From Berkelbacteria bacterium GW2011_GWE1_39_12 (GTDB lineage: Bacteria; Patescibacteriota; UBA1384; UBA12157), in NCBI GenBank assembly GCA_001029735.1, contig CP011213.1:11709-75708 (forward strand): a stretch of DNA of 64,000 nucleotides, in the 5' to 3' direction. The notes beneath the pieces were generated by a model. That model ran no database searches and was not told the DNA's origin. It saw only the letters and a program-made list of their open reading frames with translations. This document shows, piece by piece, positions 1 through 64,000 of the stretch (position 1 is its first letter; each line of letters begins with the position of its first letter). Position numbers and translations under genes: made by a program.

Positions 1-29
1 ACCAAATATATTATCAAAAAACGTCCAAT

Positions 30-58
30 TTGTCAAGGGCAAAGTATCTTGATACAAT
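30..58 (+). promoter_or_regulatory. sigma70-like promoter (TTGTCA-N17-TACAAT) upstream of the first CDS
   Basis: TTGTCA at 30-35 and TACAAT at 53-58; AAGGAG SD before ATG at 96. Confidence 0.5.
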
Positions 59-95
59 CAGGTTGAGAGAACTATCTAAACCTTAAGGAGTTAAA

Positions 96-1349
96 ATGTC
101 AGACGAAAAATCAGATAAAATAAAATGCCCTAAATGCGGTTGCGATATTCCTGTAACTGAAGTACTTCAGCACAGAATGGTTGAGCAAGTCACGGCCGAA
201 GTTGAAAAACGGGTTAAAAATGAGAAGGAAAAGATAGAAGAAGAACTGAAAGAAAGCTTAGGCAAGGAACAAGCCAATAATCTAAAAGTACTCAAAGAAA
301 AGCTTGATATTGAAGCCAAAAAGAGGGTGGAAGCGGAAAACAAAGAACTCGAATTTATTAAAAAACAGACAGAGATGGAAGAAAATATTCGAAGAAAAGA
401 TATCGAAATTGCAACCAAACTCCAGGAAGAACGTAAGCTGATTATTGAAAAAACTCAAAATGAAATTGAAGAAAAATTTAGCTTGCAAACTGCTGAAATG
501 CGAAAGCAATTAGAAGATACTAAAAAAGCGCTGACCGAAGCCCAAAGAAAAGCACAGCAAGGTTCCATGCAAACTCAGGGTGAAGTGATGGAGTTGGCCT
601 TGGAAGAGCTTCTAAAGCAAAGGTTTCCTCACGATGCGATTGAACCGGTACCAAAAGGCATTAATGGCGCAGATATTATTCAAAGAGTTTTTTCTGACTT
701 TGGCGCTGAATGCGGCTCGATTGTTTGGGAATCGAAACAAACTAAAGCTTGGACGGAAGATTGGGTGCAAAAATTAAAGGATGATGGCCGTAATATTAAG
801 GGCAGCTTGCTAATTTTAGTTTCGGAAGTTTTGCCGAAAGATATTAAAAACTTTGGTCTTTATAAAGGAATTTGGGTTTGTAATTTTCCATCCATAATCG
901 GGCTAACGACAGCTCTTAGATCACAATTAATATCGATCAGTAAAATTACCGCTTCACAAAGCGGCAAAGAAGAAAAAAAAGATATTTTGTATGACTATTT
1001 ATGCAGTCAAAACTTTGCCAATCGCATTTCTGCTATCGGCGAAAATTTTATCGCCATGAAAACTAATTTAGATAAAGAAAAAATCGCTATGAATAAAATC
1101 TGGTCATCACGCGAAACACAAATAAATCGCATGATGGAAAATACGGCTAAAATGTATGGGGAGATTCAGGGTATCGCCGGAAACCAGCTGCCGGAACTGG
1201 AAGTTTTGGAACTAGAATCAGCAGCAGGGGAAATTGAACCTGCCCGCAATGCTTCCAGCATAGCTGTTGCAGGCGGGACGCCTGCAACTCCAAAAGAACC
1301 AAAGAAAAAAGAAATTAAAATTGATGAGAGTCAAGCGGGGTTATTTTAA
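96..1349 (+). CDS. coiled-coil protein with N-terminal CPKCGC zinc-ribbon-like motif; DUF2130-like architecture
   Basis: 417 aa ORF; N-terminal CxxC; long Glu/Lys-rich heptad-like region; globular C-terminal domain; good SD. Confidence 0.55.
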   Translation: MSDEKSDKIKCPKCGCDIPVTEVLQHRMVEQVTAEVEKRVKNEKEKIEEELKESLGKEQANNLKVLKEKLDIEAKKRVEAENKELEFIKKQTEMEENIRRKDIEIATKLQEERKLIIEKTQNEIEEKFSLQTAEMRKQLEDTKKALTEAQRKAQQGSMQTQGEVMELALEELLKQRFPHDAIEPVPKGINGADIIQRVFSDFGAECGSIVWESKQTKAWTEDWVQKLKDDGRNIKGSLLILVSEVLPKDIKNFGLYKGIWVCNFPSIIGLTTALRSQLISISKITASQSGKEEKKDILYDYLCSQNFANRISAIGENFIAMKTNLDKEKIAMNKIWSSRETQINRMMENTAKMYGEIQGIAGNQLPELEVLELESAAGEIEPARNASSIAVAGGTPATPKEPKKKEIKIDESQAGLF

Positions 1350-1372
1350 AAAGGACAAGATTGTTTCTTGCC

Positions 1373-1807
1373 CTAAAGTTGTGTTAAAACTTCATTGTAG
1401 CGATCCGGGTATCGCTTCAGTAGAAAATCCTTAACTGCGACTTTACTACCAAATACTTTATGAAAAGAATCGCTCATCACACAGCCGCCTAAAAGCACTG
1501 AGTGATATTTTCTTTCGATATAAGAGCAGATATCGGATAAGTCATCGAGAATCCCCTCTGATTCCATCTCCTTTGGCGGATCAATATGCAACTCTTCCTG
1601 CCGTCCCGAACCGTCAAGTAGAAGAATAGTAATGTCACTATTCGTTAAATCAGGAAATTCTTTGATACAAATTGCATCTGGAAATCTTTCTGAAATAACG
1701 TCGTCCATTGTAAAGCCTCGGTCAGCGACACATCTGGAACGATACAAGACAACCACTTCAGACCCCAACCTTTTATACTCCAAGTCTCTTTCCATACTAT
1801 CCTCCAC
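1373..1807 (-). CDS. hypothetical protein (144 aa), moderately GC-rich
   Basis: Clean ORF convergent with the upstream gene; no family recognised. Confidence 0.45.
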   Translation of the reverse strand: MEDSMERDLEYKRLGSEVVVLYRSRCVADRGFTMDDVISERFPDAICIKEFPDLTNSDITILLLDGSGRQEELHIDPPKEMESEGILDDLSDICSYIERKYHSVLLGGCVMSDSFHKVFGSKVAVKDFLLKRYPDRYNEVLTQL

Positions 1808-1900
1808 AACCGTAAATTCGATACAGTTATACTAGCAGATCAAAAATCTGAAGTCAAAAAAATAAAGACTGATCATGATTAAAAATGGGAGCAGAAGACA

Positions 1901-4900
1901 ATGCTTTCTAAAAAATTTATAACTGAATATCAAAAACTGAATCCAAAGCAAAGAGAAGCCGTCGATACGATCGAAGGGCCGGTCATGATTATTGCCGGGC
2001 CGGGGACAGGTAAGACGCAAATCTTAGCGATGAGAATTGCGAATATTTTAGCGAACGCACAAGTTAATCCTTCAAATATTTTGGCGCTAACATTTACCAA
2101 CTCAGGCGCTTACGCTATGAGGAAAAGATTATTGGAAATTGTGGGGCCAAGTAGCTACGCCATTTCTATTCATACGTTTCACTCTTTTTGCAATGAAATT
2201 ATTAATACTTTTCCGGAAAAATTTTTAACAGCCAGACGCTTAAATCAACTGACCGATTTAGAACAAATTCTATATATTCAAAGCATTTTAGATAAAAACA
2301 ATTTCAAAACTATTAAACCTTTAAAAAGTCCTTATTTATATCAAAAGGCAATTTTGGATTCGATTAATAAATTAAAACAAGAAAATATCGATCCAAAAAA
2401 ATTTGAGGAAAAAATCGAGCAAGAACTAATTGATTTTAAAACTATCGATGATCTCTATCACGATAAAGGCGCATACAAAGGCGAAATGAAAGGCAAATAC
2501 AAAGACGAGCTCAGCTCATTAGAGCGCAATAAAGAACTAGCAAAAGTTTACAAAGATTACCAAAAGATTTTAAGCGATGAAGGTAAATACGATTATGCCG
2601 ACATGATTCTTTTTGTTTTAGGCGCCTTTAAAAAAGAAAAAGATATCTTAAGTTATTATCAAGAAAAGTATCAATATATTTTAGTCGATGAATTTCAAGA
2701 CACTAACACGGCCCAGAACGAAATTGTGCGATCTTTGGGCAGCTTTTATGAAAGCCCGAACATTTTTGCTGTTGGCGACGATGAGCAATCAGTCTTCCGT
2801 TTTCAAGGTGCCTCTTTAGAAAACATTTTATTCTTTTCTAAAACTTATCCAGAAGCTAAAGTGATCATTTTAGAAGATAATTACAGATCAACTCAAGACA
2901 TATTAGATTTATCGCGAGCGCTAATTTCTAATAACCAAAATCAAATTGCCGGGCATTTAAAAGTTAGTAAAAAGTTAAAAAGTAATTTAACTTCAAAAGG
3001 AAAAATATACTTAGCAGAATTTAAAAATGTCGCCACAGAAAACTTTTTTATTGCTTCAGAAATTAAGGATCTAATAGAAAAGGGGACCGATCCGAACGAG
3101 ATTGCGGTTTTATATAAACAACATAGCGACGTTGAAGATTTAACTGAAAACTTAGCGCGTTTGAAAGTGCCATATAAATTGGAAGTCGGTGGAAATATTC
3201 TCGACGATCCGGAAATTCAAAAGATTATTAATTATTTAAAAATTTTAGACATTAAAAAGCCTAACGATTTATTATTTTTTGAAGTATTAAGTTATGACTT
3301 CTTTAATATTCCACCAATCGAGATTTACAAACTATCGAGAAAAGCGAGTAAAGAAAGGGAAAGTATAGTCGATACAATACTGTCGGAAAACAAGCTTTCA
3401 GAACCAATCAAAAAGTTTTTTAGCACCTTACTTGACTTGCAACACTTTGCTCAAAATAACACTTTCGCTAGCACTTTCGAATATTTAATTAACAATACGG
3501 GTTATTTAGATTATCTATTGAAAAAAGAAGATACAGTTCACCATTTAAACCGGTTGCAAATTTTTTATGAAGAAATTAAAAAATTGAATGTCAGACAGAA
3601 AGATTTAAATATTGCTGGGTTTTTGAAATACTTAGACAGCCTTACAGAAAATGAATTAAAAATAAAAGATAGGGAAGTCGAAGCAGATTTTGCCGGCGTA
3701 AATTTAATGACGGCGCATAAATCTAAAGGTTTAGAATTTGAAAATGTTTTCATTTTTAAATTAATCGACAAACACTGGGGTAATAAAACAAAACGGGAAT
3801 TAATTAAATTGCCCGGCAATATTTTATCAATTCAGCAAAACAATGACTTGTCCAGCGAAGCCTTGGCGGAGTTGGAAGAGGAAAGACGATTATTCTATGT
3901 TGCACTAACCAGAGCCAAAAAGAATATTTATCTTTCTTTCGCTGATGATTACGGCGATCAAGAAAGTTCAAAGTTTGCAGTTCCATCACAATTTCTTACT
4001 GAATTACCAAATGAAAAGATATTGAAATTGGAAACAGCTAAGTATGAAAAAGAAAGTGTTAAGAGATTGGCATTGGCGTTTCAAAATGACAAATGGCACC
4101 CTGGCAAAGCACTGAAGGAGTTTATTAAGCAAATCGTTGAAGATTTTTCTCTATCGGCAACTTCGCTTAACTCATATATCAACTGTCCAAAACAATTTTT
4201 CCTAGATCATATTATTCGCGTCCCTAAGGCCAAAGATTTTAGCCAAAGCTATGGGACAGCTGTTCATAAAGCGATGGAAAATCTATTTCTCATTCAAATA
4301 CGCGATGGCAAGTTAGCAACGAAATCAGATTTTGTAAAATTTTATGTTAACGCATTAGACGAGGAAATACTGACACCGGCAGAAATACAAAGAGCCAAAA
4401 ACGATGGTACAGAAATATTAGAAAAGTATTACGATTTCTACAAAGAAGAAATGATTAAAAAAGGACCGCCGATTTCTTGTGAGTACAATTTTTCTTCCCA
4501 TAATGTTCATTTTGATAATATACCGATCACGGGTAAAATTGATAAGATTGAAATGATAAACAGCATTGGTAATACTGTCAGAATTATCGATTACAAAACC
4601 AGCCAACCAAAAACAGTTAATGATCTTTTGGGGCAAACGAAGACTAGTGATAAATCATATTTGTATCAAGCGTTTTTTTATAAACTCTTGGCTGAATACG
4701 ACACATCGTTTAAGTGGAAAATTGCCGAAATAGAATTTGATTTTATTCAACCAGAAAAGGGAAGATTTAAAAAGATTAAAATTCCAATTGAGGAAGAAGA
4801 ATATAAAAAATTTAAAGAGCTGGTTTCCAAATCTTATAGCGAAATCAAAAAATTGAATTTTGATACCAATAAAAAATCGTGTAAAGCCAAACGCGAATGT

Positions 4901-4924
4901 GATTATATAAATATTTGTAATTAA
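1901..4924 (+). CDS. UvrD/PcrA-type superfamily 1 helicase fused to a C-terminal PD-(D/E)XK nuclease with Cys cluster (AddA/AdnB-like helicase-nuclease)
   Basis: Walker A AGPGTGKTQ; motif II LVDEFQDTN; C-terminal IDYKTSQ nuclease motif; Cys at CPKQFF plus CKAKRECDYINIC (4 Cys, AddB/Cas4-like Fe-S arrangement). Confidence 0.85.
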   Translation: MLSKKFITEYQKLNPKQREAVDTIEGPVMIIAGPGTGKTQILAMRIANILANAQVNPSNILALTFTNSGAYAMRKRLLEIVGPSSYAISIHTFHSFCNEIINTFPEKFLTARRLNQLTDLEQILYIQSILDKNNFKTIKPLKSPYLYQKAILDSINKLKQENIDPKKFEEKIEQELIDFKTIDDLYHDKGAYKGEMKGKYKDELSSLERNKELAKVYKDYQKILSDEGKYDYADMILFVLGAFKKEKDILSYYQEKYQYILVDEFQDTNTAQNEIVRSLGSFYESPNIFAVGDDEQSVFRFQGASLENILFFSKTYPEAKVIILEDNYRSTQDILDLSRALISNNQNQIAGHLKVSKKLKSNLTSKGKIYLAEFKNVATENFFIASEIKDLIEKGTDPNEIAVLYKQHSDVEDLTENLARLKVPYKLEVGGNILDDPEIQKIINYLKILDIKKPNDLLFFEVLSYDFFNIPPIEIYKLSRKASKERESIVDTILSENKLSEPIKKFFSTLLDLQHFAQNNTFASTFEYLINNTGYLDYLLKKEDTVHHLNRLQIFYEEIKKLNVRQKDLNIAGFLKYLDSLTENELKIKDREVEADFAGVNLMTAHKSKGLEFENVFIFKLIDKHWGNKTKRELIKLPGNILSIQQNNDLSSEALAELEEERRLFYVALTRAKKNIYLSFADDYGDQESSKFAVPSQFLTELPNEKILKLETAKYEKESVKRLALAFQNDKWHPGKALKEFIKQIVEDFSLSATSLNSYINCPKQFFLDHIIRVPKAKDFSQSYGTAVHKAMENLFLIQIRDGKLATKSDFVKFYVNALDEEILTPAEIQRAKNDGTEILEKYYDFYKEEMIKKGPPISCEYNFSSHNVHFDNIPITGKIDKIEMINSIGNTVRIIDYKTSQPKTVNDLLGQTKTSDKSYLYQAFFYKLLAEYDTSFKWKIAEIEFDFIQPEKGRFKKIKIPIEEEEYKKFKELVSKSYSEIKKLNFDTNKKSCKAKRECDYINICN

Positions 4925-4957
4925 AAAAGGCTGAAGTTTTACCTCAGCCTCAAAACA

Positions 4958-6085
4958 TTAGTCCTTTAATGGACCGCATTTCGGGTCTTCCGACCCGTGG
5001 AAAACACCAGCCAGTTCTGATCTATTTGAGTAACCAGGCGTAGCGTCGCTCAGCAATGGCCACCCATTGCCGATTCTTGCCCATATCTCGTCCCAGCTGC
5101 GAACGGCGCTCAACGGATCAAGCGCTTCGACGCTACATGAGCTAGCACCATTGGCGAACTGAAGACAAAGTTCAGGTGAAAGCCCCTGTAACATTGCGGT
5201 CAGGAAACCGGCGATCGAGACATCGCCACTACCGTTGGCACTGCCAAAGGTTTCTTCTTTGAAGGGAATACTAATGATTTCTCGTTCCAGCCAGTCATCG
5301 GAGTCTCCGATTACCGAATCTTTAGCTGTTCGCAGGTAAAGACCTTTCGTACCGAGCTTCAACATGACGGCGCCACAACCCCATTCGAGGAACTTATTCG
5401 CCATCATGCCCCAACCATGGTGACCGGTATCATACCTGGCAAAGCACGGCATAATCGACACCATTTCACCAAAACTAGGTGTAAAGATATCGACAAAGGG
5501 CAGTACCTTCCTCAGAATCTTTTCCCAGTCTTGCTTTGCCGTTTCTGAGCGAGGATCGACTTGGACCATGTCCATTGAGATTGTTTTTCCCATACTCTTG
5601 AGTCGACTCAGCATAATGACCGCGTCTCTGCCGTCATCACTATATAAAGCCTTCATGATCGGCAGATAACCGAAATGCACATGATCAATACCAGTTAGCA
5701 AGGCGTAAGGCACATCATCAGCAGTAAAAGTGTCATTGCAGCCGGGACAGTGTAGGAAAGAACGATCACCCTTCGCCGGTACAAGAACAATACTAAACGA
5801 CGTAGGATCCATAGAGTCGATGATGCAACATTCGACATTTGGTTTGTAAGCGTAGAGACCGCGAAGTTGATCGCCAAAAAGGTCTTGACCGATCTTACAA
5901 ACCAGAGTCGTGCCGATACCGATCTTCGCCGCGGCAAGTCCCGTGTTCGAGACAACACCGCCAGCCGACCAAATCGGCGGCTCAACAATCGAGAGTTTGC
6001 CGTGTCGTGGGACCTGGCCAATAATCCTCGGCGTAATATCCAAGCACGCATGCCCTAGCACGGCTAATCGCTTTTTCAAACGCAT
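4958..6085 (-). CDS. PfkB-family carbohydrate/nucleoside kinase (ribokinase-like); GC content far above the local background
   Basis: Ribokinase-like fold signatures including GSGDVSIAGFL (DTxGAGD-type motif); about 55% GC versus about 33% in flanking DNA. Confidence 0.75.
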   Translation of the reverse strand: MRLKKRLAVLGHACLDITPRIIGQVPRHGKLSIVEPPIWSAGGVVSNTGLAAAKIGIGTTLVCKIGQDLFGDQLRGLYAYKPNVECCIIDSMDPTSFSIVLVPAKGDRSFLHCPGCNDTFTADDVPYALLTGIDHVHFGYLPIMKALYSDDGRDAVIMLSRLKSMGKTISMDMVQVDPRSETAKQDWEKILRKVLPFVDIFTPSFGEMVSIMPCFARYDTGHHGWGMMANKFLEWGCGAVMLKLGTKGLYLRTAKDSVIGDSDDWLEREIISIPFKEETFGSANGSGDVSIAGFLTAMLQGLSPELCLQFANGASSCSVEALDPLSAVRSWDEIWARIGNGWPLLSDATPGYSNRSELAGVFHGSEDPKCGPLKD

Positions 6086-6159
6086 TGATACTTCCTCCTC
6101 GTATTTTTCAGGTTCCTAAAACAATTGCATTATAGAGTAAAGCGAGAGCTAAATCAACA

Positions 6160-6885
6160 CTAGATTATTTGATTACTAGCCTTGATCGACACTTCGATAA
6201 TATCAACAGCTTCTCGACGAGTTAAAATAAACAAAATGAGTTCGGCAACATCTTCTGGCTTTAAGATTTTATGCGCTTGATGATAGGCAATCCTATCTTT
6301 TTCGGACATAGTTATGAGATTTGTATCAACAAGACCCGGTTCGATTAAACTTACCTTTATATCATTTATCGCTGGCGATTTTCTCAAAGCTCTGGAAAAA
6401 CCCTCGACTCCAGATTTTTGCGCTACATAGACATCACTACCACCATCGTAAGTGGCGGCCGACATCGAACCTATATTTATAATATGTGCCGACCTGTTTT
6501 GTACCATTCTCTCGTATGCCATTTTTGCACAGCGAAGGTATCCAATAAGATTGGTGGATGTAGTGTAATCAATATCTTCTTCTGAAGTGTTCGTAATCGA
6601 ATCGGCCGGAAGACCCGCATTATTGATCAATATATCGAGCCTACCGAAATTATCATCGATAAATTGAAAAACGCGTTGTAAGTCGTCAAAATTAGTTACG
6701 TCCGCTTTTACGACGTAAATGTTTTCTGAAATTTTATGTAAATCGGTAAGTGCTTTTTCCAATTTTGTTTCATCGCGAGCAAAAATTACAACCGTGGCTC
6801 TTTGCTCTAAAAGAAGCTTTGCAGTTGCAAAACCAATTCCACTCGAACCACCACTAATTAAAATAATCTTATTTTTTATTTCCAT
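6160..6885 (-). CDS. short-chain dehydrogenase/reductase (SDR) family oxidoreductase
   Basis: ISGGSSGIG (TGxxxGxG), NNAG, YVAQK (YxxxK) motifs. Confidence 0.85.
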   Translation of the reverse strand: MEIKNKIILISGGSSGIGFATAKLLLEQRATVVIFARDETKLEKALTDLHKISENIYVVKADVTNFDDLQRVFQFIDDNFGRLDILINNAGLPADSITNTSEEDIDYTTSTNLIGYLRCAKMAYERMVQNRSAHIINIGSMSAATYDGGSDVYVAQKSGVEGFSRALRKSPAINDIKVSLIEPGLVDTNLITMSEKDRIAYHQAHKILKPEDVAELILFILTRREAVDIIEVSIKASNQII

Positions 6886-6947
6886 GTGTTTATGCTAACA
6901 AATATATACTAAATAAGGTTTATAAGTTTTAACAACTCCTGCTCTGC

Positions 6948-6976
6948 TTGACAAATAATTCTATTAGTTTACTATC
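6948..6976 (+). promoter_or_regulatory. sigma70-like promoter (TTGACA-N16/17-TACTAT) driving a transcript with no ORF
   Basis: TTGACA at 6948-6953; -10-like TACTAT near 6970-6975. Confidence 0.4.
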
Positions 6977-6982
6977 GTAGAT

Positions 6983-7182
6983 ACGAGAGCCCTCTCCGGT
7001 ACACAGGCGAATTATATTAACTCGTTTGGTTGTAACCGGATTAGCTCTGAGAGGCCTGGGCGCAAGATTAGTTGTTGTAATATCCCAGAGGGAGTTACTT
7101 TGTCTGAGTCTTGCCATAAACCCAGCCTCTGATATTATTTGTCCATTTAAAAAAACAGCCATAAAACTACGGCTGTTTTTTG
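6983..7182 (+). ncRNA. candidate small RNA (about 200 nt) bounded by a promoter and an intrinsic terminator; family unknown
   Basis: No ATG anywhere in about 200 nt; GC-richer than surroundings with several complementary segments; ends in hairpin ACAGCC/GGCTGT plus U-run. Confidence 0.3.
7150..7182. terminator. rho-independent terminator hairpin flanked by A-run and T-run (bidirectional)
   Basis: aaaaaACAGCCataaaactacGGCTGTtttttt; serves the minus-strand gene 7199-7492 and the plus-strand sRNA candidate. Confidence 0.6.
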
Positions 7183-7198
7183 AAAAAATAATAGGGGT

Positions 7199-7492
7199 CT
7201 ACTTTCTACCGCCAATAGCGTAGAAGTTCAGGGCGCCTATCAACGCGCCGGTGAAAACTACACCACCGATCTGCGCCAAGCCGAGCCATTTCTCGGCGAA
7301 CGGATGCTGGATCAGATACCACTGTTCTACCAAGATGTAGCCTACAACAGAACAAAGGCCTCCAGCAATAGCACCGAAGAGGATACCCACCATATCATTG
7401 GTGGCCAGTCGACTAGCGATTCCAGAAAACAGAATCAAAAAAACTGCGAACCCGAGGCAGCCTGCGACTGACTGAAGCGCTGAAAGTTCCAC
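7199..7492 (-). CDS. small membrane protein, GlsB/YeaQ/YmgE-like (transglycosylase-associated family); GC-rich
   Basis: 97 aa, three hydrophobic segments with Gly-rich GxxxG patterns typical of the family; about 55% GC. Confidence 0.45.
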   Translation of the reverse strand: MELSALQSVAGCLGFAVFLILFSGIASRLATNDMVGILFGAIAGGLCSVVGYILVEQWYLIQHPFAEKWLGLAQIGGVVFTGALIGALNFYAIGGRK

Positions 7493-7596
7493 GATAAGTC
7501 TCCTTTGAGATGTATTTTTGGTCTACGATGGAACGATCAGTTATACCATAAAAAGTAACCTTTGTCAAGAGAAAGAAAAGCTGATAAGATGTAAAT

Positions 7597-8439
7597 ATGA
7601 AGAAAGACGAAATTTTAATTTACCTTCTTGTTGGTTTAATTGTGATTTTTTTGATTAGCTTGGGATATTTTACCTGGCAAAAAAGAAATGTAAAAACAGT
7701 AGCTGCAAATACTTCGGCTGTAGTTAAACCGATTGATATTTTGCCCGAAGTTGGCAAAACAACAAAATATGATGTCCCGGTTTTGATGTATCATTATGTT
7801 CGCATCGCCCCAGAAGGCGACACATTAGGTAAAAATTTGTCTGTTACCCCTCAAAATTTTGTCGATCAAATGGCTTGGCTAAAACAAAATAATTACGCCA
7901 CAATTAAAGTTTCTGACTTAGCCGATCCAAATAAAAAAGAAATTTCTAAAATAATAGCAGAAAACAAAAAACCGATTGCTGTTACTTTTGATGACGGATA
8001 CGAAGATGCTTATATTGCCGCGTACCCCGCTTTACAAAAAGAAGGATTCATTGGCACTTTCTACATTATTCGTGATTTTATCGGTAGGCCTGGATATATG
8101 AACCAAAATCAAATTAACGAATTAGATTTTATCGGTAACGAAATTGGCTCACATACTTTGAGTCATTTAGATTTATCAAAAAATTCAGAAGAAGTTCAAC
8201 AAAAACAAATAGAAGATTCTAAACAGTCGGCAATGTCTTTTTGCTATCCTTCTGGTAAATATAATGAAACGACCGTCAATCTAGTAAAAGAAGCCGGCTA
8301 TACCACTGCCGTGACGACAAAATCTGGAATTGTGAATCAGGATTCCAATCTGTTAGAACTAAAGCGGGTTAGGGTGAATGACGGAAACGCAGAATCATTA
8401 AGGCTAGCAATTGAAAAGGCTTACTCAAATGGAAATTAA
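7597..8439 (+). CDS. polysaccharide deacetylase (NodB-homology domain), N-terminal membrane anchor
   Basis: N-terminal TM helix; TFDDGY motif; His-containing NodB motifs. Confidence 0.8.
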   Translation: MKKDEILIYLLVGLIVIFLISLGYFTWQKRNVKTVAANTSAVVKPIDILPEVGKTTKYDVPVLMYHYVRIAPEGDTLGKNLSVTPQNFVDQMAWLKQNNYATIKVSDLADPNKKEISKIIAENKKPIAVTFDDGYEDAYIAAYPALQKEGFIGTFYIIRDFIGRPGYMNQNQINELDFIGNEIGSHTLSHLDLSKNSEEVQQKQIEDSKQSAMSFCYPSGKYNETTVNLVKEAGYTTAVTTKSGIVNQDSNLLELKRVRVNDGNAESLRLAIEKAYSNGN

Positions 8440-9160
8440 AATCATTTTCGAAAACGAAAATTTAATTGTGGTGGAAAAGCCAGCTGGAGTTTTAGTGCAT
8501 CCGACTCAAGCCAACGAAGAAAATGCATTAACCAAATGGTTAATCGATAAATATCCAAACACTAATACTCTAAATTGGCCGGATAAATCACGGCCAGGCA
8601 TCGTCCATCGTTTAGATAAAGATACTTCTGGCGTAATTGTTTTGGCAAAAAATTCGGGAACCTTAGAAAAGTTACAAACTCAATTCAAAGAGCGAGAAGT
8701 ACAGAAAACTTATACCGCTTTAGTCTTTGGCAATTTACAAAAAGAGGGGAGAGTGGAAGCGGATATCACTCGCGGCGCTGCCGGCTTACAAAAAGTAATG
8801 GACGCAACTTATTCATTTAGCCAAAAAACTAGATCCGCGATTACAGATTATAAACCACTCGAACACTACAAATATAAAAAAGATGACCTAACTCTAGTTG
8901 AAGTAAAACCAAAGACGGGGCGAATGCACCAAATTCGCGTTCATTTAAAATACATTGGCTTTCCGATAATTGGCGATCAGCTATACAACATAAAGCCGAG
9001 CAAACGGATTTCCAAAGAACTAGATATTTATAGGCAATTTCTGCACGCCTCAAAATTGCAAATAAATGATCCTCAAACCGATGAAAAAATGGTTTTCGAG
9101 TCCCAATTAACAGATGACCTACAAGAAATATTAAATAAGTTAAGGAAGACTGATGAATAA
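8411..9160 (+). CDS. RluA-family pseudouridine synthase
   Basis: HRLDKDTSGVIVLAKN catalytic-Asp motif. Confidence 0.85.
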   Translation: MKRLTQMEIKIIFENENLIVVEKPAGVLVHPTQANEENALTKWLIDKYPNTNTLNWPDKSRPGIVHRLDKDTSGVIVLAKNSGTLEKLQTQFKEREVQKTYTALVFGNLQKEGRVEADITRGAAGLQKVMDATYSFSQKTRSAITDYKPLEHYKYKKDDLTLVEVKPKTGRMHQIRVHLKYIGFPIIGDQLYNIKPSKRISKELDIYRQFLHASKLQINDPQTDEKMVFESQLTDDLQEILNKLRKTDE

Positions 9161-9740
9161 AGGAAAACTTTTTATACTGTCCGGACAATCGGGAGTAGGG
9201 AAAAATACCATTGCCAAACAAATGTTAGAAAACCTGGACCTTGTTAAGATTATCACCTGCACAACTAGAGATCCAAGGCCTGACGAAATTGATGGTAAAG
9301 ATTATTTTTTTCTGACCGAAGAAGATTTTGCTGATAAAATCGGAAATAATTATTTTTTGGAATACGCCAAAGTTCATAACTGGCACTATGGCACGCCAAA
9401 AGAGCAAGCGGAAAACCTTTTAAATGACGGAAAAAATATTTTAATGGTGATTGATGTTCAGGGCGGAGTTCAGATCAAGGAAAAAATGCCAGAGGCAAGA
9501 TTAATATTTGTTAAATATACAGACGGAAAACTTGAGGATCAAATTAGGAATAGAATGAAAAACGATAGCTCAAGAAAAGAACTAACAGAAGAAGAAATTT
9601 TAAAAAGAATTGAATCGGCAAAAAAAGAAGCCAGCTATATTCAAGACTATGATTATGCTGTTACAAATCCAGATGGACAACCAGAAAAGGCGATTGAAGA
9701 AATAGGGGGAATAATTAGCAAGGAAATAAATGAAAATTAA
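9153..9740 (+). CDS. gmk: guanylate kinase
   Basis: P-loop GQSGVGKNT; TTRDPRPDEIDGKDYFF guanylate kinase signature. Confidence 0.8.
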   Translation: MNKGKLFILSGQSGVGKNTIAKQMLENLDLVKIITCTTRDPRPDEIDGKDYFFLTEEDFADKIGNNYFLEYAKVHNWHYGTPKEQAENLLNDGKNILMVIDVQGGVQIKEKMPEARLIFVKYTDGKLEDQIRNRMKNDSSRKELTEEEILKRIESAKKEASYIQDYDYAVTNPDGQPEKAIEEIGGIISKEINEN

Positions 9741-10371
9741 ACTTTTTTATATTGTTAACGCATTAATAATATTAACCGGTTTTGGAATCGGCGCTTATTA
9801 CTTTCCAAAACTACCATCGATGATTGCAAACCATTGGGGGCCACAGGGCTTAGCCGACGGCTATTCTGATAAATCATGGGGCGTCTTTTTGATGCCGATT
9901 ATTTCTACGGTACTATTTTTACTTTTATCCTTCTTGCCACACATCGATCCGAATGCAAAAAATATCCAAAAGTTTCGCGAAAAATACAATATATTTGTAA
10001 CTGTAATGATGGTATTTTTCCTCTATCTCTTTGTTTTAACTATTTCATGGAACCTAGGCAATCAGTTTAACATGGTTCAATATTTAATGCCGGCCTTTGC
10101 CGTTTTATTTTATTTTGTTGGCGATCTCGTAAAAAACGCCGAGCCAAATTTTACAATCGGTATTCGCACGCCATGGACATTAAGTAATAGTAAAGTTTGG
10201 GAAAAGACTCACGAACTTGGCGCAAAGATATACCAATGGAGTGCTCTAATTATTTTAATCGGCATATTTGTACCTGATTTTGCTATCTTTTTTATGCTGA
10301 TTCCGGTCATTTTAAGCTCGTTATTATTAGTTCTATATTCATACCTAGAGTTTAGAAAGATTAAACAATGA
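9730..10371 (+). CDS. DUF1648/SdpI-like integral membrane protein
   Basis: NHWGPQGLADGYSDKS motif after first TM; 4-6 TM helices. Confidence 0.55.
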   Translation: MKIKLFYIVNALIILTGFGIGAYYFPKLPSMIANHWGPQGLADGYSDKSWGVFLMPIISTVLFLLLSFLPHIDPNAKNIQKFREKYNIFVTVMMVFFLYLFVLTISWNLGNQFNMVQYLMPAFAVLFYFVGDLVKNAEPNFTIGIRTPWTLSNSKVWEKTHELGAKIYQWSALIILIGIFVPDFAIFFMLIPVILSSLLLVLYSYLEFRKIKQ

Positions 10372-10628
10372 TTATTAAAAAGAAAACTTGGCCTGATTTA
10401 TTTCAAAAAGTATTTGACGGAGAAAAAACGTTTGATATGCGTCTGGCTGATTTTGATTGCAAAGAGGGCGATGTATTAGTACTGGAAGAATGGGACCCGG
10501 AGACTCGCGAATATACTGGACGAAAACTGGAAAAGAAAGTGACTTTTGTCTTAAAAACAAAGGGTATAACATTTTGGACAAAAGAAGAGGTAGGAAAATT
10601 TGGCTATCAAATCATCAGCTTTAAATAG
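10368..10628 (+). CDS. DUF3850/ASCH-like small protein
   Basis: 86 aa; KTFDMRLADFDCKEGDVLVLEEWD pattern of the ASCH-related DUF3850 fold. Confidence 0.45.
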   Translation: MIIKKKTWPDLFQKVFDGEKTFDMRLADFDCKEGDVLVLEEWDPETREYTGRKLEKKVTFVLKTKGITFWTKEEVGKFGYQIISFK

Positions 10629-11295
10629 CGAAAAAATAATCAAAGAACTCAAAACCTATAAAAATGAAAAGAACGTTATCGGCATGGCGCGCTTTGGCAT
10701 TGGTGGCAAAAATGTCTTAGGTGGACCTAATATTCCAACTCTTAGAAAAATGGCTAAGGATATTAAAAAGACAGTAGGAGAGAGCACTCACGAAATTGCT
10801 TTAGAACTTTGGGAATCAGGCATCCATGAAGCGAGAATTTTGGCCAGTATGATCGATGATCCTAAAAAGGTAACAGCCAAACAAATGGATAGTTGGATTA
10901 AAGATTTTGACAGCTGGGATGTCTGCGATCAAGTTTCCATGAATCTTTTCGATAGCACTACCATCGCTTTTAAAAAGGCAGCCGAGTGGTCAATGAGAAA
11001 ACCGGAATTCGAAAAACGGGCTGGATTTGCCCTGATGGCTGCTTTGGCCAATCACGACAATAAAAATAACCACAACGATGAGCTAAAAAAATTCTTACCA
11101 ATAATTCTACGAGAGGCGACGGATGAAAGAAATTTCATCCGCAAAGCGGTCAATTGGGCGCTCAGAGGAATCGGTAAAAGAAACCCAGAACTCAAAAAAG
11201 AGGCAATGAAAACTGCCGAAGAAATATTGAAGATCGATAATAAAACCGCGCAATGGATCGCCAAAGATGCGATCCGCGAACTCAAAAGCCGTTGA
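10600..11295 (+). CDS. DNA alkylation repair enzyme family (AlkC/AlkD-like HEAT-repeat glycosylase)
   Basis: LWESGIHEARILA and SWDVCDQ motifs typical of Pfam DNA_alkylation proteins. Confidence 0.7.
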   Translation: MAIKSSALNSEKIIKELKTYKNEKNVIGMARFGIGGKNVLGGPNIPTLRKMAKDIKKTVGESTHEIALELWESGIHEARILASMIDDPKKVTAKQMDSWIKDFDSWDVCDQVSMNLFDSTTIAFKKAAEWSMRKPEFEKRAGFALMAALANHDNKNNHNDELKKFLPIILREATDERNFIRKAVNWALRGIGKRNPELKKEAMKTAEEILKIDNKTAQWIAKDAIRELKSR

Positions 11296-11350
11296 TCTAA
11301 ACCAAGAAATATGGTACTATCTGCTTAAGTCCAAGACGACGGAGGTTTTG

Positions 11351-11719
11351 ATGGAAGGGTTTTTAGGACAAGATAACGATGATGTGATGATTCAAGACGT
11401 TTGCGATGGTTCCTATCATCGCGTTCACTTTACAGCAGCGCTCAAAGTGGTCGGTAAAGATAGACCGCTACACGAGCAATTTGAGGAGCCAATCGGACAT
11501 GCCATCGATCGCGTCATACACTCGATCGACAACTATACCAGGCTAATGGTCACGCCTTTCGGTATAAAAGTTTGCTCAATGTGCACATGGCCGAGTGACG
11601 GCCAGAAAATTCGAGCCACTATAATACTCACGAGAGCAAAGAAGATGAGCACAAAAATGTGGGTTCGCCGCGGGGCGATGTTTAGCGAGTACTTCCAAAA
11701 AGAATCACAACCGGTTTAA
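11351..11719 (+). CDS. hypothetical protein (about 122 aa), GC-richer than the background
   Basis: GGAGG SD 5 nt before ATG at 11351 (the track ORF starts earlier at 11267 without an SD); terminator hairpin AACCGGTTtaatcgCCGGTTtttt follows. Confidence 0.5.
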   Translation: MEGFLGQDNDDVMIQDVCDGSYHRVHFTAALKVVGKDRPLHEQFEEPIGHAIDRVIHSIDNYTRLMVTPFGIKVCSMCTWPSDGQKIRATIILTRAKKMSTKMWVRRGAMFSEYFQKESQPV

Positions 11720-11789
11720 TCGCCGGTTTTTTAATTGTGTATTTTTAAAGAAAAGCTTATGGTAAATTTAAGAATAATAGAGGAGAATA

Positions 11790-12299
11790 ATGCCTAAAAA
11801 GCCAATTGAATATGACGAAAAAAAATCACATTATATAGCAGCAACGGCGATTATTATGAAAAAGGGTAAATATTTAATTGCTAAGCGCGCCAGCTGGGAA
11901 AAGTCGTTTCCGAATCTTTGGACAGTTCCTGGCGGAAAACTCGAGACTAAGGATTATATTAATACTCCAAAAAGCACTAACTCTCCGCAATGGTACAATA
12001 TTATCGAGCGATTATTACAAAGGGAAGTCAGTGAGGAAGTCGGGTTGAAAATAAAAAACATTAGATATTTGTGCGATCTTGTCTTTTTGCGGCCCGACAG
12101 GATACCCGTTGTGACATTCAGTATGTATGCCGACTGGGCAGGCGGCAGAGTTGTGCTGGAGGATTCCCTGACAGATTATGCATGGGTTACCACAAAAGAA
12201 GCTAAAAAATACGAACTGATCGACGGAATTTGGGAAGAGTTGGAAATGCTTGATAAGATACTAAGCGGTAAAAAAGTTACCAAATGGCAGAAGAAATAA
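11790..12299 (+). CDS. NUDIX hydrolase
   Basis: Nudix box GGKLE...REVSEEVGL. Confidence 0.85.
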   Translation: MPKKPIEYDEKKSHYIAATAIIMKKGKYLIAKRASWEKSFPNLWTVPGGKLETKDYINTPKSTNSPQWYNIIERLLQREVSEEVGLKIKNIRYLCDLVFLRPDRIPVVTFSMYADWAGGRVVLEDSLTDYAWVTTKEAKKYELIDGIWEELEMLDKILSGKKVTKWQKK

Positions 12300-12330
12300 A
12301 AAAGCTGAAACATCTAGCTTCAGCTTAACT
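12300..12330. terminator. bidirectional intrinsic terminator between convergent genes
   Basis: aaaAGCTGAAacatctaGCTTCAGCTt hairpin flanked by A/T runs. Confidence 0.5.
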
Positions 12331-12931
12331 CGAAATAGGCAAGAACATCCTGCCATGATGGTGTTCTCGTAATAATACCCTCATACTCTTTGGGTATTTT
12401 TTGACGATTCCACGGATAATCACCGAACAGTAAGACTTGAACTCCGGCTTTAGCGCAGTCAATTGCGTATTCCAGGCTATCGTCAATAATGTGGCTTACA
12501 CCCAATCGAAGGCAAGCCTCCGATTTTGAGATGGCATCGTCACCGATGCAATGATTGCAGAAAACCGTCTGAAATTTCCGATCGGGCAGAAACTTATCCA
12601 GATAACGAATCGAAAGATCTTGTACGGCGTATTGTCTACCTGTTATCATAGCCTGGTTGGGAAAAAGAACGCGAAGCTTATCCAGTGCTTCAACGGCACC
12701 GATAATAGGAGGAAACTCAAGTCCCACGAGCCTAAGAAATTCGTGCATGCGCTTTATCTTTTCTTTTCGTGTCACGCCTAACACTTCTTCAAAATTGAAA
12801 TAGTCAGTGACTTGTGCCAATTGTATTTTTGTACCGAAAACGCAATTCTGATAAGCGATAAACGCCGAGACAAAGGGGAATATAACATCATCGATATCTG
12901 TTGCCAACACGGATCCGGATTTGAGTATCAA
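12320..12931 (-). CDS. HAD-superfamily hydrolase, 5'(3')-deoxyribonucleotidase-like; TTG start
   Basis: DIDDV motif I near the N-terminus; HAD motifs; GGAGGTGA SD. Confidence 0.6.
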   Translation of the reverse strand: MILKSGSVLATDIDDVIFPFVSAFIAYQNCVFGTKIQLAQVTDYFNFEEVLGVTRKEKIKRMHEFLRLVGLEFPPIIGAVEALDKLRVLFPNQAMITGRQYAVQDLSIRYLDKFLPDRKFQTVFCNHCIGDDAISKSEACLRLGVSHIIDDSLEYAIDCAKAGVQVLLFGDYPWNRQKIPKEYEGIITRTPSWQDVLAYFELS

Positions 12932-13004
12932 AGTGCTTCACCTCCTGTGAGATTGATTTAATTTATCACATTTTTCTCTTCATAACAAATGAAGTTAACT
13001 CTTG

Positions 13005-13033
13005 TTGACCTATATCTTGTTTTACCCTACAAT
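13005..13033 (+). promoter_or_regulatory. sigma70-like promoter TTGACC-N17-TACAAT for the manC-secD-secF operon
   Basis: Hexamers at 13005-13010 and 13028-13033. Confidence 0.5.
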
Positions 13034-13071
13034 CTAGATATAGAATAGACTTGAAACAAAAGAGGTAAATA

Positions 13072-14145
13072 ATGCGAAACAATTTTTATATCGTAATTGT
13101 TGCAGGCGGTTCTGGCACAAGACTTTGGCCGGTTTCGCGCGAAAACAGTCCGAAACAATTTCACAAACTAACTTCTGATAAGTCTTTATTGGAAGAAACC
13201 TATGATCGAATTAAAGATCTCACCGAATCCGAAAATATTTATATTTCTTTAGGGGCTAATGCCGCTCTTCAAACTAAAGCTCAATTGAAAGAAATCCCGG
13301 AAGCAAATTATATAATCGAGCCAGAAGGCAAGAATACTGCTCCAGCCATTGCATTAATCAGCGCCAAGATATTTAAAAAAGACCCCCAAGCAATTATCGC
13401 AACAATTGCGGCTGATCATACAGTTAAAAATAATTCTAACTATACGGAGACTTTGAAAAGTGCCGCCCATTTTGTCGATAAAAATCCTGAATATTTAGTA
13501 ACAATTGGAATTCAGCCTGACAGCGCTCACACCGGTTATGGATATGTCAAAATTGGCAGAAAGCTTGACAATGAAAAAGCACATGAGGTAGAGGAGTTTG
13601 TTGAAAAACCAAATCTAGAAACAGCACAAAAATATTTTGACTCAGGAAAATATCTTTGGAATGCCGGTTATTTTATTTTTAGAGCCGACAAAATGATTGA
13701 AATGTTTGAAAATTATGCACCAGAAATATATTCTGGCTTAAGAGCAATATTAAAAGCGATTGGCACAGAAGATGAAAAAGAGATAATTGAAAAAGCCTTT
13801 AAGGAATTTCCAAAAGTCCCGATTGACACAGCAATTGCCGAAAAAGTTGAGAAAATCGCTGTTATTCCCGCCGATTTAGGCTGGTCAGATATCGGCAGCT
13901 GGTCAAGTGTTTTTGATCTTTTGGACAAAGAAGATGGTAATGTTCACAGAGGACACCACGTCGGTATAGACGATAAGAATTGTCTTTTTTTCGCCCAAGA
14001 TAAATTACTGGCAACTGTCGGGTTAGAGGATATAGTAGTAGTTGATACGCCGGACGTGACTTTGATCTGCAAAAAAGATAAAGCACAAGAAGTTAAAAAA
14101 TTAATAGAGAAATTGAAAGAACAAGGTAAACATAAATATTTGTAA
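13072..14145 (+). CDS. mannose-1-phosphate guanylyltransferase (nucleotidyltransferase only, no cupin/isomerase domain)
   Basis: IVAGGSGTRLWPVS nucleotidyltransferase motif; overall ManC-like. Confidence 0.85.
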   Translation: MRNNFYIVIVAGGSGTRLWPVSRENSPKQFHKLTSDKSLLEETYDRIKDLTESENIYISLGANAALQTKAQLKEIPEANYIIEPEGKNTAPAIALISAKIFKKDPQAIIATIAADHTVKNNSNYTETLKSAAHFVDKNPEYLVTIGIQPDSAHTGYGYVKIGRKLDNEKAHEVEEFVEKPNLETAQKYFDSGKYLWNAGYFIFRADKMIEMFENYAPEIYSGLRAILKAIGTEDEKEIIEKAFKEFPKVPIDTAIAEKVEKIAVIPADLGWSDIGSWSSVFDLLDKEDGNVHRGHHVGIDDKNCLFFAQDKLLATVGLEDIVVVDTPDVTLICKKDKAQEVKKLIEKLKEQGKHKYL

Positions 14146-14160
14146 AAAATAGGAGTTATT

Positions 14161-15414
14161 TTGCGACGTAACCTTTGGATTTTTTTCTTTTGTATTATTG
14201 TGGTAACTGCATTAGCAGGCTTAATTGATTGGCCAAAAGGGCCAAATTTCTTCGGTAAAGAAATAAAAGTTCATGAAGGCTTGGACTTACAGGGCGGTAC
14301 ACATTTAGTTTATGAATTGGATACTTCAAAATACGGCGGCAAAGACACTGGTTCAGCTGAACAGGCAGTAATTAACGTTATCGATAAACGTGTTAACAGT
14401 CTTGGCGTTTCAGAACCAGTCATTCAATCGTCAAGTATGGGCGGGAGACCAACTGTTATTGTTGAATTGCCGGGCATTTCAGATGTTAACGAAGCGATCA
14501 ATTTAATTGGTAAAACCGCTCAACTAAAATTTCAAGAAACCGATCCAGATGATCCAACAAAATTAAAAGATACTGATTTGACCGGCGCCAACTTAAAAAG
14601 AGCTCAGGTTGAATTCGATCAAACATCCGGCGAACCTCAAGTTTCATTGCAATTTGACAGTGAAGGATCAAAAAAATTTGCTGAAATTACAAAGAGGAAT
14701 TTAAATAAACCTGTCGCCATTTCACTTGATGATCAAATTATCTCTGCGCCGACGGTCGAATCTGTGATTGAAAGCGGTCAGGCAGTGATCAATGGCGAGT
14801 TCACCGTCAATGAAGCAAAAGATTTAACAGTTCAGTTAAACGCCGGGGCTTTACCAGTTCCGATCAAATTAGTAGAGCAAAGAAACATTGGTGCCACTTT
14901 AGGCAATGAATCGGTGAAAAAAAGTTTAGTTGCCGGCTTAGTTGGCTTGATTTTAGTCGGCATTTTCATGATCATTTATTACAGACTACCTGGAGTTTTA
15001 GCTGTTTTCGCCTTAGCAATTTATACATTAATTTCCTTGGCATTATTTAAAACTATTCCTGTCACATTAACGCTGGCTGGTATAACAGGTTTTATTTTAT
15101 CTGTGGGTATGGCAGTTGATGCTAACATTTTAATTTTTGAAAGAACAAAAGAAGAGTTAAACCAGGGTAAATCCGTTGGCGCTGCTTTAGAAGAAGGTTT
15201 TAAACGTGCCTGGTCTTCCATCCGAGATTCTAATTTTTCATCACTTATAACAGCCGCTATCCTTTATTACGGCACTTCGGGAATAATCCGCGGGTTTGCC
15301 GTTACATTGGCCATCGGTATCTTAGTTTCAATGTTCACAGCTATCACGGTCAGCCGAACATTCTTACGACTTTTCGTGGGTACAAAATATGAAAAACTTC
15401 TCACGATCAAATAA
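14161..15414 (+). CDS. secD: protein translocase subunit SecD (TTG start)
   Basis: Periplasmic domain plus C-terminal 6-TM RND-like region with conserved SecD motifs. Confidence 0.9.
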   Translation: MRRNLWIFFFCIIVVTALAGLIDWPKGPNFFGKEIKVHEGLDLQGGTHLVYELDTSKYGGKDTGSAEQAVINVIDKRVNSLGVSEPVIQSSSMGGRPTVIVELPGISDVNEAINLIGKTAQLKFQETDPDDPTKLKDTDLTGANLKRAQVEFDQTSGEPQVSLQFDSEGSKKFAEITKRNLNKPVAISLDDQIISAPTVESVIESGQAVINGEFTVNEAKDLTVQLNAGALPVPIKLVEQRNIGATLGNESVKKSLVAGLVGLILVGIFMIIYYRLPGVLAVFALAIYTLISLALFKTIPVTLTLAGITGFILSVGMAVDANILIFERTKEELNQGKSVGAALEEGFKRAWSSIRDSNFSSLITAAILYYGTSGIIRGFAVTLAIGILVSMFTAITVSRTFLRLFVGTKYEKLLTIK

Positions 15415-15469
15415 TGTAGAAGTCTTGTATTTTTAAAATATCTAACATAAAAAATAATCAGGAGTTAAA

Positions 15470-16375
15470 GTGAATATTATTGGAAGAAGAAAAATTTGGT
15501 ATATTGTTTCAACAGTCTTAATTGCGCCTGGGATCATAGCCTTAATTTTATGGGGCCTTAAATTCGGCATTGATTTTAAAGGCGGCGCATTAATCCAAGT
15601 GCAATATAGCCAATCTAAACCAGTTGACGAGGTTAAAAATTCACTCAAAGATCTTGGTTTAAATAATCTTATTGTCACCACAACTTCGGATAACGGCTTT
15701 ATTATCAGAACCGAGACCCTTACTCAAGAGCAATACAACAAAATATCCGATCAACTCAAGAAAGTAGGGGAGTACAAAGAAACCAGTTACGAATCTGTTG
15801 GTCCGACAGTAAGCTCAGATATAGAGAAAAAGGCAATTATCTCGGTTATCTTAGCTTCATTGGCGATCATCCTTTTTGTTGCTTACACATTTCGTCGCGT
15901 TCCAAAACCAGCCAGTTCATGGCGTTTTGGCATTTGTGCAGTTTTAGCGCTTATCCATGATTTAGCCTTTGTTATTGGTTTATTTGCCATCTTAGGACAT
16001 TTCCTTGGTTACGAGATCGATTCCCTGTTCATTACTGCCCTACTCACCATTATGGGTTTCTCGGTTCACGATACTATTGTTGTTTTCGACCGAATTAGAG
16101 AGAACTTAAGGAAGCATCCATCAGAGAATTTTGAAAAAAATGTCAACAACAGTATCATTCAAACCCTTAATCGATCATTAAATACTTCATTAACCGTCTT
16201 AATCGTCCTAGCGGCGTTATTTTTCTTAGGCGGGGTAACTTTACACCACTTTGTGTTAGCGCTGCTTGCGGGTATTGCAATCGGCACGTATTCATCTATT
16301 TTTAATGCATCCGCTATGTTGGTTAGTTGGCAAGGATGGTCTATGCGTCGGCTTGCTAAAGAAAAAGTGACCTAG
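15470..16375 (+). CDS. secF: protein translocase subunit SecF (GTG start)
   Basis: SecF signature; 6 TM helices. Confidence 0.9.
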   Translation: MNIIGRRKIWYIVSTVLIAPGIIALILWGLKFGIDFKGGALIQVQYSQSKPVDEVKNSLKDLGLNNLIVTTTSDNGFIIRTETLTQEQYNKISDQLKKVGEYKETSYESVGPTVSSDIEKKAIISVILASLAIILFVAYTFRRVPKPASSWRFGICAVLALIHDLAFVIGLFAILGHFLGYEIDSLFITALLTIMGFSVHDTIVVFDRIRENLRKHPSENFEKNVNNSIIQTLNRSLNTSLTVLIVLAALFFLGGVTLHHFVLALLAGIAIGTYSSIFNASAMLVSWQGWSMRRLAKEKVT

Positions 16376-16991
16376 GCCCTTGTAGAGGCTTAAGTAACAG
16401 GTTCAAATATAGTAGCCGAGCGCGTGCTCGTCGCGGAAATTTCTGACAAAATTATAGCACTAAACTGGCTTTTTAATAGTTAACGGCCGTTATTTTAGTT
16501 AAAATAGAAAACGATAAGTATACTACTGATAAAGAATAGGGAAGACTCGGTTTAAAAAAAGAGTACAAGCCAATCAGCGGTTATTTATATGGTATAAGAG
16601 ATATGTAGGTAGTTAGCTACAAGATAGAGATCTAAGCGCAACAGGTTAGAATACTAAAATATTGCGTCGCAGAATGTTTCTTTTACGACGCAATAGACCG
16701 TAAGGTTAAGTATATGGTTAAATTCGTTAAATAAGAGTTCTTGAAACAATAGGTATATTAGATGCCAATTTTTTCAAAATTGCACTTCCCTTTTTTCGAA
16801 GCCAGGTTTTATAAAAATATTAAATCCCCTCAAAATCTTTGAAAAAGTGCGAATTGCATTAATTTCTCGCCCTCTCCCCCGCGGGAGTAGAAAATTAACA
16901 GGTATGCGAACCTGTTAATTTAGTAGATACATTTGTCTTTATTGAGTAAAAAGGCGTTTTAAACCTGTTACGTACCTGTAAAAATTAAGAT
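16376..16991. other. 616-bp AT-rich non-coding spacer between convergent genes, carrying repeated AACAGGT/ACCTGTT motifs and inverted repeats
   Basis: No ORF of 60 aa or more; AACAGGT at about 16397, 16641, 16899; ACCTGTT at about 16911, 16961; inverted repeats ATTGCGTCG...CGACGCAAT and CTCCCCCGCGGGAG. Confidence 0.4.
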
Positions 16992-19900
16992 TTAATTATC
17001 TTCTATCTTAATGACCTGACCATCTTCCAATTGATTGGCTTTGCCGCCGCTGACATGACGCCATAGCATTTCTTTATCACTCTCCAAATCATCTGTCTTC
17101 TCTGGCTCTAATGTTGCTACTGGTGCCACAAACATCACTGGCTTTTCTATAATGATTTTGTCTTCTTTTTTTTCTATAGACTCTAGATTATTTTTTTCAA
17201 TTTGGTTTATTTTTTGTACGATCGCTCCCCCATCTTGAGCCTTTGGCGGCAACGGAACGCTGTCTAACTTCTTTTCCGGCTCTAACGCGGCTAACCTTTG
17301 TTTTTGCCAGTCAGCCAGTTCTTCTTTTTCAACTGCTCTTTTTTCCATAAACTCAGCTGCTTTTTCTTCAGTTTTTTGAATTTTTTCTTGCACAGTTTCT
17401 TCGGTTAAAGGCTGATCTGTTGTTCCGCCACCCATATACCACCGTACGTCGCCAGGTGTTTGGATCTCACGGTAATATGTCTCCCCTATTTTTGGTGGAA
17501 TTTTTGGCACTAATTTTTTCTCTGCCTTAGTTAAAATTTCTTCCACTTTTGGCATAGCAGAAATTTCACCTATTTGAGCCTCAACATACTCACGGCTTCT
17601 TGAATAAAGCTTGCGAGACGATTCTAAGATTTTATCCTTGTTTTCGAACTTCCTTGCTGCGCGTGGTAATGTTACCGCCGAAAAGGCAGGACAGGTCACA
17701 CCGTCAATGCTCATTTTGACGTAAACGTGATAGTTATCAAGGTTAACTAAATCATTTGCCTCAAAGACCGGTTCAAATTCTTTGGTTAAAACTTCAGCGT
17801 CAGGCGAGCCGACTCTGAAACTCACAATCGTACCAACGTTACCTATAACCGCATCTCTAACAGGCTCAAGCATTTGAGCGATATACTGGTGAGTCATAAT
17901 AAGGTTTAAGTGATACTTTCTGGCTTCAGAAAGAATAACGGCAAAAGATTCCGTCGCAAAATTTTGAAACTCATCAACGTATAAATAAAAATCCCGTCGG
18001 TCTTCTTCTTTTACGGTTGCACGTTGCATAGCTGCAAGTTGTATTTTAGTAATCATCAGTGACCCTAAAAGTTGTGAAGCATCTTCCCCTATCTCACCAA
18101 TTGAAAGATTAACTAGAAAGATCTTTCCTGAATCCATGATCTCTTTGATATCAATAGTAGATTTTGGCTGTCCAATAATATTCCTTATAGTTGAAGACGA
18201 TAAAAATTGCCCTACCTTGTTTTGAATAGGTGCAATAGCTTCAGTCCTAAACTTTGGTTCGTATTGTTCATATTCGTTCACAAAGAAATCTTTAATAACA
18301 GGATCAGTAATAGAAGAAACAACCTTATCCCGAAAAGGTTTATCAACTAACATTCTGGTCACGCCCAACATGGTTGCATTCGGATAATCTAATAGAGCCA
18401 AAATAGTGTTTCTTAAAATGTACTCTAATCGAGGTCCCCAACTTTCGCCAAAAATCTTTTTGAAAATCCCAACCACACCAGAAGCAACAATGTTTTTTAA
18501 GTCAGGATCAACATTTTCCAAAGGGTTAAATGCCACTGGAAACATCTTGTCGGCTGGAGAAAAAATAACCACATCTTTGATTCGTTCCTCTGGAATATAT
18601 TCCATGACATGATTAATAAGATCCCCATGAGGGTCAACCACGGCGATTCCGCGGCCTTCTCGAATATCATCAATGGCCATATTTTCCAGTAAGGTGGATT
18701 TACCAGTACCAGTCTTTCCAATAACATAAGTATGATAACGACGATCAGGTAATTTAATACCAAACTTATGTTGGACATGTCTGAAATCAGTCTTGGCAAA
18801 AATTGTTAGCTCTTCTTCTGGAACATTATCTTCAATTGGAAGATTCGCCGGTGGTTCGCCTTTTTTACTACCAGCCCATACTATATTAGGAGTCTCCACT
18901 GAAACTGACGGCAAATGATAAATTGAGGCAAGCTCTTCGATATTTAAAATATATCCGTTATCAATGAATGTTCTTTGATGGTATAGATGCCAATAGTTAA
19001 TTGACGTATCAACCAAGCTTGCTTGAAAACCGTTTAAGTTCAAAACATTAAATTGTTTGAAAGCGCCAACAACTGAATCAACCTTGCTCCTAGCAATGTT
19101 TTCATGAGGCGCAAGAGCCAATAATCGGATTTTAGTTTCAAACCCAAGCTTTGTTGATTTAGTTTCCACGCCTTTTAGCGCTGCCTCGGCATTACCAGAT
19201 AATACCACTTCTTTCTTGCCACCGTCTTCGGTGACTCTGCCAGATGCAGGTGTAGCACCAGTAACTATGGTCGTAATTAGTGAAGTAAGCCCTCGCCAAA
19301 TCATTCCAAATATTTCACCAAAAACATCGGTACCTTTACCGCTTTTGATTTTTTTAATATGTGCTTCACTTTTTGTTTGCCATGAATCAGACACTGGCTT
19401 ACTAATAATTTGTAACCAAACTTGTTCATCTTTTTCTACTTTACTCATCACACCAGTGATACTAGAAAGTGGATCAACTTCAAAGTTAAGAAAAGTTTTT
19501 ATTGGATAGACTTCATTGTTCACAAGGTTAATATCGGCACCACAAATCTTAACATCACCATTTTTAATTCTTTCAAACTCGTCCATGGTATAGTCATCTA
19601 CTTCTGCCAGTTCTGCCGTAGGATATTGAGCATAAATTTGTCCCTGAACAAAATCTGATAGATGCGTTGGTGTAATGACATAAAATTGGAGATATTTATC
19701 ACGTGAAGCAATTTCAAAACTGATGTATTCTTGATACGGATGTTCGGCTTTAAAAATTCCGTGAAGAGCGGCAAACATTTGTTCTGCAGCAAGCGGAGAT
19801 TTTTCGTTGTTTTTAGGGACTAAAATTCTTAGCGTTATAAAACGCATTCTGGAAAACCACTCCACTTTTTTGGCCTCGAGATTTCTTTTGTATATATTAG

Positions 19901-20018
19901 CAATAATAACAACAGGTATACCTAAAAATATAACCAAAAAGAAACCTTTAATTAAAAATGAAACTAAACTGTCAAACATTAATGATCTTTCTCGATTATG
20001 TTTTCGATCGCTGCCCAA
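16992..20018 (-). CDS. membrane-anchored VirB4/TrbE-like ATPase of the FtsK-HerA superfamily, paralogue 1 (1008 aa) with long charged C-terminal tail
   Basis: N-terminal TM; Walker A GKTGTGKST at about residue 435; VVDPHGD; Walker B LYVDEFQNF; ARKYHLNLIMTHQ; N-domain homologous to the paralogue. Confidence 0.6.
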   Translation of the reverse strand: MGSDRKHNRERSLMFDSLVSFLIKGFFLVIFLGIPVVIIANIYKRNLEAKKVEWFSRMRFITLRILVPKNNEKSPLAAEQMFAALHGIFKAEHPYQEYISFEIASRDKYLQFYVITPTHLSDFVQGQIYAQYPTAELAEVDDYTMDEFERIKNGDVKICGADINLVNNEVYPIKTFLNFEVDPLSSITGVMSKVEKDEQVWLQIISKPVSDSWQTKSEAHIKKIKSGKGTDVFGEIFGMIWRGLTSLITTIVTGATPASGRVTEDGGKKEVVLSGNAEAALKGVETKSTKLGFETKIRLLALAPHENIARSKVDSVVGAFKQFNVLNLNGFQASLVDTSINYWHLYHQRTFIDNGYILNIEELASIYHLPSVSVETPNIVWAGSKKGEPPANLPIEDNVPEEELTIFAKTDFRHVQHKFGIKLPDRRYHTYVIGKTGTGKSTLLENMAIDDIREGRGIAVVDPHGDLINHVMEYIPEERIKDVVIFSPADKMFPVAFNPLENVDPDLKNIVASGVVGIFKKIFGESWGPRLEYILRNTILALLDYPNATMLGVTRMLVDKPFRDKVVSSITDPVIKDFFVNEYEQYEPKFRTEAIAPIQNKVGQFLSSSTIRNIIGQPKSTIDIKEIMDSGKIFLVNLSIGEIGEDASQLLGSLMITKIQLAAMQRATVKEEDRRDFYLYVDEFQNFATESFAVILSEARKYHLNLIMTHQYIAQMLEPVRDAVIGNVGTIVSFRVGSPDAEVLTKEFEPVFEANDLVNLDNYHVYVKMSIDGVTCPAFSAVTLPRAARKFENKDKILESSRKLYSRSREYVEAQIGEISAMPKVEEILTKAEKKLVPKIPPKIGETYYREIQTPGDVRWYMGGGTTDQPLTEETVQEKIQKTEEKAAEFMEKRAVEKEELADWQKQRLAALEPEKKLDSVPLPPKAQDGGAIVQKINQIEKNNLESIEKKEDKIIIEKPVMFVAPVATLEPEKTDDLESDKEMLWRHVSGGKANQLEDGQVIKIEDN

Positions 20019-20494
20019 TTACTTTCACCTGTTTTGGGCAAAATGACCGTAATCTTGTCATCCGGCTTAGCCTTGAAATAAGAAACTGAAGCCTGCAAAA
20101 CGTTATATTTTTTACCGTCACAAGTCGCGATCCAATTCTCATCGTTCTGAGTTAATTTACCAATAATTCTTTTTCTTTCAACAGGACCTATTTGTTTAAA
20201 AATAAATGTTCCGTCAGGAGCAATGGTAAGTTTCAAGTTGTCACCGCAAACTAATTTTGACTTAGATGAATAATTGACTGGTACTGGATATTTCTTGCCA
20301 TATTTATCGATCATTTCCTCACCATCAAAAACACCTTCGATGATAGTAGCTTTACCAGTATCGTTTAAATTTAAACTTTCGGCTTGCTCTTGGTAAACTT
20401 GTTCAAACAAAATTCTTTTAGCGGCGTTAATCTTTTCTTCCGCTCCATCAAGTAACTTTCTGATTTCAGTTAACTTTTTGTCATCCTTGTCCAT
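19979..20494 (-). CDS. hypothetical soluble protein (171 aa) encoded between the two ATPase genes
   Basis: Overlaps the downstream ATPase start by 40 nt (translational coupling); no recognised domain. Confidence 0.55.
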   Translation of the reverse strand: MDKDDKKLTEIRKLLDGAEEKINAAKRILFEQVYQEQAESLNLNDTGKATIIEGVFDGEEMIDKYGKKYPVPVNYSSKSKLVCGDNLKLTIAPDGTFIFKQIGPVERKRIIGKLTQNDENWIATCDGKKYNVLQASVSYFKAKPDDKITVILPKTGESNWAAIENIIEKDH

Positions 20495-20633
20495 ATTTTC
20501 CTTTCGTGGGAAAATTCCGCGACAAATGTAATTTGTCCATTGTCTCCTTTAAGAATCTTTTATTTTTGTGTTTATCCTTACACCTACAGTGCGGGATTTA
20601 ATTAGTATTTTGACACTTTATCTTACATCTATC

Positions 20634-23129
20634 TTATAAATTATTCAATGGTTCATTACCGCCAGCTGGCATTTGGCTAGTTGGAGCGGCCGGCGGAGCT
20701 AATTGGGCACCGATTTCGGCATTAATTTCTGCCAATGGCCTTGAATAAGCTTGCCTTGAAGTATTTCTGACTTGTTCTCTTATGTTTGCATCTGAAACGG
20801 TTGCGCTTTTGATGCCTTTCATACTGAATGGTTTACTTGGTGTGCCATCGATCAACAATTTACAGTATGTATTACGCGCTTCGATATTAGTCATATCTGA
20901 CATGCCGACTCCAGGAAATTCTTTAGCTAAAAATTCTGCGTCGGCAGCGCCTATTCGGTACGAGATTAAAGTACCAGCATTACCAATCACGGCGTCACGA
21001 ATATTTTCTTTAAGCTGTGCGATATACTGGTTGGTAATATTTAAATCAAGATGATACTTTCTTGCTTCCGATAAGATGGTCGCAAAGGAATCAGTGGTAA
21101 AGTTTTGGAACTCATCAACATATAAATAAAAATCTTTTCTTGAATCTTCTACCATATCAGCTCTGGAAAATGCCGCAATTTGAATTTTACTCACTATGAC
21201 CATGCCTAATAAAGCCGAGTTTACTTCTCCGATCTTACCTTTACTTAAATTGATAAGAAGGATTTTACCTTCGTCCATTACCTGACGAATATTAAAGGCC
21301 GATTTCTTCTGACCGATAATGTTACGCATTAAATCGTTAGTCATAAAACGACCGAACTTTGAGATAAAATAATTGTACATTTCAGATTTATGGAAATCAG
21401 CGGTCTTGGCCAATTGCTGCTCCCAAAATGATTTCACGATCGGATCAGTTACGTTTGAAACTAAACTTGCCCTAAAAGCATCATCGGTAAATATTCGCGG
21501 GATGTCTATTAATGTGCCGCCCTCTGGCTGAGCCATAATTGTCAGGGCTGCATTTCTAAACCAGTGTTCCCATTGAGGTCCAACAATACCAGTTTGGCCC
21601 GGGTCGAATAATTTTTGAAATATTTGAATGGTTTCCTGAATAATAAAGTCACGTTGCTCAGGAGTATGGAATTCCATCAAGTTTAGTCCCATTGGAAATT
21701 CAATATCTGATGGGTCAAAAACAATGACGTCCTTCATTCTTTCCGGCGGAATTTTTCCCATAATATCTTCGATGGCATCACCCAGCGGATCAATATAGCA
21801 AACACCTTTCCCCTCTTTTATATCCTGTTCGATTGCAGTTAAGAACAAAGTTGTTTTACCAGTTCCAGTCTTGCCTATCATAAAGATATGGCGACGTCGA
21901 TCATCTTCTTTTATTTTGATTTCTGCCTCAATGCCACGGTAAACGCTTTTTCCTAAAACCGTTCCCTCAGCTGGCAAATTTGCAGGCGGCGGCATTTCCT
22001 TACTCATTAACCATTGGATGTTCGGCGTATCAATAAAGTGATTTGGAAAATGATACAAAGTCGCCAATTCTTCTGTGTTGACAATAGATGATTTTTCGGC
22101 AAAGCGTCGCAAAATATAGTCTTTAACTACTTCATTATTACCTGAAGAAACTTTAAAATTGTTTAGTTCAGGCGTGCCAAATTGCATAAAGCTAGCTGTA
22201 ATTGCTTGTAGATTTGCCTGGGCAATTGGTTGATTTTGAGAAACAGTGATAACGCGGAGAGACATTTCAAAACCAATTTTTGAGGCCTTTTCGCTAATAG
22301 CTCTAAGTAAGGAATCTTGCATTGGAGTCATCTGCTGATATGGTTTGTTTTCTTTTCCTGGTTGTTCTTGAGGCTTTGCCGCGCCATGGACCGCGCCGGA
22401 GAACCCTTCAACTAGAAAATTAGCTAGCTTAAAATACCATTTTTCAGTAGCAACAGACGTCTTACCCTCTTGAATCTTTTTACTGGTCATGCCAGAAGCA
22501 CGTCGCCATTCATCACCCGTCGGCTTGATAATCATCTGCAGAGCAGCGGTCGAGCTTGGATCAAGCTTGCTCATCGCATTTGTTATGCCTGCCAAAGGAT
22601 CACTTTCTTGCTTGGTATATGTTTTTAAAGGCAGAACGAAACGTTTTTCTAATTTTAATGTCGCTGATGCAAACTCACCTTGACCGTTGGTTAACAAGAA
22701 AATGTTTGGTGCTTTTACCTTTTCAACATGAGCCGTCGGATAGTAGGCCTGAATTTGTTTTTGTACCATTTCTTCAAACATTTTAGGACAAGCCACGTAA
22801 AAAGCGATGATACCGTTTTGAGCCACAATTTCAAAAGAAATTTGCTGTTGATCTTTTAATATCTTGTTTGCCATGTCATGACTGTAAAGGCTTGAGAAAG
22901 CGCCAAACATTTGTTCTGCTACGGACATGTGTTGTCGAAAGTCTTTCGGCGGTTCGTTAGTTCCTTCTACTCGAACGGCTTCCTCTTTAGGTAATGTCAC
23001 CAAAAAAACACGAGTGTTTAAAATCCGTGCCGTGTCGCTTTTTTTGTTTCTATGTTCAACTATCAAAAAAATAACGACTAGTAGCGCTATCAATAAAATA
23101 GCAATTAAAATTACTAAATATAAATTCAT
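20634..23129 (-). CDS. membrane-anchored VirB4/TrbE-like ATPase of the FtsK-HerA superfamily, paralogue 2 (831 aa)
   Basis: N-terminal TM; Walker A IGKTGTGKTT; YIDPLGD; Walker B LYVDEFQNF; ARKYHLDLNITNQ; N-domain shares AEQMF...ISFEI...FYV...QI.A.YPTA with paralogue 1. Confidence 0.6.
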   Translation of the reverse strand: MNLYLVILIAILLIALLVVIFLIVEHRNKKSDTARILNTRVFLVTLPKEEAVRVEGTNEPPKDFRQHMSVAEQMFGAFSSLYSHDMANKILKDQQQISFEIVAQNGIIAFYVACPKMFEEMVQKQIQAYYPTAHVEKVKAPNIFLLTNGQGEFASATLKLEKRFVLPLKTYTKQESDPLAGITNAMSKLDPSSTAALQMIIKPTGDEWRRASGMTSKKIQEGKTSVATEKWYFKLANFLVEGFSGAVHGAAKPQEQPGKENKPYQQMTPMQDSLLRAISEKASKIGFEMSLRVITVSQNQPIAQANLQAITASFMQFGTPELNNFKVSSGNNEVVKDYILRRFAEKSSIVNTEELATLYHFPNHFIDTPNIQWLMSKEMPPPANLPAEGTVLGKSVYRGIEAEIKIKEDDRRRHIFMIGKTGTGKTTLFLTAIEQDIKEGKGVCYIDPLGDAIEDIMGKIPPERMKDVIVFDPSDIEFPMGLNLMEFHTPEQRDFIIQETIQIFQKLFDPGQTGIVGPQWEHWFRNAALTIMAQPEGGTLIDIPRIFTDDAFRASLVSNVTDPIVKSFWEQQLAKTADFHKSEMYNYFISKFGRFMTNDLMRNIIGQKKSAFNIRQVMDEGKILLINLSKGKIGEVNSALLGMVIVSKIQIAAFSRADMVEDSRKDFYLYVDEFQNFTTDSFATILSEARKYHLDLNITNQYIAQLKENIRDAVIGNAGTLISYRIGAADAEFLAKEFPGVGMSDMTNIEARNTYCKLLIDGTPSKPFSMKGIKSATVSDANIREQVRNTSRQAYSRPLAEINAEIGAQLAPPAAPTSQMPAGGNEPLNNL

Positions 23130-23141
23130 ACTCCCCTACCT

Positions 23142-23468
23142 TTAATCTTTTTGTAGTTCTGCAATTTGTTCAAGGAGATTACTGGCGGCACTTACACCGC
23201 TAACGTTCTGTTCGACAAGGTGAGAAACAGAAGATTCTTTTTGATTTTCACTCAATAAGACAGGCTGCGCTGGTTGAACAGGTTCAGACGGAACAGTGGG
23301 TGTTATAGGTGCAATTGGTAACGTTGTGGGTTGGATATTTTTCACTTCGACAGCAATACCAGGATTTACTTCTGGTTGGCTAGGAGTGTTAGTTGGCTCT
23401 GGTGTTAATACTTCTGTTTCAACAGGAACAGTGCCTGGCAATTCAGGCTTGAACTGATTAGGATTCAT
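23142..23468 (-). CDS. proline/threonine-rich small protein (108 aa), first gene of the ATPase operon
   Basis: GAAGGAGAGG SD; low-complexity P/T/V-rich; no TM. Confidence 0.5.
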   Translation of the reverse strand: MNPNQFKPELPGTVPVETEVLTPEPTNTPSQPEVNPGIAVEVKNIQPTTLPIAPITPTVPSEPVQPAQPVLLSENQKESSVSHLVEQNVSGVSAASNLLEQIAELQKD

Positions 23469-23488
23469 ACCTCTCCTTCTCTATTATT

Positions 23489-23517
23489 ATTGTAGTCGAT
23501 TTGCTTAAAATGTACAA
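23489..23517 (-). promoter_or_regulatory. sigma70-like promoter (TTGTAC-N17-TACAAT on the minus strand) for the ATPase operon
   Basis: rc hexamers at 23512-23517 and 23489-23494, directly after the terminator of the upstream gene. Confidence 0.45.
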
Positions 23518-23521
23518 CTAA

Positions 23522-23546
23522 AAAGCCCCATAAGCAATGGGGCTAA
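23522..23546 (-). terminator. intrinsic terminator of the gene 23543-23947
   Basis: Minus-strand GCCCCATTGCTTATGGGGC followed by TTTTT. Confidence 0.6.
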
Positions 23547-23947
23547 GACGGATCGCCGTTTGTCTCAATGCCGAGACAAATAGTGTCTTCGGTTAGGAAC
23601 CGAATAGTAAAAGTTACGTTCTGAGGCAGCCTCGTACTAGTACCTCGGCTCAATCTTCTAGTAGTCGGGCTACTCTCCTCGTATGTAAACTTGATCTCTA
23701 CTTGACCTCTGATTATCCGTAAACGAGACTGATGCTTAAGATGTCTGGCATCAGTCTCTCCAAAAAGACGTTCCGACCGGTAAAGATAAATTTTGAATTT
23801 ACCGTTCGAAGCTTTGTAGCAAATAGCATTGCCCGACTTCTGCTCATTGAAATCCAGAGCCGAAGAATTAGCTTTGGATGTACTTAAAATCGACGACTCG
23901 ACATCTACGCGAATGTCTTTGCGTTCTAATATCTCGTCCAGTTTCAT
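23543..23947 (-). CDS. hypothetical protein (about 134 aa), GC-richer, likely co-transcribed with tgt
   Basis: GGAGGT SD 5 nt before the ATG of MKLDEILERK (the track ORF starts earlier at 23980); followed by terminator. Confidence 0.5.
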   Translation of the reverse strand: MKLDEILERKDIRVDVESSILSTSKANSSALDFNEQKSGNAICYKASNGKFKIYLYRSERLFGETDARHLKHQSRLRIIRGQVEIKFTYEESSPTTRRLSRGTSTRLPQNVTFTIRFLTEDTICLGIETNGDPS

Positions 23948-23995
23948 TAGTACTACCTCCGCAAATATAGATTTTAGCAAAAACAGCTGCAGAGG

Positions 23996-25126
23996 TCAAT
24001 ATCTGTCACTACTAATATCCTCTCTGATTTTTTCGACCAGATGGTTTAAAAGCCAGAGGTTATGAATAGAAGTCAGTCTCATACCGAACATTTCCTTTTC
24101 ACGAATTAAGTGAGAAATGTAGGCACGAGTAAAACCAGCTTTGCATGTAGAGCATCCGCAACCTGGCATAAGGATTTTTTTATCGTTTCTAAATAAAGAT
24201 TTTCTAAGATCAATTTTTTTGAAAGTCTTCCAGTTAGTTGTAGTCCAAATAGTACCATGACGAGCCAAGCGAGTTGGCAAGACGCAATCAAACATATCGA
24301 TACCATTTTTTACGCCTTCAAGAATATCTTCCGGCTCGCCGATCCCCATTAAATAATGCGGTTTTTCTTTGGGTAATATTGGCCCAATCCACTTCATAAC
24401 GTTATACATATTTTCTTTGCCTTCACCGACAGATACACCACCGACAGCGATGCCGTCAAAAGAAAGTGAAGAAATATATTCAGCCGACTTTTCTCTGAGA
24501 TCTTTAAAAGTTGAGCCTTGAACAATACCAAAAATGGATTGTTTTTTGTTTCCGTTCTTTTTCCAATAATCCGAGGCGCGCTTGGCCCATTCATGAGTTA
24601 ATTCCATAGATTTTTTTGCTCGATCATAGGTTGCCGGGTGTTCCGTGCATTCGTCTAAAACCATCAAAATATCAGAGCCTAAATCCTTTTGGATATCGAT
24701 GACTTTTTCTGGGGTAAAAAGATGTTTTGATCCATCTAAGTGAGATTTAAACCACACTCCTCTATTAGTCACTTTTACCAATGAGTCCTTTATTTCTTTA
24801 GTTTCATAATCGATATAGTTTTTGCCTAATGAAAAAACCTGAAAACCACCAGAGTCCGTTAGCATAGCACCGGGCCAATTAATAAATTTCTGCAAACCGC
24901 CCATCTTTTTTATTAGTTTTTCGCCTGGCCTTAAGTATAGGTGATATGTGTTTCCCAAAATTATCTTAAAGCCAATTGCTTTAAGTTCTTCTGGAGAAAT
25001 TCCTTTGACGGCGCCAACTGTAGCGCACGGCATAAAAACCGGCGTTTGAATCTTGCCATGGGCTGTTTCAAATTCCGCTAAGCGTGCCAAGGATTTTTTT
25101 GATTGTTTCAAAATTTTGAATTTCAC
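23996..25126 (-). CDS. tgt: queuine tRNA-ribosyltransferase (tRNA-guanine transglycosylase)
   Basis: LMVLDECT catalytic region; zinc site CGCSTC...H. Confidence 0.9.
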   Translation of the reverse strand: MKFKILKQSKKSLARLAEFETAHGKIQTPVFMPCATVGAVKGISPEELKAIGFKIILGNTYHLYLRPGEKLIKKMGGLQKFINWPGAMLTDSGGFQVFSLGKNYIDYETKEIKDSLVKVTNRGVWFKSHLDGSKHLFTPEKVIDIQKDLGSDILMVLDECTEHPATYDRAKKSMELTHEWAKRASDYWKKNGNKKQSIFGIVQGSTFKDLREKSAEYISSLSFDGIAVGGVSVGEGKENMYNVMKWIGPILPKEKPHYLMGIGEPEDILEGVKNGIDMFDCVLPTRLARHGTIWTTTNWKTFKKIDLRKSLFRNDKKILMPGCGCSTCKAGFTRAYISHLIREKEMFGMRLTSIHNLWLLNHLVEKIREDISSDRY

Positions 25127-25187
25127 CCTGATATTGTACCATTATTTATGCTATTAAGAAAGGATTTAGCTTTTTTGGGTATTATTT

Positions 25188-25215
25188 AGGCCCGGACATT
25201 ATTTGTCCGGGCCTA
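25188..25215 (-). terminator. 10-bp perfect stem hairpin downstream of gene 25223-25549
   Basis: GGCCCGGACAttatttGTCCGGGCC. Confidence 0.45.
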
Positions 25216-25222
25216 ATTCATG

Positions 25223-25549
25223 CTAAGCGGTCACATAGCTCTCTGTATCGCGTAATTCCCGATACCTCTTAATTAGAGCAGCGTGATAAGGCGCTAGCCC
25301 CTTTGCCTGCTCAGCTAACTTTTCGATTTCCTCTTGCAGATCATCGATTTCTCGATACATTGTCTCCTTGAAAGGGATCAGACTTAGTCTGCCGTGTCGG
25401 AGACTTGCTATCTTATCGCCTATGCTGGCGATTTTATCAAGCTCATATTCAATCTGTGATACGCTTGCTATTTCGATCTGCGTCGCAGTTAGCTCCTTAA
25501 AAGGTTCGGATTGAGAGCTATGCTGTGAAATAACAACAGCCATACTCAA
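25223..25549 (-). CDS. hypothetical protein (108 aa) with its own strong promoter
   Basis: GGAGGTGA SD; upstream rc TTGACA-N17-TAAAAT (25616-25644). Confidence 0.5.
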   Translation of the reverse strand: MSMAVVISQHSSQSEPFKELTATQIEIASVSQIEYELDKIASIGDKIASLRHGRLSLIPFKETMYREIDDLQEEIEKLAEQAKGLAPYHAALIKRYRELRDTESYVTA

Positions 25550-25718
25550 TCACCTCCTTCAATGGACGCGGCACCGAAACAACCCCCCATACACATAAGC
25601 TTGATTTGTGTTACGATTTTAGCAGAGAAACCCCATATTGTCAAGAGCTTTAACTTCTTATACTCAAAAAGCCCCTTTCGGGGCTTTCTTGAGAATCTAT
25701 TTGATTTGTCGATTTAAA

Positions 25719-26339
25719 TTACTTAAGCTCGACTTTGGCACCAGCTGCTTCAAGCTTTTTCTTAGCTTCTTCGGCTTCAGCTTTTGGCATATCTTTCTTA
25801 ATTTCTTTTGGTGCGGCATCTGCTAAGTCTTTCGCTTCTTTCAAACCTAATTCTTGGTTGATTTCGCGAAGAGCTTTAATGACGGCGATTTTCTGTGAAC
25901 CAGAGTCGGCTAAGACTAAGGTATAAGAAGATTTCTCTTCTTCAGCTGGGGCGGCGGCACCACCAGCGACTGCGCCAGCAGCGGCCATCATAGGAGCGGC
26001 GGCGGAAACACCAAAGCGTTCTTCAAGAGCTTTGACTAATTCTGCCAATTCCAAGGTGGTTAAACCTTCGATATCTTTGATTAAGTCAGCAAATTTACCG
26101 GTTGGTTCCGCTTTGGCCTCATTGGCTTCTTTGGCGGTTTCGTTGTCAGTGTTGATTGCTTCAACTTCGGCTGGAGTTTCTTCTTCTGCACCAGCGGCTT
26201 CTTCAACAGCTGCCCCAACTTGTGCTTTTTCGTCTACATTTGAACCAGCTTCTTCTTTGGAAGCTTCGTCGTTCAATTTTGTTTCAGCTTCAGCTTCTGC
26301 TTCAGCTTGTTTTTCTTCTTTTTTAATGTCGTCTGCCAT
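25719..26339 (-). CDS. rplL: 50S ribosomal protein L7/L12 with an about 78-aa acidic Glu/Ala-rich N-terminal extension
   Basis: Canonical [38 protein letters not shown] and CTD ...[18 protein letters not shown]...; SD before ATG at 26339; no internal Met before the canonical NTD. Confidence 0.9.
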
Positions 26340-26373
26340 AGTAATTCCTTTCTTAAGAATTAATTTATGATTA

Positions 26374-26892
26374 TTATCTACTATTTTTGTAGGTATCTAA
26401 AATGTATACCAGTGATCGAAGGTTACCTTGAAGCGCATTGACTAATCTAGACATTGGAGCGTTCAAAGTACCAACTAATTTTGCATATAGCTCATCTCGA
26501 CCAGGAAGAGCAGCTAATTGATTGACTGTATTTAAATCAACATACTGACCGTTTAAAATTCCACCTAATATTTCCAATTTTTCCGCTTCTTTACCGAAAG
26601 CAACCGTTAATTTAGCAGGATTTACTTCATCAACATCGCCCCAGATAACTGCAACTGGTTGATCCAATAAACTATTATCTAATTCGATGCCGGCTTTTTT
26701 TAAAGCAATTTTGAATAATGAATTTTTGACCACTTGAAAACTAATCTTTTCTGCGGCAAGTCTTTCTTTCAAGGTTTCAATTTCTTTATGCTTTAATCCT
26801 TGATAATTTACTAAAACGACAGCCTTGGATTTCTCCATTTGACCTGACATTTCAGCGACTAATTTTTCTTTTTTACTGCGGGTAAGTAGCAT
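26374..26892 (-). CDS. rplJ: 50S ribosomal protein L10
   Basis: L10 family sequence; immediately upstream of rplL. Confidence 0.9.
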
Positions 26893-27131
26893 TTATACCT
26901 CTTAAATTTAATTATGATACAAAAAATCTCGCCGATTAGCGAGACCAGAACTAGTTGAAAGTCGTAAAGTCTAAAGCCCCAAAGTAAAAACACTTTAAGA
27001 CTTTATGGACTTTATAAACTTTTAACTAATTTGTTTCGCCTCGATGGGATTTACTTTTTTACCCATTTTCTTCGGCAAATTCATATTATCATAAATTATG
27101 CGTAAATGTCAATAATGATGAGATCAACCTC

Positions 27132-27160
27132 TTGACTTTTGCCTCTTTTTGAGCTATTAT
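27132..27160 (+). promoter_or_regulatory. sigma70-like promoter TTGACT-N17-TATTAT for the CsrA-like gene
   Basis: Hexamers at 27132-27137 and 27155-27160; AAGGAGG SD at 27173-27179. Confidence 0.5.
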
Positions 27161-27187
27161 CTCAGTACTCGAAAGGAGGTGCGTTAA

Positions 27188-27502
27188 ATGCTGGTTTTGA
27201 CCAGAAAGATTGGAGAAAGCATACATATCGGCGATTACATTATGGAATTGCTGGAAGTTCAGAGGGATTCGGTCAAAATCAGCTTGACTGGTAAATTCTC
27301 TCAACAGATTATAAGTCTCAGTTTACGGCAAGAAGTTATTATTGACAAAGATAAAACCATCTCGTTTTTTGTCAATCGAATATGTTATTCCTGTAATCTA
27401 CGATTAGGGTATGCACAGTTTTGCATCAAAGCGCCACGCAGTATCCGGATAATGAGGAGCGAGTTATTGATCGCTCCAAGACAAAACATCAAGGAACCTT
27501 AA
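27188..27502 (+). CDS. CsrA-family (carbon storage regulator) like RNA-binding protein with divergent C-terminal extension
   Basis: N-terminus MLVLTRKIGESIHIGDYI...VKISL closely matches CsrA (MLVLSRKINEAIQIGADIEVKV...VKLGI); retains an Arg in the LRQEV region; own promoter, SD and terminator. Confidence 0.4.
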   Translation: MLVLTRKIGESIHIGDYIMELLEVQRDSVKISLTGKFSQQIISLSLRQEVIIDKDKTISFFVNRICYSCNLRLGYAQFCIKAPRSIRIMRSELLIAPRQNIKEP

Positions 27503-27515
27503 ATGGTTCCTTTTT
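27490..27515 (+). terminator. intrinsic terminator of the CsrA-like gene
   Basis: AAGGAACCttaaatGGTTCCTTtttt; stop codon in the loop. Confidence 0.6.
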
Positions 27516-27526
27516 TCATATAACAA

Positions 27527-27558
27527 TTCAAAAAATCGCCCAGATCGAGCGATTTTTT
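27527..27558. terminator. bidirectional terminator (also terminates rplA on the minus strand)
   Basis: aaaaAATCGCccagatcgaGCGATTtttt. Confidence 0.55.
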
Positions 27559-27576
27559 GAAATATGAGATGCTTCT

Positions 27577-28464
27577 CTATTTTTTTACTTTGACCGAAGG
27601 ACCCATAGTCGCGCAAATGTGAATACTGTTAATCTTATCGTTTGGAAGAGCTGCTATAAGTTCTTTGAAGTTTGCAGTCAATTCTTCGATTTTACCGCTG
27701 ACTTTTCCGATTACCTGATGAATATTTCCTGTAGAATCTGTTTTATACTCAACTTGTCCGCCTTCAAGATCAGCTTTGGTTTTTTCAGGGTCTAGAGTAA
27801 TAGTACCGGCTTTTGGATTAGGCATCTTTCCTTTTGGACCCAAAATTTTAGCTAATTTAGCGGCTTTTGGCATCAAGGCCGGAGTAACCAAATAAATATC
27901 GGCTTCAATCTTTTTGCTTGCAACAATTTCATCAATTAATTTTTCGTCCAAGATAACGACATTGATTTTTTTACCGGTACCGAAAGGATACTGTAACAAG
28001 CCTCTTGCTGCTTCAGGCTTTCCAGTTTTGCTTAATAATCTAACATGAGTTTCGACATTGCCGTCGAACTTAGTCATGGTTGTCTTTTTAACTAATTCTA
28101 ATGCTTCATCAATACTATATTTTTCTTTGACTTCAATAAGGGCTTTTACTTCTTGATATTTTTTAGAGCGAACTTTTGCCTTACCACGCTTTACTTTTTT
28201 GGCCTTTGTTTTTTTACCAGATTCTTTTTCTGCTTGGGTTTCAGCTTTTTCTTCTCCACCTTCTTTTTCTTCTGTTCCCGCAGCAGCACCAGCTTCTTTT
28301 TGAAACTTTGCTTGGCGAATTTTTTCGGCAATTTTTTCTTTGTTCGCTTTTGGCGTTACTTTTGCCTTACCATGATGGTCGGCATCGATATCGCTGAGAT
28401 CCTCGCCTTTGTCAATCGCTTCTTCTGACTGTGAAATCAAATCGTCTAGAGAATTTTTTCCCAT
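27577..28464 (-). CDS. rplA: 50S ribosomal protein L1 with an about 95-aa Lys/Glu/Ala-rich N-terminal extension
   Basis: L1 core from EKYSIDEALELVKK onward; GGAAGGA SD before ATG at 28464. Confidence 0.9.
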   Translation of the reverse strand: MGKNSLDDLISQSEEAIDKGEDLSDIDADHHGKAKVTPKANKEKIAEKIRQAKFQKEAGAAAGTEEKEGGEEKAETQAEKESGKKTKAKKVKRGKAKVRSKKYQEVKALIEVKEKYSIDEALELVKKTTMTKFDGNVETHVRLLSKTGKPEAARGLLQYPFGTGKKINVVILDEKLIDEIVASKKIEADIYLVTPALMPKAAKLAKILGPKGKMPNPKAGTITLDPEKTKADLEGGQVEYKTDSTGNIHQVIGKVSGKIEELTANFKELIAALPNDKINSIHICATMGPSVKVKK

Positions 28465-28517
28465 TTTTTTCCTTCCGTGGTAATAGCGCCCTGAATTTAT
28501 CGAAGGGCTCCCACAAA

Positions 28518-29063
28518 TTAAATGTTGATTGTTTCTTCTTTTATACCTTTGCTCAAAGATTCTAACACAAAGTCAGCTATCATGTCAACCATATTTTCCA
28601 GCTTTTCCGTGTCTTCAAAGCTCATTAAAACCCAGCTTTCGGTCGGTATTTTATCTGATTTTCCGACACCGATGCGAATGCGCCAGAATTCCGGACCAAT
28701 TGCGTCGATAATTGATTGGACACCTTTATGGCCGGCTGATGAGCCACCTAAGTTGATCCTGACCTTACCAGGCTCTAAATCAACATCGTCATGAATTACC
28801 CAGATATCTTCTGAGTCTACTTTGAAAAAGTTTTTGGTTTTGCCAACAGCTTTTCCTGATTCATTCATAAAGGTTTGCGGTTCGACTAATTTAATTCTAT
28901 GCTCAAAATCCCCCATTTCGGCATAGCGACTATCATACATACTCTCCAGTCGGAAAGTGATTCCCCTCTTTTCGGCAATTTTTCCCACCACTAAAAAACC
29001 GATATTGTGTCGGGTTTTTTCGTATTTTTCTCCGGGGTTACCTAATCCAATAATTAAACGCAT
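28518..29063 (-). CDS. pth: peptidyl-tRNA hydrolase
   Basis: MRLIIGLGNPG...HNIGF N-terminal signature. Confidence 0.9.
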   Translation of the reverse strand: MRLIIGLGNPGEKYEKTRHNIGFLVVGKIAEKRGITFRLESMYDSRYAEMGDFEHRIKLVEPQTFMNESGKAVGKTKNFFKVDSEDIWVIHDDVDLEPGKVRINLGGSSAGHKGVQSIIDAIGPEFWRIRIGVGKSDKIPTESWVLMSFEDTEKLENMVDMIADFVLESLSKGIKEETINI

Positions 29064-29792
29064 TTAAACTCCTACTTTTGATAGAATAAAAATTAACAAA
29101 AAGCCGAGGACGGTCGCCATTGACGAGTCAATTCCGCTTTCTTTAAACGCTTCTGGCATCATAGTTGATGCCAACATGGCCAAAATCGCTCCTGCAGCTA
29201 AGCTTTCGAGGGTTGCTACCACATTCGGTGAAAAACTTGAAAAGATTGTATAGCCTAAAATAACAAAGGCTAAACCAACTAAGGCAACGACAATCCAAGT
29301 GATTAATATTTCTTTGATGGATTTGCGCTGTTTTTTGAGATCGTAGGCGGAAGAGATCCCTTCAGGTAAGTTTGAGGAGAAAATACCAACCAACATTAAA
29401 AGACCGACAGCAGGATTTAAAAACAAACCAATTCCCAAGGCAATTGATTCAGGAATTCCATCAAGAATCGCCCCCAAAACAATCCCTCGTCCAGTTGAGC
29501 CTTCAGCATTGTAATAGCGTTTGTGGCCACGGCCCCCAGCTTTGATAATAAAGTAATCACCAATGACAAAAATTAAGCCTCCTACAACAAAACCTAGAAT
29601 AGAATTGTCAAATCCGCCTAATTTAAACGATTCTTCCATGAGACCAAAAGTTAATGCTGCAATCATTGCGCCAGCACCAAAGGCTGAAATAACGCCAATA
29701 ATTTTTTCTTTCACATGAAAAACTGAGCCTAAAATTGCTCCGACAATTAAAGGTAATACCGATAACATTCCATATAAAAAAACATTTGTCAT
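29064..29792 (-). CDS. ZIP-family divalent metal transporter (ZupT-like)
   Basis: 8 predicted TMs; NLPEG and GIPESIALG motifs resembling the ZIP HNxPEG signature. Confidence 0.5.
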   Translation of the reverse strand: MTNVFLYGMLSVLPLIVGAILGSVFHVKEKIIGVISAFGAGAMIAALTFGLMEESFKLGGFDNSILGFVVGGLIFVIGDYFIIKAGGRGHKRYYNAEGSTGRGIVLGAILDGIPESIALGIGLFLNPAVGLLMLVGIFSSNLPEGISSAYDLKKQRKSIKEILITWIVVALVGLAFVILGYTIFSSFSPNVVATLESLAAGAILAMLASTMMPEAFKESGIDSSMATVLGFLLIFILSKVGV

Positions 29793-29807
29793 ATTTTGTT
29801 TTACTTA

Positions 29808-30107
29808 TTACATACCAGGGATATTCAGGTCTCCGGCAATGGCTTTCATTTTTTCAGCCGCGAGCGCTTGGACACGAGAAACTGCCTCAGCGATACATTG
29901 CTGTAACGCTTTTTCTAAATCACGTTTGTTTTCTGGTTTTAACAACGATTCGTCGATTACAACTTCTTGAATGTGCTGTTCACCGTTAAAAACAACTGAA
30001 ACTAAACCGTTGGCTGCTTTAGCCTCGACTTCAGTTTCCTTTAATTCTTTTTGGATCGCTCTCGCCTTTTTTTGTAAATCATACAACTGCTTTGCTTTGT
30101 CTAACAT
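29808..30107 (-). CDS. YbaB/EbfC-family nucleoid-associated protein
   Basis: 99 aa; conserved YbaB pattern. Confidence 0.85.
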   Translation of the reverse strand: MLDKAKQLYDLQKKARAIQKELKETEVEAKAANGLVSVVFNGEQHIQEVVIDESLLKPENKRDLEKALQQCIAEAVSRVQALAAEKMKAIAGDLNIPGM

Positions 30108-30116
30108 GAAAACTCC

Positions 30117-31085
30117 TCAATTATTATTTTTCTTTAACATTCCTTCAATAAATAAGTCTATATTGCCATTCAAGACATCATCTGGATTTGTCGATGTCAC
30201 TTCGGTTCGGTGATCTTTGACTTGCTGGTACGGCTGTAAGACGTAGGAACGGATTTGACTGCCGAACGCGGCTGACATATGTTCCCCGCGAAGTTTGGCT
30301 TCTTCTTCTTTTTGCTTCCTTAATTTTAAGGCTAATAATTTACTTTGTAAAATATGCATAGCTAAAGCTTTATTTTGCCCTTGGCTGCGCTCGTTTTGAA
30401 CTGCGACTACAATACCTGATGGTAAATGAGTGACGCGGACCGCAGAGTCGGTCGTATTAACTGATTGACCGCCGTGACCGCCTGAACGATAAACATCTAT
30501 TTTGAGTTCTTTGTCTTCTATTGGCAGGGTTTCAGCTTCAGGAATATCTGGGATTACTTCAACTAAGGCAAAAGAAGTGTGGCGAGCCTTATCGGCATCG
30601 AACGGCGACATGCGAACTAAGCGGTGAACGCCGGCTTCCGTTTTTAAGTAGCCAAAAGCATAAGGACCGGTGATTTTCAAAGTTGCCGACTTAACCCCCG
30701 CCTCTTCTCCGCTTGAGATTTCCAAGAGTTCGTATTTAAAATCTTTGCGTTCAGCATAGCGCTCGTACATGCGAAGCAGCATTTCAGCCCAATCTTGCGC
30801 CTCGGTGCCGCCAGCGCCACTGTGTAGAGTTAAAATAGCGCCATTTTCGTCGTATTTATCTGATAAAGTCGCCTTTATCTCGAGTTCTTTAAGTTGATCT
30901 ACTGATTCGGCGGTTTCCCATTCAGTCACTAATTTTTGCAAATTAGACATTTCCTGGGTTTTTTGGCCGGCTTCCGCTGGGTTACCCCAAAAAGACGGTT
31001 CATTCATTTCTTTTTGAATTTCCGCTATTTTCTTCTGTTTTTCTTCGATTTTCAGCAAATTGTATAATTCTTCTTTGGTTGTCAC
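30117..31085 (-). CDS. prfB: peptide chain release factor 2 (GTG start; no programmed frameshift evident)
   Basis: SPF motif (RMSPFD) and GGQ motif (GGHGGQSVN). Confidence 0.9.
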   Translation of the reverse strand: MTTKEELYNLLKIEEKQKKIAEIQKEMNEPSFWGNPAEAGQKTQEMSNLQKLVTEWETAESVDQLKELEIKATLSDKYDENGAILTLHSGAGGTEAQDWAEMLLRMYERYAERKDFKYELLEISSGEEAGVKSATLKITGPYAFGYLKTEAGVHRLVRMSPFDADKARHTSFALVEVIPDIPEAETLPIEDKELKIDVYRSGGHGGQSVNTTDSAVRVTHLPSGIVVAVQNERSQGQNKALAMHILQSKLLALKLRKQKEEEAKLRGEHMSAAFGSQIRSYVLQPYQQVKDHRTEVTSTNPDDVLNGNIDLFIEGMLKKNNN

Positions 31086-31125
31086 TGTGACTCAATTTTA
31101 CCTGAAAATCGATCTTTATACAAGA

Positions 31126-31159
31126 AAAGACCCTTTGTCTTACGACTCAGGGTCTTTTC
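31126..31159. terminator. bidirectional intrinsic terminator
   Basis: aaaAGACCCTttgtcttacgactcAGGGTCTttt. Confidence 0.55.
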
Positions 31160-31174
31160 CTTATTGCTAACTTG

Positions 31175-31879
31175 TTAGAATTTAATCAAATTGGCAATTG
31201 AACGAGCACTTTGGAACTTACGCAAAGCATAAACTCCGGTACCCGCAAGCGCTATAACGCTTGGCAATACCATGTCTGGACCTGTGCTTGGCAATTTCTT
31301 AGCCGAAGGGGTCTCAGAAATGATATTTTCCGGTAAACTAACGACATTGTTGTTTGCATTCGCGTTAGCGTTTGCATTCGAACCGCCGTTGCTATCAGAA
31401 CTTTCGTCGCTGGATCCACCGTTTTCGGTAGAGTTTCCAGCATTTGATTCAGCATTAGCATTAGCTTCAGCTGAACCAGAAGCGCTTCCGCTTCCAATGT
31501 TGATCACATTGTTGTTGGCGTTGGCATCGGCGTTGGAGTTAGCGTTGTTATTCACAACGGTTGATCCAATTGAGCCTTCGTCGTAACCACAACCATCACC
31601 ACATAAAATAGTGTGATCATTTTCTTGAATCATGAGGTCAGGTGATCCCGAATTTGATATGGAATCAGAATTGGCCTCGGATGAACCTTCTGCGCTACCA
31701 CTACCAATGTTTATGACATTGTTGTTGGCATTAGCATTAGAGTTGCTGTTGGAATTATTGTTAACAATAAGATCGTTAACAAATCCAGTAATCCAATCGG
31801 ATTCATGGGCACTAGCAACATTTGCTGAGCCAAGGATAAGCGCTGAAGAAAATAAGACTGTTAAAATGATGTTTCGCAT
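31175..31879 (-). CDS. LPXTG-type cell-wall-anchored surface protein with Asn/Ala/Ser-rich internal repeats
   Basis: Signal peptide; two copies of ...NANANNNVINIGSGSA(E/S)GS.EAN...; C-terminal LPSTG + hydrophobic stretch + RKFQSAR tail (sortase sorting signal). Confidence 0.7.
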   Translation of the reverse strand: MRNIILTVLFSSALILGSANVASAHESDWITGFVNDLIVNNNSNSNSNANANNNVINIGSGSAEGSSEANSDSISNSGSPDLMIQENDHTILCGDGCGYDEGSIGSTVVNNNANSNADANANNNVINIGSGSASGSAEANANAESNAGNSTENGGSSDESSDSNGGSNANANANANNNVVSLPENIISETPSAKKLPSTGPDMVLPSVIALAGTGVYALRKFQSARSIANLIKF

Positions 31880-32035
31880 TTTAATCCTTTCTCTTTTAGC
31901 CTAATGCATTAGAAGGCTAAAAGACCTAAATTATTAAAGATTTCGACCAAATCTTCCGCTTTCAAATTACTTTGAAAGCAGGAGTTTGGGGGCCGACACG
32001 TAGTCGGCCCGACCAAGATCCCGAAGGATCTAATG

Positions 32036-32830
32036 TTAATTGCCGCTTCCTGCGGCACCGTTACCGTTGGCGACGGCCGCGCCTGTTGCGGATCCGTCCC
32101 CGATGTTAATGACGTTGTTATTCGCGTTGTCATTAACATTCGTATTACTGTTGTTGTTAACAACGTTGGCGTCTCCGCCTTTAACGTTGTTACAAATACT
32201 GATACTGGTATTCGATACCGGCACTGCCGATACCGAGAGCAGTTGCTGACTGTTGGTCTGCCACGGCGATTGACCGCCGATCTGACCACACATTACAGGC
32301 GCAGAAGAAAAGTAGTTGTTGGTCACATTTGTCACCGGCTGTACCGGCACCTCGTGAACAACTTTGGTTTCATGAACTACTTCAGTCTTTTCGTGAATGA
32401 CTTGTGTTTCATGTTCGCGGATCACTTCGGTCGGCTTGATCTTCACGATGACCTTCCGCTTGATACGGATGACCTTGTTGTTACAGGCCTTATGATTCTT
32501 GGCCGGCTTATGGATCCTCATTACTCCGTACTTGTCAGTGAAGAGAAATGTGCTTGCCATACCGGCTTTGATGTAGTCATACTGCTCACCTGTCTGACTA
32601 AGTTGTTCTGAAATTACTTCCAGCTCAGTCTGATCAAGAACTGCAAGAGTATACTGCCCTGGTGTTGTCATTTCCCAGGTTGTCATCTCTTGTGCCTTGA
32701 CGGTGGTTGCAGGAGCTACGCTAACTTCTTGCTGCGGAACTACGCCGACGACGACTACATCCTCGGCTGAAGCCATGGATGCGATCGCCAACATGACCAA
32801 TATCCCTGTCAGAGTTACTAATCGTTTCAT
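32036..32830 (-). CDS. secreted repeat protein sharing the NNNVINIG(D/S)GSA motif with the LPXTG protein; GC-rich
   Basis: Signal peptide MKRLVTLTGILVMLAIASMASA; His/Val/Lys-rich HE(T/K)xVxHE repeats; C-terminal NNNVINIGDGSATG. Confidence 0.55.
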   Translation of the reverse strand: MKRLVTLTGILVMLAIASMASAEDVVVVGVVPQQEVSVAPATTVKAQEMTTWEMTTPGQYTLAVLDQTELEVISEQLSQTGEQYDYIKAGMASTFLFTDKYGVMRIHKPAKNHKACNNKVIRIKRKVIVKIKPTEVIREHETQVIHEKTEVVHETKVVHEVPVQPVTNVTNNYFSSAPVMCGQIGGQSPWQTNSQQLLSVSAVPVSNTSISICNNVKGGDANVVNNNSNTNVNDNANNNVINIGDGSATGAAVANGNGAAGSGN

Positions 32831-32831
32831 G

Positions 32832-33998
32832 CTACTTTACCTCCATCTCGAAGTTGATATCGTCACCGGGGCAAAGCCCCTTGGAACCGATCGATTCGAC
32901 TTCTGCGTAGATTTTTCCTTGGCTCGCGCTTGTAATCATAGCCGTGGCGGCCTCATAGCCCTTGCGGGTAAAAGTCACCTTCGCACCCTGCTTTATCCGA
33001 CCGTTTACCCTAATGGTGAAGGACGAATGGTCCAGCCCTGTAAGGATAAGGCGGTACTCACCACAGAGAACGTAAATCCTCTTTGATGATGGGGGACGAG
33101 CAACGATTGTCAGCTTGTTATCTGCAACAGCGTAACCATCAGACTTCATGTCGATCCTTGGCTTAGGTGTTTCCACTTTGGGCTGAGGCTGGACAATGGG
33201 TTTCGGTTCTGCAACGGGTGCAGGTTGAGGCTGTGCTACGGGTGTTTGCGACTGAACAATGGGTGCAGGAGCGGTCATCTGGTTCAAGGTTTGCCGCTGG
33301 GCATTCCTCATAGCCAAATAACCAGGATCCGGTAGCGCAGTCGTCGGCTGGAAAGCCGGCGAAAGCATTGAGCACCACTGCTCATCGGTGAAGTTCCAGC
33401 ATTCTTCAGGTGCACTCTGCACCAGAACCTGCTGGACCATACCGTTGGTCCGATTGGAAGTCCAGTTGAAAGGAAGGAAGACAACCGTTAGACGGTTTTT
33501 CTTATCCCGACTTGTAACTTTCCATTCAAACGCATAGCTACCAGGATCAAGATATGGAATCTCAACCTGATAACCTTTTAGTGCCTCTAGCTCGGCGAGC
33601 CAGCAAGTTGCACCATGATCGGGCGTCAGTTCGACCTTCACAACGTGTTCAACGTTGCTAAAATCGCTGTATGCTCGATACACAGGTGATTTTGCGGCTA
33701 CAGCATCTCGAAACATCGACTTGTTCATCACAAGCCGCGGGAACATGTTCGTGGATGAAAACCATGAAGTAATGGGTTGGTAGGTACGTTTGTACTCACT
33801 TCTTCCATCAGCTCCTAAGCATCTCTCGACGCTCTTTCGGCATGCATCCATTCTCGATCCCATCGAGACACCTGCGGCTGATTCCGTGAGTGTCACACCT
33901 CCGCCGACCGAAATGGCCGCATTGGCATAAACACTCTGAGTTACCGCCATGGTGGCGATAACTACTAGCAACATTGCGATAGTTAACGTGCGTCGCAT
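32832..33998 (-). CDS. secreted protein with Pro/Gln-rich linker (388 aa), GC-rich
   Basis: Signal peptide; PxQP repeats in the middle; no recognised family. Confidence 0.55.
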   Translation of the reverse strand: MRRTLTIAMLLVVIATMAVTQSVYANAAISVGGGVTLTESAAGVSMGSRMDACRKSVERCLGADGRSEYKRTYQPITSWFSSTNMFPRLVMNKSMFRDAVAAKSPVYRAYSDFSNVEHVVKVELTPDHGATCWLAELEALKGYQVEIPYLDPGSYAFEWKVTSRDKKNRLTVVFLPFNWTSNRTNGMVQQVLVQSAPEECWNFTDEQWCSMLSPAFQPTTALPDPGYLAMRNAQRQTLNQMTAPAPIVQSQTPVAQPQPAPVAEPKPIVQPQPKVETPKPRIDMKSDGYAVADNKLTIVARPPSSKRIYVLCGEYRLILTGLDHSSFTIRVNGRIKQGAKVTFTRKGYEAATAMITSASQGKIYAEVESIGSKGLCPGDDINFEMEVK

Positions 33999-34176
33999 TA
34001 TTAGGTCCCCTTTCCTCTACTGAATTCTAATTAGCGATAGTTTCTCACCACATTTTTGGGGCGAGAATCAGCCGAAATCTGGGAAGGAGGGGCAGACCAA
34101 TAAAAATAAATTTAATAGGTCACTCTCCACAGATCTCAGCTGGTTCCCACCCACGACTTTTAAAGTCGTAGTAATT

Positions 34177-34203
34177 AAAAAGGAGCTTATAACTCCTTTT
34201 GAA
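34177..34203. terminator. bidirectional terminator downstream of cysS
   Basis: aaaAGGAGcttataaCTCCTttt. Confidence 0.5.
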
Positions 34204-34311
34204 ATACACACCAATATACCACAAACAGACGAGATTGTCAACCCCCTTTCGAGCCAAATTTCTCCATATATTCTTTTTCAACCATATAATTATATGGTTC
34301 AGAGTTCTATA

Positions 34312-35652
34312 TCATTTTTTACTAATGACAAAACCGGACGAGTTATCTTCTAAATTAAAACCAGCGGCTTCGATTTCTTTTCTGAGTTCATCAGCCTTAG
34401 CGTAGTCACCTGCTTTTCGAGCTTCATCTCGTTCTTTCGCTTTTTGTTCGATTTCAACCGGGATTTTCGCCTGTTTTTCAAGATCTAAGGCAAAAACAGG
34501 TTCAAACTCTTGCCAAAGGAAAAAATCCTGCGCTTGGTGCAGAATTGCGAGCGCTTTCGGCGTATCTAAGTCATCGTTTAGTGCATCTTTAATTTTTTGA
34601 ATATATTCTGTTTTTTGTTCGGTAGTTAATTTTGTCTCTATGTCTTTTAACTTGCGGATACTTTTAAGCGTATTTTGGGCGCCTTCGATACCAGCCCAGG
34701 TAAAATTGAGCTTACTGCGATAATGAGCGGTAAGGGCTAAATATCGGTATGCAAGGGGTTCAAACCCCTTCTCTACCAAGGTAGAAAGCCTCAAAAAACT
34801 GCCCTTTGATTTGGCCATTTTTCCGCCCTCTTCAAGGAGAAACTCGCCATGTAACCAGTAATTTGCCGGTATTTTACCATTTGCGGCTTCAGATTGGGCA
34901 ATCTCGTTAGGATGGTGAACTGTCAGGTGATCTACCCCTCCTGTATGGATGTCGAACTGTTCACCAAGGTATTTAGTGCTCATAGCCGAACACTCGATAT
35001 GCCAGCCTGGAAAACCCTTCCCCCATGGACTTTCCCACTCCATCTGTCTTTGATGGTCTGTGGGTGAAAACTTCCAGAGCGCAAAATCAGCCGGATTCTT
35101 CTTTTCTTTATTCTCTTCAATGCGTGTACCAGTGAGCTGTCCCTCAACATTTAGATTGGCTAATTTACCGTAATCTTTCAATTTGGAAGTATCGAAATAA
35201 ATGCCGTCAGAAGTCTTATAGACGAAGCCATTTTCTTCGATTTTTTTAATAAATTCAATTTGGTCTTCAATATGATCTGTGGCTTTAGAGAAAATTTCAG
35301 GTGTTTCAATGTTAAGTTCTTTAAGGTCTTCCTTAAAAGCCTTGGTATACTTTTCCGCTATTTCCCAGACAGATTGGTTTTCTCTGGCGGCGCCTTTTTC
35401 GATCTTATCTTCACCAGTATCTTCATCTGAGGTTAAATGACCGACATCGGTAATATTCATGACTTCAGTGATTTTATAGCCGCTTAGCTCTAAAACCCTT
35501 CTTAAGATATCTTCAAAAATATAGGTCCTTAAATTACCCAAGTGGGCATAGTCATAGACCGTTGGCCCACAAACATACATTTTGACCTGATTGTCAGCTA
35601 TGGGTTTAAATTCCTGCTTTTCTTTACCTAAACTGTTATAAAATTTAACCAT
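34312..35652 (-). CDS. cysS: cysteine--tRNA ligase
   Basis: HLGN (HIGH) and KMAKS (KMSKS) motifs; CysRS-type zinc ligands. Confidence 0.9.
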
Positions 35653-35718
35653 TTAAATTTTTCCGCGCTCCGAGGGAGCTATATAACTTGATCATTCAGT
35701 CTTTCTAAAGTTAGTAAA

Positions 35719-35952
35719 TTACTCCAAGTCGTCTGAATCGCCTGAAGAATCTTCTTCCAGGGCTTCCAGCGGATATACATCTGGTTCTTTGCCGCTAAAA
35801 TCTTCGTCTTCTTCTTCCCCATTAACAACCGGGTCAACTAAACCTTCGTCGATTTTACTCATTAAATCGCCGCAAACAATACAATGATCACCGGCTAAAC
35901 CGACATTTCCACAGGTGTTGCAAATTCCATCGCTGAAATCTGTCTTTTTCAC
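35719..35952 (-). CDS. small zinc-ribbon protein with acidic C-terminal tail (FmdB-like)
   Basis: CNTCGN...CIVCGD two CxxC pairs; Asp/Glu-rich tail. Confidence 0.45.
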   Translation of the reverse strand: MKKTDFSDGICNTCGNVGLAGDHCIVCGDLMSKIDEGLVDPVVNGEEEDEDFSGKEPDVYPLEALEEDSSGDSDDLE

Positions 35953-35965
35953 GACTCTCCTTTAA

Positions 35966-36571
35966 TTAATAAGCATTACGGCCTTCAAGCGCTCTGGTTA
36001 GGGTTATTTCGTCAGCATATTCCAAGTCTCCGCCAACCGGTAAACCTCGCGCTATTCTGGTCACTTTTATTTTTATTTTGTCCTTTTCTACCAATTTTGC
36101 AATATACATAGCCGTTGCTTCTCCTTCAAGAGAAGGATCAGTGGCTAAAATCATCTCGTCGAATTTCTCTTCTTTAAGTTTAGCAATAAGTTCAGCCACT
36201 CGCAATTGCTCCGGACCAACACCATCTATAGGAGAGATAACCCCTCCTAGAACGTGGTACAACCCGTTGTAAGAGGTTTTACTGAGAGCAACTACATCAA
36301 GTGGCTCCTCGACAACCATAACCGTATTTTTCTCTCTTTTTGGATCGGCACAGATATTACAGGGTGATTGTTCGGCTATATTAAAACACTCCTGACAATA
36401 AACCAGATTCTTCTTCAGGTTAGTAACAGATTCGCCTAAACTCTCGATATCTGTATTGCTCTTGGTTAACAGATAAAAAACTAACCTGGAGGCGGTTTTA
36501 GGGCCAATTCCTGGTAATTTACCGAATTCATCGATTAATTTTTGGACGGAATCAGGGAGTATTTTTGACAT
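35966..36571 (-). CDS. recR: recombination protein RecR
   Basis: C4 zinc finger CQEC...CNIC plus Toprim domain. Confidence 0.9.
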   Translation of the reverse strand: MSKILPDSVQKLIDEFGKLPGIGPKTASRLVFYLLTKSNTDIESLGESVTNLKKNLVYCQECFNIAEQSPCNICADPKREKNTVMVVEEPLDVVALSKTSYNGLYHVLGGVISPIDGVGPEQLRVAELIAKLKEEKFDEMILATDPSLEGEATAMYIAKLVEKDKIKIKVTRIARGLPVGGDLEYADEITLTRALEGRNAY

Positions 36572-36589
36572 ATTATTTAAGTTAAGCTT

Positions 36590-38743
36590 TTATTTGGAAT
36601 AATCACACTCACTACACTTGATCTTATCCTTACCTGCTTTCAATAGCAACTTTCCACATTCAGGACACTTTTCACTGGTTGGCTCATTCCAAAATGCCGT
36701 TTTACACTTTGGATAGCCCGAGCAACCCCAAAAAGTTCTGCCTTTTTTAGTTCTTCGTTGAATCAATTTTTCACCACAATTAGGACATGGCACATCTGTT
36801 TCTACGGTGATTGTTTTAGTAGTTTTGCATTCCGGATATCCTTCACAGGCTAAAAACTTACCATAACGACTTTCTTTTAGAACCATATTTTTACCACATT
36901 TTGGACATTTTTCGTCGGTTGGCTCCCCTTCCGGTTTATTTTCTTCACCGGGTTTAGTGATTGGGCGCGTAAATTTGCACTCAGGGTAACCCTTACAAGC
37001 CATGAATTTACCAAAACGTCCCATTTTTATCATTAGATTTTGACCGCATTTCGGACATTTTTCGTCGGTTTCTTCTTGAAGATCGGCTTTTTTAACGCTT
37101 TCCATTTTTTCAGTTAAATTCTTGGCAAATGGGTCGTAAAACTCTTTAAGAACTGGTTGCCATTTGAGTTTTCCTTCCGCAATTTCATCTAAATTTTCTT
37201 CCATTTTAGCCGTAAAATCATAGTCGACGATTTGAGGAAAATTTTCCACTAAAATATCGCTGACGGCAATACCGATATCTTTAGGTATAAACCTACCTTC
37301 GATTTTTTCCACGTATCCCCTGTCTTGGATAGTAGATAAGGTTGGAGCGTAGGTTGAAGGTCGGCCAATCCCCCGCTTTTCGAGTTCTTTAATCAAACTT
37401 CCTTCAGAGTAACGCGGTAATGGTTCGGTAAAGTGCTGAATTTTATCTAATTTTTCCAAGCTTAATTTATCGCCTATATTAAGCTCGGGAAGAAAATTTT
37501 CCATCGCCTCATTAGTCTTGTAGAGTTTCATGAAACCGTCAAATTTAACCTTTAAGCCCTTGGCAGTAAAGATAAATTCGCCGTTCTTGATTTTTGCGGT
37601 GGTTTCCGCCACAATCGCCTCTTGCATCTGGGAAGCCATCATCTTTTTCCAGATTAATTCATAAATCTTTTGATGCTGAGCGGTTAACGGAATTTTATCT
37701 GAAGTAACGTTCATATCTGTCGGACGGATAGCTTCATGTGCTTCTTGAGCGCCTTTGGATTTGGTTTTAAAAACTCGCGGCGTTTCTAATGCGTATTTTT
37801 CGCCATATTTAGAGGTAATAACTTCTTGTGCTTGTTTTAACGCCTGGGCTGAGATATTAACAGAGTCAGTTCTCATATAGGTGATGAAACCGTCTTCATA
37901 AAGGTTTTGGGCTAACCGCATGGTCTGTTTGGCACTGTATTTGAACTTACTGCCGGCTTCCATTTGCAGAGTACTAGTGGTAAATGGCGGCGAAGGATGC
38001 TTTTTTTTATCTTCACTCTTTAAATCTGCAACTTCATAATCCCCTGTTTTCAACTGATCATCAATTTCTTTGGCCTCTTTTTCGCTTTTGATGGCCAATT
38101 TATCCAGTTTTTTGCCACTTCTCTCGGTTAAATCAGCTGTAAATTGTACCTTATTCTTACTAAGTAAAGCTTCAATAGACCAATATTCAACCGGTATAAA
38201 TTTTTGTATTTCTTTTTCGCGCTCGACAACCAGCCGCACCGCAACGGATTGAACTCTACCGGCGGACAGGCCTCTGGCCACTTTTTGCCATAAAAACGGT
38301 GAAAGTTTATAACCTACCAAACGGTCTAGGACACGACGGGCTTGCTGCGCATCAACCAGATCCATGTCGATTTCTCGAGGATGTTCAACGGCAGAAGTGA
38401 TGGCGGATTTAGTGATTTCAGTAAAAGTAATACGTTGATATGGTATTTTAGGCTTTAAGGCTTCGACTAAATGAAAAGCGATGGCCTCCCCTTCTCTATC
38501 ATAGTCAGTTGCAAGATAGACTTTGTCGGCTTTAGCCATAGCCGATTTAAGAGCTTTAATGGTTTTTTCGGCTTTTTCAGGGATTTCATAGGTTGGTTCA
38601 AAGTTTTTCTTGGTATCTACCCCAATTTTACTTGAAGGTAAATCGCGGACATGACCAAAAGAGGCCAAGACTTTATAATCTTTGCCCAAATATTTTTCGA
38701 TGGTTTTCCCCTTTGCGGGAGACTCAACTATAACTAAATTCAT
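36590..38743 (-). CDS. topA: DNA topoisomerase I with C-terminal zinc ribbons
   Basis: MNLVIVESPAKGKTIEKYLG Toprim start; catalytic Tyr region; three C4 ribbons. Confidence 0.9.
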   Translation of the reverse strand: MNLVIVESPAKGKTIEKYLGKDYKVLASFGHVRDLPSSKIGVDTKKNFEPTYEIPEKAEKTIKALKSAMAKADKVYLATDYDREGEAIAFHLVEALKPKIPYQRITFTEITKSAITSAVEHPREIDMDLVDAQQARRVLDRLVGYKLSPFLWQKVARGLSAGRVQSVAVRLVVEREKEIQKFIPVEYWSIEALLSKNKVQFTADLTERSGKKLDKLAIKSEKEAKEIDDQLKTGDYEVADLKSEDKKKHPSPPFTTSTLQMEAGSKFKYSAKQTMRLAQNLYEDGFITYMRTDSVNISAQALKQAQEVITSKYGEKYALETPRVFKTKSKGAQEAHEAIRPTDMNVTSDKIPLTAQHQKIYELIWKKMMASQMQEAIVAETTAKIKNGEFIFTAKGLKVKFDGFMKLYKTNEAMENFLPELNIGDKLSLEKLDKIQHFTEPLPRYSEGSLIKELEKRGIGRPSTYAPTLSTIQDRGYVEKIEGRFIPKDIGIAVSDILVENFPQIVDYDFTAKMEENLDEIAEGKLKWQPVLKEFYDPFAKNLTEKMESVKKADLQEETDEKCPKCGQNLMIKMGRFGKFMACKGYPECKFTRPITKPGEENKPEGEPTDEKCPKCGKNMVLKESRYGKFLACEGYPECKTTKTITVETDVPCPNCGEKLIQRRTKKGRTFWGCSGYPKCKTAFWNEPTSEKCPECGKLLLKAGKDKIKCSECDYSK

Positions 38744-39849
38744 TTTTTCTTTAATTTTCCTTTAATGACATAACAGGTTCCACCAAGATTGGAAATCATG
38801 CCTTTCATTTCTAACATAATTAGGGTGCTGTTGACAAGGGGTGCGGGTAGTTTGGACGTTCGGATTATCTCATCAACTAGATTTGGTTTCTTTAGTAAGT
38901 TTAACAGAATTTCTTCTTCGGGGGTATCGGCTAGAATCTCTTGGGCCTCTTTTTGACCCGATTTTTCGGCGATCTGTAGATCTGTTAAAATGTCGTCTGC
39001 CTCTGTAACAAGCTTGGCCCCCATTTTGAGTAATTTATTCGGGCCTTCAGAGGTTTCCGAGTAAATATGGCCTGGCACGGCGTAAACTTCCCTGTTATAT
39101 TCTAACGCCGCTTTGGCGGTAATCAGCGAACCAGAATCAACCGCTGCTTCGATTACTAGAGTCCCAAGGCTCATTCCGGCAATAATGCGGTTTCGCATGG
39201 GGAAATTTGATCTGTAAGCCGGCATCCCGATTGGAAACTCGGAAATGATCGCTCCCCCACTCTGAAGAATTTTATCGGCTAAACGAGTGTTGGAAACAGG
39301 GTAAATTTGATCTAACCCACAGCCTAAAACCCCGATAGTTCGGCCTTTTGCCTCGAGAGCGGCTTGGTGAGCTAAGGCATCGATACCTAAAGCTAGACCT
39401 GAAACGATAGTTAATTTATTTTTGGCTAATTTGTAAACCAGATCTTCGGTTAATCTTTGGCCATAGGTAGTGTATTTACGAGAACCAACAACGGCCAGAG
39501 AAACTTCGTCTTCAGGCAAAAGTTTGCCTTTTATATATAGTACGGCCGGAAGATCGGGTATTTCTTTAAGTAGCGCCGGATATTCCTTGTCGGCTAGGGT
39601 AACAACGCTAATTCCCCTCTTTTCGGCTTCTTGGAGTGCCCGATCTGGGTCGACTTTCGAAATTACCTCTTTAACGGCATTAATTTGACCTAAGTCCAAA
39701 CCGGCAGCGGCCAAATCAACCTCTTTTGCGCTCCAAACAGCAGAGATTTTCTTAAACCTCTTATATAGTTTGCCAATGGTTCTGGCACCGATTTTTTGGT
39801 GAGTTGTGAGCGCCACGTAGTACTTTTTCTCGTCCAAATTTCCCTCCAC
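38740..39849 (-). CDS. dprA: DNA processing protein DprA (Smf)
   Basis: Rossmann-like DprA core with GCGLDQIYP motif. Confidence 0.85.
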   Translation of the reverse strand: MEGNLDEKKYYVALTTHQKIGARTIGKLYKRFKKISAVWSAKEVDLAAAGLDLGQINAVKEVISKVDPDRALQEAEKRGISVVTLADKEYPALLKEIPDLPAVLYIKGKLLPEDEVSLAVVGSRKYTTYGQRLTEDLVYKLAKNKLTIVSGLALGIDALAHQAALEAKGRTIGVLGCGLDQIYPVSNTRLADKILQSGGAIISEFPIGMPAYRSNFPMRNRIIAGMSLGTLVIEAAVDSGSLITAKAALEYNREVYAVPGHIYSETSEGPNKLLKMGAKLVTEADDILTDLQIAEKSGQKEAQEILADTPEEEILLNLLKKPNLVDEIIRTSKLPAPLVNSTLIMLEMKGMISNLGGTCYVIKGKLKKK

Positions 39850-39876
39850 TTATCTATTCTAACACAACCTTTATAC

Positions 39877-39905
39877 CTTGACATTTGACCTCTTTTATGG
39901 TATAT
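39877..39905 (+). promoter_or_regulatory. consensus sigma70 promoter TTGACA-N17-TATATT
   Basis: Hexamers at 39877-39882 and 39900-39905; about 95-nt leader before ATG 40003. Confidence 0.55.
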
Positions 39906-40002
39906 TATTTAAGTTCAGTCGTATGACTGGGCTCGTTCCACAGGGTGGAATAAGGGTGTAACTCCTCACCTTACAGGGAGTATCAGTTAAGGAGGTAAGT
40001 GT

Positions 40003-40311
40003 ATGCTTACCGAGAAAAAAAGATACGATATTTTCGCCGGTCAAGGAAGGTCAGATTTGATAACCTCATTCTTCGAGAAGGGTTGTCATTATCCTTTTCA
40101 ACTGCAGATTAAGACCGCAGACACGCAAAATACTAGCGCAAATCTTGAAGTGCGGCTGGAGTCGGTAATGTGGGAAGATAATTCCCGAGCCATCTGCATA
40201 CTCCAAGGCTATCTACAAGGTAGTCATCTCTATCCATTCAATGCGAATAGCAGGCATATCAAGGCCTGCTACAACACAGTTACGCGCAGAGGCTGGATAG
40301 AAACTATCTAA
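40003..40311 (+). CDS. hypothetical protein (102 aa) in a higher-GC cassette
   Basis: AAGGAGG SD; followed by terminator AAACCCC...GGGGTTT (40328-40355). Confidence 0.5.
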   Translation: MLTEKKRYDIFAGQGRSDLITSFFEKGCHYPFQLQIKTADTQNTSANLEVRLESVMWEDNSRAICILQGYLQGSHLYPFNANSRHIKACYNTVTRRGWIETI

Positions 40312-40366
40312 CATTGATCGCAATATCAAACCCCGAGCATTCGTGCCCGGGGTTTGTCATATCTAG

Positions 40367-40395
40367 TTGACTTTTTAATAAGTTTAGCGTACTAT
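40367..40395 (+). promoter_or_regulatory. sigma70-like promoter TTGACT-N17-TACTAT(AAT)
   Basis: Hexamers at 40367-40372 and 40390-40395. Confidence 0.5.
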
Positions 40396-40426
40396 AATTG
40401 GTCGAGTAGACAGAAAGAGGGAGACA

Positions 40427-40915
40427 ATGGAACCAGTGAAATTCCCAGATTGCATTCCAAAGGTTGGCGAGATTGTTCAAGTTGGCAACAGCCGGCGGAG
40501 CCTTGAAGCAAAAGTAAAGGCAAGATGGCCATCTGCTGATGGACGAACCTACTTCGTCCAATTGGACATCGACACACAGGTGATCCTGAGCATAACGCCC
40601 GATGCCGAAGAACGCGGTATGCTCGACAAGGCGAACAATCTTGTGCCATACTGGCGTGCCCATGAGGTATTCAGCGACACAAGGGTCGAACTGAGTCGAC
40701 CGGAGCACGAAGAAATATACAAGACTCCGAGAACGGTTCTGAGCACAAGAACTTCAAACTGTTTGATGAGGATGGCTGGTCTTTCGAATCTAGAGGAGAT
40801 CGCGAATTGCAGTGAGTCATATCTCCTACAGCTTCGAAATTTCGGTCCGAAGATGCTCGAAGAGGTCAAGGAAGTCTTAGCCAGCGCAGGTCTTTCATTG
40901 CGCAGCAACGACTAA
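40427..40915 (+). CDS. standalone protein with C-terminal RNA polymerase alpha-subunit C-terminal domain (alpha-CTD)-like helix-hairpin-helix; unknown N-terminal domain
   Basis: C-terminus LSTRTSNCLMRMAGLSNLEEIANCSESYLLQLRNFGPKMLEEVKEVLASAGLSL aligns with E. coli alpha-CTD [53 protein letters not shown], including the R265/N268/C269/G296/K298 equivalents. Confidence 0.6.
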   Translation: MEPVKFPDCIPKVGEIVQVGNSRRSLEAKVKARWPSADGRTYFVQLDIDTQVILSITPDAEERGMLDKANNLVPYWRAHEVFSDTRVELSRPEHEEIYKTPRTVLSTRTSNCLMRMAGLSNLEEIANCSESYLLQLRNFGPKMLEEVKEVLASAGLSLRSND

Positions 40916-40921
40916 CCAATA

Positions 40922-40951
40922 ACCCCGATACACATAGTTCGGGGTTTTTTA
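40922..40951 (+). terminator. strong intrinsic terminator
   Basis: AACCCCGAtacacatagTCGGGGTTtttt (8-bp perfect stem plus T6). Confidence 0.7.
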
Positions 40952-40961
40952 GTACTCACCC

Positions 40962-40989
40962 CTTGACAAATCTGAAAATTATGGTATAC
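40962..40989 (+). promoter_or_regulatory. consensus sigma70 promoter TTGACA-N16-TATACT driving an ORF-less transcript
   Basis: Hexamers at 40962-40967 and 40984-40989. Confidence 0.5.
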
Positions 40990-40995
40990 TTGGGA

Positions 40996-41212
40996 GGCCT
41001 TAAAAATTGAATATCTCTCCAGGTTGTAACTGGTTGGAAGTTGATTGAAACCGAACTCTTAAATTTTGGTCAACTTCTTTCCTATTACACTTAGCCCCGG
41101 CTTTGCACTTTAAAATTAAATTGAAGCCGGTCAAAACCTTCGGGTTGGCTCAAGCTCGTAAAGGAGAGGAAAAAAAAGTTGGACCTGCTCGCAAGAGTGG
41201 GTCCTTCTTTTT
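40996..41212 (+). ncRNA. candidate structured small RNA (about 215 nt), family unknown
   Basis: No ATG in the whole unit; hairpins including C(UUCG)G at AACCttcgGGTT, CCGGCTT...AAGCCGG, GAAGTTGA...TCAACTTC; ends in GNRA-capped hairpin GGACCTGCTCgcaaGAGTGGGTCC plus U-run. Confidence 0.35.
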
Positions 41213-41934
41213 TATCGCTTAAAATCTTGATAGAGCTCGCTAAAAATATCGTCGGCTAAAGAAACATAGAATTCATCGAGATCTTTTTTACTAGGCTTAT
41301 TTTTATTGAACGTTACGAAATCGGCATCTTCAATGATAGCCAATGGAGTCTGTTCCGATCCTTCACCCATCGCTAAGACAGCTGTAACGGCTAAGCCGTC
41401 AACTATATTTACTCTTTCAAACTGTAACTTCCGACCAAAAATATCTTCTTTCCCAATATAACTTTTGAGCGGTGAAAACCCGTAAAAGCCGATAGCGACA
41501 CCGAGAACACCACATCTGAGCGGCAATGATCTGCTATCGGTAATAATGACTCCGAAATCTGTTTTATTGTATTTTTTTGATAAGTACTCATAAATTTTCT
41601 TCGCTGTGTTTTGCGGATTTTTCGGCAATAAGATATAATCACCGTTCCCATTGGATTCGTCAATTCCAGCCCCGGAAATAAATGCGTTATGTTTTATGGT
41701 AAGGAGACGATTGTTACAATTTCTTTTGGCGGAGATATGGTCCGCTTCATCTTTTATTAAGAATTCTTTGTCGAGTTCTTTTGAAGCGATACGGTTTTCC
41801 ATTAAGGAAATTATTTTTGAGGTGATAACGATGATGGAATTATCTTTAATTGTTTTTATATATTCATTAAGAAATTGATCAGTTGATAGTTGATTTGCAA
41901 GAATCTTTTTAGTTTTTATAACTTTAATTTTCAT
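41212..41934 (-). CDS. CofE-family (F420-0:gamma-glutamyl ligase-like) protein
   Basis: SGAGIDESN and VIITDS...RCGVLGVAIG...GKEDIFGRKL...LAMGEGSEQTPLAIIED match CofE signatures. Confidence 0.6.
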   Translation of the reverse strand: MKIKVIKTKKILANQLSTDQFLNEYIKTIKDNSIIVITSKIISLMENRIASKELDKEFLIKDEADHISAKRNCNNRLLTIKHNAFISGAGIDESNGNGDYILLPKNPQNTAKKIYEYLSKKYNKTDFGVIITDSRSLPLRCGVLGVAIGFYGFSPLKSYIGKEDIFGRKLQFERVNIVDGLAVTAVLAMGEGSEQTPLAIIEDADFVTFNKNKPSKKDLDEFYVSLADDIFSELYQDFKR

Positions 41935-41946
41935 GCTTTGGATCTC

Positions 41947-42492
41947 TTATCTTAAAATTTTGTTTTCTTTTACATCATAAATGGTTGATGGAGAATGCAA
42001 AGAAATTATATCAGACTTAACTACAAGATCAACCTGTTCAAGAAGTTTTGGATTAATGTCGGAGTATCTTGCCGGCGTACTCTCCCCTGCTAGGTTGGCA
42101 GACGTTGCGACAATTGGACCGGAGATTTCTAATAGACTTTGCAGCCATTTATCATCTGGCACACGAACGCCGATTTTTTCGTCCTTCAAGACGATTTCCG
42201 GAAAAGCGATGTCGTATTTATTAGCATCCGCAATAATTGTCACTTGGCCCTCTGGATATTTTTCGTACTCGGGTTTTAATAGTTCTGGAATATCTTTTTT
42301 ACTCATTAAGACCGCTGTCGGCTGAGAAAACGGACGGTTTTTGATTTCATAAAGTCGCTCAATCGCCTTTTGATTTAATCCACAGCCAATTCCATAAACA
42401 GTATCTGTCGGGAATACAAAAATGCCGCCCGATTTTAGAACTTCGGCGGCATCTTTGAGTGAACTTATATTTTCTTGTTCAACTATCTTCAT
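41947..42492 (-). CDS. tsaC: L-threonylcarbamoyladenylate synthase, YrdC/TsaC domain
   Basis: FVFPTDTVYGIGC motif; 181 aa single domain. Confidence 0.8.
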   Translation of the reverse strand: MKIVEQENISSLKDAAEVLKSGGIFVFPTDTVYGIGCGLNQKAIERLYEIKNRPFSQPTAVLMSKKDIPELLKPEYEKYPEGQVTIIADANKYDIAFPEIVLKDEKIGVRVPDDKWLQSLLEISGPIVATSANLAGESTPARYSDINPKLLEQVDLVVKSDIISLHSPSTIYDVKENKILR

Positions 42493-42501
42493 ATTAAAAG
42501 A

Positions 42502-42927
42502 CTATTTAGCTAATTCTATTCCCATGCTGCGAGCAGTACCTAAAATAATTTTTTTGGCAGCTTCCATATCGCGAGCATTCAAATCGTCCATCTTGATTTT
42601 GGCGATTTCTTCGACTTGAGCATCGGTAACTTTGCCGACTTTTTCACGATTTGGGACGCCTGAACCTTTTTCGATTCCAGCGGCTTTGCGTAATAAAACG
42701 GCGGCAGGTGGAGATTTCAAAATGAAATCAAAGGTGCGATCTTCGTAAACAGTAATTTCTACTGGAACGACAGTATCACCCATTTGAGCGGTCGCGGCGT
42801 TGAACTTTGTAACAAAATCCATGATGTTCAAACCGTGCTGACCCAAGGCTGGACCGATCGGAGGCGCCGGATTAGCCTTGCCAGCTGGTGCTTGTAACTT
42901 GATAATTGTTTTAATTTTTTTTGCCAT
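42502..42927 (-). CDS. rplK: 50S ribosomal protein L11
   Basis: [32 protein letters not shown] signature. Confidence 0.9.
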
Positions 42928-43011
42928 AATAATCCTAACTAATTACTAATCATACGAATGTACGAATCTTTATTGGTACATTTGTACCAAATTCGTAATT
43001 CGTTAGATAAT

Positions 43012-43734
43012 TTATACTTTTTTTACCTGCAGGAAGTCCAAGCTGACCGGAGTTTCGCGGCCAAACATGGAAACCAGGATTTTAACTTTACCTTTATCTT
43101 CGTCAATATCAGTGACTTTGGCTTCAAAGCCTTTTAACGGACCGTCAACGATTCTAACTAAGTCACCAGGACGGAATTCAATCTTATACTTTGGTTCTTC
43201 TACACCCATACGTTTCTTGATGCGATCAATTTCTTCCGGCATCATTGGGGTAGGTCTGACACCTAAACCGATAAAACCAGTAACGTTTGGTGTATTACGA
43301 ACGACATACCAAGAATCATCAGTAACAATCATCTCAACCATGACATAGCCAGGGAAGATTCTTTTTTCGACAGTGCGTCGTTTGCCGTTCTTAATTTCAA
43401 TTTGCTTTTCTTTTGGCACTAAAACTTGGAAAATCTTGTCTTCCATACCCAAGCTTTCGATTCTTTGTTTTAATTGATCGGAAACTTGTTCCTCATAACC
43501 GGAATAAGTATGAATTACGTACCAGCCGCGCTCGCCAGTCTGCTTTTGAGTTTTGATTTCTTCTTCGTCAGCTTCGGCTTGCTTTTCGGCTTTATCTTTT
43601 GCTTCTGGTTTATTCTCTTTTACTTCATCGACATTTTCCAATTCGCCGCCAGTTGCCTCTTCTAATTCAGCCACTTCGTCAGGGGTTTCTTTTTCAGTTT
43701 CTTTTGTTTGATCTACTTGCTCGTCTTTAGACAT
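43012..43734 (-). CDS. nusG: transcription termination/antitermination factor NusG with about 68-aa acidic N-terminal extension
   Basis: NGN domain GWYVIHTYSGYE...; KOW domain FRPGDLVRIVDGPLKGFEAKV; SD before ATG 43734. Confidence 0.9.
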   Translation of the reverse strand: MSKDEQVDQTKETEKETPDEVAELEEATGGELENVDEVKENKPEAKDKAEKQAEADEEEIKTQKQTGERGWYVIHTYSGYEEQVSDQLKQRIESLGMEDKIFQVLVPKEKQIEIKNGKRRTVEKRIFPGYVMVEMIVTDDSWYVVRNTPNVTGFIGLGVRPTPMMPEEIDRIKKRMGVEEPKYKIEFRPGDLVRIVDGPLKGFEAKVTDIDEDKGKVKILVSMFGRETPVSLDFLQVKKV

Positions 43735-43741
43735 TTTTTTC

Positions 43742-43933
43742 TCACTTTCCTTGTATTAACATTTGGACTAAGGTAAACAACCCAAAATCAACGGCTGCGA
43801 TGATTGCCATAGCAATCGCGGTTGATATCACAACAATGATTGTATGCGATGTTACTTCTTTGCGACTTGGCCAAACAACTTTTTTAAACTCTCCGTATGA
43901 TCCGATGAAGAATTTTTTAATTGCGTTGATCAT
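43742..43933 (-). CDS. secE: preprotein translocase subunit SecE
   Basis: 63 aa, single C-terminal TM; gene order secE-nusG-rplK. Confidence 0.8.
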   Translation of the reverse strand: MINAIKKFFIGSYGEFKKVVWPSRKEVTSHTIIVVISTAIAMAIIAAVDFGLFTLVQMLIQGK

Positions 43934-43970
43934 GGACTTTCCAATCTTTTGTTAATTAGGCGATAAGTTT

Positions 43971-44249
43971 TTAATTGATTCCTGTAATTTTAATTTCGGT
44001 ATAATTTTGGCGATGACCGTTAGTGCGGCTGTATCGCTTCTTTGGGTGTTGTTTAAAAACAACGATTTTATCTCGTTTTCCCTCGCTGATAATTTCAGCG
44101 GCAACCTTTTTACCGTTCAGCAAATCATCAAGCTCTAAGTTCTTTCCGTCAGCTGACGGATCGCTTTCGATTTTTTCTACTTTAATTTTGTCACCTACGA
44201 CAACTTTGTACTGTTTGCCGCCGGTTTTAATAACTGCGATGTCGCTCAT
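43971..44249 (-). CDS. rplU: 50S ribosomal protein L21 (start at MSDIAVIKTGGKQYKV; the track ORF extends 13 codons further upstream without an SD)
   Basis: AVIKTGGKQYKV and GHRQNYTEIKITGI signatures; AAAGGA SD before ATG 44249. Confidence 0.8.
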   Translation of the reverse strand: MSDIAVIKTGGKQYKVVVGDKIKVEKIESDPSADGKNLELDDLLNGKKVAAEIISEGKRDKIVVFKQHPKKRYSRTNGHRQNYTEIKITGIN

Positions 44250-44439
44250 AGGGTAGTCCTTTATATCTATACTTATCTTACCCTCCATCGCTTTTACTGT
44301 AAAACCGACTACGTCGTGTACTTACAGTGCAAGCTCTTGGCGGGTGAAATTGTTTTTTCAACAATTTCAAAAAATCCCCGAGGGGACTGTTGCATACTCA
44401 TTATATGATTAACAAGTCCCATTGTCAAGCCCTTTATTG

Positions 44440-45531
44440 TTAAAAAGTTATCTTTCGATGACGGAGGTAAATACTCTGCAATATGCCGATGGCGGCCATG
44501 TTTGTAATCATCGACGAACCTCCCGACGAAACAAAAGGCAGCGGAATACCCGTCACTGGCATAATACCAAGATTCATACCGATATTTACTAGAATTTGAA
44601 AAAGAAAAATTCCGGCAATTCCCCCGGACAAATACATGCCAAAATTATCTTTCGCTATAACTGCTACGTTAATTGTCCTCATAACCAAAAGGATAAGCAA
44701 GATAATTAAAAAAGTCGAACCAATAAAACCAGTTGCTTCTGCCGTGCCAGCGAAAATAAAATCAGTATGCGAAACAGGTAAAAAGTTTAATTGGCTTTGA
44801 GATCCTTTACCTAGGCCAGTACCCCAAAGACCACCAGAGCCAACAGCAATTTTTGCTTGAGAAACATTATAACCTGTTCCATGTGGATCGGCCGAAGGAT
44901 TTATAAAACTTGTGATTCTAAGCTGTTGGTACGGTTTTAAATAATGCCAACCAAGCGGTGAAATTACCACTGCGATAGCTAAGGCAACAATCAAATATAT
45001 TTTTTTTATTGGAGAAAGAAAAAGAACAGTAAGCAGTCCAATAAATATTACGGAGGCTGTTCCTAAATCTGGCTGGCGTAAAATTAATAAGGTAGGCACT
45101 CCAACCAAAGCCAGAATAAAAATTATTTTCCTCAAATCTAGTTCTTGCCAATCAGAAAAAAACTTAGCGAGAACAATTAAGATAATAATCTTAAAAAGTT
45201 CGGAGGGTTGAAGTTGAAAAAATTTCAAATCTATCCAACGCGTGGCACCAAAACTTTTTGAACCGATCAATAAAACTGCGATCAGTAAAATTACACCAAT
45301 TATATAAAGAACCAGCGAAAGACCTTTAAGTGTGCGGTAATCTAAATACGTTAAAAAGACCGTGGCTGCGATCCCGATTAAAAAAAACTCAATTTGATTA
45401 AGAGCAAGTGTAGAGTTAGTGCCATAACTAATTGAAAAAATGACAGCCGTGCCCAAACCGGTCAATAATAATGGTAATAAAAACAAAGACCAATCTAAAC
45501 CCAGTGTAAATTTGAGACGCGATAGTTTCAC
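44440..45531 (-). CDS. ftsW: SEDS-family peptidoglycan polymerase (FtsW/RodA)
   Basis: 10 TM helices; conserved SEDS loop ...PVSHTDFIFA... Confidence 0.85.
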   Translation of the reverse strand: MKLSRLKFTLGLDWSLFLLPLLLTGLGTAVIFSISYGTNSTLALNQIEFFLIGIAATVFLTYLDYRTLKGLSLVLYIIGVILLIAVLLIGSKSFGATRWIDLKFFQLQPSELFKIIILIVLAKFFSDWQELDLRKIIFILALVGVPTLLILRQPDLGTASVIFIGLLTVLFLSPIKKIYLIVALAIAVVISPLGWHYLKPYQQLRITSFINPSADPHGTGYNVSQAKIAVGSGGLWGTGLGKGSQSQLNFLPVSHTDFIFAGTAEATGFIGSTFLIILLILLVMRTINVAVIAKDNFGMYLSGGIAGIFLFQILVNIGMNLGIMPVTGIPLPFVSSGGSSMITNMAAIGILQSIYLRHRKITF

Positions 45532-48500
45532 TTTTTAACCCCGATCCAAAGATCATCATTATTCAACTTAATATCAATGCTTTGGTCGACTTCTCGACGT
45601 TCAAATTTAATATCAGTTAATTTGGTTTCGTTTTTAATTTCATCCTTAAATTTTTTAATTAAATCAATAATTCCCAAATTACCATCAGCAAATAATTCGA
45701 CTAAATCATCAGGACTATAGCCAGATTTTTTTCTTAAATCTTGAATTGCACGAACAATATCATTTTTCATACCTTCGTCCTGCAATTCTGGTGTGATTTC
45801 TTGATCGATTTCTATTTCTTTGTATCCTGTAAATACTACTTCTTTTACATTTACTTCATCCTCAATTATTTTTTCAAATTCTTCGTCTAATTTTTTACCG
45901 CCGTATTTTAGATATCCAAGCGGCTGTCTAACTTTATATTTCGGTCCAAGCGCCGCACGAGCAGCTAAACCTTGTTCGATAATTACGCGAGTCTCTGACA
46001 TTTTTTCATTTATGCCTTTATTAATTATATCTTCATTAGCCACTGGAAAATTTTCTAAATGAACCGATTCCCTACTGGTCAAATTCTTAAAAATTTCTTC
46101 GGTAGTAAACGGCATAAAGGGTGCCAGTGTTTTTGACAGTTCAACTAAAACAGTATGCAAAGTTTGATATGCGTTGTTTTTATCCTCAGCATTCCCCTGT
46201 TTTTGAAAACGCTTACGTGATCGGCGGATATACCAATTTGAAAGGTTATCAACGAACGGAACAAATAAGCGCGCGGCTTTTGTTAATTCATATTTTTCCA
46301 TATTGGCATTGACATCTTTAATTAACTGGTTTAGTTCCGACAAAATCCACTTATCCAATATGTTTTCAGATTTTGCGGACAATTCAGAATTTTCTTTTGC
46401 TTTAAAATTATCGATATTGGCATAAAGAGTGAAAAACGAATAAGAATTCCAAAGCATTCTAAAGAAGCCTTTGCTAAATTGATCCAAATCTTTTTCTGAA
46501 AAATTTAAATTCTCCGCTTGTAAGATTTGCGATGAAAGTAAATACATGCGCAAAACATCAGCGCCGTATCTATCGAGTACTTCAACAGGATCCGGATAGT
46601 TTTTCAAACGCTTACTCATTTTTTTGCCGTCTTCAGCCAAAACGATTCCGCTTACAATAACGTTTTTATACGCAACACTTTTTTTAATAGACGTAGCGAT
46701 CAAATGTAAATAATAAAACCAAGCGCGTGTTTGGTCTTGGGCTTCGGCGATAAAATTTGCTGGAAAATAATTGGCAAATTTTTCTTTATTTTCAAACGGG
46801 TAATGGATTTGCGCGTAAGGCATTGAACCGCTATCAAACCAAGTGTCTAAAACATCTGGCACACGATGTGCTTCTTTACCGCATTTATCGCAATTAATTG
46901 TGAAATTATCAATTTTATCTTTATGTAAATCAACTATTTGAGCATTCTCATCAACATAGAATGTCTGAACTCCGTTATGATCAAAATCTTCACGATCGAA
47001 GTATTCATCCAGCTTACAATCGTTTAAAATTTTATTCATGGAAGCATTTGTACCGCCATGGCCAACAATTAGAATATTTTTACCGGCGTATTTTTTAGCA
47101 ATTTCTTTCAGAAAATTTTCAATTCGATCAACTACTTCTTGACGATTTTCTCCAGTAGTTCCAAATTTACAGTTAAATCTTTCTTCCAAGGTCTTTAAAG
47201 CTTTATAACTTTTATAGCTTTCGTCTTCTTTGAGTAATTCTTCTTTTGATGTATCATTCCATGAGCCAAATTGGTTTTCAGTAATGCGGTCGTCGAAAAT
47301 TAATTCAGTCTGTAATTTTTTATTGATAATCTCTGCCGTTTGTTTGGTTCTTAAAACTGGCGAACTAATAATCAGATCAATGTCTTTTAATTTATCAGCG
47401 CCATTTTCTGCTTGGACCTTCCCCTTTTCCGTTAATGGAAATTTATCTAACGAATGTGAACTAATTTTTAAAACATTTTTTTCACTTTCGCCGTGACGAA
47501 CAAAACTTATTTTGGTGATTTTTTGATTTGTCTCTTTTCTTAAATCATCCATTGAGCCAAAAACTTTAATTTCACCACATCCGCCATGCTCGGCGGAACA
47601 TCGCCACAAAGGAATAACCGAAGCCCAATAACGCTGGCGTGAAATTGACCAATCTCTAGCACCTTCCAACCATTTTCCAAATCTGCCTTCTTTAATGTGT
47701 TTTGGCGACCAATTAATTTCTTTGGCTAAATTCAATAAATCAGGCTTTACTTTGATAACGTTAACAAACCAGGATGACGTCGCGTAATTTAACAAAGGAG
47801 TTTCACAACGCCAACAATGCGGATAAGAATGTTCGTATTTTTCTTTAGAAAAGAGCAAATTTCTTGAAGCTAAATTCTTAATAATTTCTACATCTGTTTT
47901 CTGAACATCTTCTGGATGTTTAACATGCATACCAGCAAATTGTTTAACCTCAGGCTTAATAATACCGTCCATACCGATGTGCTGTACAAACGGCAAATTT
48001 TTCTTTTTTCCTAAATTTAAATCGTCTTCTCCAAATGCTGGTGCAATGTGAACAATACCAGTCCCCTCTTCGGTTGTAACAAAAGGAGCATCTACAATCT
48101 TCCAACCGTTGTTACTGTTTTCGATTTCCAAGTCTTTATAATCACGATACAACGGATCATATTTTTGACCGATTAGTTCTTCGCCAGGAAAATCTTCCAA
48201 TTTTTCAAATTCTCTATCTTTAAAAACATCGGCTAATCTGTTTTTAGCTAAAATATATTTTTCCGATTCACCAGTATCTTCGTTTTGTGATTGAACTTTA
48301 ACATACTCAATGTCTTTTCCGACCGCTAATGCTACATTGGCGATTAATGTCCATGGAGTAGTTGTCCAAGCAAGGACGAAGGTCCCCTGTTCATCGATTA
48401 GCTCAAATTTGGCGGTAGCAGATAAATCTTTGATTGTCTTATAACCTTCAGTTACTTCTGATTGAGATAGAGTTGTTTCGCAGCGCGGGCAGATATGCAT

Positions 48501-49037
48501 TGATCTATAGCCTTCATAAACCAAATCTTTATCGTACAGCTCTTTAAAAACCCACCAGACTGATTCCATGTATGAAAAATCCATAGTACGATAAGCGTTT
48601 TTCATATCAACCCAGCGGCCTAGTTTTGGAATAATTTTTTCCCATTCATCTACATAGCCCAAAACTTTATCACGGCAAATATTATTGAATTTATCAATGC
48701 CTAAATCTTCGATTTCTTTTTTATGAGTGATTCCAAGTTCTTGCTCAGCAATATTTTCAATCGGAAGGCCGTGACAATCCCATCCCCAAATACGATCGAC
48801 TTGAAAACCCTTCATTGTGAAAAATCTTGGCACCGCATCTTTGGCAACACTTTGAACTAGATGCCCATAATGAGGAGTTCCGGTCGCAAACGGCGGGCCA
48901 TCGTAAAAACTAAATATTGGTGAGCCTTTGCGATTTTCAATAGATTTTTTAAAAGTATCGTTTTCTTGCCAAAAGTTTAAAATCTCGTTTTCGATCTCTG
49001 GCAATTTAACTTGGGAGTCAATTTTTTTATAACTCAT
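45528..49037 (-). CDS. ileS: isoleucine--tRNA ligase, eukaryote/archaeal-like type 2, carrying an inserted histidine-phosphatase (PGAM-like) domain of about 190 aa
   Basis: PFATGTPHYGH (HIGH), KMSKR; CP1 editing motif WTTTPWTL; insertion residues about 508-698 with RHGES, SSPVLRTKQTA, ENQFGSW, LIVGHGGT between the WRCSAEHGGCGEI and DLHKDKIDNFTINCDKCG...VPDVLDTWFDSG segments. Confidence 0.9.
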   Translation of the reverse strand: MSYKKIDSQVKLPEIENEILNFWQENDTFKKSIENRKGSPIFSFYDGPPFATGTPHYGHLVQSVAKDAVPRFFTMKGFQVDRIWGWDCHGLPIENIAEQELGITHKKEIEDLGIDKFNNICRDKVLGYVDEWEKIIPKLGRWVDMKNAYRTMDFSYMESVWWVFKELYDKDLVYEGYRSMHICPRCETTLSQSEVTEGYKTIKDLSATAKFELIDEQGTFVLAWTTTPWTLIANVALAVGKDIEYVKVQSQNEDTGESEKYILAKNRLADVFKDREFEKLEDFPGEELIGQKYDPLYRDYKDLEIENSNNGWKIVDAPFVTTEEGTGIVHIAPAFGEDDLNLGKKKNLPFVQHIGMDGIIKPEVKQFAGMHVKHPEDVQKTDVEIIKNLASRNLLFSKEKYEHSYPHCWRCETPLLNYATSSWFVNVIKVKPDLLNLAKEINWSPKHIKEGRFGKWLEGARDWSISRQRYWASVIPLWRCSAEHGGCGEIKVFGSMDDLRKETNQKITKISFVRHGESEKNVLKISSHSLDKFPLTEKGKVQAENGADKLKDIDLIISSPVLRTKQTAEIINKKLQTELIFDDRITENQFGSWNDTSKEELLKEDESYKSYKALKTLEERFNCKFGTTGENRQEVVDRIENFLKEIAKKYAGKNILIVGHGGTNASMNKILNDCKLDEYFDREDFDHNGVQTFYVDENAQIVDLHKDKIDNFTINCDKCGKEAHRVPDVLDTWFDSGSMPYAQIHYPFENKEKFANYFPANFIAEAQDQTRAWFYYLHLIATSIKKSVAYKNVIVSGIVLAEDGKKMSKRLKNYPDPVEVLDRYGADVLRMYLLSSQILQAENLNFSEKDLDQFSKGFFRMLWNSYSFFTLYANIDNFKAKENSELSAKSENILDKWILSELNQLIKDVNANMEKYELTKAARLFVPFVDNLSNWYIRRSRKRFQKQGNAEDKNNAYQTLHTVLVELSKTLAPFMPFTTEEIFKNLTSRESVHLENFPVANEDIINKGINEKMSETRVIIEQGLAARAALGPKYKVRQPLGYLKYGGKKLDEEFEKIIEDEVNVKEVVFTGYKEIEIDQEITPELQDEGMKNDIVRAIQDLRKKSGYSPDDLVELFADGNLGIIDLIKKFKDEIKNETKLTDIKFERREVDQSIDIKLNNDDLWIGVKK

Positions 49038-49447
49038 GCATTCCCTTTCATCATGGCTTCATCGATCGCTTCATTAACCAATTTGTCGGCAACTTTATTT
49101 TGTTCGCGTGGCACATGTTGGAAAAATACTTTACCACCCAATCTCAAGATTAAATCTCTAATTTCCCAAAATAAAGGCTTCAAGCCTTCATTTTTTAGTT
49201 TGTAATTACCGTTCAGCTGTTCAACAACTAGTTGGGAGTCGAGATAAAATTGAATTTCTAATTCTTCAGCAAAGTTATTGACAATATATTTTAAGGCTTC
49301 CAATACGGCAGTATATTCAGCTTGGTTATTTGTGGCAACACCAATATATTTTCCGATTTTAGTTTCTGGCAAAATCAAAAAACCGATTCCTGCGTGACCA
49401 GGATTGCCACGTGATCCGCCGTCGGTAAAAACTGTAAGCTGTTGCAT
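49034..49447 (-). CDS. rnhA: ribonuclease HI
   Basis: TDGGSRGNPGHAGIG N-terminal motif; DEDD catalytic pattern. Confidence 0.85.
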   Translation of the reverse strand: MQQLTVFTDGGSRGNPGHAGIGFLILPETKIGKYIGVATNNQAEYTAVLEALKYIVNNFAEELEIQFYLDSQLVVEQLNGNYKLKNEGLKPLFWEIRDLILRLGGKVFFQHVPREQNKVADKLVNEAIDEAMMKGNA

Positions 49448-49544
49448 TTTTATTACTCCTCAAAAATATTTTATTCGTATCTATATTTTAACAAAAAAAA
49501 GAAGACACTACCAGGGGGCAGGTCTTCTTTTTTATAGTCTTCTA

Positions 49545-52500
49545 TTACTTTAAATTTTCTAAAATAGAGTAATAATCCACTGATTTCTGTATGCCTCGTT
49601 CATTCCAATTCACATTGACGTCGACTCTAACTGAAGAAGGGTTTCCAGCCGGGGCAACGATAATCGGTATAGTAGTAACATGGGGTGTAGCTGTCCCCTG
49701 TTCAATAATAAGTCTTGCAGTATACATATTGGCTGAGACATAAACAGTTGCCGGATTAGCAGGTGTAGAGATAGAGGTGACTGTGAAAGATTGGGCATTT
49801 GCCTTATATCCAGCATCGTTAACATCTAAATCGGTAAGCGGACCGCAGAAGTGACTAACATTACTAACACTGTTTTTTGCTCCACTAGTTATTGCAGAAT
49901 CCGGGCAATTCCACCAGAAAGAATAACTAATAGATCCAGTGGCTGTACTAGCAGAATCACGATTGGCAGTTAAAATAGTGGATAACGGCATAAAACCGGT
50001 TGAAGGAATTGCCGATAATGTAGCCGAAAGTGTTGTTGCCGATGCGGTATAATTAACACTCGTTGATGCCGTGCTGCTTTTTGTTCCTCTCTCAATATAT
50101 ACTCTAGGATTATAAGTTCCAGCATTATAAGTCGCAGTGTGCGATGCTGAAGAGTTTGAAGTGTTAATATTAGCCGCAAATGGCAATTGCCCACCACATT
50201 TCATCACCCCTGAAACATACCCCGGCGCCACACTGCAATCCATCCAAAAATAATAATTATATGTCTCACTGGTGAAGCCGGTTGAGGTTGGCGTTGCGGT
50301 TATATTCACATTCATTGGCGCAGGACCGGTTGAAGGCGCCGCTGTAATACCGACGGTCAAGGTTTGTGGTGGAGTAACGTACAAGATGACCTGTGCGCTT
50401 GTAAATTTTTCCCAGTTGTAATTGCAGAAAAGGGTAAAAGTATGAGCCTGTGTAATATTAGAAATTGTCGATGAACCGCTACTTGCCGGCGATGAGGTAT
50501 TCCAATTCCAATTACTTTCAGTAGGACTACCTGCGGTGTAACAAGTAGTGGCATTGCTTTGCGACCAATTTAATATCACCGACCCACCATAAGGAATTGT
50601 AATGGCAGGAGCATTTCCTGCGTCATCGGTGTTGGTTTTTTGGTTACTTGGATTACTGCTATCTATTTCCATCAAACTAACCGACGGAGTCACAGAAGCA
50701 CCAACATTAACATTCACGTTAGCATTGGCATTTCCCCCTGGACCCGTACAAGACATACTGTAAGAACGACTCGAAGTAAGATTCCCAGTTGACTCGCCGG
50801 TAGTATTGGAAGTTGCACGGCTGCCCGTCCATGAACCAGAAACAGTACAAGCGGTAGCATTGGATGTGGTCCATGTAAGATTCGCAGCCGTGTTGTACGA
50901 AATTGTTGTTGAACCAGAATGATTATTTGCTCTCAAATCAATTGTCGGGCCAGGTGCTGAACTGACAGTAACCGCAGGAGCCTGAACCGTTGCTCCTGTA
51001 TTTGAGTTATAAATGAATACAAAAGGATGCTTTGTCCCAGCTGTACTATATGTATAAGGAGCAAGATTATTAGTCGTCATATTCCAATAATTAATACCAT
51101 CACCGTTGTAAATGTGATATTCTGGCTGTTTATTACAAAAATTTGCACTACTGTACCAATCCTTTAATGTGCTCGCAGTATAATTGGCAAGTGACAGGTT
51201 TGTAGTCGTTGGTCCATTAGAACAATCTTCCCAATAATAATAGTTAAACCAATCGCCGTAAGAAGATGTAACGCTATCCAGATTGCCGGCAGAGGCAGTC
51301 AAATAAACATTTTGGCCGACTGAATAGCTTGATAAATCGCTGTGCAGATTGGCCGACATAGTAAATGGTGGTGGCGGTGAACCCACGTTCACATTTACAG
51401 TAGCAGTAGGACTGCTGCCACTAGAATTAGTACAATAAAGGCTATAAGATTTAGAGCTGGTCAAAGCACCTGTCGATTGAGAGCCAGAAACACTTTTAGC
51501 GCCCGACCAGCTGCCTGAAGCCGTGCAAGAGGTAGGATTATTTGTTGATGACCAAGCAAGGGTTGCAGCGGTATTGTATGGAATAGTAATTGTTCCAGTA
51601 TTACCATTTGCGGTTAAATTGACCGTTGGTGTCAAGATAGCGTCTACAGTTACTGTTGCGGAGGCATAATCAGCCAAGCCTCCCCTTTCCACTACGTAAA
51701 CTGGCGTATATGTTCCTGCACTTGTGTAAATATGATCCACAGCCCAACCCGTACTGGTTTGATTATCTTTTTTAAAACCTGTCACGGTAGTACTGTCGTT
51801 TGTCAAAGTACCACAGACTTTACTAACCGAAGTATAATCTTTAGCGGTAGCAGTAGCATAATTCGGACAATTCCACCAAAAACTAAAGTTGTAATTGCCT
51901 GTTTGATTTTGGCTAACACTTGATCCGGTAAGTTTTGTTGAAGTAGCAGTATTAACTGCAGAAGGTACAGCGGTTAATGCTGCGCTAAGTGATGGCACCG
52001 GCGTCGCTACTGCGGTGTTTAAAAAACCACTCGCTCCTGAAAAGTTGGCGCTGTAAGTAAAATCCTGTACTTTACCGCCCGTACATCGGTCGACGCTTCC
52101 GATCAATGTATTATGATAAAGCATTTCAGAATAAAGGGCGGCCGGCGTACTTGCAAAGGAAATGTTTGCGGAGATAGTACCCGTATTTGTTACCGTGTAG
52201 ACATGGGGACTTACATATGTAAGATTAACAAGTGAACTTTCACTGAAGTTCGTTGGAGAATTGACCGCAAAGTTTGTATACAAGGTACGCTCTAAACCAA
52301 TTGTATCAAAGCTCCCGGTTTCTGCCGTTGGGACCGAGCAACCTTGATCATTGCTTCCCCAATATCCGGATCGGCTATACTGACCCAGCACGCCAATAGT
52401 ATTAATGAGTGAACTATTATAATTGTAAGCTGCAGCATACCCGAAATGGTTTGAATCCGGATATAACGCAAACCCAGGATTAGAGCCTTGTAATGATTTA

Positions 52501-52823
52501 AAAACAATAGTGTCGCCTTTATAAATAGTGTTTCCACTTGCATCTTTTCCCGTATTGCCTGTAATCGAGATATCAGTACCATTAACACGATGATAGGCGC
52601 CAAAACCAAAAGTAAAACTCCCCTTAAAATCAAAAACGTTTGTCATATTTGTGCTGTCATAATAAGCCGTATCAGGCGATGTCCAGGTGGTCGATTTGTA
52701 ATATGGGTCAGCGTGAGCTTTGCCGAAACTTAAGAAAAATAATAAAGAAAAAGAAATCAAAATAAAAGTGCTTTTTCCAAAGAACATAAGTAATTTCATA
52801 GCTTTTGATTGGGATTGTATCAT
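49545..52823 (-). CDS. giant Ser/Thr/Asn-rich secreted surface protein (1092 aa) with Ig-like and FWWNC-type repeat domains and a conserved C-terminal module
   Basis: Signal peptide; repeated TIPYNTAA.LAWSS.N...C and YSFWWNCP domains; C-terminus VAPAGNPSSVRVDVNVNWNERGIQKSVDYYSILENLK shared with 53586-55784. Confidence 0.7.
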   Translation of the reverse strand: MIQSQSKAMKLLMFFGKSTFILISFSLLFFLSFGKAHADPYYKSTTWTSPDTAYYDSTNMTNVFDFKGSFTFGFGAYHRVNGTDISITGNTGKDASGNTIYKGDTIVFKSLQGSNPGFALYPDSNHFGYAAAYNYNSSLINTIGVLGQYSRSGYWGSNDQGCSVPTAETGSFDTIGLERTLYTNFAVNSPTNFSESSLVNLTYVSPHVYTVTNTGTISANISFASTPAALYSEMLYHNTLIGSVDRCTGGKVQDFTYSANFSGASGFLNTAVATPVPSLSAALTAVPSAVNTATSTKLTGSSVSQNQTGNYNFSFWWNCPNYATATAKDYTSVSKVCGTLTNDSTTVTGFKKDNQTSTGWAVDHIYTSAGTYTPVYVVERGGLADYASATVTVDAILTPTVNLTANGNTGTITIPYNTAATLAWSSTNNPTSCTASGSWSGAKSVSGSQSTGALTSSKSYSLYCTNSSGSSPTATVNVNVGSPPPPFTMSANLHSDLSSYSVGQNVYLTASAGNLDSVTSSYGDWFNYYYWEDCSNGPTTTNLSLANYTASTLKDWYSSANFCNKQPEYHIYNGDGINYWNMTTNNLAPYTYSTAGTKHPFVFIYNSNTGATVQAPAVTVSSAPGPTIDLRANNHSGSTTISYNTAANLTWTTSNATACTVSGSWTGSRATSNTTGESTGNLTSSRSYSMSCTGPGGNANANVNVNVGASVTPSVSLMEIDSSNPSNQKTNTDDAGNAPAITIPYGGSVILNWSQSNATTCYTAGSPTESNWNWNTSSPASSGSSTISNITQAHTFTLFCNYNWEKFTSAQVILYVTPPQTLTVGITAAPSTGPAPMNVNITATPTSTGFTSETYNYYFWMDCSVAPGYVSGVMKCGGQLPFAANINTSNSSASHTATYNAGTYNPRVYIERGTKSSTASTSVNYTASATTLSATLSAIPSTGFMPLSTILTANRDSASTATGSISYSFWWNCPDSAITSGAKNSVSNVSHFCGPLTDLDVNDAGYKANAQSFTVTSISTPANPATVYVSANMYTARLIIEQGTATPHVTTIPIIVAPAGNPSSVRVDVNVNWNERGIQKSVDYYSILENLK

Positions 52824-52838
52824 TAATTACTCCGTTAT

Positions 52839-53477
52839 TTAATTTTGGGTAAATATTTTTTGAAGAAAATTAGCCGGGCTAGAAAGCTGAATACTGTTAA
52901 AAATGTTATTTGTATTTAAATTAGTATCAGTATCCTTTTGATTAAAATCAGAATAGAATTCCAAAACATATTTTCCTTGCTTGATAAATTTACCCTCACT
53001 TACAAAAGTTTCATCTTCATCTGTAAAGATTTTTGTCATCAAAATAAAATCCAACCCGTTCTCTTTCAAGGTGATAATTCCCGACTCTCCTTGTGTGTAC
53101 TTTATATAACTTTCTAAACTGTTTTTATCGAATGACCCTTTTTTTTGCGAAGCAGCGAATTTGTTGACATCAACAATTTTAACTTTAAAGGTGCTCGAAC
53201 CGGTAAAATTAAGTTGTTCTAAAACAGTGCCATTGAAACTTTTTACATCGGCTTTTTCTATTTTCCAATTTGTCGGATAACGGAAACTAAAGCCGTAATT
53301 ATTATTGCTATAGGTTTGCCAATCGGCAGGACCGGAAAAGCTAGTCGTTTTTACGTGAGAATCTTCTTTCACTTTCAGTTCATAACGCCAAATTAACAGG
53401 CTAGCCGTAATTAGAGCAATAATTATAAGTATAATTCCTATAATTTTTTTATTTTTTAGTATATTGGTCTCTGCCAT
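52839..53477 (-). CDS. membrane-anchored hypothetical protein (212 aa)
   Basis: N-terminal TM helix, extracytoplasmic beta-rich domain. Confidence 0.5.
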   Translation of the reverse strand: MAETNILKNKKIIGIILIIIALITASLLIWRYELKVKEDSHVKTTSFSGPADWQTYSNNNYGFSFRYPTNWKIEKADVKSFNGTVLEQLNFTGSSTFKVKIVDVNKFAASQKKGSFDKNSLESYIKYTQGESGIITLKENGLDFILMTKIFTDEDETFVSEGKFIKQGKYVLEFYSDFNQKDTDTNLNTNNIFNSIQLSSPANFLQKIFTQN

Positions 53478-53585
53478 CCCACTCCTTTTTTAGAACTTTT
53501 AAATACAAACAAAAAAAACTGTCTTTATAAATACATTATAGAATAGACACAACCCTAATTCAAATAATGCTAATCAATAGATCGT

Positions 53586-55784
53586 CTAATTATTTAGATT
53601 TTCTAAAACCGAATAATAATCAACCGATTTAGGCTCACCCCGTTCATCCCAACCAACGTTAACATCAACTCTAATTGACGAAGGGTTTCCAGCCGGCGCA
53701 ACTGTAACATCGGCAGTAGCCACTTTAGCCAAAGACCCACGTTCAATAACAACAACTGTATGGTAAATGCCGGCGCCGGTATAGGCATGTAAAATTGGCA
53801 ATAAAGTTGTCGTAACGCCATCGTGCGTTTTATCACCTATATTAGGATTACCTAAAGGATTACCGCAAGCTGCGACAGTGGATGCATAATCAGAACCAGG
53901 AGTAGAACAATCCCACCAGAAGGTATAGTTAATACTACCAGTCATAGAGCCCCCAGTTGTTGCGGTCAATGTCGTGTTAAGAGGACTAAGTCCTGAAGAT
54001 GGCATAGCTATTAGTTCAGCCGTCAGCGTAGGAGTAGTATTTGCCGTGACAGCGACACGGCTTTCGGCAGATAAAGTACCGCGTTCTATAACCACTTTAA
54101 CCGTAAATATACCAACCGAACTGTATGAGGCCATTGTTTTTTTTGGAATATCCGTAACGCCATCAAATTTGGCTTGAGGACTGCCACAAGCAGCAAGCGT
54201 TGTCATGTAAGTCGTTGCGATACTATTACAATTCCACCAAAATGAATAGCTTATTGTTCCAGTAGCTGTGCCCCCTGGAATCGCTGTGAGTTCCGGACTA
54301 AACGTAATTGGCCCGCTTACAGGGTTGGCGACCAAACTGGCGGTTAAAGTTTGTGGTGCGCTCGTTACAGTGACAGTTGCTCGACTTTCCGCCGAGAGAG
54401 CACCGCGCTCGATGATAACTTTACCATAATACGCTCCAGCCGGTGTATAAGTATTTGTCGCCACTAGCAAAATATTACTTATTCCATCTTTTTTAAATCC
54501 GATTGTTGCCGTATGAGGATCACCGCAGGCTGTGACGGCAGCAGCATAGGTCATAGCCGTGCTATTACAATTCCACCAAAAAGAATAGTTTAAAGTTCCA
54601 GTAGCCGTTCCGCCCGCATTGGCAGTTAATGAAGTACCCAATGGCGCCGGGCCATTAGCCGGATTTGCCGACAAACTAGCAGTTAATGCAGGAGGTGTAA
54701 CAACTACATTGACATTCGCATTTGCATTAGAGTTTCCGTTAACGCAAGTTATGCTATACGATTTACTAGCTATTAAATTTCCTGTTGTCTGCGTTCCTGA
54801 AGTAGCAGTGCTCGTTGTCCATGCGGCATTGCAAGAAGTTGCATTACTTGAACTCCACGCTAAATTCGCTGAAGCATTATAAGCAATAGTAGTCGAACCT
54901 GACGAACCGTTGGCGGTTAAGGTTACAGTCGGTGCGGGCGGACTATTGACCGTGATTGTTGCTCTTTTTTCAGCAGTAAGGGATCCGCGTTCGATAATAA
55001 CTTTGCCGTAATAAGTACCGGCCGGTGAATATGAGTGAGATACTGTTTGTGGGTTAGCGCTAGTTCCATCAAACTTTGCTCCAATGGTTGAAGTATGAGG
55101 ATCACCGCAAGCCATGACAGTAGCAGCATAAGTCGAAGACGTACTATTGCAATTCCACCAAAATGAATAATTAATCGTACCAGTAACATTACCGCCTGGC
55201 GTTGCAGTTAAGGTTGTATTTAACGGCGACACCCCTGAATTTGGGTTGGCAGCAAGATTAGCTGTTAAAGACGGAGAATCCCATACCCAATCAGAAATAC
55301 CTTGCTTATGGTAATAATAAGTTGGGCCCGACATGTATGGCTGAGTGTAAGTTTTAAAATAAGCAGTCACCCGACCGTTAGAATCTGCTAACATAAACAT
55401 GCTTCCGTTAGCAAAAGCCTCGGCACCAGAACAAGTAGTATTGTATCCCATCGGGTCATATTCATCCGCCAAAAGCACGTTTGTTGGGCTAGTGACTTTT
55501 CCTTCAACCCTGTAAGAACGACAAGTTCCCGAAATACTAGTATGAATGATATAACTAAAAGTATTACCGTTCTTTAAGGTCATGCTGCCCCAAGTATCGG
55601 TAGGTACTAATTTTGATGAAGAATTGCTAACTGAGGTTTGATATTCGGAAAGAGAGCTCCCAACGATCGAGCCCCAAATTCCGCTGGCCGCCATAATTTT
55701 AGCAGGACGAGAAAAAACTGCTATTGTAAAAGAGACCAGCAAAATAGCGAAAAATATAGCAATTATAAAACGGTTTTTTTTCAT
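53586..55784 (-). CDS. large secreted surface protein (732 aa) with four tandem FWW(N/D)C repeat domains and the same C-terminal module as 49545-52823
   Basis: Signal peptide; four repeats of about 110 aa (G.TG.INY.FWWNCNS...ACG.P...Y..AG.Y...VIERG.L.AE.R..VT); C-terminus VAPAGNPSSIRVDVNVGWDERGEPKSVDYYSVLENL. Confidence 0.7.
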   Translation of the reverse strand: MKKNRFIIAIFFAILLVSFTIAVFSRPAKIMAASGIWGSIVGSSLSEYQTSVSNSSSKLVPTDTWGSMTLKNGNTFSYIIHTSISGTCRSYRVEGKVTSPTNVLLADEYDPMGYNTTCSGAEAFANGSMFMLADSNGRVTAYFKTYTQPYMSGPTYYYHKQGISDWVWDSPSLTANLAANPNSGVSPLNTTLTATPGGNVTGTINYSFWWNCNSTSSTYAATVMACGDPHTSTIGAKFDGTSANPQTVSHSYSPAGTYYGKVIIERGSLTAEKRATITVNSPPAPTVTLTANGSSGSTTIAYNASANLAWSSSNATSCNAAWTTSTATSGTQTTGNLIASKSYSITCVNGNSNANANVNVVVTPPALTASLSANPANGPAPLGTSLTANAGGTATGTLNYSFWWNCNSTAMTYAAAVTACGDPHTATIGFKKDGISNILLVATNTYTPAGAYYGKVIIERGALSAESRATVTVTSAPQTLTASLVANPVSGPITFSPELTAIPGGTATGTISYSFWWNCNSIATTYMTTLAACGSPQAKFDGVTDIPKKTMASYSSVGIFTVKVVIERGTLSAESRVAVTANTTPTLTAELIAMPSSGLSPLNTTLTATTGGSMTGSINYTFWWDCSTPGSDYASTVAACGNPLGNPNIGDKTHDGVTTTLLPILHAYTGAGIYHTVVVIERGSLAKVATADVTVAPAGNPSSIRVDVNVGWDERGEPKSVDYYSVLENLNN

Positions 55785-55801
55785 AATTTAAGATTAACAA
55801 A

Positions 55802-57106
55802 TTAAGGTGTTGGGCGGATTGCGATTCCGATCGGTTTAGGAATACCTGGAAACGACCAAGTATCTAGCAGGTTTATCGAACTTCCATTGACGGCATATCG
55901 AATAATTTGTTGTTCACTATCATTTACGAGATAAAGATTACCATCGGCGCCAATGACGGTTTGCTCAACGCCATTTGCATTTGTAAGAAAAGATCCTTGG
56001 CGGTCTAGATTTTTATTGAAAGTAATAATTTTGACTTTAGGATTTGAACTTACAGACACATAAACCACATCTCCTGCAATCACAACGGATTCCGGAGGAC
56101 CATCGGCTGAAGAAATAGCTTTCGTAAGCGGATTAGTCAAATCTGCATCAAATCTGCTGATATGACCATTAGAAGCTACTAGATCGCTATCAGTAACATA
56201 AACTTTCCCTTCCGGACTAACGGCGACTTGATTAATGTAATTAGTCACAGGAATTGAAAGTGTTACAGAAGCATCACATTTACCCGTATCTAAACGGCAT
56301 CGCTGAACTCTTGGGACCTGATCAGTAATATACATATAATCGCCAAAGATGGTTATGCCTTCCGGATGATTAAATTCATCCAACGCATTTCCTGAATCAG
56401 TCGCTGCAGAATTAGATGTTGTATTCCAAGCGCCGTTAGCACCTTTCCCTATCCAGCCTTTAAAATCTAGATTCCGACCAGTATTATCATAAAGATATTT
56501 TGCGATTCTGTGATTACCGCCGTCTGCTACATAAAGGTTGCTTTTATTATCGATTTTAATGTCTACAGCAATACAGTCAGGATTTTTTAACTTGGTTGCA
56601 GCGTAATTAAAAGATTTAATCTCTCTACCGCGCTCGTCTAATACGTAAATTGCTTTTTCACTATTAGTTGAATTGACTTGATTATTACTCACGAAGATAT
56701 CTTGTCTTATGCCAACTGGCGAAAATTTGATTTTAACATTATAAGTAGTGTTACCTAAGGACATAGGAAATGATGATTGGTCAGCTATCTGCGAAACCGC
56801 CCAAACTCCGGCTGTATTATTTAATCTATATGATTTCGTGTAATCAGAAATTAGATCTAAAAAGTCACTATAGCCAGTTGAGCTGCCTAAAAGCTTGGCA
56901 TCACGCGCCGATTTCACTTTATTGATCTGTCCTTCAGCTATATTAGTAGCAGTTTGTTGATGTTTAGTGTAAGCAGCTAATCGAATATTCAGCACCTCAA
57001 CGCCAACAGCACCGCCAAGGACTAGAAGTAAAATTCCAATAGCAACCAATAATTCGACAAGTGTAAAACCCTTTGATTTTATTTGGGAAAACCCGTATTT
57101 TTCCAT
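55802..57106 (-). CDS. type IV pilin-like protein with C-terminal NHL-repeat beta-propeller (putative pilus-associated adhesin/minor pilin)
   Basis: Prepilin N-terminus KG|FTLVELLVAIGILLLV; NHL-like repeats YVADGGNHRIAKY, VYVTDSD, GIAIRPT. Confidence 0.6.
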   Translation of the reverse strand: MEKYGFSQIKSKGFTLVELLVAIGILLLVLGGAVGVEVLNIRLAAYTKHQQTATNIAEGQINKVKSARDAKLLGSSTGYSDFLDLISDYTKSYRLNNTAGVWAVSQIADQSSFPMSLGNTTYNVKIKFSPVGIRQDIFVSNNQVNSTNSEKAIYVLDERGREIKSFNYAATKLKNPDCIAVDIKIDNKSNLYVADGGNHRIAKYLYDNTGRNLDFKGWIGKGANGAWNTTSNSAATDSGNALDEFNHPEGITIFGDYMYITDQVPRVQRCRLDTGKCDASVTLSIPVTNYINQVAVSPEGKVYVTDSDLVASNGHISRFDADLTNPLTKAISSADGPPESVVIAGDVVYVSVSSNPKVKIITFNKNLDRQGSFLTNANGVEQTVIGADGNLYLVNDSEQQIIRYAVNGSSINLLDTWSFPGIPKPIGIAIRPTP

Positions 57107-57118
57107 AATTAATTTCTC

Positions 57119-57481
57119 CTATGAACCTATCTGAGTTACTTTACCGGTCGAAACATCATATCTAAATCCCATGTAGCTATTTTTAAATTTAGCTTTTGAC
57201 TCAACAGAACCACTGCAAACTTTGACGTCTGCTTCGCCTTCTGCCGGATTTGATTGATTTATATAAAATTTCATCGAAGTAGTACAAGAGGTGAAATGGC
57301 CTACAATTTGTTCAACTATCCCCCACTCTAATCCGCTCTGAGCCACTTGTCTTACTTGAGTTGTTTCGTCAGCCTTTCTTGCGATGGAAATACTGGCGAA
57401 GGAAGATGCACCAATGGCTATAATCGTGGTACTGATCAAAGCGACTAATAGGACGACATAAATTAATGCAAAACCTTTCAA
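57119..57481 (-). CDS. pilin/pseudopilin-like small protein lacking Glu5
   Basis: N-terminal hydrophobic helix MKGFALIYVVLLVALI; location within pilin cluster. Confidence 0.35.
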   Translation of the reverse strand: MKGFALIYVVLLVALISTTIIAIGASSFASISIARKADETTQVRQVAQSGLEWGIVEQIVGHFTSCTTSMKFYINQSNPAEGEADVKVCSGSVESKAKFKNSYMGFRYDVSTGKVTQIGS

Positions 57482-57494
57482 ACTTACTCCTTAA

Positions 57495-58121
57495 CTAAAA
57501 CTTACTTACAGTGCCATAATTCAAAGTATAAGTATTTTCCATGGTACTTGTAGTCGTATTTTTTTTATCTTGTGCAACTACGCTAATGTATAAATAGGGA
57601 GAATTTTTGAGTCCTGTCTCATAATCTTTCGTTTCAGATGTGTTTCCAAACCCATTATCAAAAGTCATAATATCTATACTAGATGGAGAAAGCTGTTGAC
57701 CAGTAGAGGCTATACCTGTAGCCGATTCTGGATAAGTTGCACTACAGGTCGAAACCGACTTTGTATACAAAGCGGTACCGGACTTGGCTAGATAATTGCA
57801 ACCAGTTCCATCATTGCTACCAAAAACAACCAAGTTTGCATTTATCACGCGAAAACCATAAATCGTATTCCCGCCGACTGCAACTTTACCAGCACTGTTC
57901 ATTTGGCCATTAACATAGCTAAAGACCGAATTCAGGTTTTTGTTTAAATTATAAGTGTTCGCCGACTGAGTTCTGCCGGTAATAAATCCTACAAGTAAAG
58001 ATGATGAGCCAATTAGGATGATCATACTAAAAATGAATATAACTACCATTAATTCTGTTAAGCTAAAAGCTTTACTAAATTTAGTTTTTCTTAACATCGA
58101 CGCTCCCATTTTGAAAAACAT
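57495..58121 (-). CDS. prepilin-type N-terminal cleavage/methylation domain protein (minor pilin; Ala at position -1)
   Basis: SKA|FSLTELMVVIFIFSMIILIG. Confidence 0.6.
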   Translation of the reverse strand: MFFKMGASMLRKTKFSKAFSLTELMVVIFIFSMIILIGSSSLLVGFITGRTQSANTYNLNKNLNSVFSYVNGQMNSAGKVAVGGNTIYGFRVINANLVVFGSNDGTGCNYLAKSGTALYTKSVSTCSATYPESATGIASTGQQLSPSSIDIMTFDNGFGNTSETKDYETGLKNSPYLYISVVAQDKKNTTTSTMENTYTLNYGTVSKF

Positions 58122-58524
58122 TTACTTTATAACTTTCACCAGTTGGACCAGTTAAAACAAGTGATTTTTTAGCCGTTTGTCCGCTGGCATTGAAAGAAAT
58201 TGGACCGCCACTAATAGTAATGCTCGATGGCAAAGTTGATTCAAAAATCCGTGCACCCAAAGCGGAATTTTCAGTTACAGTTAACTTTTTCGTTGGTGAC
58301 GTAATTACATTTACCCATACCGAGCTAACCCCCATGTTCTTAGGTGAAATAGCGTAGCTTCTAGCCCTCAAGATAGTGTCACTTGTTTTCTGTGCAGCAA
58401 CTTGAACGTCTCTGACTTTTCGGACTGTGTAATATGAGGAAAATGATAACGCGCCCAATATACCTACAATACCAATTACAACCATCATTTCAGCTAGCGT
58501 AAAGCCTTTTGAAGTTTTCATCAT
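58081..58524 (-). CDS. prepilin-type minor pilin
   Basis: SKG|FTLAEMMVVIGIVGILGAL. Confidence 0.65.
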   Translation of the reverse strand: MMKTSKGFTLAEMMVVIGIVGILGALSFSSYYTVRKVRDVQVAAQKTSDTILRARSYAISPKNMGVSSVWVNVITSPTKKLTVTENSALGARIFESTLPSSITISGGPISFNASGQTAKKSLVLTGPTGESYKVNVFQNGSVDVKKN

Positions 58525-59327
58525 GAACCCATCCCCAAGCTATTTAAATACCATTTGATAATTTGATCACCCCAAAAGATTGCCACGTAACCACCTATTA
58601 TTAAGAACGGCGCAAAAGGCACCATGTCTTTCATTGTTTTTTTTCTAGAAAAAATGAGGGCTAAGCTAATTACACTGCCTAGAGCAAAAGCGGCAAAGGT
58701 GGCAAGTAATACATTTGGCCAAAAACTAATAGCTCCTAGCAAAAAACCAAGTTTTATATCCCCTATCCCCATCCATTTTTCCCAAGAAACTAAAACAATC
58801 AAGCCTAAAAATCCGCCTAAAGCTAATCCGCCATAAAGAGAACTTAAAATAATCGGCAATGATTGCTGAATAAAAAAATAATCAACCACCAAATAAATTA
58901 CCCATAAACCAATTGATAACCAAATTAAAAAATCAGCAATTAAGAAATGTAAAATATCATAAGTTAAAACAACCATCAAAATCGATGAAATAATGAGCAA
59001 GACAGCAAATTCTAAACTAAAACCAAATTTCCAAAAAAGCAAAGCGAAAATCAGTGCCGTCGCTAATTCAACCAATGGATACTGAACAGAAATTGGCTTT
59101 TTACAAAATCTGCATTTGCCTGCCAATAATACAAAAGAAAAAAATGGGAATAAATCATACCAATGTAGTTGTTTTTTGCATTCTGGACAATGGGATCTAG
59201 TTTTTATGACTGATCGTAAATCATCAAACCGCAAAATTATTACATTCAAAAAAGAACCGATTATAAGACCAAAGATTGCTACAATAATGTAATCAAAATA
59301 AACATTAACAAGCATAGTTTCTTTCAA
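58521..59327 (-). CDS. pilD: prepilin peptidase (A24 family, PilD-like)
   Basis: Zinc-binding CPECKK...CRFCKK in the N-terminal domain; polytopic membrane protein. Confidence 0.85.
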   Translation of the reverse strand: MKETMLVNVYFDYIIVAIFGLIIGSFLNVIILRFDDLRSVIKTRSHCPECKKQLHWYDLFPFFSFVLLAGKCRFCKKPISVQYPLVELATALIFALLFWKFGFSLEFAVLLIISSILMVVLTYDILHFLIADFLIWLSIGLWVIYLVVDYFFIQQSLPIILSSLYGGLALGGFLGLIVLVSWEKWMGIGDIKLGFLLGAISFWPNVLLATFAAFALGSVISLALIFSRKKTMKDMVPFAPFLIIGGYVAIFWGDQIIKWYLNSLGMGS

Positions 59328-59460
59328 AGCTTACATTACTGTTTCTTATGGAAGTTGTTTCCTGACGAGCTTTTAGAAAATAAAGAAAACCAAACAAGAT
59401 AATTGTTATAACAATTAAAGCAATGATTAACTCAATTAATGTAAAAGCTTTTTTCATATT
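59305..59460 (-). CDS. candidate 51-aa mini-pilin ORF overlapping the pilD start (below the ORF-track length cutoff)
   Basis: Translation MKKAFTLIELIIALIVITIILFGFLYFLKARQETTSIRNSNVSFERNYAC; class III signal-peptide-like KKA|FTLIEL. Confidence 0.3.
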   Translation of the reverse strand, partial: NMKKAFTLIELIIALIVITIILFGFLYFLKARQETTSIRNSNVSFERNYAC

Positions 59461-59461
59461 T

Positions 59462-60052
59462 CTAATCACTGCTACACAACCTGTGAGCGCTACTATTTAA
59501 AGTATTAGTTGGACCATCATTGCTCGTGTAAATTCCAGCGTTACCAAAAGAATCAACACAGAACCAGTTACTGTAATCGAACGGCGATAATTTTGCCCAG
59601 GCAGCATACTGATTATTGTTAGCCCAGATTGTTAAACCGGAAGCAGTAGCTGTACATCCCTTATTCAAATTGCAAATATCAGAGGCTATCTTATTAATAG
59701 CTGATGTAGCATCCGCGTCACCTGTCACAGTCTTTGATGTGCATGGAATAAAATCAGTACCAGCGGCAGTAAAGCAAGTGTCAACATGAGCCCCACCTGC
59801 TCCAACACCGGGTCCAAGAGAATATTTTCCTACACGATCGTAGTGGTTTTGCATAACAATTGACATCTGCCGAACATTACTTATGATTCTTGTGTCCTTC
59901 GTTTTAGTTCTAGTCCTGCTTAATGCCGTTAAAATCATCGTGGACAAGATTCCAATAATTGCGATAACGACCAAAAGCTCGATCAAAGTAAAGCCATTCG
60001 ACAAAAACCTAGGTTTTGATAATTTGTTCATAAAAACTCCTTTTTTTCTCAA
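59462..60052 (-). CDS. type IV pilin (candidate major pilin)
   Basis: SNG|FTLIELLVVIAIIGIL; Cys pairs in the C-terminal D-region. Confidence 0.75.
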   Translation of the reverse strand: MRKKGVFMNKLSKPRFLSNGFTLIELLVVIAIIGILSTMILTALSRTRTKTKDTRIISNVRQMSIVMQNHYDRVGKYSLGPGVGAGGAHVDTCFTAAGTDFIPCTSKTVTGDADATSAINKIASDICNLNKGCTATASGLTIWANNNQYAAWAKLSPFDYSNWFCVDSFGNAGIYTSNDGPTNTLNSSAHRLCSSD

Positions 60053-60100
60053 GGAATCACCTTATTGGAGATATCTCATTCAATAAGGTGATCTTCTTGA

Positions 60101-60514
60101 TTAAAGCGGGGTTCCACCAGAAAGTATACCAGCTGCGCAAGTAGCGCCTTTCATCGTCTGGCCGGCATCAGATACAGATACAGTTGTGCCATCGTTCAAT
60201 GTAGCAATTGCACAATAATTTACAGAAGGGGCAGCGCTTTTAGTCAAAGCATAAGCGCTTGAAGCATTCTGCGCAAGAATATCGGCAGTGTAGTTTGTGT
60301 ATCCTGTTTGGGTCGCTATGTTATTATAGTTCCCATCAGTACTATATGCTGTTTCTGCAAGAACTCTAATTTGCGCAATGTCTGCTTTAATTCTCGAATC
60401 TTTTGCTTTAGCTCTAGCCGTGTTTAAAGCAACCAAAATCATAGCGGCTAAAATACCAATAATAGCGATGACGACCAACAATTCAATTAAAGTAAAACCT
60501 TTTTTTAATTTCAT
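60101..60514 (-). CDS. type IV pilin (probable start at MKLKKGFTLIELL; the track ORF extends to 60568)
   Basis: KKG|FTLIELLVVIAIIGILAAM; AGGGAA SD before ATG 60514; C-terminal Cys pair. Confidence 0.75.
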   Translation of the reverse strand: MKLKKGFTLIELLVVIAIIGILAAMILVALNTARAKAKDSRIKADIAQIRVLAETAYSTDGNYNNIATQTGYTNYTADILAQNASSAYALTKSAAPSVNYCAIATLNDGTTVSVSDAGQTMKGATCAAGILSGGTPL

Positions 60515-60571
60515 TTTTTCCCTTATATTTAATTCACCAGTCATTCGACCAGATGACTTGTTTTTCAACTA

Positions 60572-61669
60572 TTACTCAAGATTAGCTTGCGCCAAAGAAT
60601 AAATTGGCCAGATGATAGAAAAGACAAGAAAACCGACTCCAATTCCGACAATCACAATAATTACAGGTTCAACCAAACTTGATAGACTCTTAATCCTCGT
60701 GTCAGTTTCTCTTTCATAATATTCTGCCAGCTTTGTCAAAACCGGGCCAATTTTTCCAGTTTGTTCACCCACCATAATCATTTCCGACACTACTGGAGGA
60801 AAGTTTTTATCTTTTTGCAGCGGCACCGACATTGGGATACCTCTTTCAACCTGCGCAGCAACATCTTTTAAGCTCTTTGTATATATATGGTTTTGGATCA
60901 CATCGGCTGAAATGGCGATTGTTTCCATAATCGGAATGCCGGCTTGAATCAACATGGACATGGTACGGCAAAAACGAGCCATATAGATCATGGTATAAAG
61001 TTCTCTTGCAATCGGCAAATGAATCTTAAATTTATCCCAGGTGCTACCACCTTCTTTGGTTCTAATAAAATAGGAAAAACCTGCAACTATGGCTATCAAC
61101 ACTATCACATCTAGCCACCAAAACTTAACTGTAAAATTGGAAACAGCAATAATCATTCTGGTAGCCAAAGGTAATTCAACGTTCATATCAGCAAAAACGC
61201 TTTTAAGCTGAGGCACAATAAAAATCATCATTAAGAAGATAATGACAACCATTGTAATAACGATAAAAGCCGGGTAGTACATAGCGGCTTTAATTTTCGA
61301 GTTGAATTCTTCGGTGAGTTCGAGTCGATCTGCCAACTGATTTAAAACTAAATCTAATTTACCGCTATTTTCACCCGATCGAACTATAGCAATAAAGACA
61401 GGATCAAAAATTTTGTTGTATTTAGAAAGGGAAAAAGAAAGACTGTTCCCCTGCTCAAGATCTGTCACAATACCCAAATAGGCTTTTTTCAATGTTTGTT
61501 TCTGGGCCTGAGAAGAAAGTATTCTAAAAGATTGATCTATAGCCAAACCAGCGCCAAGCATTGTCGCGAGCTGACGAGCTAAAACCGCTTTATCCTTACC
61601 GCCAACGCGGGAAAATAAATCCGTCTGAAGCGCCTGTAGATTTAGTTTCAAAAATCCCTCCTCTAACAT
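60572..61669 (-). CDS. pilC: type IV pilus assembly platform protein PilC (GspF family)
   Basis: Two GspF repeats, polytopic membrane protein. Confidence 0.85.
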   Translation of the reverse strand: MLEEGFLKLNLQALQTDLFSRVGGKDKAVLARQLATMLGAGLAIDQSFRILSSQAQKQTLKKAYLGIVTDLEQGNSLSFSLSKYNKIFDPVFIAIVRSGENSGKLDLVLNQLADRLELTEEFNSKIKAAMYYPAFIVITMVVIIFLMMIFIVPQLKSVFADMNVELPLATRMIIAVSNFTVKFWWLDVIVLIAIVAGFSYFIRTKEGGSTWDKFKIHLPIARELYTMIYMARFCRTMSMLIQAGIPIMETIAISADVIQNHIYTKSLKDVAAQVERGIPMSVPLQKDKNFPPVVSEMIMVGEQTGKIGPVLTKLAEYYERETDTRIKSLSSLVEPVIIVIVGIGVGFLVFSIIWPIYSLAQANLE

Positions 61670-61738
61670 AATAAGAACATAACCAATACTACATAACTAA
61701 GTATATCAACACAAAAAAATTAATTCAATAAATGAAAA

Positions 61739-62824
61739 TTAATATACCATCATTTTAAATGCTTTCGGATCGATTGCCCAGGCCAAAGCATTGTCAATTG
61801 TGATTTCACCTTTGGAGACTAATTCCGCCAGCACTTTATCCATGGCAATCATACCTTCGGCAGCGGAAGTTTGAATGACGTTTGGCAATTGGTGAGTTTT
61901 GCCTTCACGAATAATGGCTCTAACGGCTGAATTGGCAATCATAATTTCACAGGCAACAACACGACCGCCTTGCGTCCTAGGTAATAATCTTTGAGAAACA
62001 ACACCAAGCAAAACATTGGCAAGCTGCATCCTAACCTGTTGTTGTTGGTGAGGTGGAAAAACATCAATAATACGATCGGCGGTCTGAGAAGCTGAGTTGG
62101 TGTGTAAAGTGGCAAAAACTAGGTGACCGGTTTCTGCAATCGTGAGTGCAGCTTCAATAGTTTCTAAATCGCGCATTTCACCGACCAACACAACATTTGG
62201 ATCTTCACGTAATGAAGAACGCAATGCCCGAGCAAAAGAATTGGTATCAGAACCAACTTCTCTTTGTGAAATAATAGATTTATCATGCTCAAAAACATAT
62301 TCGATCGGATCTTCAATTGTGACAATATGCTCACTACGAGTATGGTTAATTTGGTTGATCATTGCGGCCAATGTAGTCGACTTACCATGCCCAGTCGGAC
62401 CGGTAATAATAACGAAACCCTGGGATGGTGTCGTAAATTTTTCCAAAATCGGCGGGACACCAAGATCGGTTAAACTTTTGATTAGTTTTGGAATTAAGCG
62501 CAACGAAGCGGCCATGTTACCTTTTTGGAAATAAACATTCGAACGAAAGCGCATGTCATTATAGCCAAAGGAAAAATCCACTTCCTTGCGAACCTTCAAT
62601 CTCTCAATTTGTTCAGCACTCATAAAACTTTGGATCAGACTCGAAGCCTGCTCCGATGTTAAATTAGCTTGGTCTGGCACTGCCATTAATGCACCATCAA
62701 TTCTAATCATCGGCGGTACACCGGTAGTTAAATGCAAATCTGATGCTTTTTTTTGAATAGAAAGGTCTAATAAACTTTTCATTTCTGGGATTAGTCCAAC
62801 CTGCATAGATCCTCCTTTTAACAA
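61739..62824 (-). CDS. pilT: type IV pilus retraction ATPase PilT
   Basis: Walker A GPTGHGKSTT; Walker B/Asp box; PilT-size (361 aa) without the PilB N-domain or zinc motif. Confidence 0.85.
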   Translation of the reverse strand: MLKGGSMQVGLIPEMKSLLDLSIQKKASDLHLTTGVPPMIRIDGALMAVPDQANLTSEQASSLIQSFMSAEQIERLKVRKEVDFSFGYNDMRFRSNVYFQKGNMAASLRLIPKLIKSLTDLGVPPILEKFTTPSQGFVIITGPTGHGKSTTLAAMINQINHTRSEHIVTIEDPIEYVFEHDKSIISQREVGSDTNSFARALRSSLREDPNVVLVGEMRDLETIEAALTIAETGHLVFATLHTNSASQTADRIIDVFPPHQQQQVRMQLANVLLGVVSQRLLPRTQGGRVVACEIMIANSAVRAIIREGKTHQLPNVIQTSAAEGMIAMDKVLAELVSKGEITIDNALAWAIDPKAFKMMVY

Positions 62825-62826
62825 AA

Positions 62827-63987
62827 TTAACTGCTTGTCGTTACTCTTAAAACTTCGCCAACGGTCGTCTCCCCTTTGATAGCCTTAATTAAACCGTCCT
62901 GCTTTAATGTTATCATTCCCTCGGCAACGGCTTGGTGTGCAATTTCTGATGCCGGACGTTTCTTAATGGCTAATTCTTCGATTTTATCGGACATACTTAA
63001 GACTTCATAAATACCCATTCGTCCTGAATACCCATGGTCACATTCGGAACAACCTTGACCTTCGTAAAATTTATATGGTTTTTGCAAATTAAATTTAGCT
63101 AATTCTTTTTCAATATCTATTCTGAAGACTTCTGGTAATGCCACTTCTTTTTTACATTTTTGACAGAGTTTTCGAACCAAACGCTGCGCCACTATTACAT
63201 TAACTGAAGAAGTAATTAAGAAAGGCTCAATCCCCATATTAATTAATCGCGGCAAGGCGCCGGCGGAATCATTGGTGTGAAGAGTCGATAACACCAAATG
63301 ACCGGTTAAAGCCGCATGTGTTGCCATTCCAGCCGTTTCGGAGTCACGAATTTCTCCAACCATAATAATATTAGGATCTTGTCTTAGGACACTTCTTAAC
63401 CCTTCAGCAAAGGAAAAACCGATTTTTGGCTTAACTTGGCATTGATTGATACCCGGGATTTCGTATTCGACTGGATCTTCGAGAGTAATAACGTTTACTG
63501 ACGGACTGCTTATTTTTTTCAAAATTGAATACAAAGTCGTCGATTTGCCCGAACCGGTCGGGCCTGTAGCTAAAATAACACCATAAGGCTTAATAATATT
63601 TTCTTCTAAAACCTTTAAGTTGTGGCCTTTGATACCAAGCTGCTCAAAAGAATAGATATTTTGGGTTTTGTCTAATAAACGCAAAGCTGCTTTTTCACCA
63701 CGAACAGTTGGTAAAGTTGAAACACGAATATCAATTTCATGCCCGTGAGTTTTCACATCGAACCTTCCGTCCTGAGGAATTCGTTGTTCATCGATCTTCA
63801 GTCTTGAGAGAATTTTTATTCTTGAGATGAGCGCTGGCTGTAACTCGATCGGCATCTTAATGACATCGCGTAAAACACCGTCAACGCGAAAACGTATTCT
63901 TAGCTCGTCTTCTTCTGGCTCAACGTGAATATCGGAAGCCTTTTTTAGCACAGCCAAAGCTACAGTTGCCGCTAAGATTTTGGGCAC
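62827..63987 (-). CDS. pilB: type IV pilus assembly ATPase PilB/GspE (N-terminus probably continues beyond the window edge)
   Basis: Walker A GPTGSGKSTT; tetracysteine CQKCKK...CSECDHGY; ORF runs to the window boundary. Confidence 0.8.
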   Translation of the reverse strand: MPKILAATVALAVLKKASDIHVEPEEDELRIRFRVDGVLRDVIKMPIELQPALISRIKILSRLKIDEQRIPQDGRFDVKTHGHEIDIRVSTLPTVRGEKAALRLLDKTQNIYSFEQLGIKGHNLKVLEENIIKPYGVILATGPTGSGKSTTLYSILKKISSPSVNVITLEDPVEYEIPGINQCQVKPKIGFSFAEGLRSVLRQDPNIIMVGEIRDSETAGMATHAALTGHLVLSTLHTNDSAGALPRLINMGIEPFLITSSVNVIVAQRLVRKLCQKCKKEVALPEVFRIDIEKELAKFNLQKPYKFYEGQGCSECDHGYSGRMGIYEVLSMSDKIEELAIKKRPASEIAHQAVAEGMITLKQDGLIKAIKGETTVGEVLRVTTSS

Positions 63988-64000
63988 ATTCCCAGTTTGA

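What the first reader, a model, noticed from the sequence alone, without database searches (positions are those of the whole stretch)
46938..47516. Isoleucyl-tRNA synthetase with a complete histidine-phosphatase (PGAM-like) domain inserted into its catalytic core
ileS (45528-49037, minus strand) is a type-2 IleRS with a PFATGTPHYGH motif. Between the conserved WRCSAEHGGCGEI and DLHKDKIDNFTINCDKCG...VPDVLDTWFDSG segments, which normally lie about 60 aa apart, sits an insertion of about 190 aa. The insertion carries every histidine-phosphatase signature: RHGES (catalytic Arg-His-Gly), SSPVLRTKQTA, ENQFGSW and LIVGHGGT (second His). It is in frame and has no intein hallmarks. This looks like a domain fusion that brings a phosphatase (or phosphomutase-like) activity into an essential aaRS. 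I am not aware of this architecture being described. It could relate to editing, nucleotide or Ap4A-type metabolism, or a moonlighting function.
Basis: partly seen in the sequence, partly recalled or inferred. Interest (0 to 1): 0.8.

Follow-up and report, generated by a model that had tools for sequence, protein, structure and literature searches.

The report
IleRS with built-in histidine phosphatase
An essential protein-synthesis enzyme (isoleucyl-tRNA synthetase) of a tiny groundwater bacterium carries a complete, apparently active phosphatase enzyme spliced into its catalytic core, and this turns out to be a widespread but seemingly undescribed design in the Candidate Phyla Radiation whose purpose is still unknown.

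The parts
45528..49037 (-). ileS: complete 1169-aa ORF encoding type-2 isoleucyl-tRNA synthetase with an embedded histidine phosphatase domain
   Evidence: TIGR00392 889 bits, cut-off 621; AF2 pLDDT 87.2, pTM 0.79; Foldseek 8C8V, target-normalised TM 0.84
47514..49037 (-). IleRS N-terminal part (residues 1-508): first half of the Rossmann fold, the CP1 editing domain, and the first half of the second zinc knuckle
   Evidence: tRNA-synt_1 19-526; motifs HYGH 56-59, WTTTPWT 224, GTGIVHIAP 325, CPRC 183 and CWRC 408; coordinates checked
48861..48872 (-). HIGH-type signature (HYGH, residues 56-59) of the synthetic site
47577..47600 (-). First cysteine pair of zinc knuckle 2 (C480-x6-C487), just upstream of the insert
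   Evidence: C480 and C487 are conserved in at least 90% of 73 aligned sequences.
46932..47513 (-). Inserted histidine phosphatase (His_Phos_1, branch 1) domain, residues K509-V702
47490..47498 (-). RHG motif (R514, H515 nucleophile, G516)
47349..47351 (-). R563 (second phosphate-binding Arg, in SSPVLRT)
47277..47279 (-). E587 (putative proton donor Glu)
47058..47060 (-). H660 (second catalytic His, in VGHGG)
46881..46892 (-). Second cysteine pair of zinc knuckle 2 (C716-x2-C719), just downstream of the insert
45528..46931 (-). IleRS C-terminal part (residues 703-1169 plus stop): second half of the Rossmann fold (WFDSG 733, DQTRAWF 768, KMSKR 806), anticodon-binding domain and DUF5915 type-2 C-terminal domain
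49034..49447 (-). Context: upstream RNase H-like gene whose stop overlaps the ileS start (ATGA). Not linked to the insert.
   Evidence: The same RNase H-ileS-ftsW synteny occurs in the insert-free relative L008.
44440..45531 (-). Context: downstream FtsW/RodA-family gene whose GTG start overlaps the ileS stop

Best explanation
SHOWN. This is the resident type-2 isoleucyl-tRNA synthetase gene of a Berkelbacteria (Candidate Phyla Radiation) genome. A complete histidine phosphatase domain of about 194 aa (branch 1, PspA/CobC/PhoE-like) is inserted in frame. It lies in the loop between the two cysteine pairs of the second zinc knuckle of the catalytic domain. The predicted protein is a single chain with an intact IleRS fold and a separately folded phosphatase domain. 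Every canonical catalytic residue of both enzymes is present. This phosphatase lineage is tied to IleRS across the CPR. It occurs embedded at the zinc-knuckle site, embedded at a second site between KMSKS and the anticodon-binding domain, in one to four diverged copies, or as a separate gene immediately upstream of ileS.

INFERRED. The domain is an active phosphomonoesterase of the small-substrate type that works together with IleRS and does not act in central metabolism. My best guess for the substrate class is a ribose- or adenosine-linked phosphate at or near the aminoacylation site. That could be a phosphate blocking the 3' end of tRNA-Ile, or an adenine-nucleotide by-product. When the domain is embedded, IleRS would supply the substrate binding. 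When it is free-standing, the strongly basic clade-B copies would supply their own RNA affinity. The substrate itself is not identified.

Step-wise confidence: architecture real 0.97; phosphatase catalytically active 0.8; functionally coupled to IleRS 0.65; nucleotide or tRNA-end substrate 0.35.
For: Architecture and reality:
- ORF, Pfam and NCBIfam results.
- Host motifs intact.
- Full-length AF2 model pLDDT 87.2, pTM 0.79, with the insert at 90-97. It superposes on IleRS2 8C8V with target-normalised TM 0.84.
- Identical protein on 11 contigs, with four separate runs shown, all in the same context.

Active enzyme:
- R514, H515, G516, N521, R563, E587 and H660 are at least 90% conserved in 45 inserted IleRS, although the inserts average only 37% identity against 66% for the host.
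- The six catalytic residues (R514, H515, N521, R563, E587, H660) are kept in nearly all 25 copies examined from multi-copy and second-site IleRS. The exceptions are one Asn-to-Ala change and two copies whose N-terminal motifs were not covered. Copies within one protein share only 19-34% identity.

Specific link to IleRS:
- 45 of the 120 nearest IleRS carry the insert.
- Of the 150 best 50%-identity cluster representatives of the insert, 45 are IleRS and only one is another long protein.
- In GTDB species representatives, 18 of the 19 best loci are embedded in or adjacent to ileS.
- Two independent insertion sites exist.
- Free-standing members of both insert clades lie directly upstream of ileS: L001-L003 next to an insert-bearing ileS, and L005, L006 and L090 next to an insert-free ileS.

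Nucleotide or RNA leaning (all weak):
- Free-standing clade-B copies average +26 net charge spread over the whole fold, against -2.6 for embedded copies of the same clade.
- In L005 the free copy carries +13.6 per 100 aa, against about +2 for neighbouring enzymes and +10.7 for SmpB.
- Relatives also carry NUDIX or NMP-kinase-like modules in the same IleRS.
- Related His_Phos domains are inserted in a GatA fragment and fused to an AbiEii/MenT-like nucleotidyltransferase.
- Phosphate-type blocking of tRNA CCA ends by toxins is an established phenomenon (10.1101/2021.04.30.441581; PMC11559606).
Against: - No substrate evidence exists. All characterised equivalog models fail their cut-offs: dPGM_arch 97.5 (cut-off 225), CobC 87 (163), PspA 78 (350), SixA 31.5 (74.5).
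- The nearest structural neighbours are metabolic small-molecule phosphatases that align over nearly the whole domain. None of them is known to act on RNA ends (my own knowledge).
- The insert is dispensable for IleRS as such. The query's closest relatives (71-72% identity, same synteny) lack it, and inserted and insert-free IleRS are interleaved in the host tree.
- Clade-A free copies, the query's own clade, are not basic, and two free copies (P0004, P0043) are not near ileS.
- The same region of IleRS also accepts unrelated enzymes (Ser hydrolase, GNAT, P-loop). That fits a merely permissive loop.
- The position of the phosphatase active site relative to the synthetic site and tRNA A76 could not be measured, because model coordinates are not exposed.
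- The kinase-like, NUDIX, GatA and AbiEii observations each rest on a single protein.
Confidence: 0.5

Rival explanations
1. Hitchhiking metabolic phosphatase. The domain is an ordinary small-molecule phosphatase or mutase (PspA, PhoE, CobC or dPGM-like) that landed in a permissive surface loop of a highly expressed essential enzyme. It is kept there, or next to ileS, only for co-expression and stability in a reduced genome, and it has no mechanistic link to aminoacylation.
For: - The nearest solved neighbours are all small-molecule metabolic phosphatases.
- The best NCBIfam hits are dPGM_arch, CobC and PspA.
- Distribution is patchy, and the closest IleRS relatives lack the insert in identical synteny.
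- The same IleRS region also hosts unrelated enzymes: Ser_hydrolase, GNAT and a P-loop module.
- A related domain is also inserted in a GatA loop.
Against: - Host specificity is extreme. 45 of the 150 nearest cluster representatives are IleRS, and no other aaRS appears among the 15 long hits tested by Pfam.
- Insertion occurs at two separate sites, with tandem multiplication to 2-4 diverged, apparently active copies.
- Free-standing copies from both clades sit immediately upstream of ileS in distant lineages.
- The free clade-B copies carry a very high positive charge, which is unusual for a metabolic enzyme.
- Every characterised equivalog cut-off is missed by a wide margin.
Confidence: 0.3
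2. Protein phosphatase or regulatory module. The domain removes phosphoryl groups (pSer, pThr, pTyr or pHis) from IleRS itself or a partner. This would, for example, reverse inactivation by Hip-type kinase toxins that target aaRS, or it could sense a phosphorylated metabolite.
For: - From my own knowledge, the superfamily contains protein phosphatases (SixA, PGAM5, Sts) and HipA/HipT-type toxins phosphorylate aaRS.
- A tethered phosphatase would be ideally placed for self-repair.
- A related His_Phos domain is fused to an AbiEii/MenT-like toxin-family protein.
Against: - The SixA model scores 31.5 against a cut-off of 74.5.
- No kinase is seen in the neighbourhoods examined.
Confidence: 0.08
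3. Non-catalytic structural, dimerisation or tRNA-binding module. The fold is used as a scaffold, for example to bind the tRNA or to dimerise as many His_Phos enzymes do, and catalysis is irrelevant.
For: - Many family members are dimers (my own knowledge).
- Multi-copy variants, and a free copy encoded next to an insert-bearing ileS, would suit hetero-dimerisation.
Against: - The whole catalytic set is conserved in at least 90% of 45 inserts.
- It is also kept in nearly all copies of multi-copy proteins, despite only 19-37% overall identity.
- A pseudo-enzyme would be expected to lose these residues.
Confidence: 0.05
4. Artefact or selfish element: an assembly chimera, a mis-called fusion of two genes, or an intein or other mobile insertion that is removed before the enzyme functions.
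For: - Patchy occurrence at one precise site of a conserved essential gene resembles the pattern of inteins and homing elements.
Against: - The identical protein is on 11 contigs from separate runs and assemblers.
- The reading frame is uninterrupted.
- The junctions KIT|KISF and QIV|DLHK lack the Cys/Ser/Thr +1 nucleophile and the terminal His-Asn, and there is no Hint or endonuclease match.
- GC3 is close to the host's, 0.25 against 0.29.
- The insert is confidently modelled as part of a single chain.
- Homologues are 30-55% diverged, so the insertion is old and vertically maintained within subclades.
Confidence: 0.02

Closest known systems
Type-2 (eukaryote-like, mupirocin-insensitive type) bacterial IleRS, e.g. 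Priestia megaterium IleRS2 (PDB 8C8U/8C8V)
   Same: Same enzyme family and fold: phmmer E=3e-216, Foldseek target-normalised TM 0.84. It has an HxGH signature, KMSK(S/R), CP1 editing motifs, two zinc knuckles, Anticodon_1 and a DUF5915 C-terminal domain.
   Different: The solved enzymes have only a short loop (about 20-50 aa) between the two cysteine pairs of the second zinc knuckle. Here that loop holds a 194-aa phosphatase domain.
Small-substrate branch-1 histidine phosphatases: PspA phosphoserine phosphatase (4IJ5), CobC alpha-ribazole-5'-phosphate phosphatase (6E4B, 6NRU), PhoE (1H2E)
   Different: Only 23-29% identical, and scores are far below each family's curated cut-off. Those enzymes are free-standing. 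This lineage is embedded in, or encoded next to, IleRS.
NCBIfam NF040702 'isoleucine--tRNA ligase, N-acetyltransferase domain-containing' (ileS_w_GNAT)
   Same: A precedent for an IleRS that carries an extra enzymatic domain. One relative here (P0367) has both GNAT and His_Phos.
   Different: The accessory enzyme is different. The query scores 321 bits against a cut-off of 1999, so it is not a member. I found no published study of that family either.
Other bifunctional His_Phos fusions with nucleic-acid or nucleotide enzymes: M. tuberculosis Rv2228c-type RNase H/acid phosphatase (NF005567) and MutT1-type NUDIX plus His_Phos (NF052459; PDB 9CXX, 3FJY)
   Different: Those are end-to-end fusions. 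This is an internal insertion into a catalytic domain. The scores are far below cut-offs. The adjacent RNase H gene in the window is unrelated to the insert.
6-phosphofructo-2-kinase/fructose-2,6-bisphosphatase (P-loop kinase plus His_Phos bifunctional enzyme; PDB 1BIF)
   Different: In P0141 the P-loop module is a separate insertion. Its weak best matches are APS kinase and dephospho-CoA kinase, not 6PF2K. The query itself has no kinase module.

Membership tests
Isoleucyl-tRNA synthetase (TIGR00392 ileS; type 2) | Whole-protein score above the curated equivalog cut-off | tested here: met
   889.3 bits against a cut-off of 621.4, despite the insert
Isoleucyl-tRNA synthetase (TIGR00392 ileS; type 2) | Class I signatures HIGH and KMSKS, and CP1 editing motifs | tested here: met
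   HYGH 56-59, KMSKR 806-810, WTTTPWT 224, GTGIVHIAP 325
Isoleucyl-tRNA synthetase (TIGR00392 ileS; type 2) | Type-2 C-terminal architecture (Anticodon_1 plus DUF5915) and overall fold | tested here: met
   Pfam Anticodon_1 895-1027 and DUF5915 1075-1169. Foldseek target-normalised TM 0.84 to 8C8V and 0.91 to 1ILE.
Isoleucyl-tRNA synthetase (TIGR00392 ileS; type 2) | Isoleucine-specific aminoacylation of tRNA-Ile | not testable with these tools
   Needs biochemistry. The gene occupies the same locus as ileS in the insert-free relative L008, so it is probably the housekeeping copy.
Histidine phosphatase superfamily, branch 1 (Pfam PF00300) | Profile match above the gathering score over the whole domain | tested here: met
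   114.7 bits against 21.7, covering profile positions 2-187 of 194
Histidine phosphatase superfamily, branch 1 (Pfam PF00300) | Catalytic core: RHG nucleophile His, two Arg, proton-donor Glu, second His | tested here: met
   R514, H515, G516, N521, R563, E587 and H660 are present and at least 90% conserved in 45 homologous inserts
Histidine phosphatase superfamily, branch 1 (Pfam PF00300) | Alpha/beta fold of the superfamily | tested here: met
Histidine phosphatase superfamily, branch 1 (Pfam PF00300) | Phosphatase or mutase activity through a phospho-histidine intermediate | not testable with these tools
   Inferred only from conservation of the catalytic residues
Cofactor-dependent phosphoglycerate mutase (NF038349 dPGM_arch; TIGR01258 pgm_1) | Score above the curated cut-off | tested here: not met
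   97.5-101.6 bits against 225, and 30-35 bits against 81.7
Alpha-ribazole phosphatase CobC (TIGR03162) | Score above the curated cut-off | tested here: not met
   87-92 bits against 162.9
Phosphoserine phosphatase PspA (NF045917) | Score above the curated cut-off | tested here: not met
   78-81 bits against 350, although it is the best structural neighbour
Phosphohistidine phosphatase SixA (TIGR00249) | Score above the curated cut-off, and the minimal SixA-type fold | tested here: not met
Intein | Cys/Ser/Thr at the first residue of the insert and of the C-extein, a terminal His-Asn, and a Hint-domain match | tested here: not met
   The insert starts with Lys (KISF) and ends QIV, followed by Asp. 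The only other Pfam family matched by the insert is a weak sub-threshold Bud13 hit, and there is no Hint match.
IleRS with GNAT domain (NF040702) and MupA/MupB mupirocin-resistant IleRS (NF000257/8) | Score above the curated cut-off | tested here: not met
   321 bits against 1999, and 758 and 740 bits against 1900

The most novel reading that the evidence does not exclude
The IleRS-linked phosphatases are a built-in tRNA-end unblocking or repair activity. They would remove phosphate or pyrophosphate groups placed on the 3'-terminal adenosine of tRNA by toxin-type enzymes such as toxSAS pyrophosphokinases, or left there by RNases. The synthetase could then recharge tRNA that would otherwise be dead. 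On this reading, multi-copy variants perform sequential dephosphorylation and the basic free-standing copies do the same job in trans. More broadly, CPR IleRS would be a platform that collects accessory enzymes (His_Phos, NUDIX, kinase-like, Ser hydrolase, GNAT) acting on its adenylate and tRNA chemistry.
Probability: 0.15. Interest if true: 0.85.

Novelty: new variant of a known kind. Interest (0 to 1): 0.68.

Why it matters
Aminoacyl-tRNA synthetases are among the most conserved enzymes known. New catalytic domains inside the catalytic core are rare; CP1 editing is the classic case. Here a second, apparently active enzyme has been grafted repeatedly into IleRS, at two sites and in up to four copies, or kept as an operon partner. 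This occurs across a large part of the Candidate Phyla Radiation, whose reduced genomes are poorly understood. If the phosphatase is coupled to aminoacylation, it would reveal an unrecognised step in tRNA-Ile or adenylate handling, such as repair, unblocking or by-product clearance. If it is a hitchhiker, it is a clear example of how reduced genomes use essential genes as carriers for other enzymes. In both cases the family is large, well defined and directly testable with recombinant protein. It also shows that the second zinc knuckle of IleRS is a natural site that tolerates domain insertion, which is useful for engineering.

Tried and rejected
- Assembly chimera: rejected. The identical protein is on 11 contigs from several runs and sources, always in the same context.
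- Intein or mobile element: rejected from the junction residues and the absence of a Hint match.
- Recent horizontal acquisition: not supported. GC3 is 0.25 against 0.29, and the closest insert homologue is only 55% identical.
- Link to the adjacent RNase H gene (by analogy with Rv2228c RNase H/phosphatase): rejected. The insert-free relative L008 has the same RNase H-ileS-ftsW synteny.
- Single ancient insertion inherited vertically: not supported as the whole story. Host and insert identities correlate only weakly (rho 0.31), inserted and insert-free IleRS are interleaved, free-standing genes nest inside both insert clades, and a second insertion site exists. The NJ trees are poorly resolved, so the number of gains and losses is not established.
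- Assignment to a characterised phosphatase (dPGM, CobC, PspA, SixA, GpmB, PhoE-type acid phosphatase): all below cut-offs.
- Identity of the P-loop module in P0141: only weak matches to APS kinase, dephospho-CoA kinase and CMP kinase (E about 1e-5), so not decisive.
- Second His_Phos gene in the window: none.
- RNA elements: no Rfam family anywhere in the window.
- Literature: the four searches aimed at this architecture or the GNAT precedent found no description. Two searches on aaRS in Patescibacteria/CPR returned no paper whose title or abstract concerns it. PMC6429109 was checked and is irrelevant.
- A GTDB scan with a diverse alignment failed for lack of a conserved stretch. It was repeated with clade A only, so clade-B carriers are under-sampled in the taxonomic survey.
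- Distance and orientation of the phosphatase site relative to the synthetic site, editing site and tRNA A76: not measurable, because coordinates are not exposed.
Full report
**1.

The window holds a 3510-nt ORF on the minus strand (45528-49037, 1169 aa, ATG start) with no internal stop. Pfam finds tRNA-synt_1 split into two stretches, Anticodon_1 (895-1027), DUF5915 (1075-1169) and His_Phos_1. The His_Phos_1 match covers residues 511-701 and profile positions 2-187 of 194 (E=5.7e-33, 114.7 bits, gathering score 21.7). NCBIfam's ileS equivalog TIGR00392 scores 889 bits against a cut-off of 621.

- HYGH at 56-59 and KMSKR at 806-810.
- Editing motifs WTTTPWT (224) and GTGIVHIAP (325).
- Two zinc sites: C183/C186 with C408/C411, and C480/C487 with C716/C719.
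- Phosphatase residues R514-H515-G516, N521, R563, E587 and H660.

I aligned the 120 closest IleRS. In the insert-free ones the anchors W(R/K)C... and VPDV... are 49-63 aa apart (most 49-54). In the query they are 248 aa apart. The junction is sharp. Insert-free proteins read ...SGQKIT|DLHK..., and the query reads ...NQKIT(508)|K509ISFVRHGES...AQIV702|D703LHK.

**2. It is real, in frame and folded**

The identical 1169-aa protein (P0121) is already public as 'isoleucine--tRNA ligase [Candidatus Berkelbacteria bacterium]'. It is found on 11 contigs. The four places shown come from separate runs (SRR3309327, SRR6487450, SRR1658471 groundwater, SAMN03203003) and two sources, always between an RNase H gene and ftsW/rodA. 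An assembly chimera is very unlikely.

The junction residues lack intein hallmarks, and there is no Hint-domain match. The insert's GC3 is 0.25 against 0.29 for the host, so it is not a recent foreign acquisition.

The phmmer alignment to 1ILE puts query residue 504 opposite Thermus residue 481. From my own recollection of that structure, this lies between the Cys461/464 and Cys502/504 zinc ligands. That agrees with the cysteine pairs that flank the insert here.

**3. It is one member of a large family**

- Of the 120 nearest IleRS, 45 carry PF00300 (1027-1329 aa). The other 75 (947-1006 aa) do not.
- An exhaustive phmmer search of the insert against 1.84 billion cluster representatives gave 913 hits at E≤1e-10. 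Of the best 150, 45 are IleRS, 86 are free-standing proteins of 260 aa or less, 18 are proteins of 261-500 aa (mostly double-His_Phos), and one is another long protein.
- All 15 long hits checked with Pfam matched tRNA-synt_1. The ten that include the C-terminal region also have Anticodon_1 and DUF5915.
- A scan of GTDB species representatives, seeded with the query's own insert clade, returned 80 loci. Of the 19 best, 18 are embedded in or adjacent to ileS, and three more embedded cases lie further down. Record titles name Berkelbacteria, Magasanikbacteria, Saccharibacteria, Gracilibacteria, Altimarinota and Paceibacterota. Everything below about 36% identity is a generic phosphatase from unrelated phyla.

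Four literature searches aimed at this architecture or the GNAT precedent found no description of it. Two searches on aaRS in Patescibacteria/CPR returned no paper whose title or abstract concerns it. NCBIfam has a model for IleRS with a GNAT domain but none for this design.

**4. Anatomy of the family**

The inserts fall into two deep clades. Clade A is the query's type, with an N-junction reading QKITKxxFVRHGESEKN. Clade B has junctions such as GNPNKLFLVRHG. Free-standing proteins nest inside both clades.

Inserts are much more diverged than their hosts (mean identity 37% against 66%) and track the host only weakly (Spearman rho 0.31). In a neighbour-joining host tree, inserted and insert-free IleRS are interleaved. 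The query's three nearest relatives (P0125, P0128, P0129; 71-72% identity over host columns) lack the insert. P0128 sits in identical synteny: RNase H, ileS, ftsW/rodA, L21, secE, nusG, L11. The RNase H neighbour is therefore irrelevant, and the insert is not required for IleRS function as such.

The observed arrangements are:
- A single copy at the zinc-knuckle site, which is the majority.
- Tandem pairs at that site.
- One copy there plus one at a second site between the KMSKS region and the anticodon-binding domain (P0247, P0248).
- The second site only (P0343).
- Four copies (P0252).

Copies within one protein share only 19-34% identity, yet nearly all keep R, H, N, R, E and H. The exceptions are one Asn-to-Ala change and two copies whose N-terminal motifs were not covered. 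Across 45 single inserts the same residues are at least 90% conserved. This pattern indicates purifying selection on catalysis.

**5. Gene-neighbourhood link**

- The closest free-standing homologues of the query's insert (P0001 and P0002, 53% identity) lie immediately upstream of a very different IleRS (34% identical to the query). That IleRS carries its own distantly related insert (32% identity) at the same site.
- Free-standing clade-B proteins P0022 and P0024 lie 4 and 14 nt upstream of insert-free ileS genes. The shared order is (ArgRS)-HisPhos-ileS-small ORF-recO.
- Two other free copies (P0004, P0043) are not near ileS.

Fusion, insertion at two sites and operon adjacency in distant lineages together argue for a specific functional association with IleRS.

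**6. Clues to function (all indirect)**

(b) All characterised equivalog models fail their cut-offs, so the substrate cannot be transferred by homology.

(c) Embedded inserts are mildly acidic (median net charge -3.5). The free-standing clade-B copies average +26 net charge, spread over every part of the fold. In L005 the free copy has +13.6 charges per 100 aa. Neighbouring enzymes (ArgRS, IleRS, RecO) have about +2, SmpB has +10.7 and IF3 has +5.7. This fits a free enzyme that must bind a polyanion such as tRNA by itself, whereas an embedded one can rely on IleRS. Clade-A free copies do not show this.

(d) Other accessory enzymes occur in the same IleRS proteins:
- NUDIX inside CP1 (P0174).
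- A P-loop module inserted between the two cysteines of the first CxxC (P0141), weakly similar to APS, dephospho-CoA and CMP kinases.
- A Ser_hydrolase module in a Gracilibacteria IleRS (L024).
- A GNAT domain (P0367).

(e) Related His_Phos domains are inserted in a GatA fragment (P0079) and fused to an AbiEii/MenT-like nucleotidyltransferase (P0058).

(f) Toxins that block tRNA 3' ends by pyrophosphorylation or nucleotide addition are established (10.1101/2021.04.30.441581, PMC11559606, PMC10435456). So phosphate-blocked tRNA ends are a plausible substrate class. No histidine phosphatase is known to me to act on them.

**7. Best explanation and rivals**

Shown: a genuine bifunctional polypeptide, made of an intact type-2 IleRS plus a catalytically complete small-substrate histidine phosphatase in the second zinc knuckle. 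It belongs to a CPR-wide lineage of phosphatases tied to IleRS.

Inferred: the phosphatase is active (0.8), is functionally coupled to IleRS (0.65), and most plausibly acts on a ribose- or adenosine-linked phosphate, either a tRNA-Ile 3' end or an adenine nucleotide (0.35).

Rivals:
- Hitchhiking metabolic phosphatase in a permissive loop (0.3). It is favoured by the metabolic nature of the structural neighbours, the patchy distribution and the variety of domains this region tolerates. It is disfavoured by the host specificity, the two sites, the multiple active copies and the operon linkage.
- Protein phosphatase (0.08).
- Non-catalytic module (0.05).
- Artefact or intein (0.02).

The decisive geometric test could not be run, because model coordinates are not exposed. 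That test is where the phosphatase active site points relative to the synthetic site and tRNA A76.

**8. Novelty and verdict**

Both parts belong to well-known families, and the proteins are already in public databases with automatic domain calls. The architecture, its breadth, the second site, the multi-copy forms and the operon-linked free-standing forms appear undescribed. I rate it a new variant of a known kind, with interest 0.68. An aaRS specialist would be surprised by a second active enzyme recurrently grafted into the IleRS catalytic core, and the question is directly testable. The function remains open.

Noticed in passing
L009 6001-9975 (protein P0141, 1324 aa): IleRS with a ~165-aa P-loop NMP-kinase-like module inserted between the two cysteines of the first CxxC of zinc knuckle 2, plus the His_Phos insert 20 aa downstream. 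The module has weak matches to APS kinase, dephospho-CoA kinase and CMP kinase (E about 1e-5).
   Followed up: partly
Protein P0174 (1306 aa), residues 321-448: IleRS with a NUDIX domain inside the CP1 editing domain in addition to the His_Phos insert (residues 650-812).
   Followed up: partly
L024 about 3200-4560 (record labelled Gracilibacteria; in-frame UGA codons were taken as Gly): IleRS in which the His_Phos insert is followed by a PF06821 Ser_hydrolase module (E=1.7e-7) that replaces the second half of the zinc knuckle.
   Followed up: partly
Proteins P0247, P0248, P0343, P0252, P0367: A second His_Phos insertion site lies between KMSKS and the anticodon-binding domain. Tandem and up to four diverged copies occur, nearly all catalytically intact. 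P0367 (1859 aa) also carries a GNAT domain at 557-669.
   Followed up: partly
Protein P0079 (270 aa, 1.1-kb contig): A GatA (Asp/Glu-tRNA amidotransferase subunit A) fragment with a complete His_Phos domain inserted in a loop. This is a second tRNA-pathway enzyme hosting the fold, seen in a single fragment only.
   Followed up: partly
Protein P0058 (461 aa): An AbiEii/MenT-family nucleotidyltransferase (PF08843) fused to a C-terminal His_Phos domain that is 37% identical to the query insert.
   Followed up: no
L005 6001-6600, L090 1337-1897 (P0022, P0024 and relatives P0021-P0027, P0033): Free-standing clade-B His_Phos proteins are extremely basic (pI about 10-10.4, net +21 to +29 over ~199 aa). 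The two checked (P0022, P0024) sit immediately upstream of an insert-free ileS. Embedded copies of the same clade are slightly acidic.
   Followed up: partly
L001 12534-12935, L005 9396-9710, L090 4772-5101: A small hypothetical gene (104-133 aa; strongly basic in L005, mildly so in L001) is conserved between ileS and recO in the lineages that have the upstream phosphatase gene. It has no Pfam hit on record.
   Followed up: no
L006 5773-8588: ileS is called as two ORFs (725 and 213 aa) where the near-identical locus L005 has one 938-aa ORF. This is probably a frameshift or sequencing error.
   Followed up: no
Protein P0073 (384 aa): An odd fragment: a signal-peptide-like N-terminus, then the C-terminal part of a His_Phos domain, then a C-terminal piece of the IleRS catalytic domain, then the start of another His_Phos. 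It is either a second-site carrier cut by contig ends or a gene-calling artefact.
   Followed up: no
window 49545-52823 (-): A 1092-aa Ser/Thr/Asn-rich ORF with an N-terminal hydrophobic segment lies upstream of RNase H-ileS. It has no Pfam hit on record, and its GC is 0.42-0.46 against about 0.35 for its neighbours.
   Followed up: no
window 1-64000: No Rfam family reaches its gathering score anywhere in the 64-kb window, so no tRNA, rRNA, riboswitch or leader was detected.
   Followed up: no
window 49034-49037 and 45528-45531: The RNase H stop overlaps the ileS start (ATGA), and the ileS stop overlaps the GTG start of ftsW/rodA. This suggests a translationally coupled operon.
   Followed up: partly
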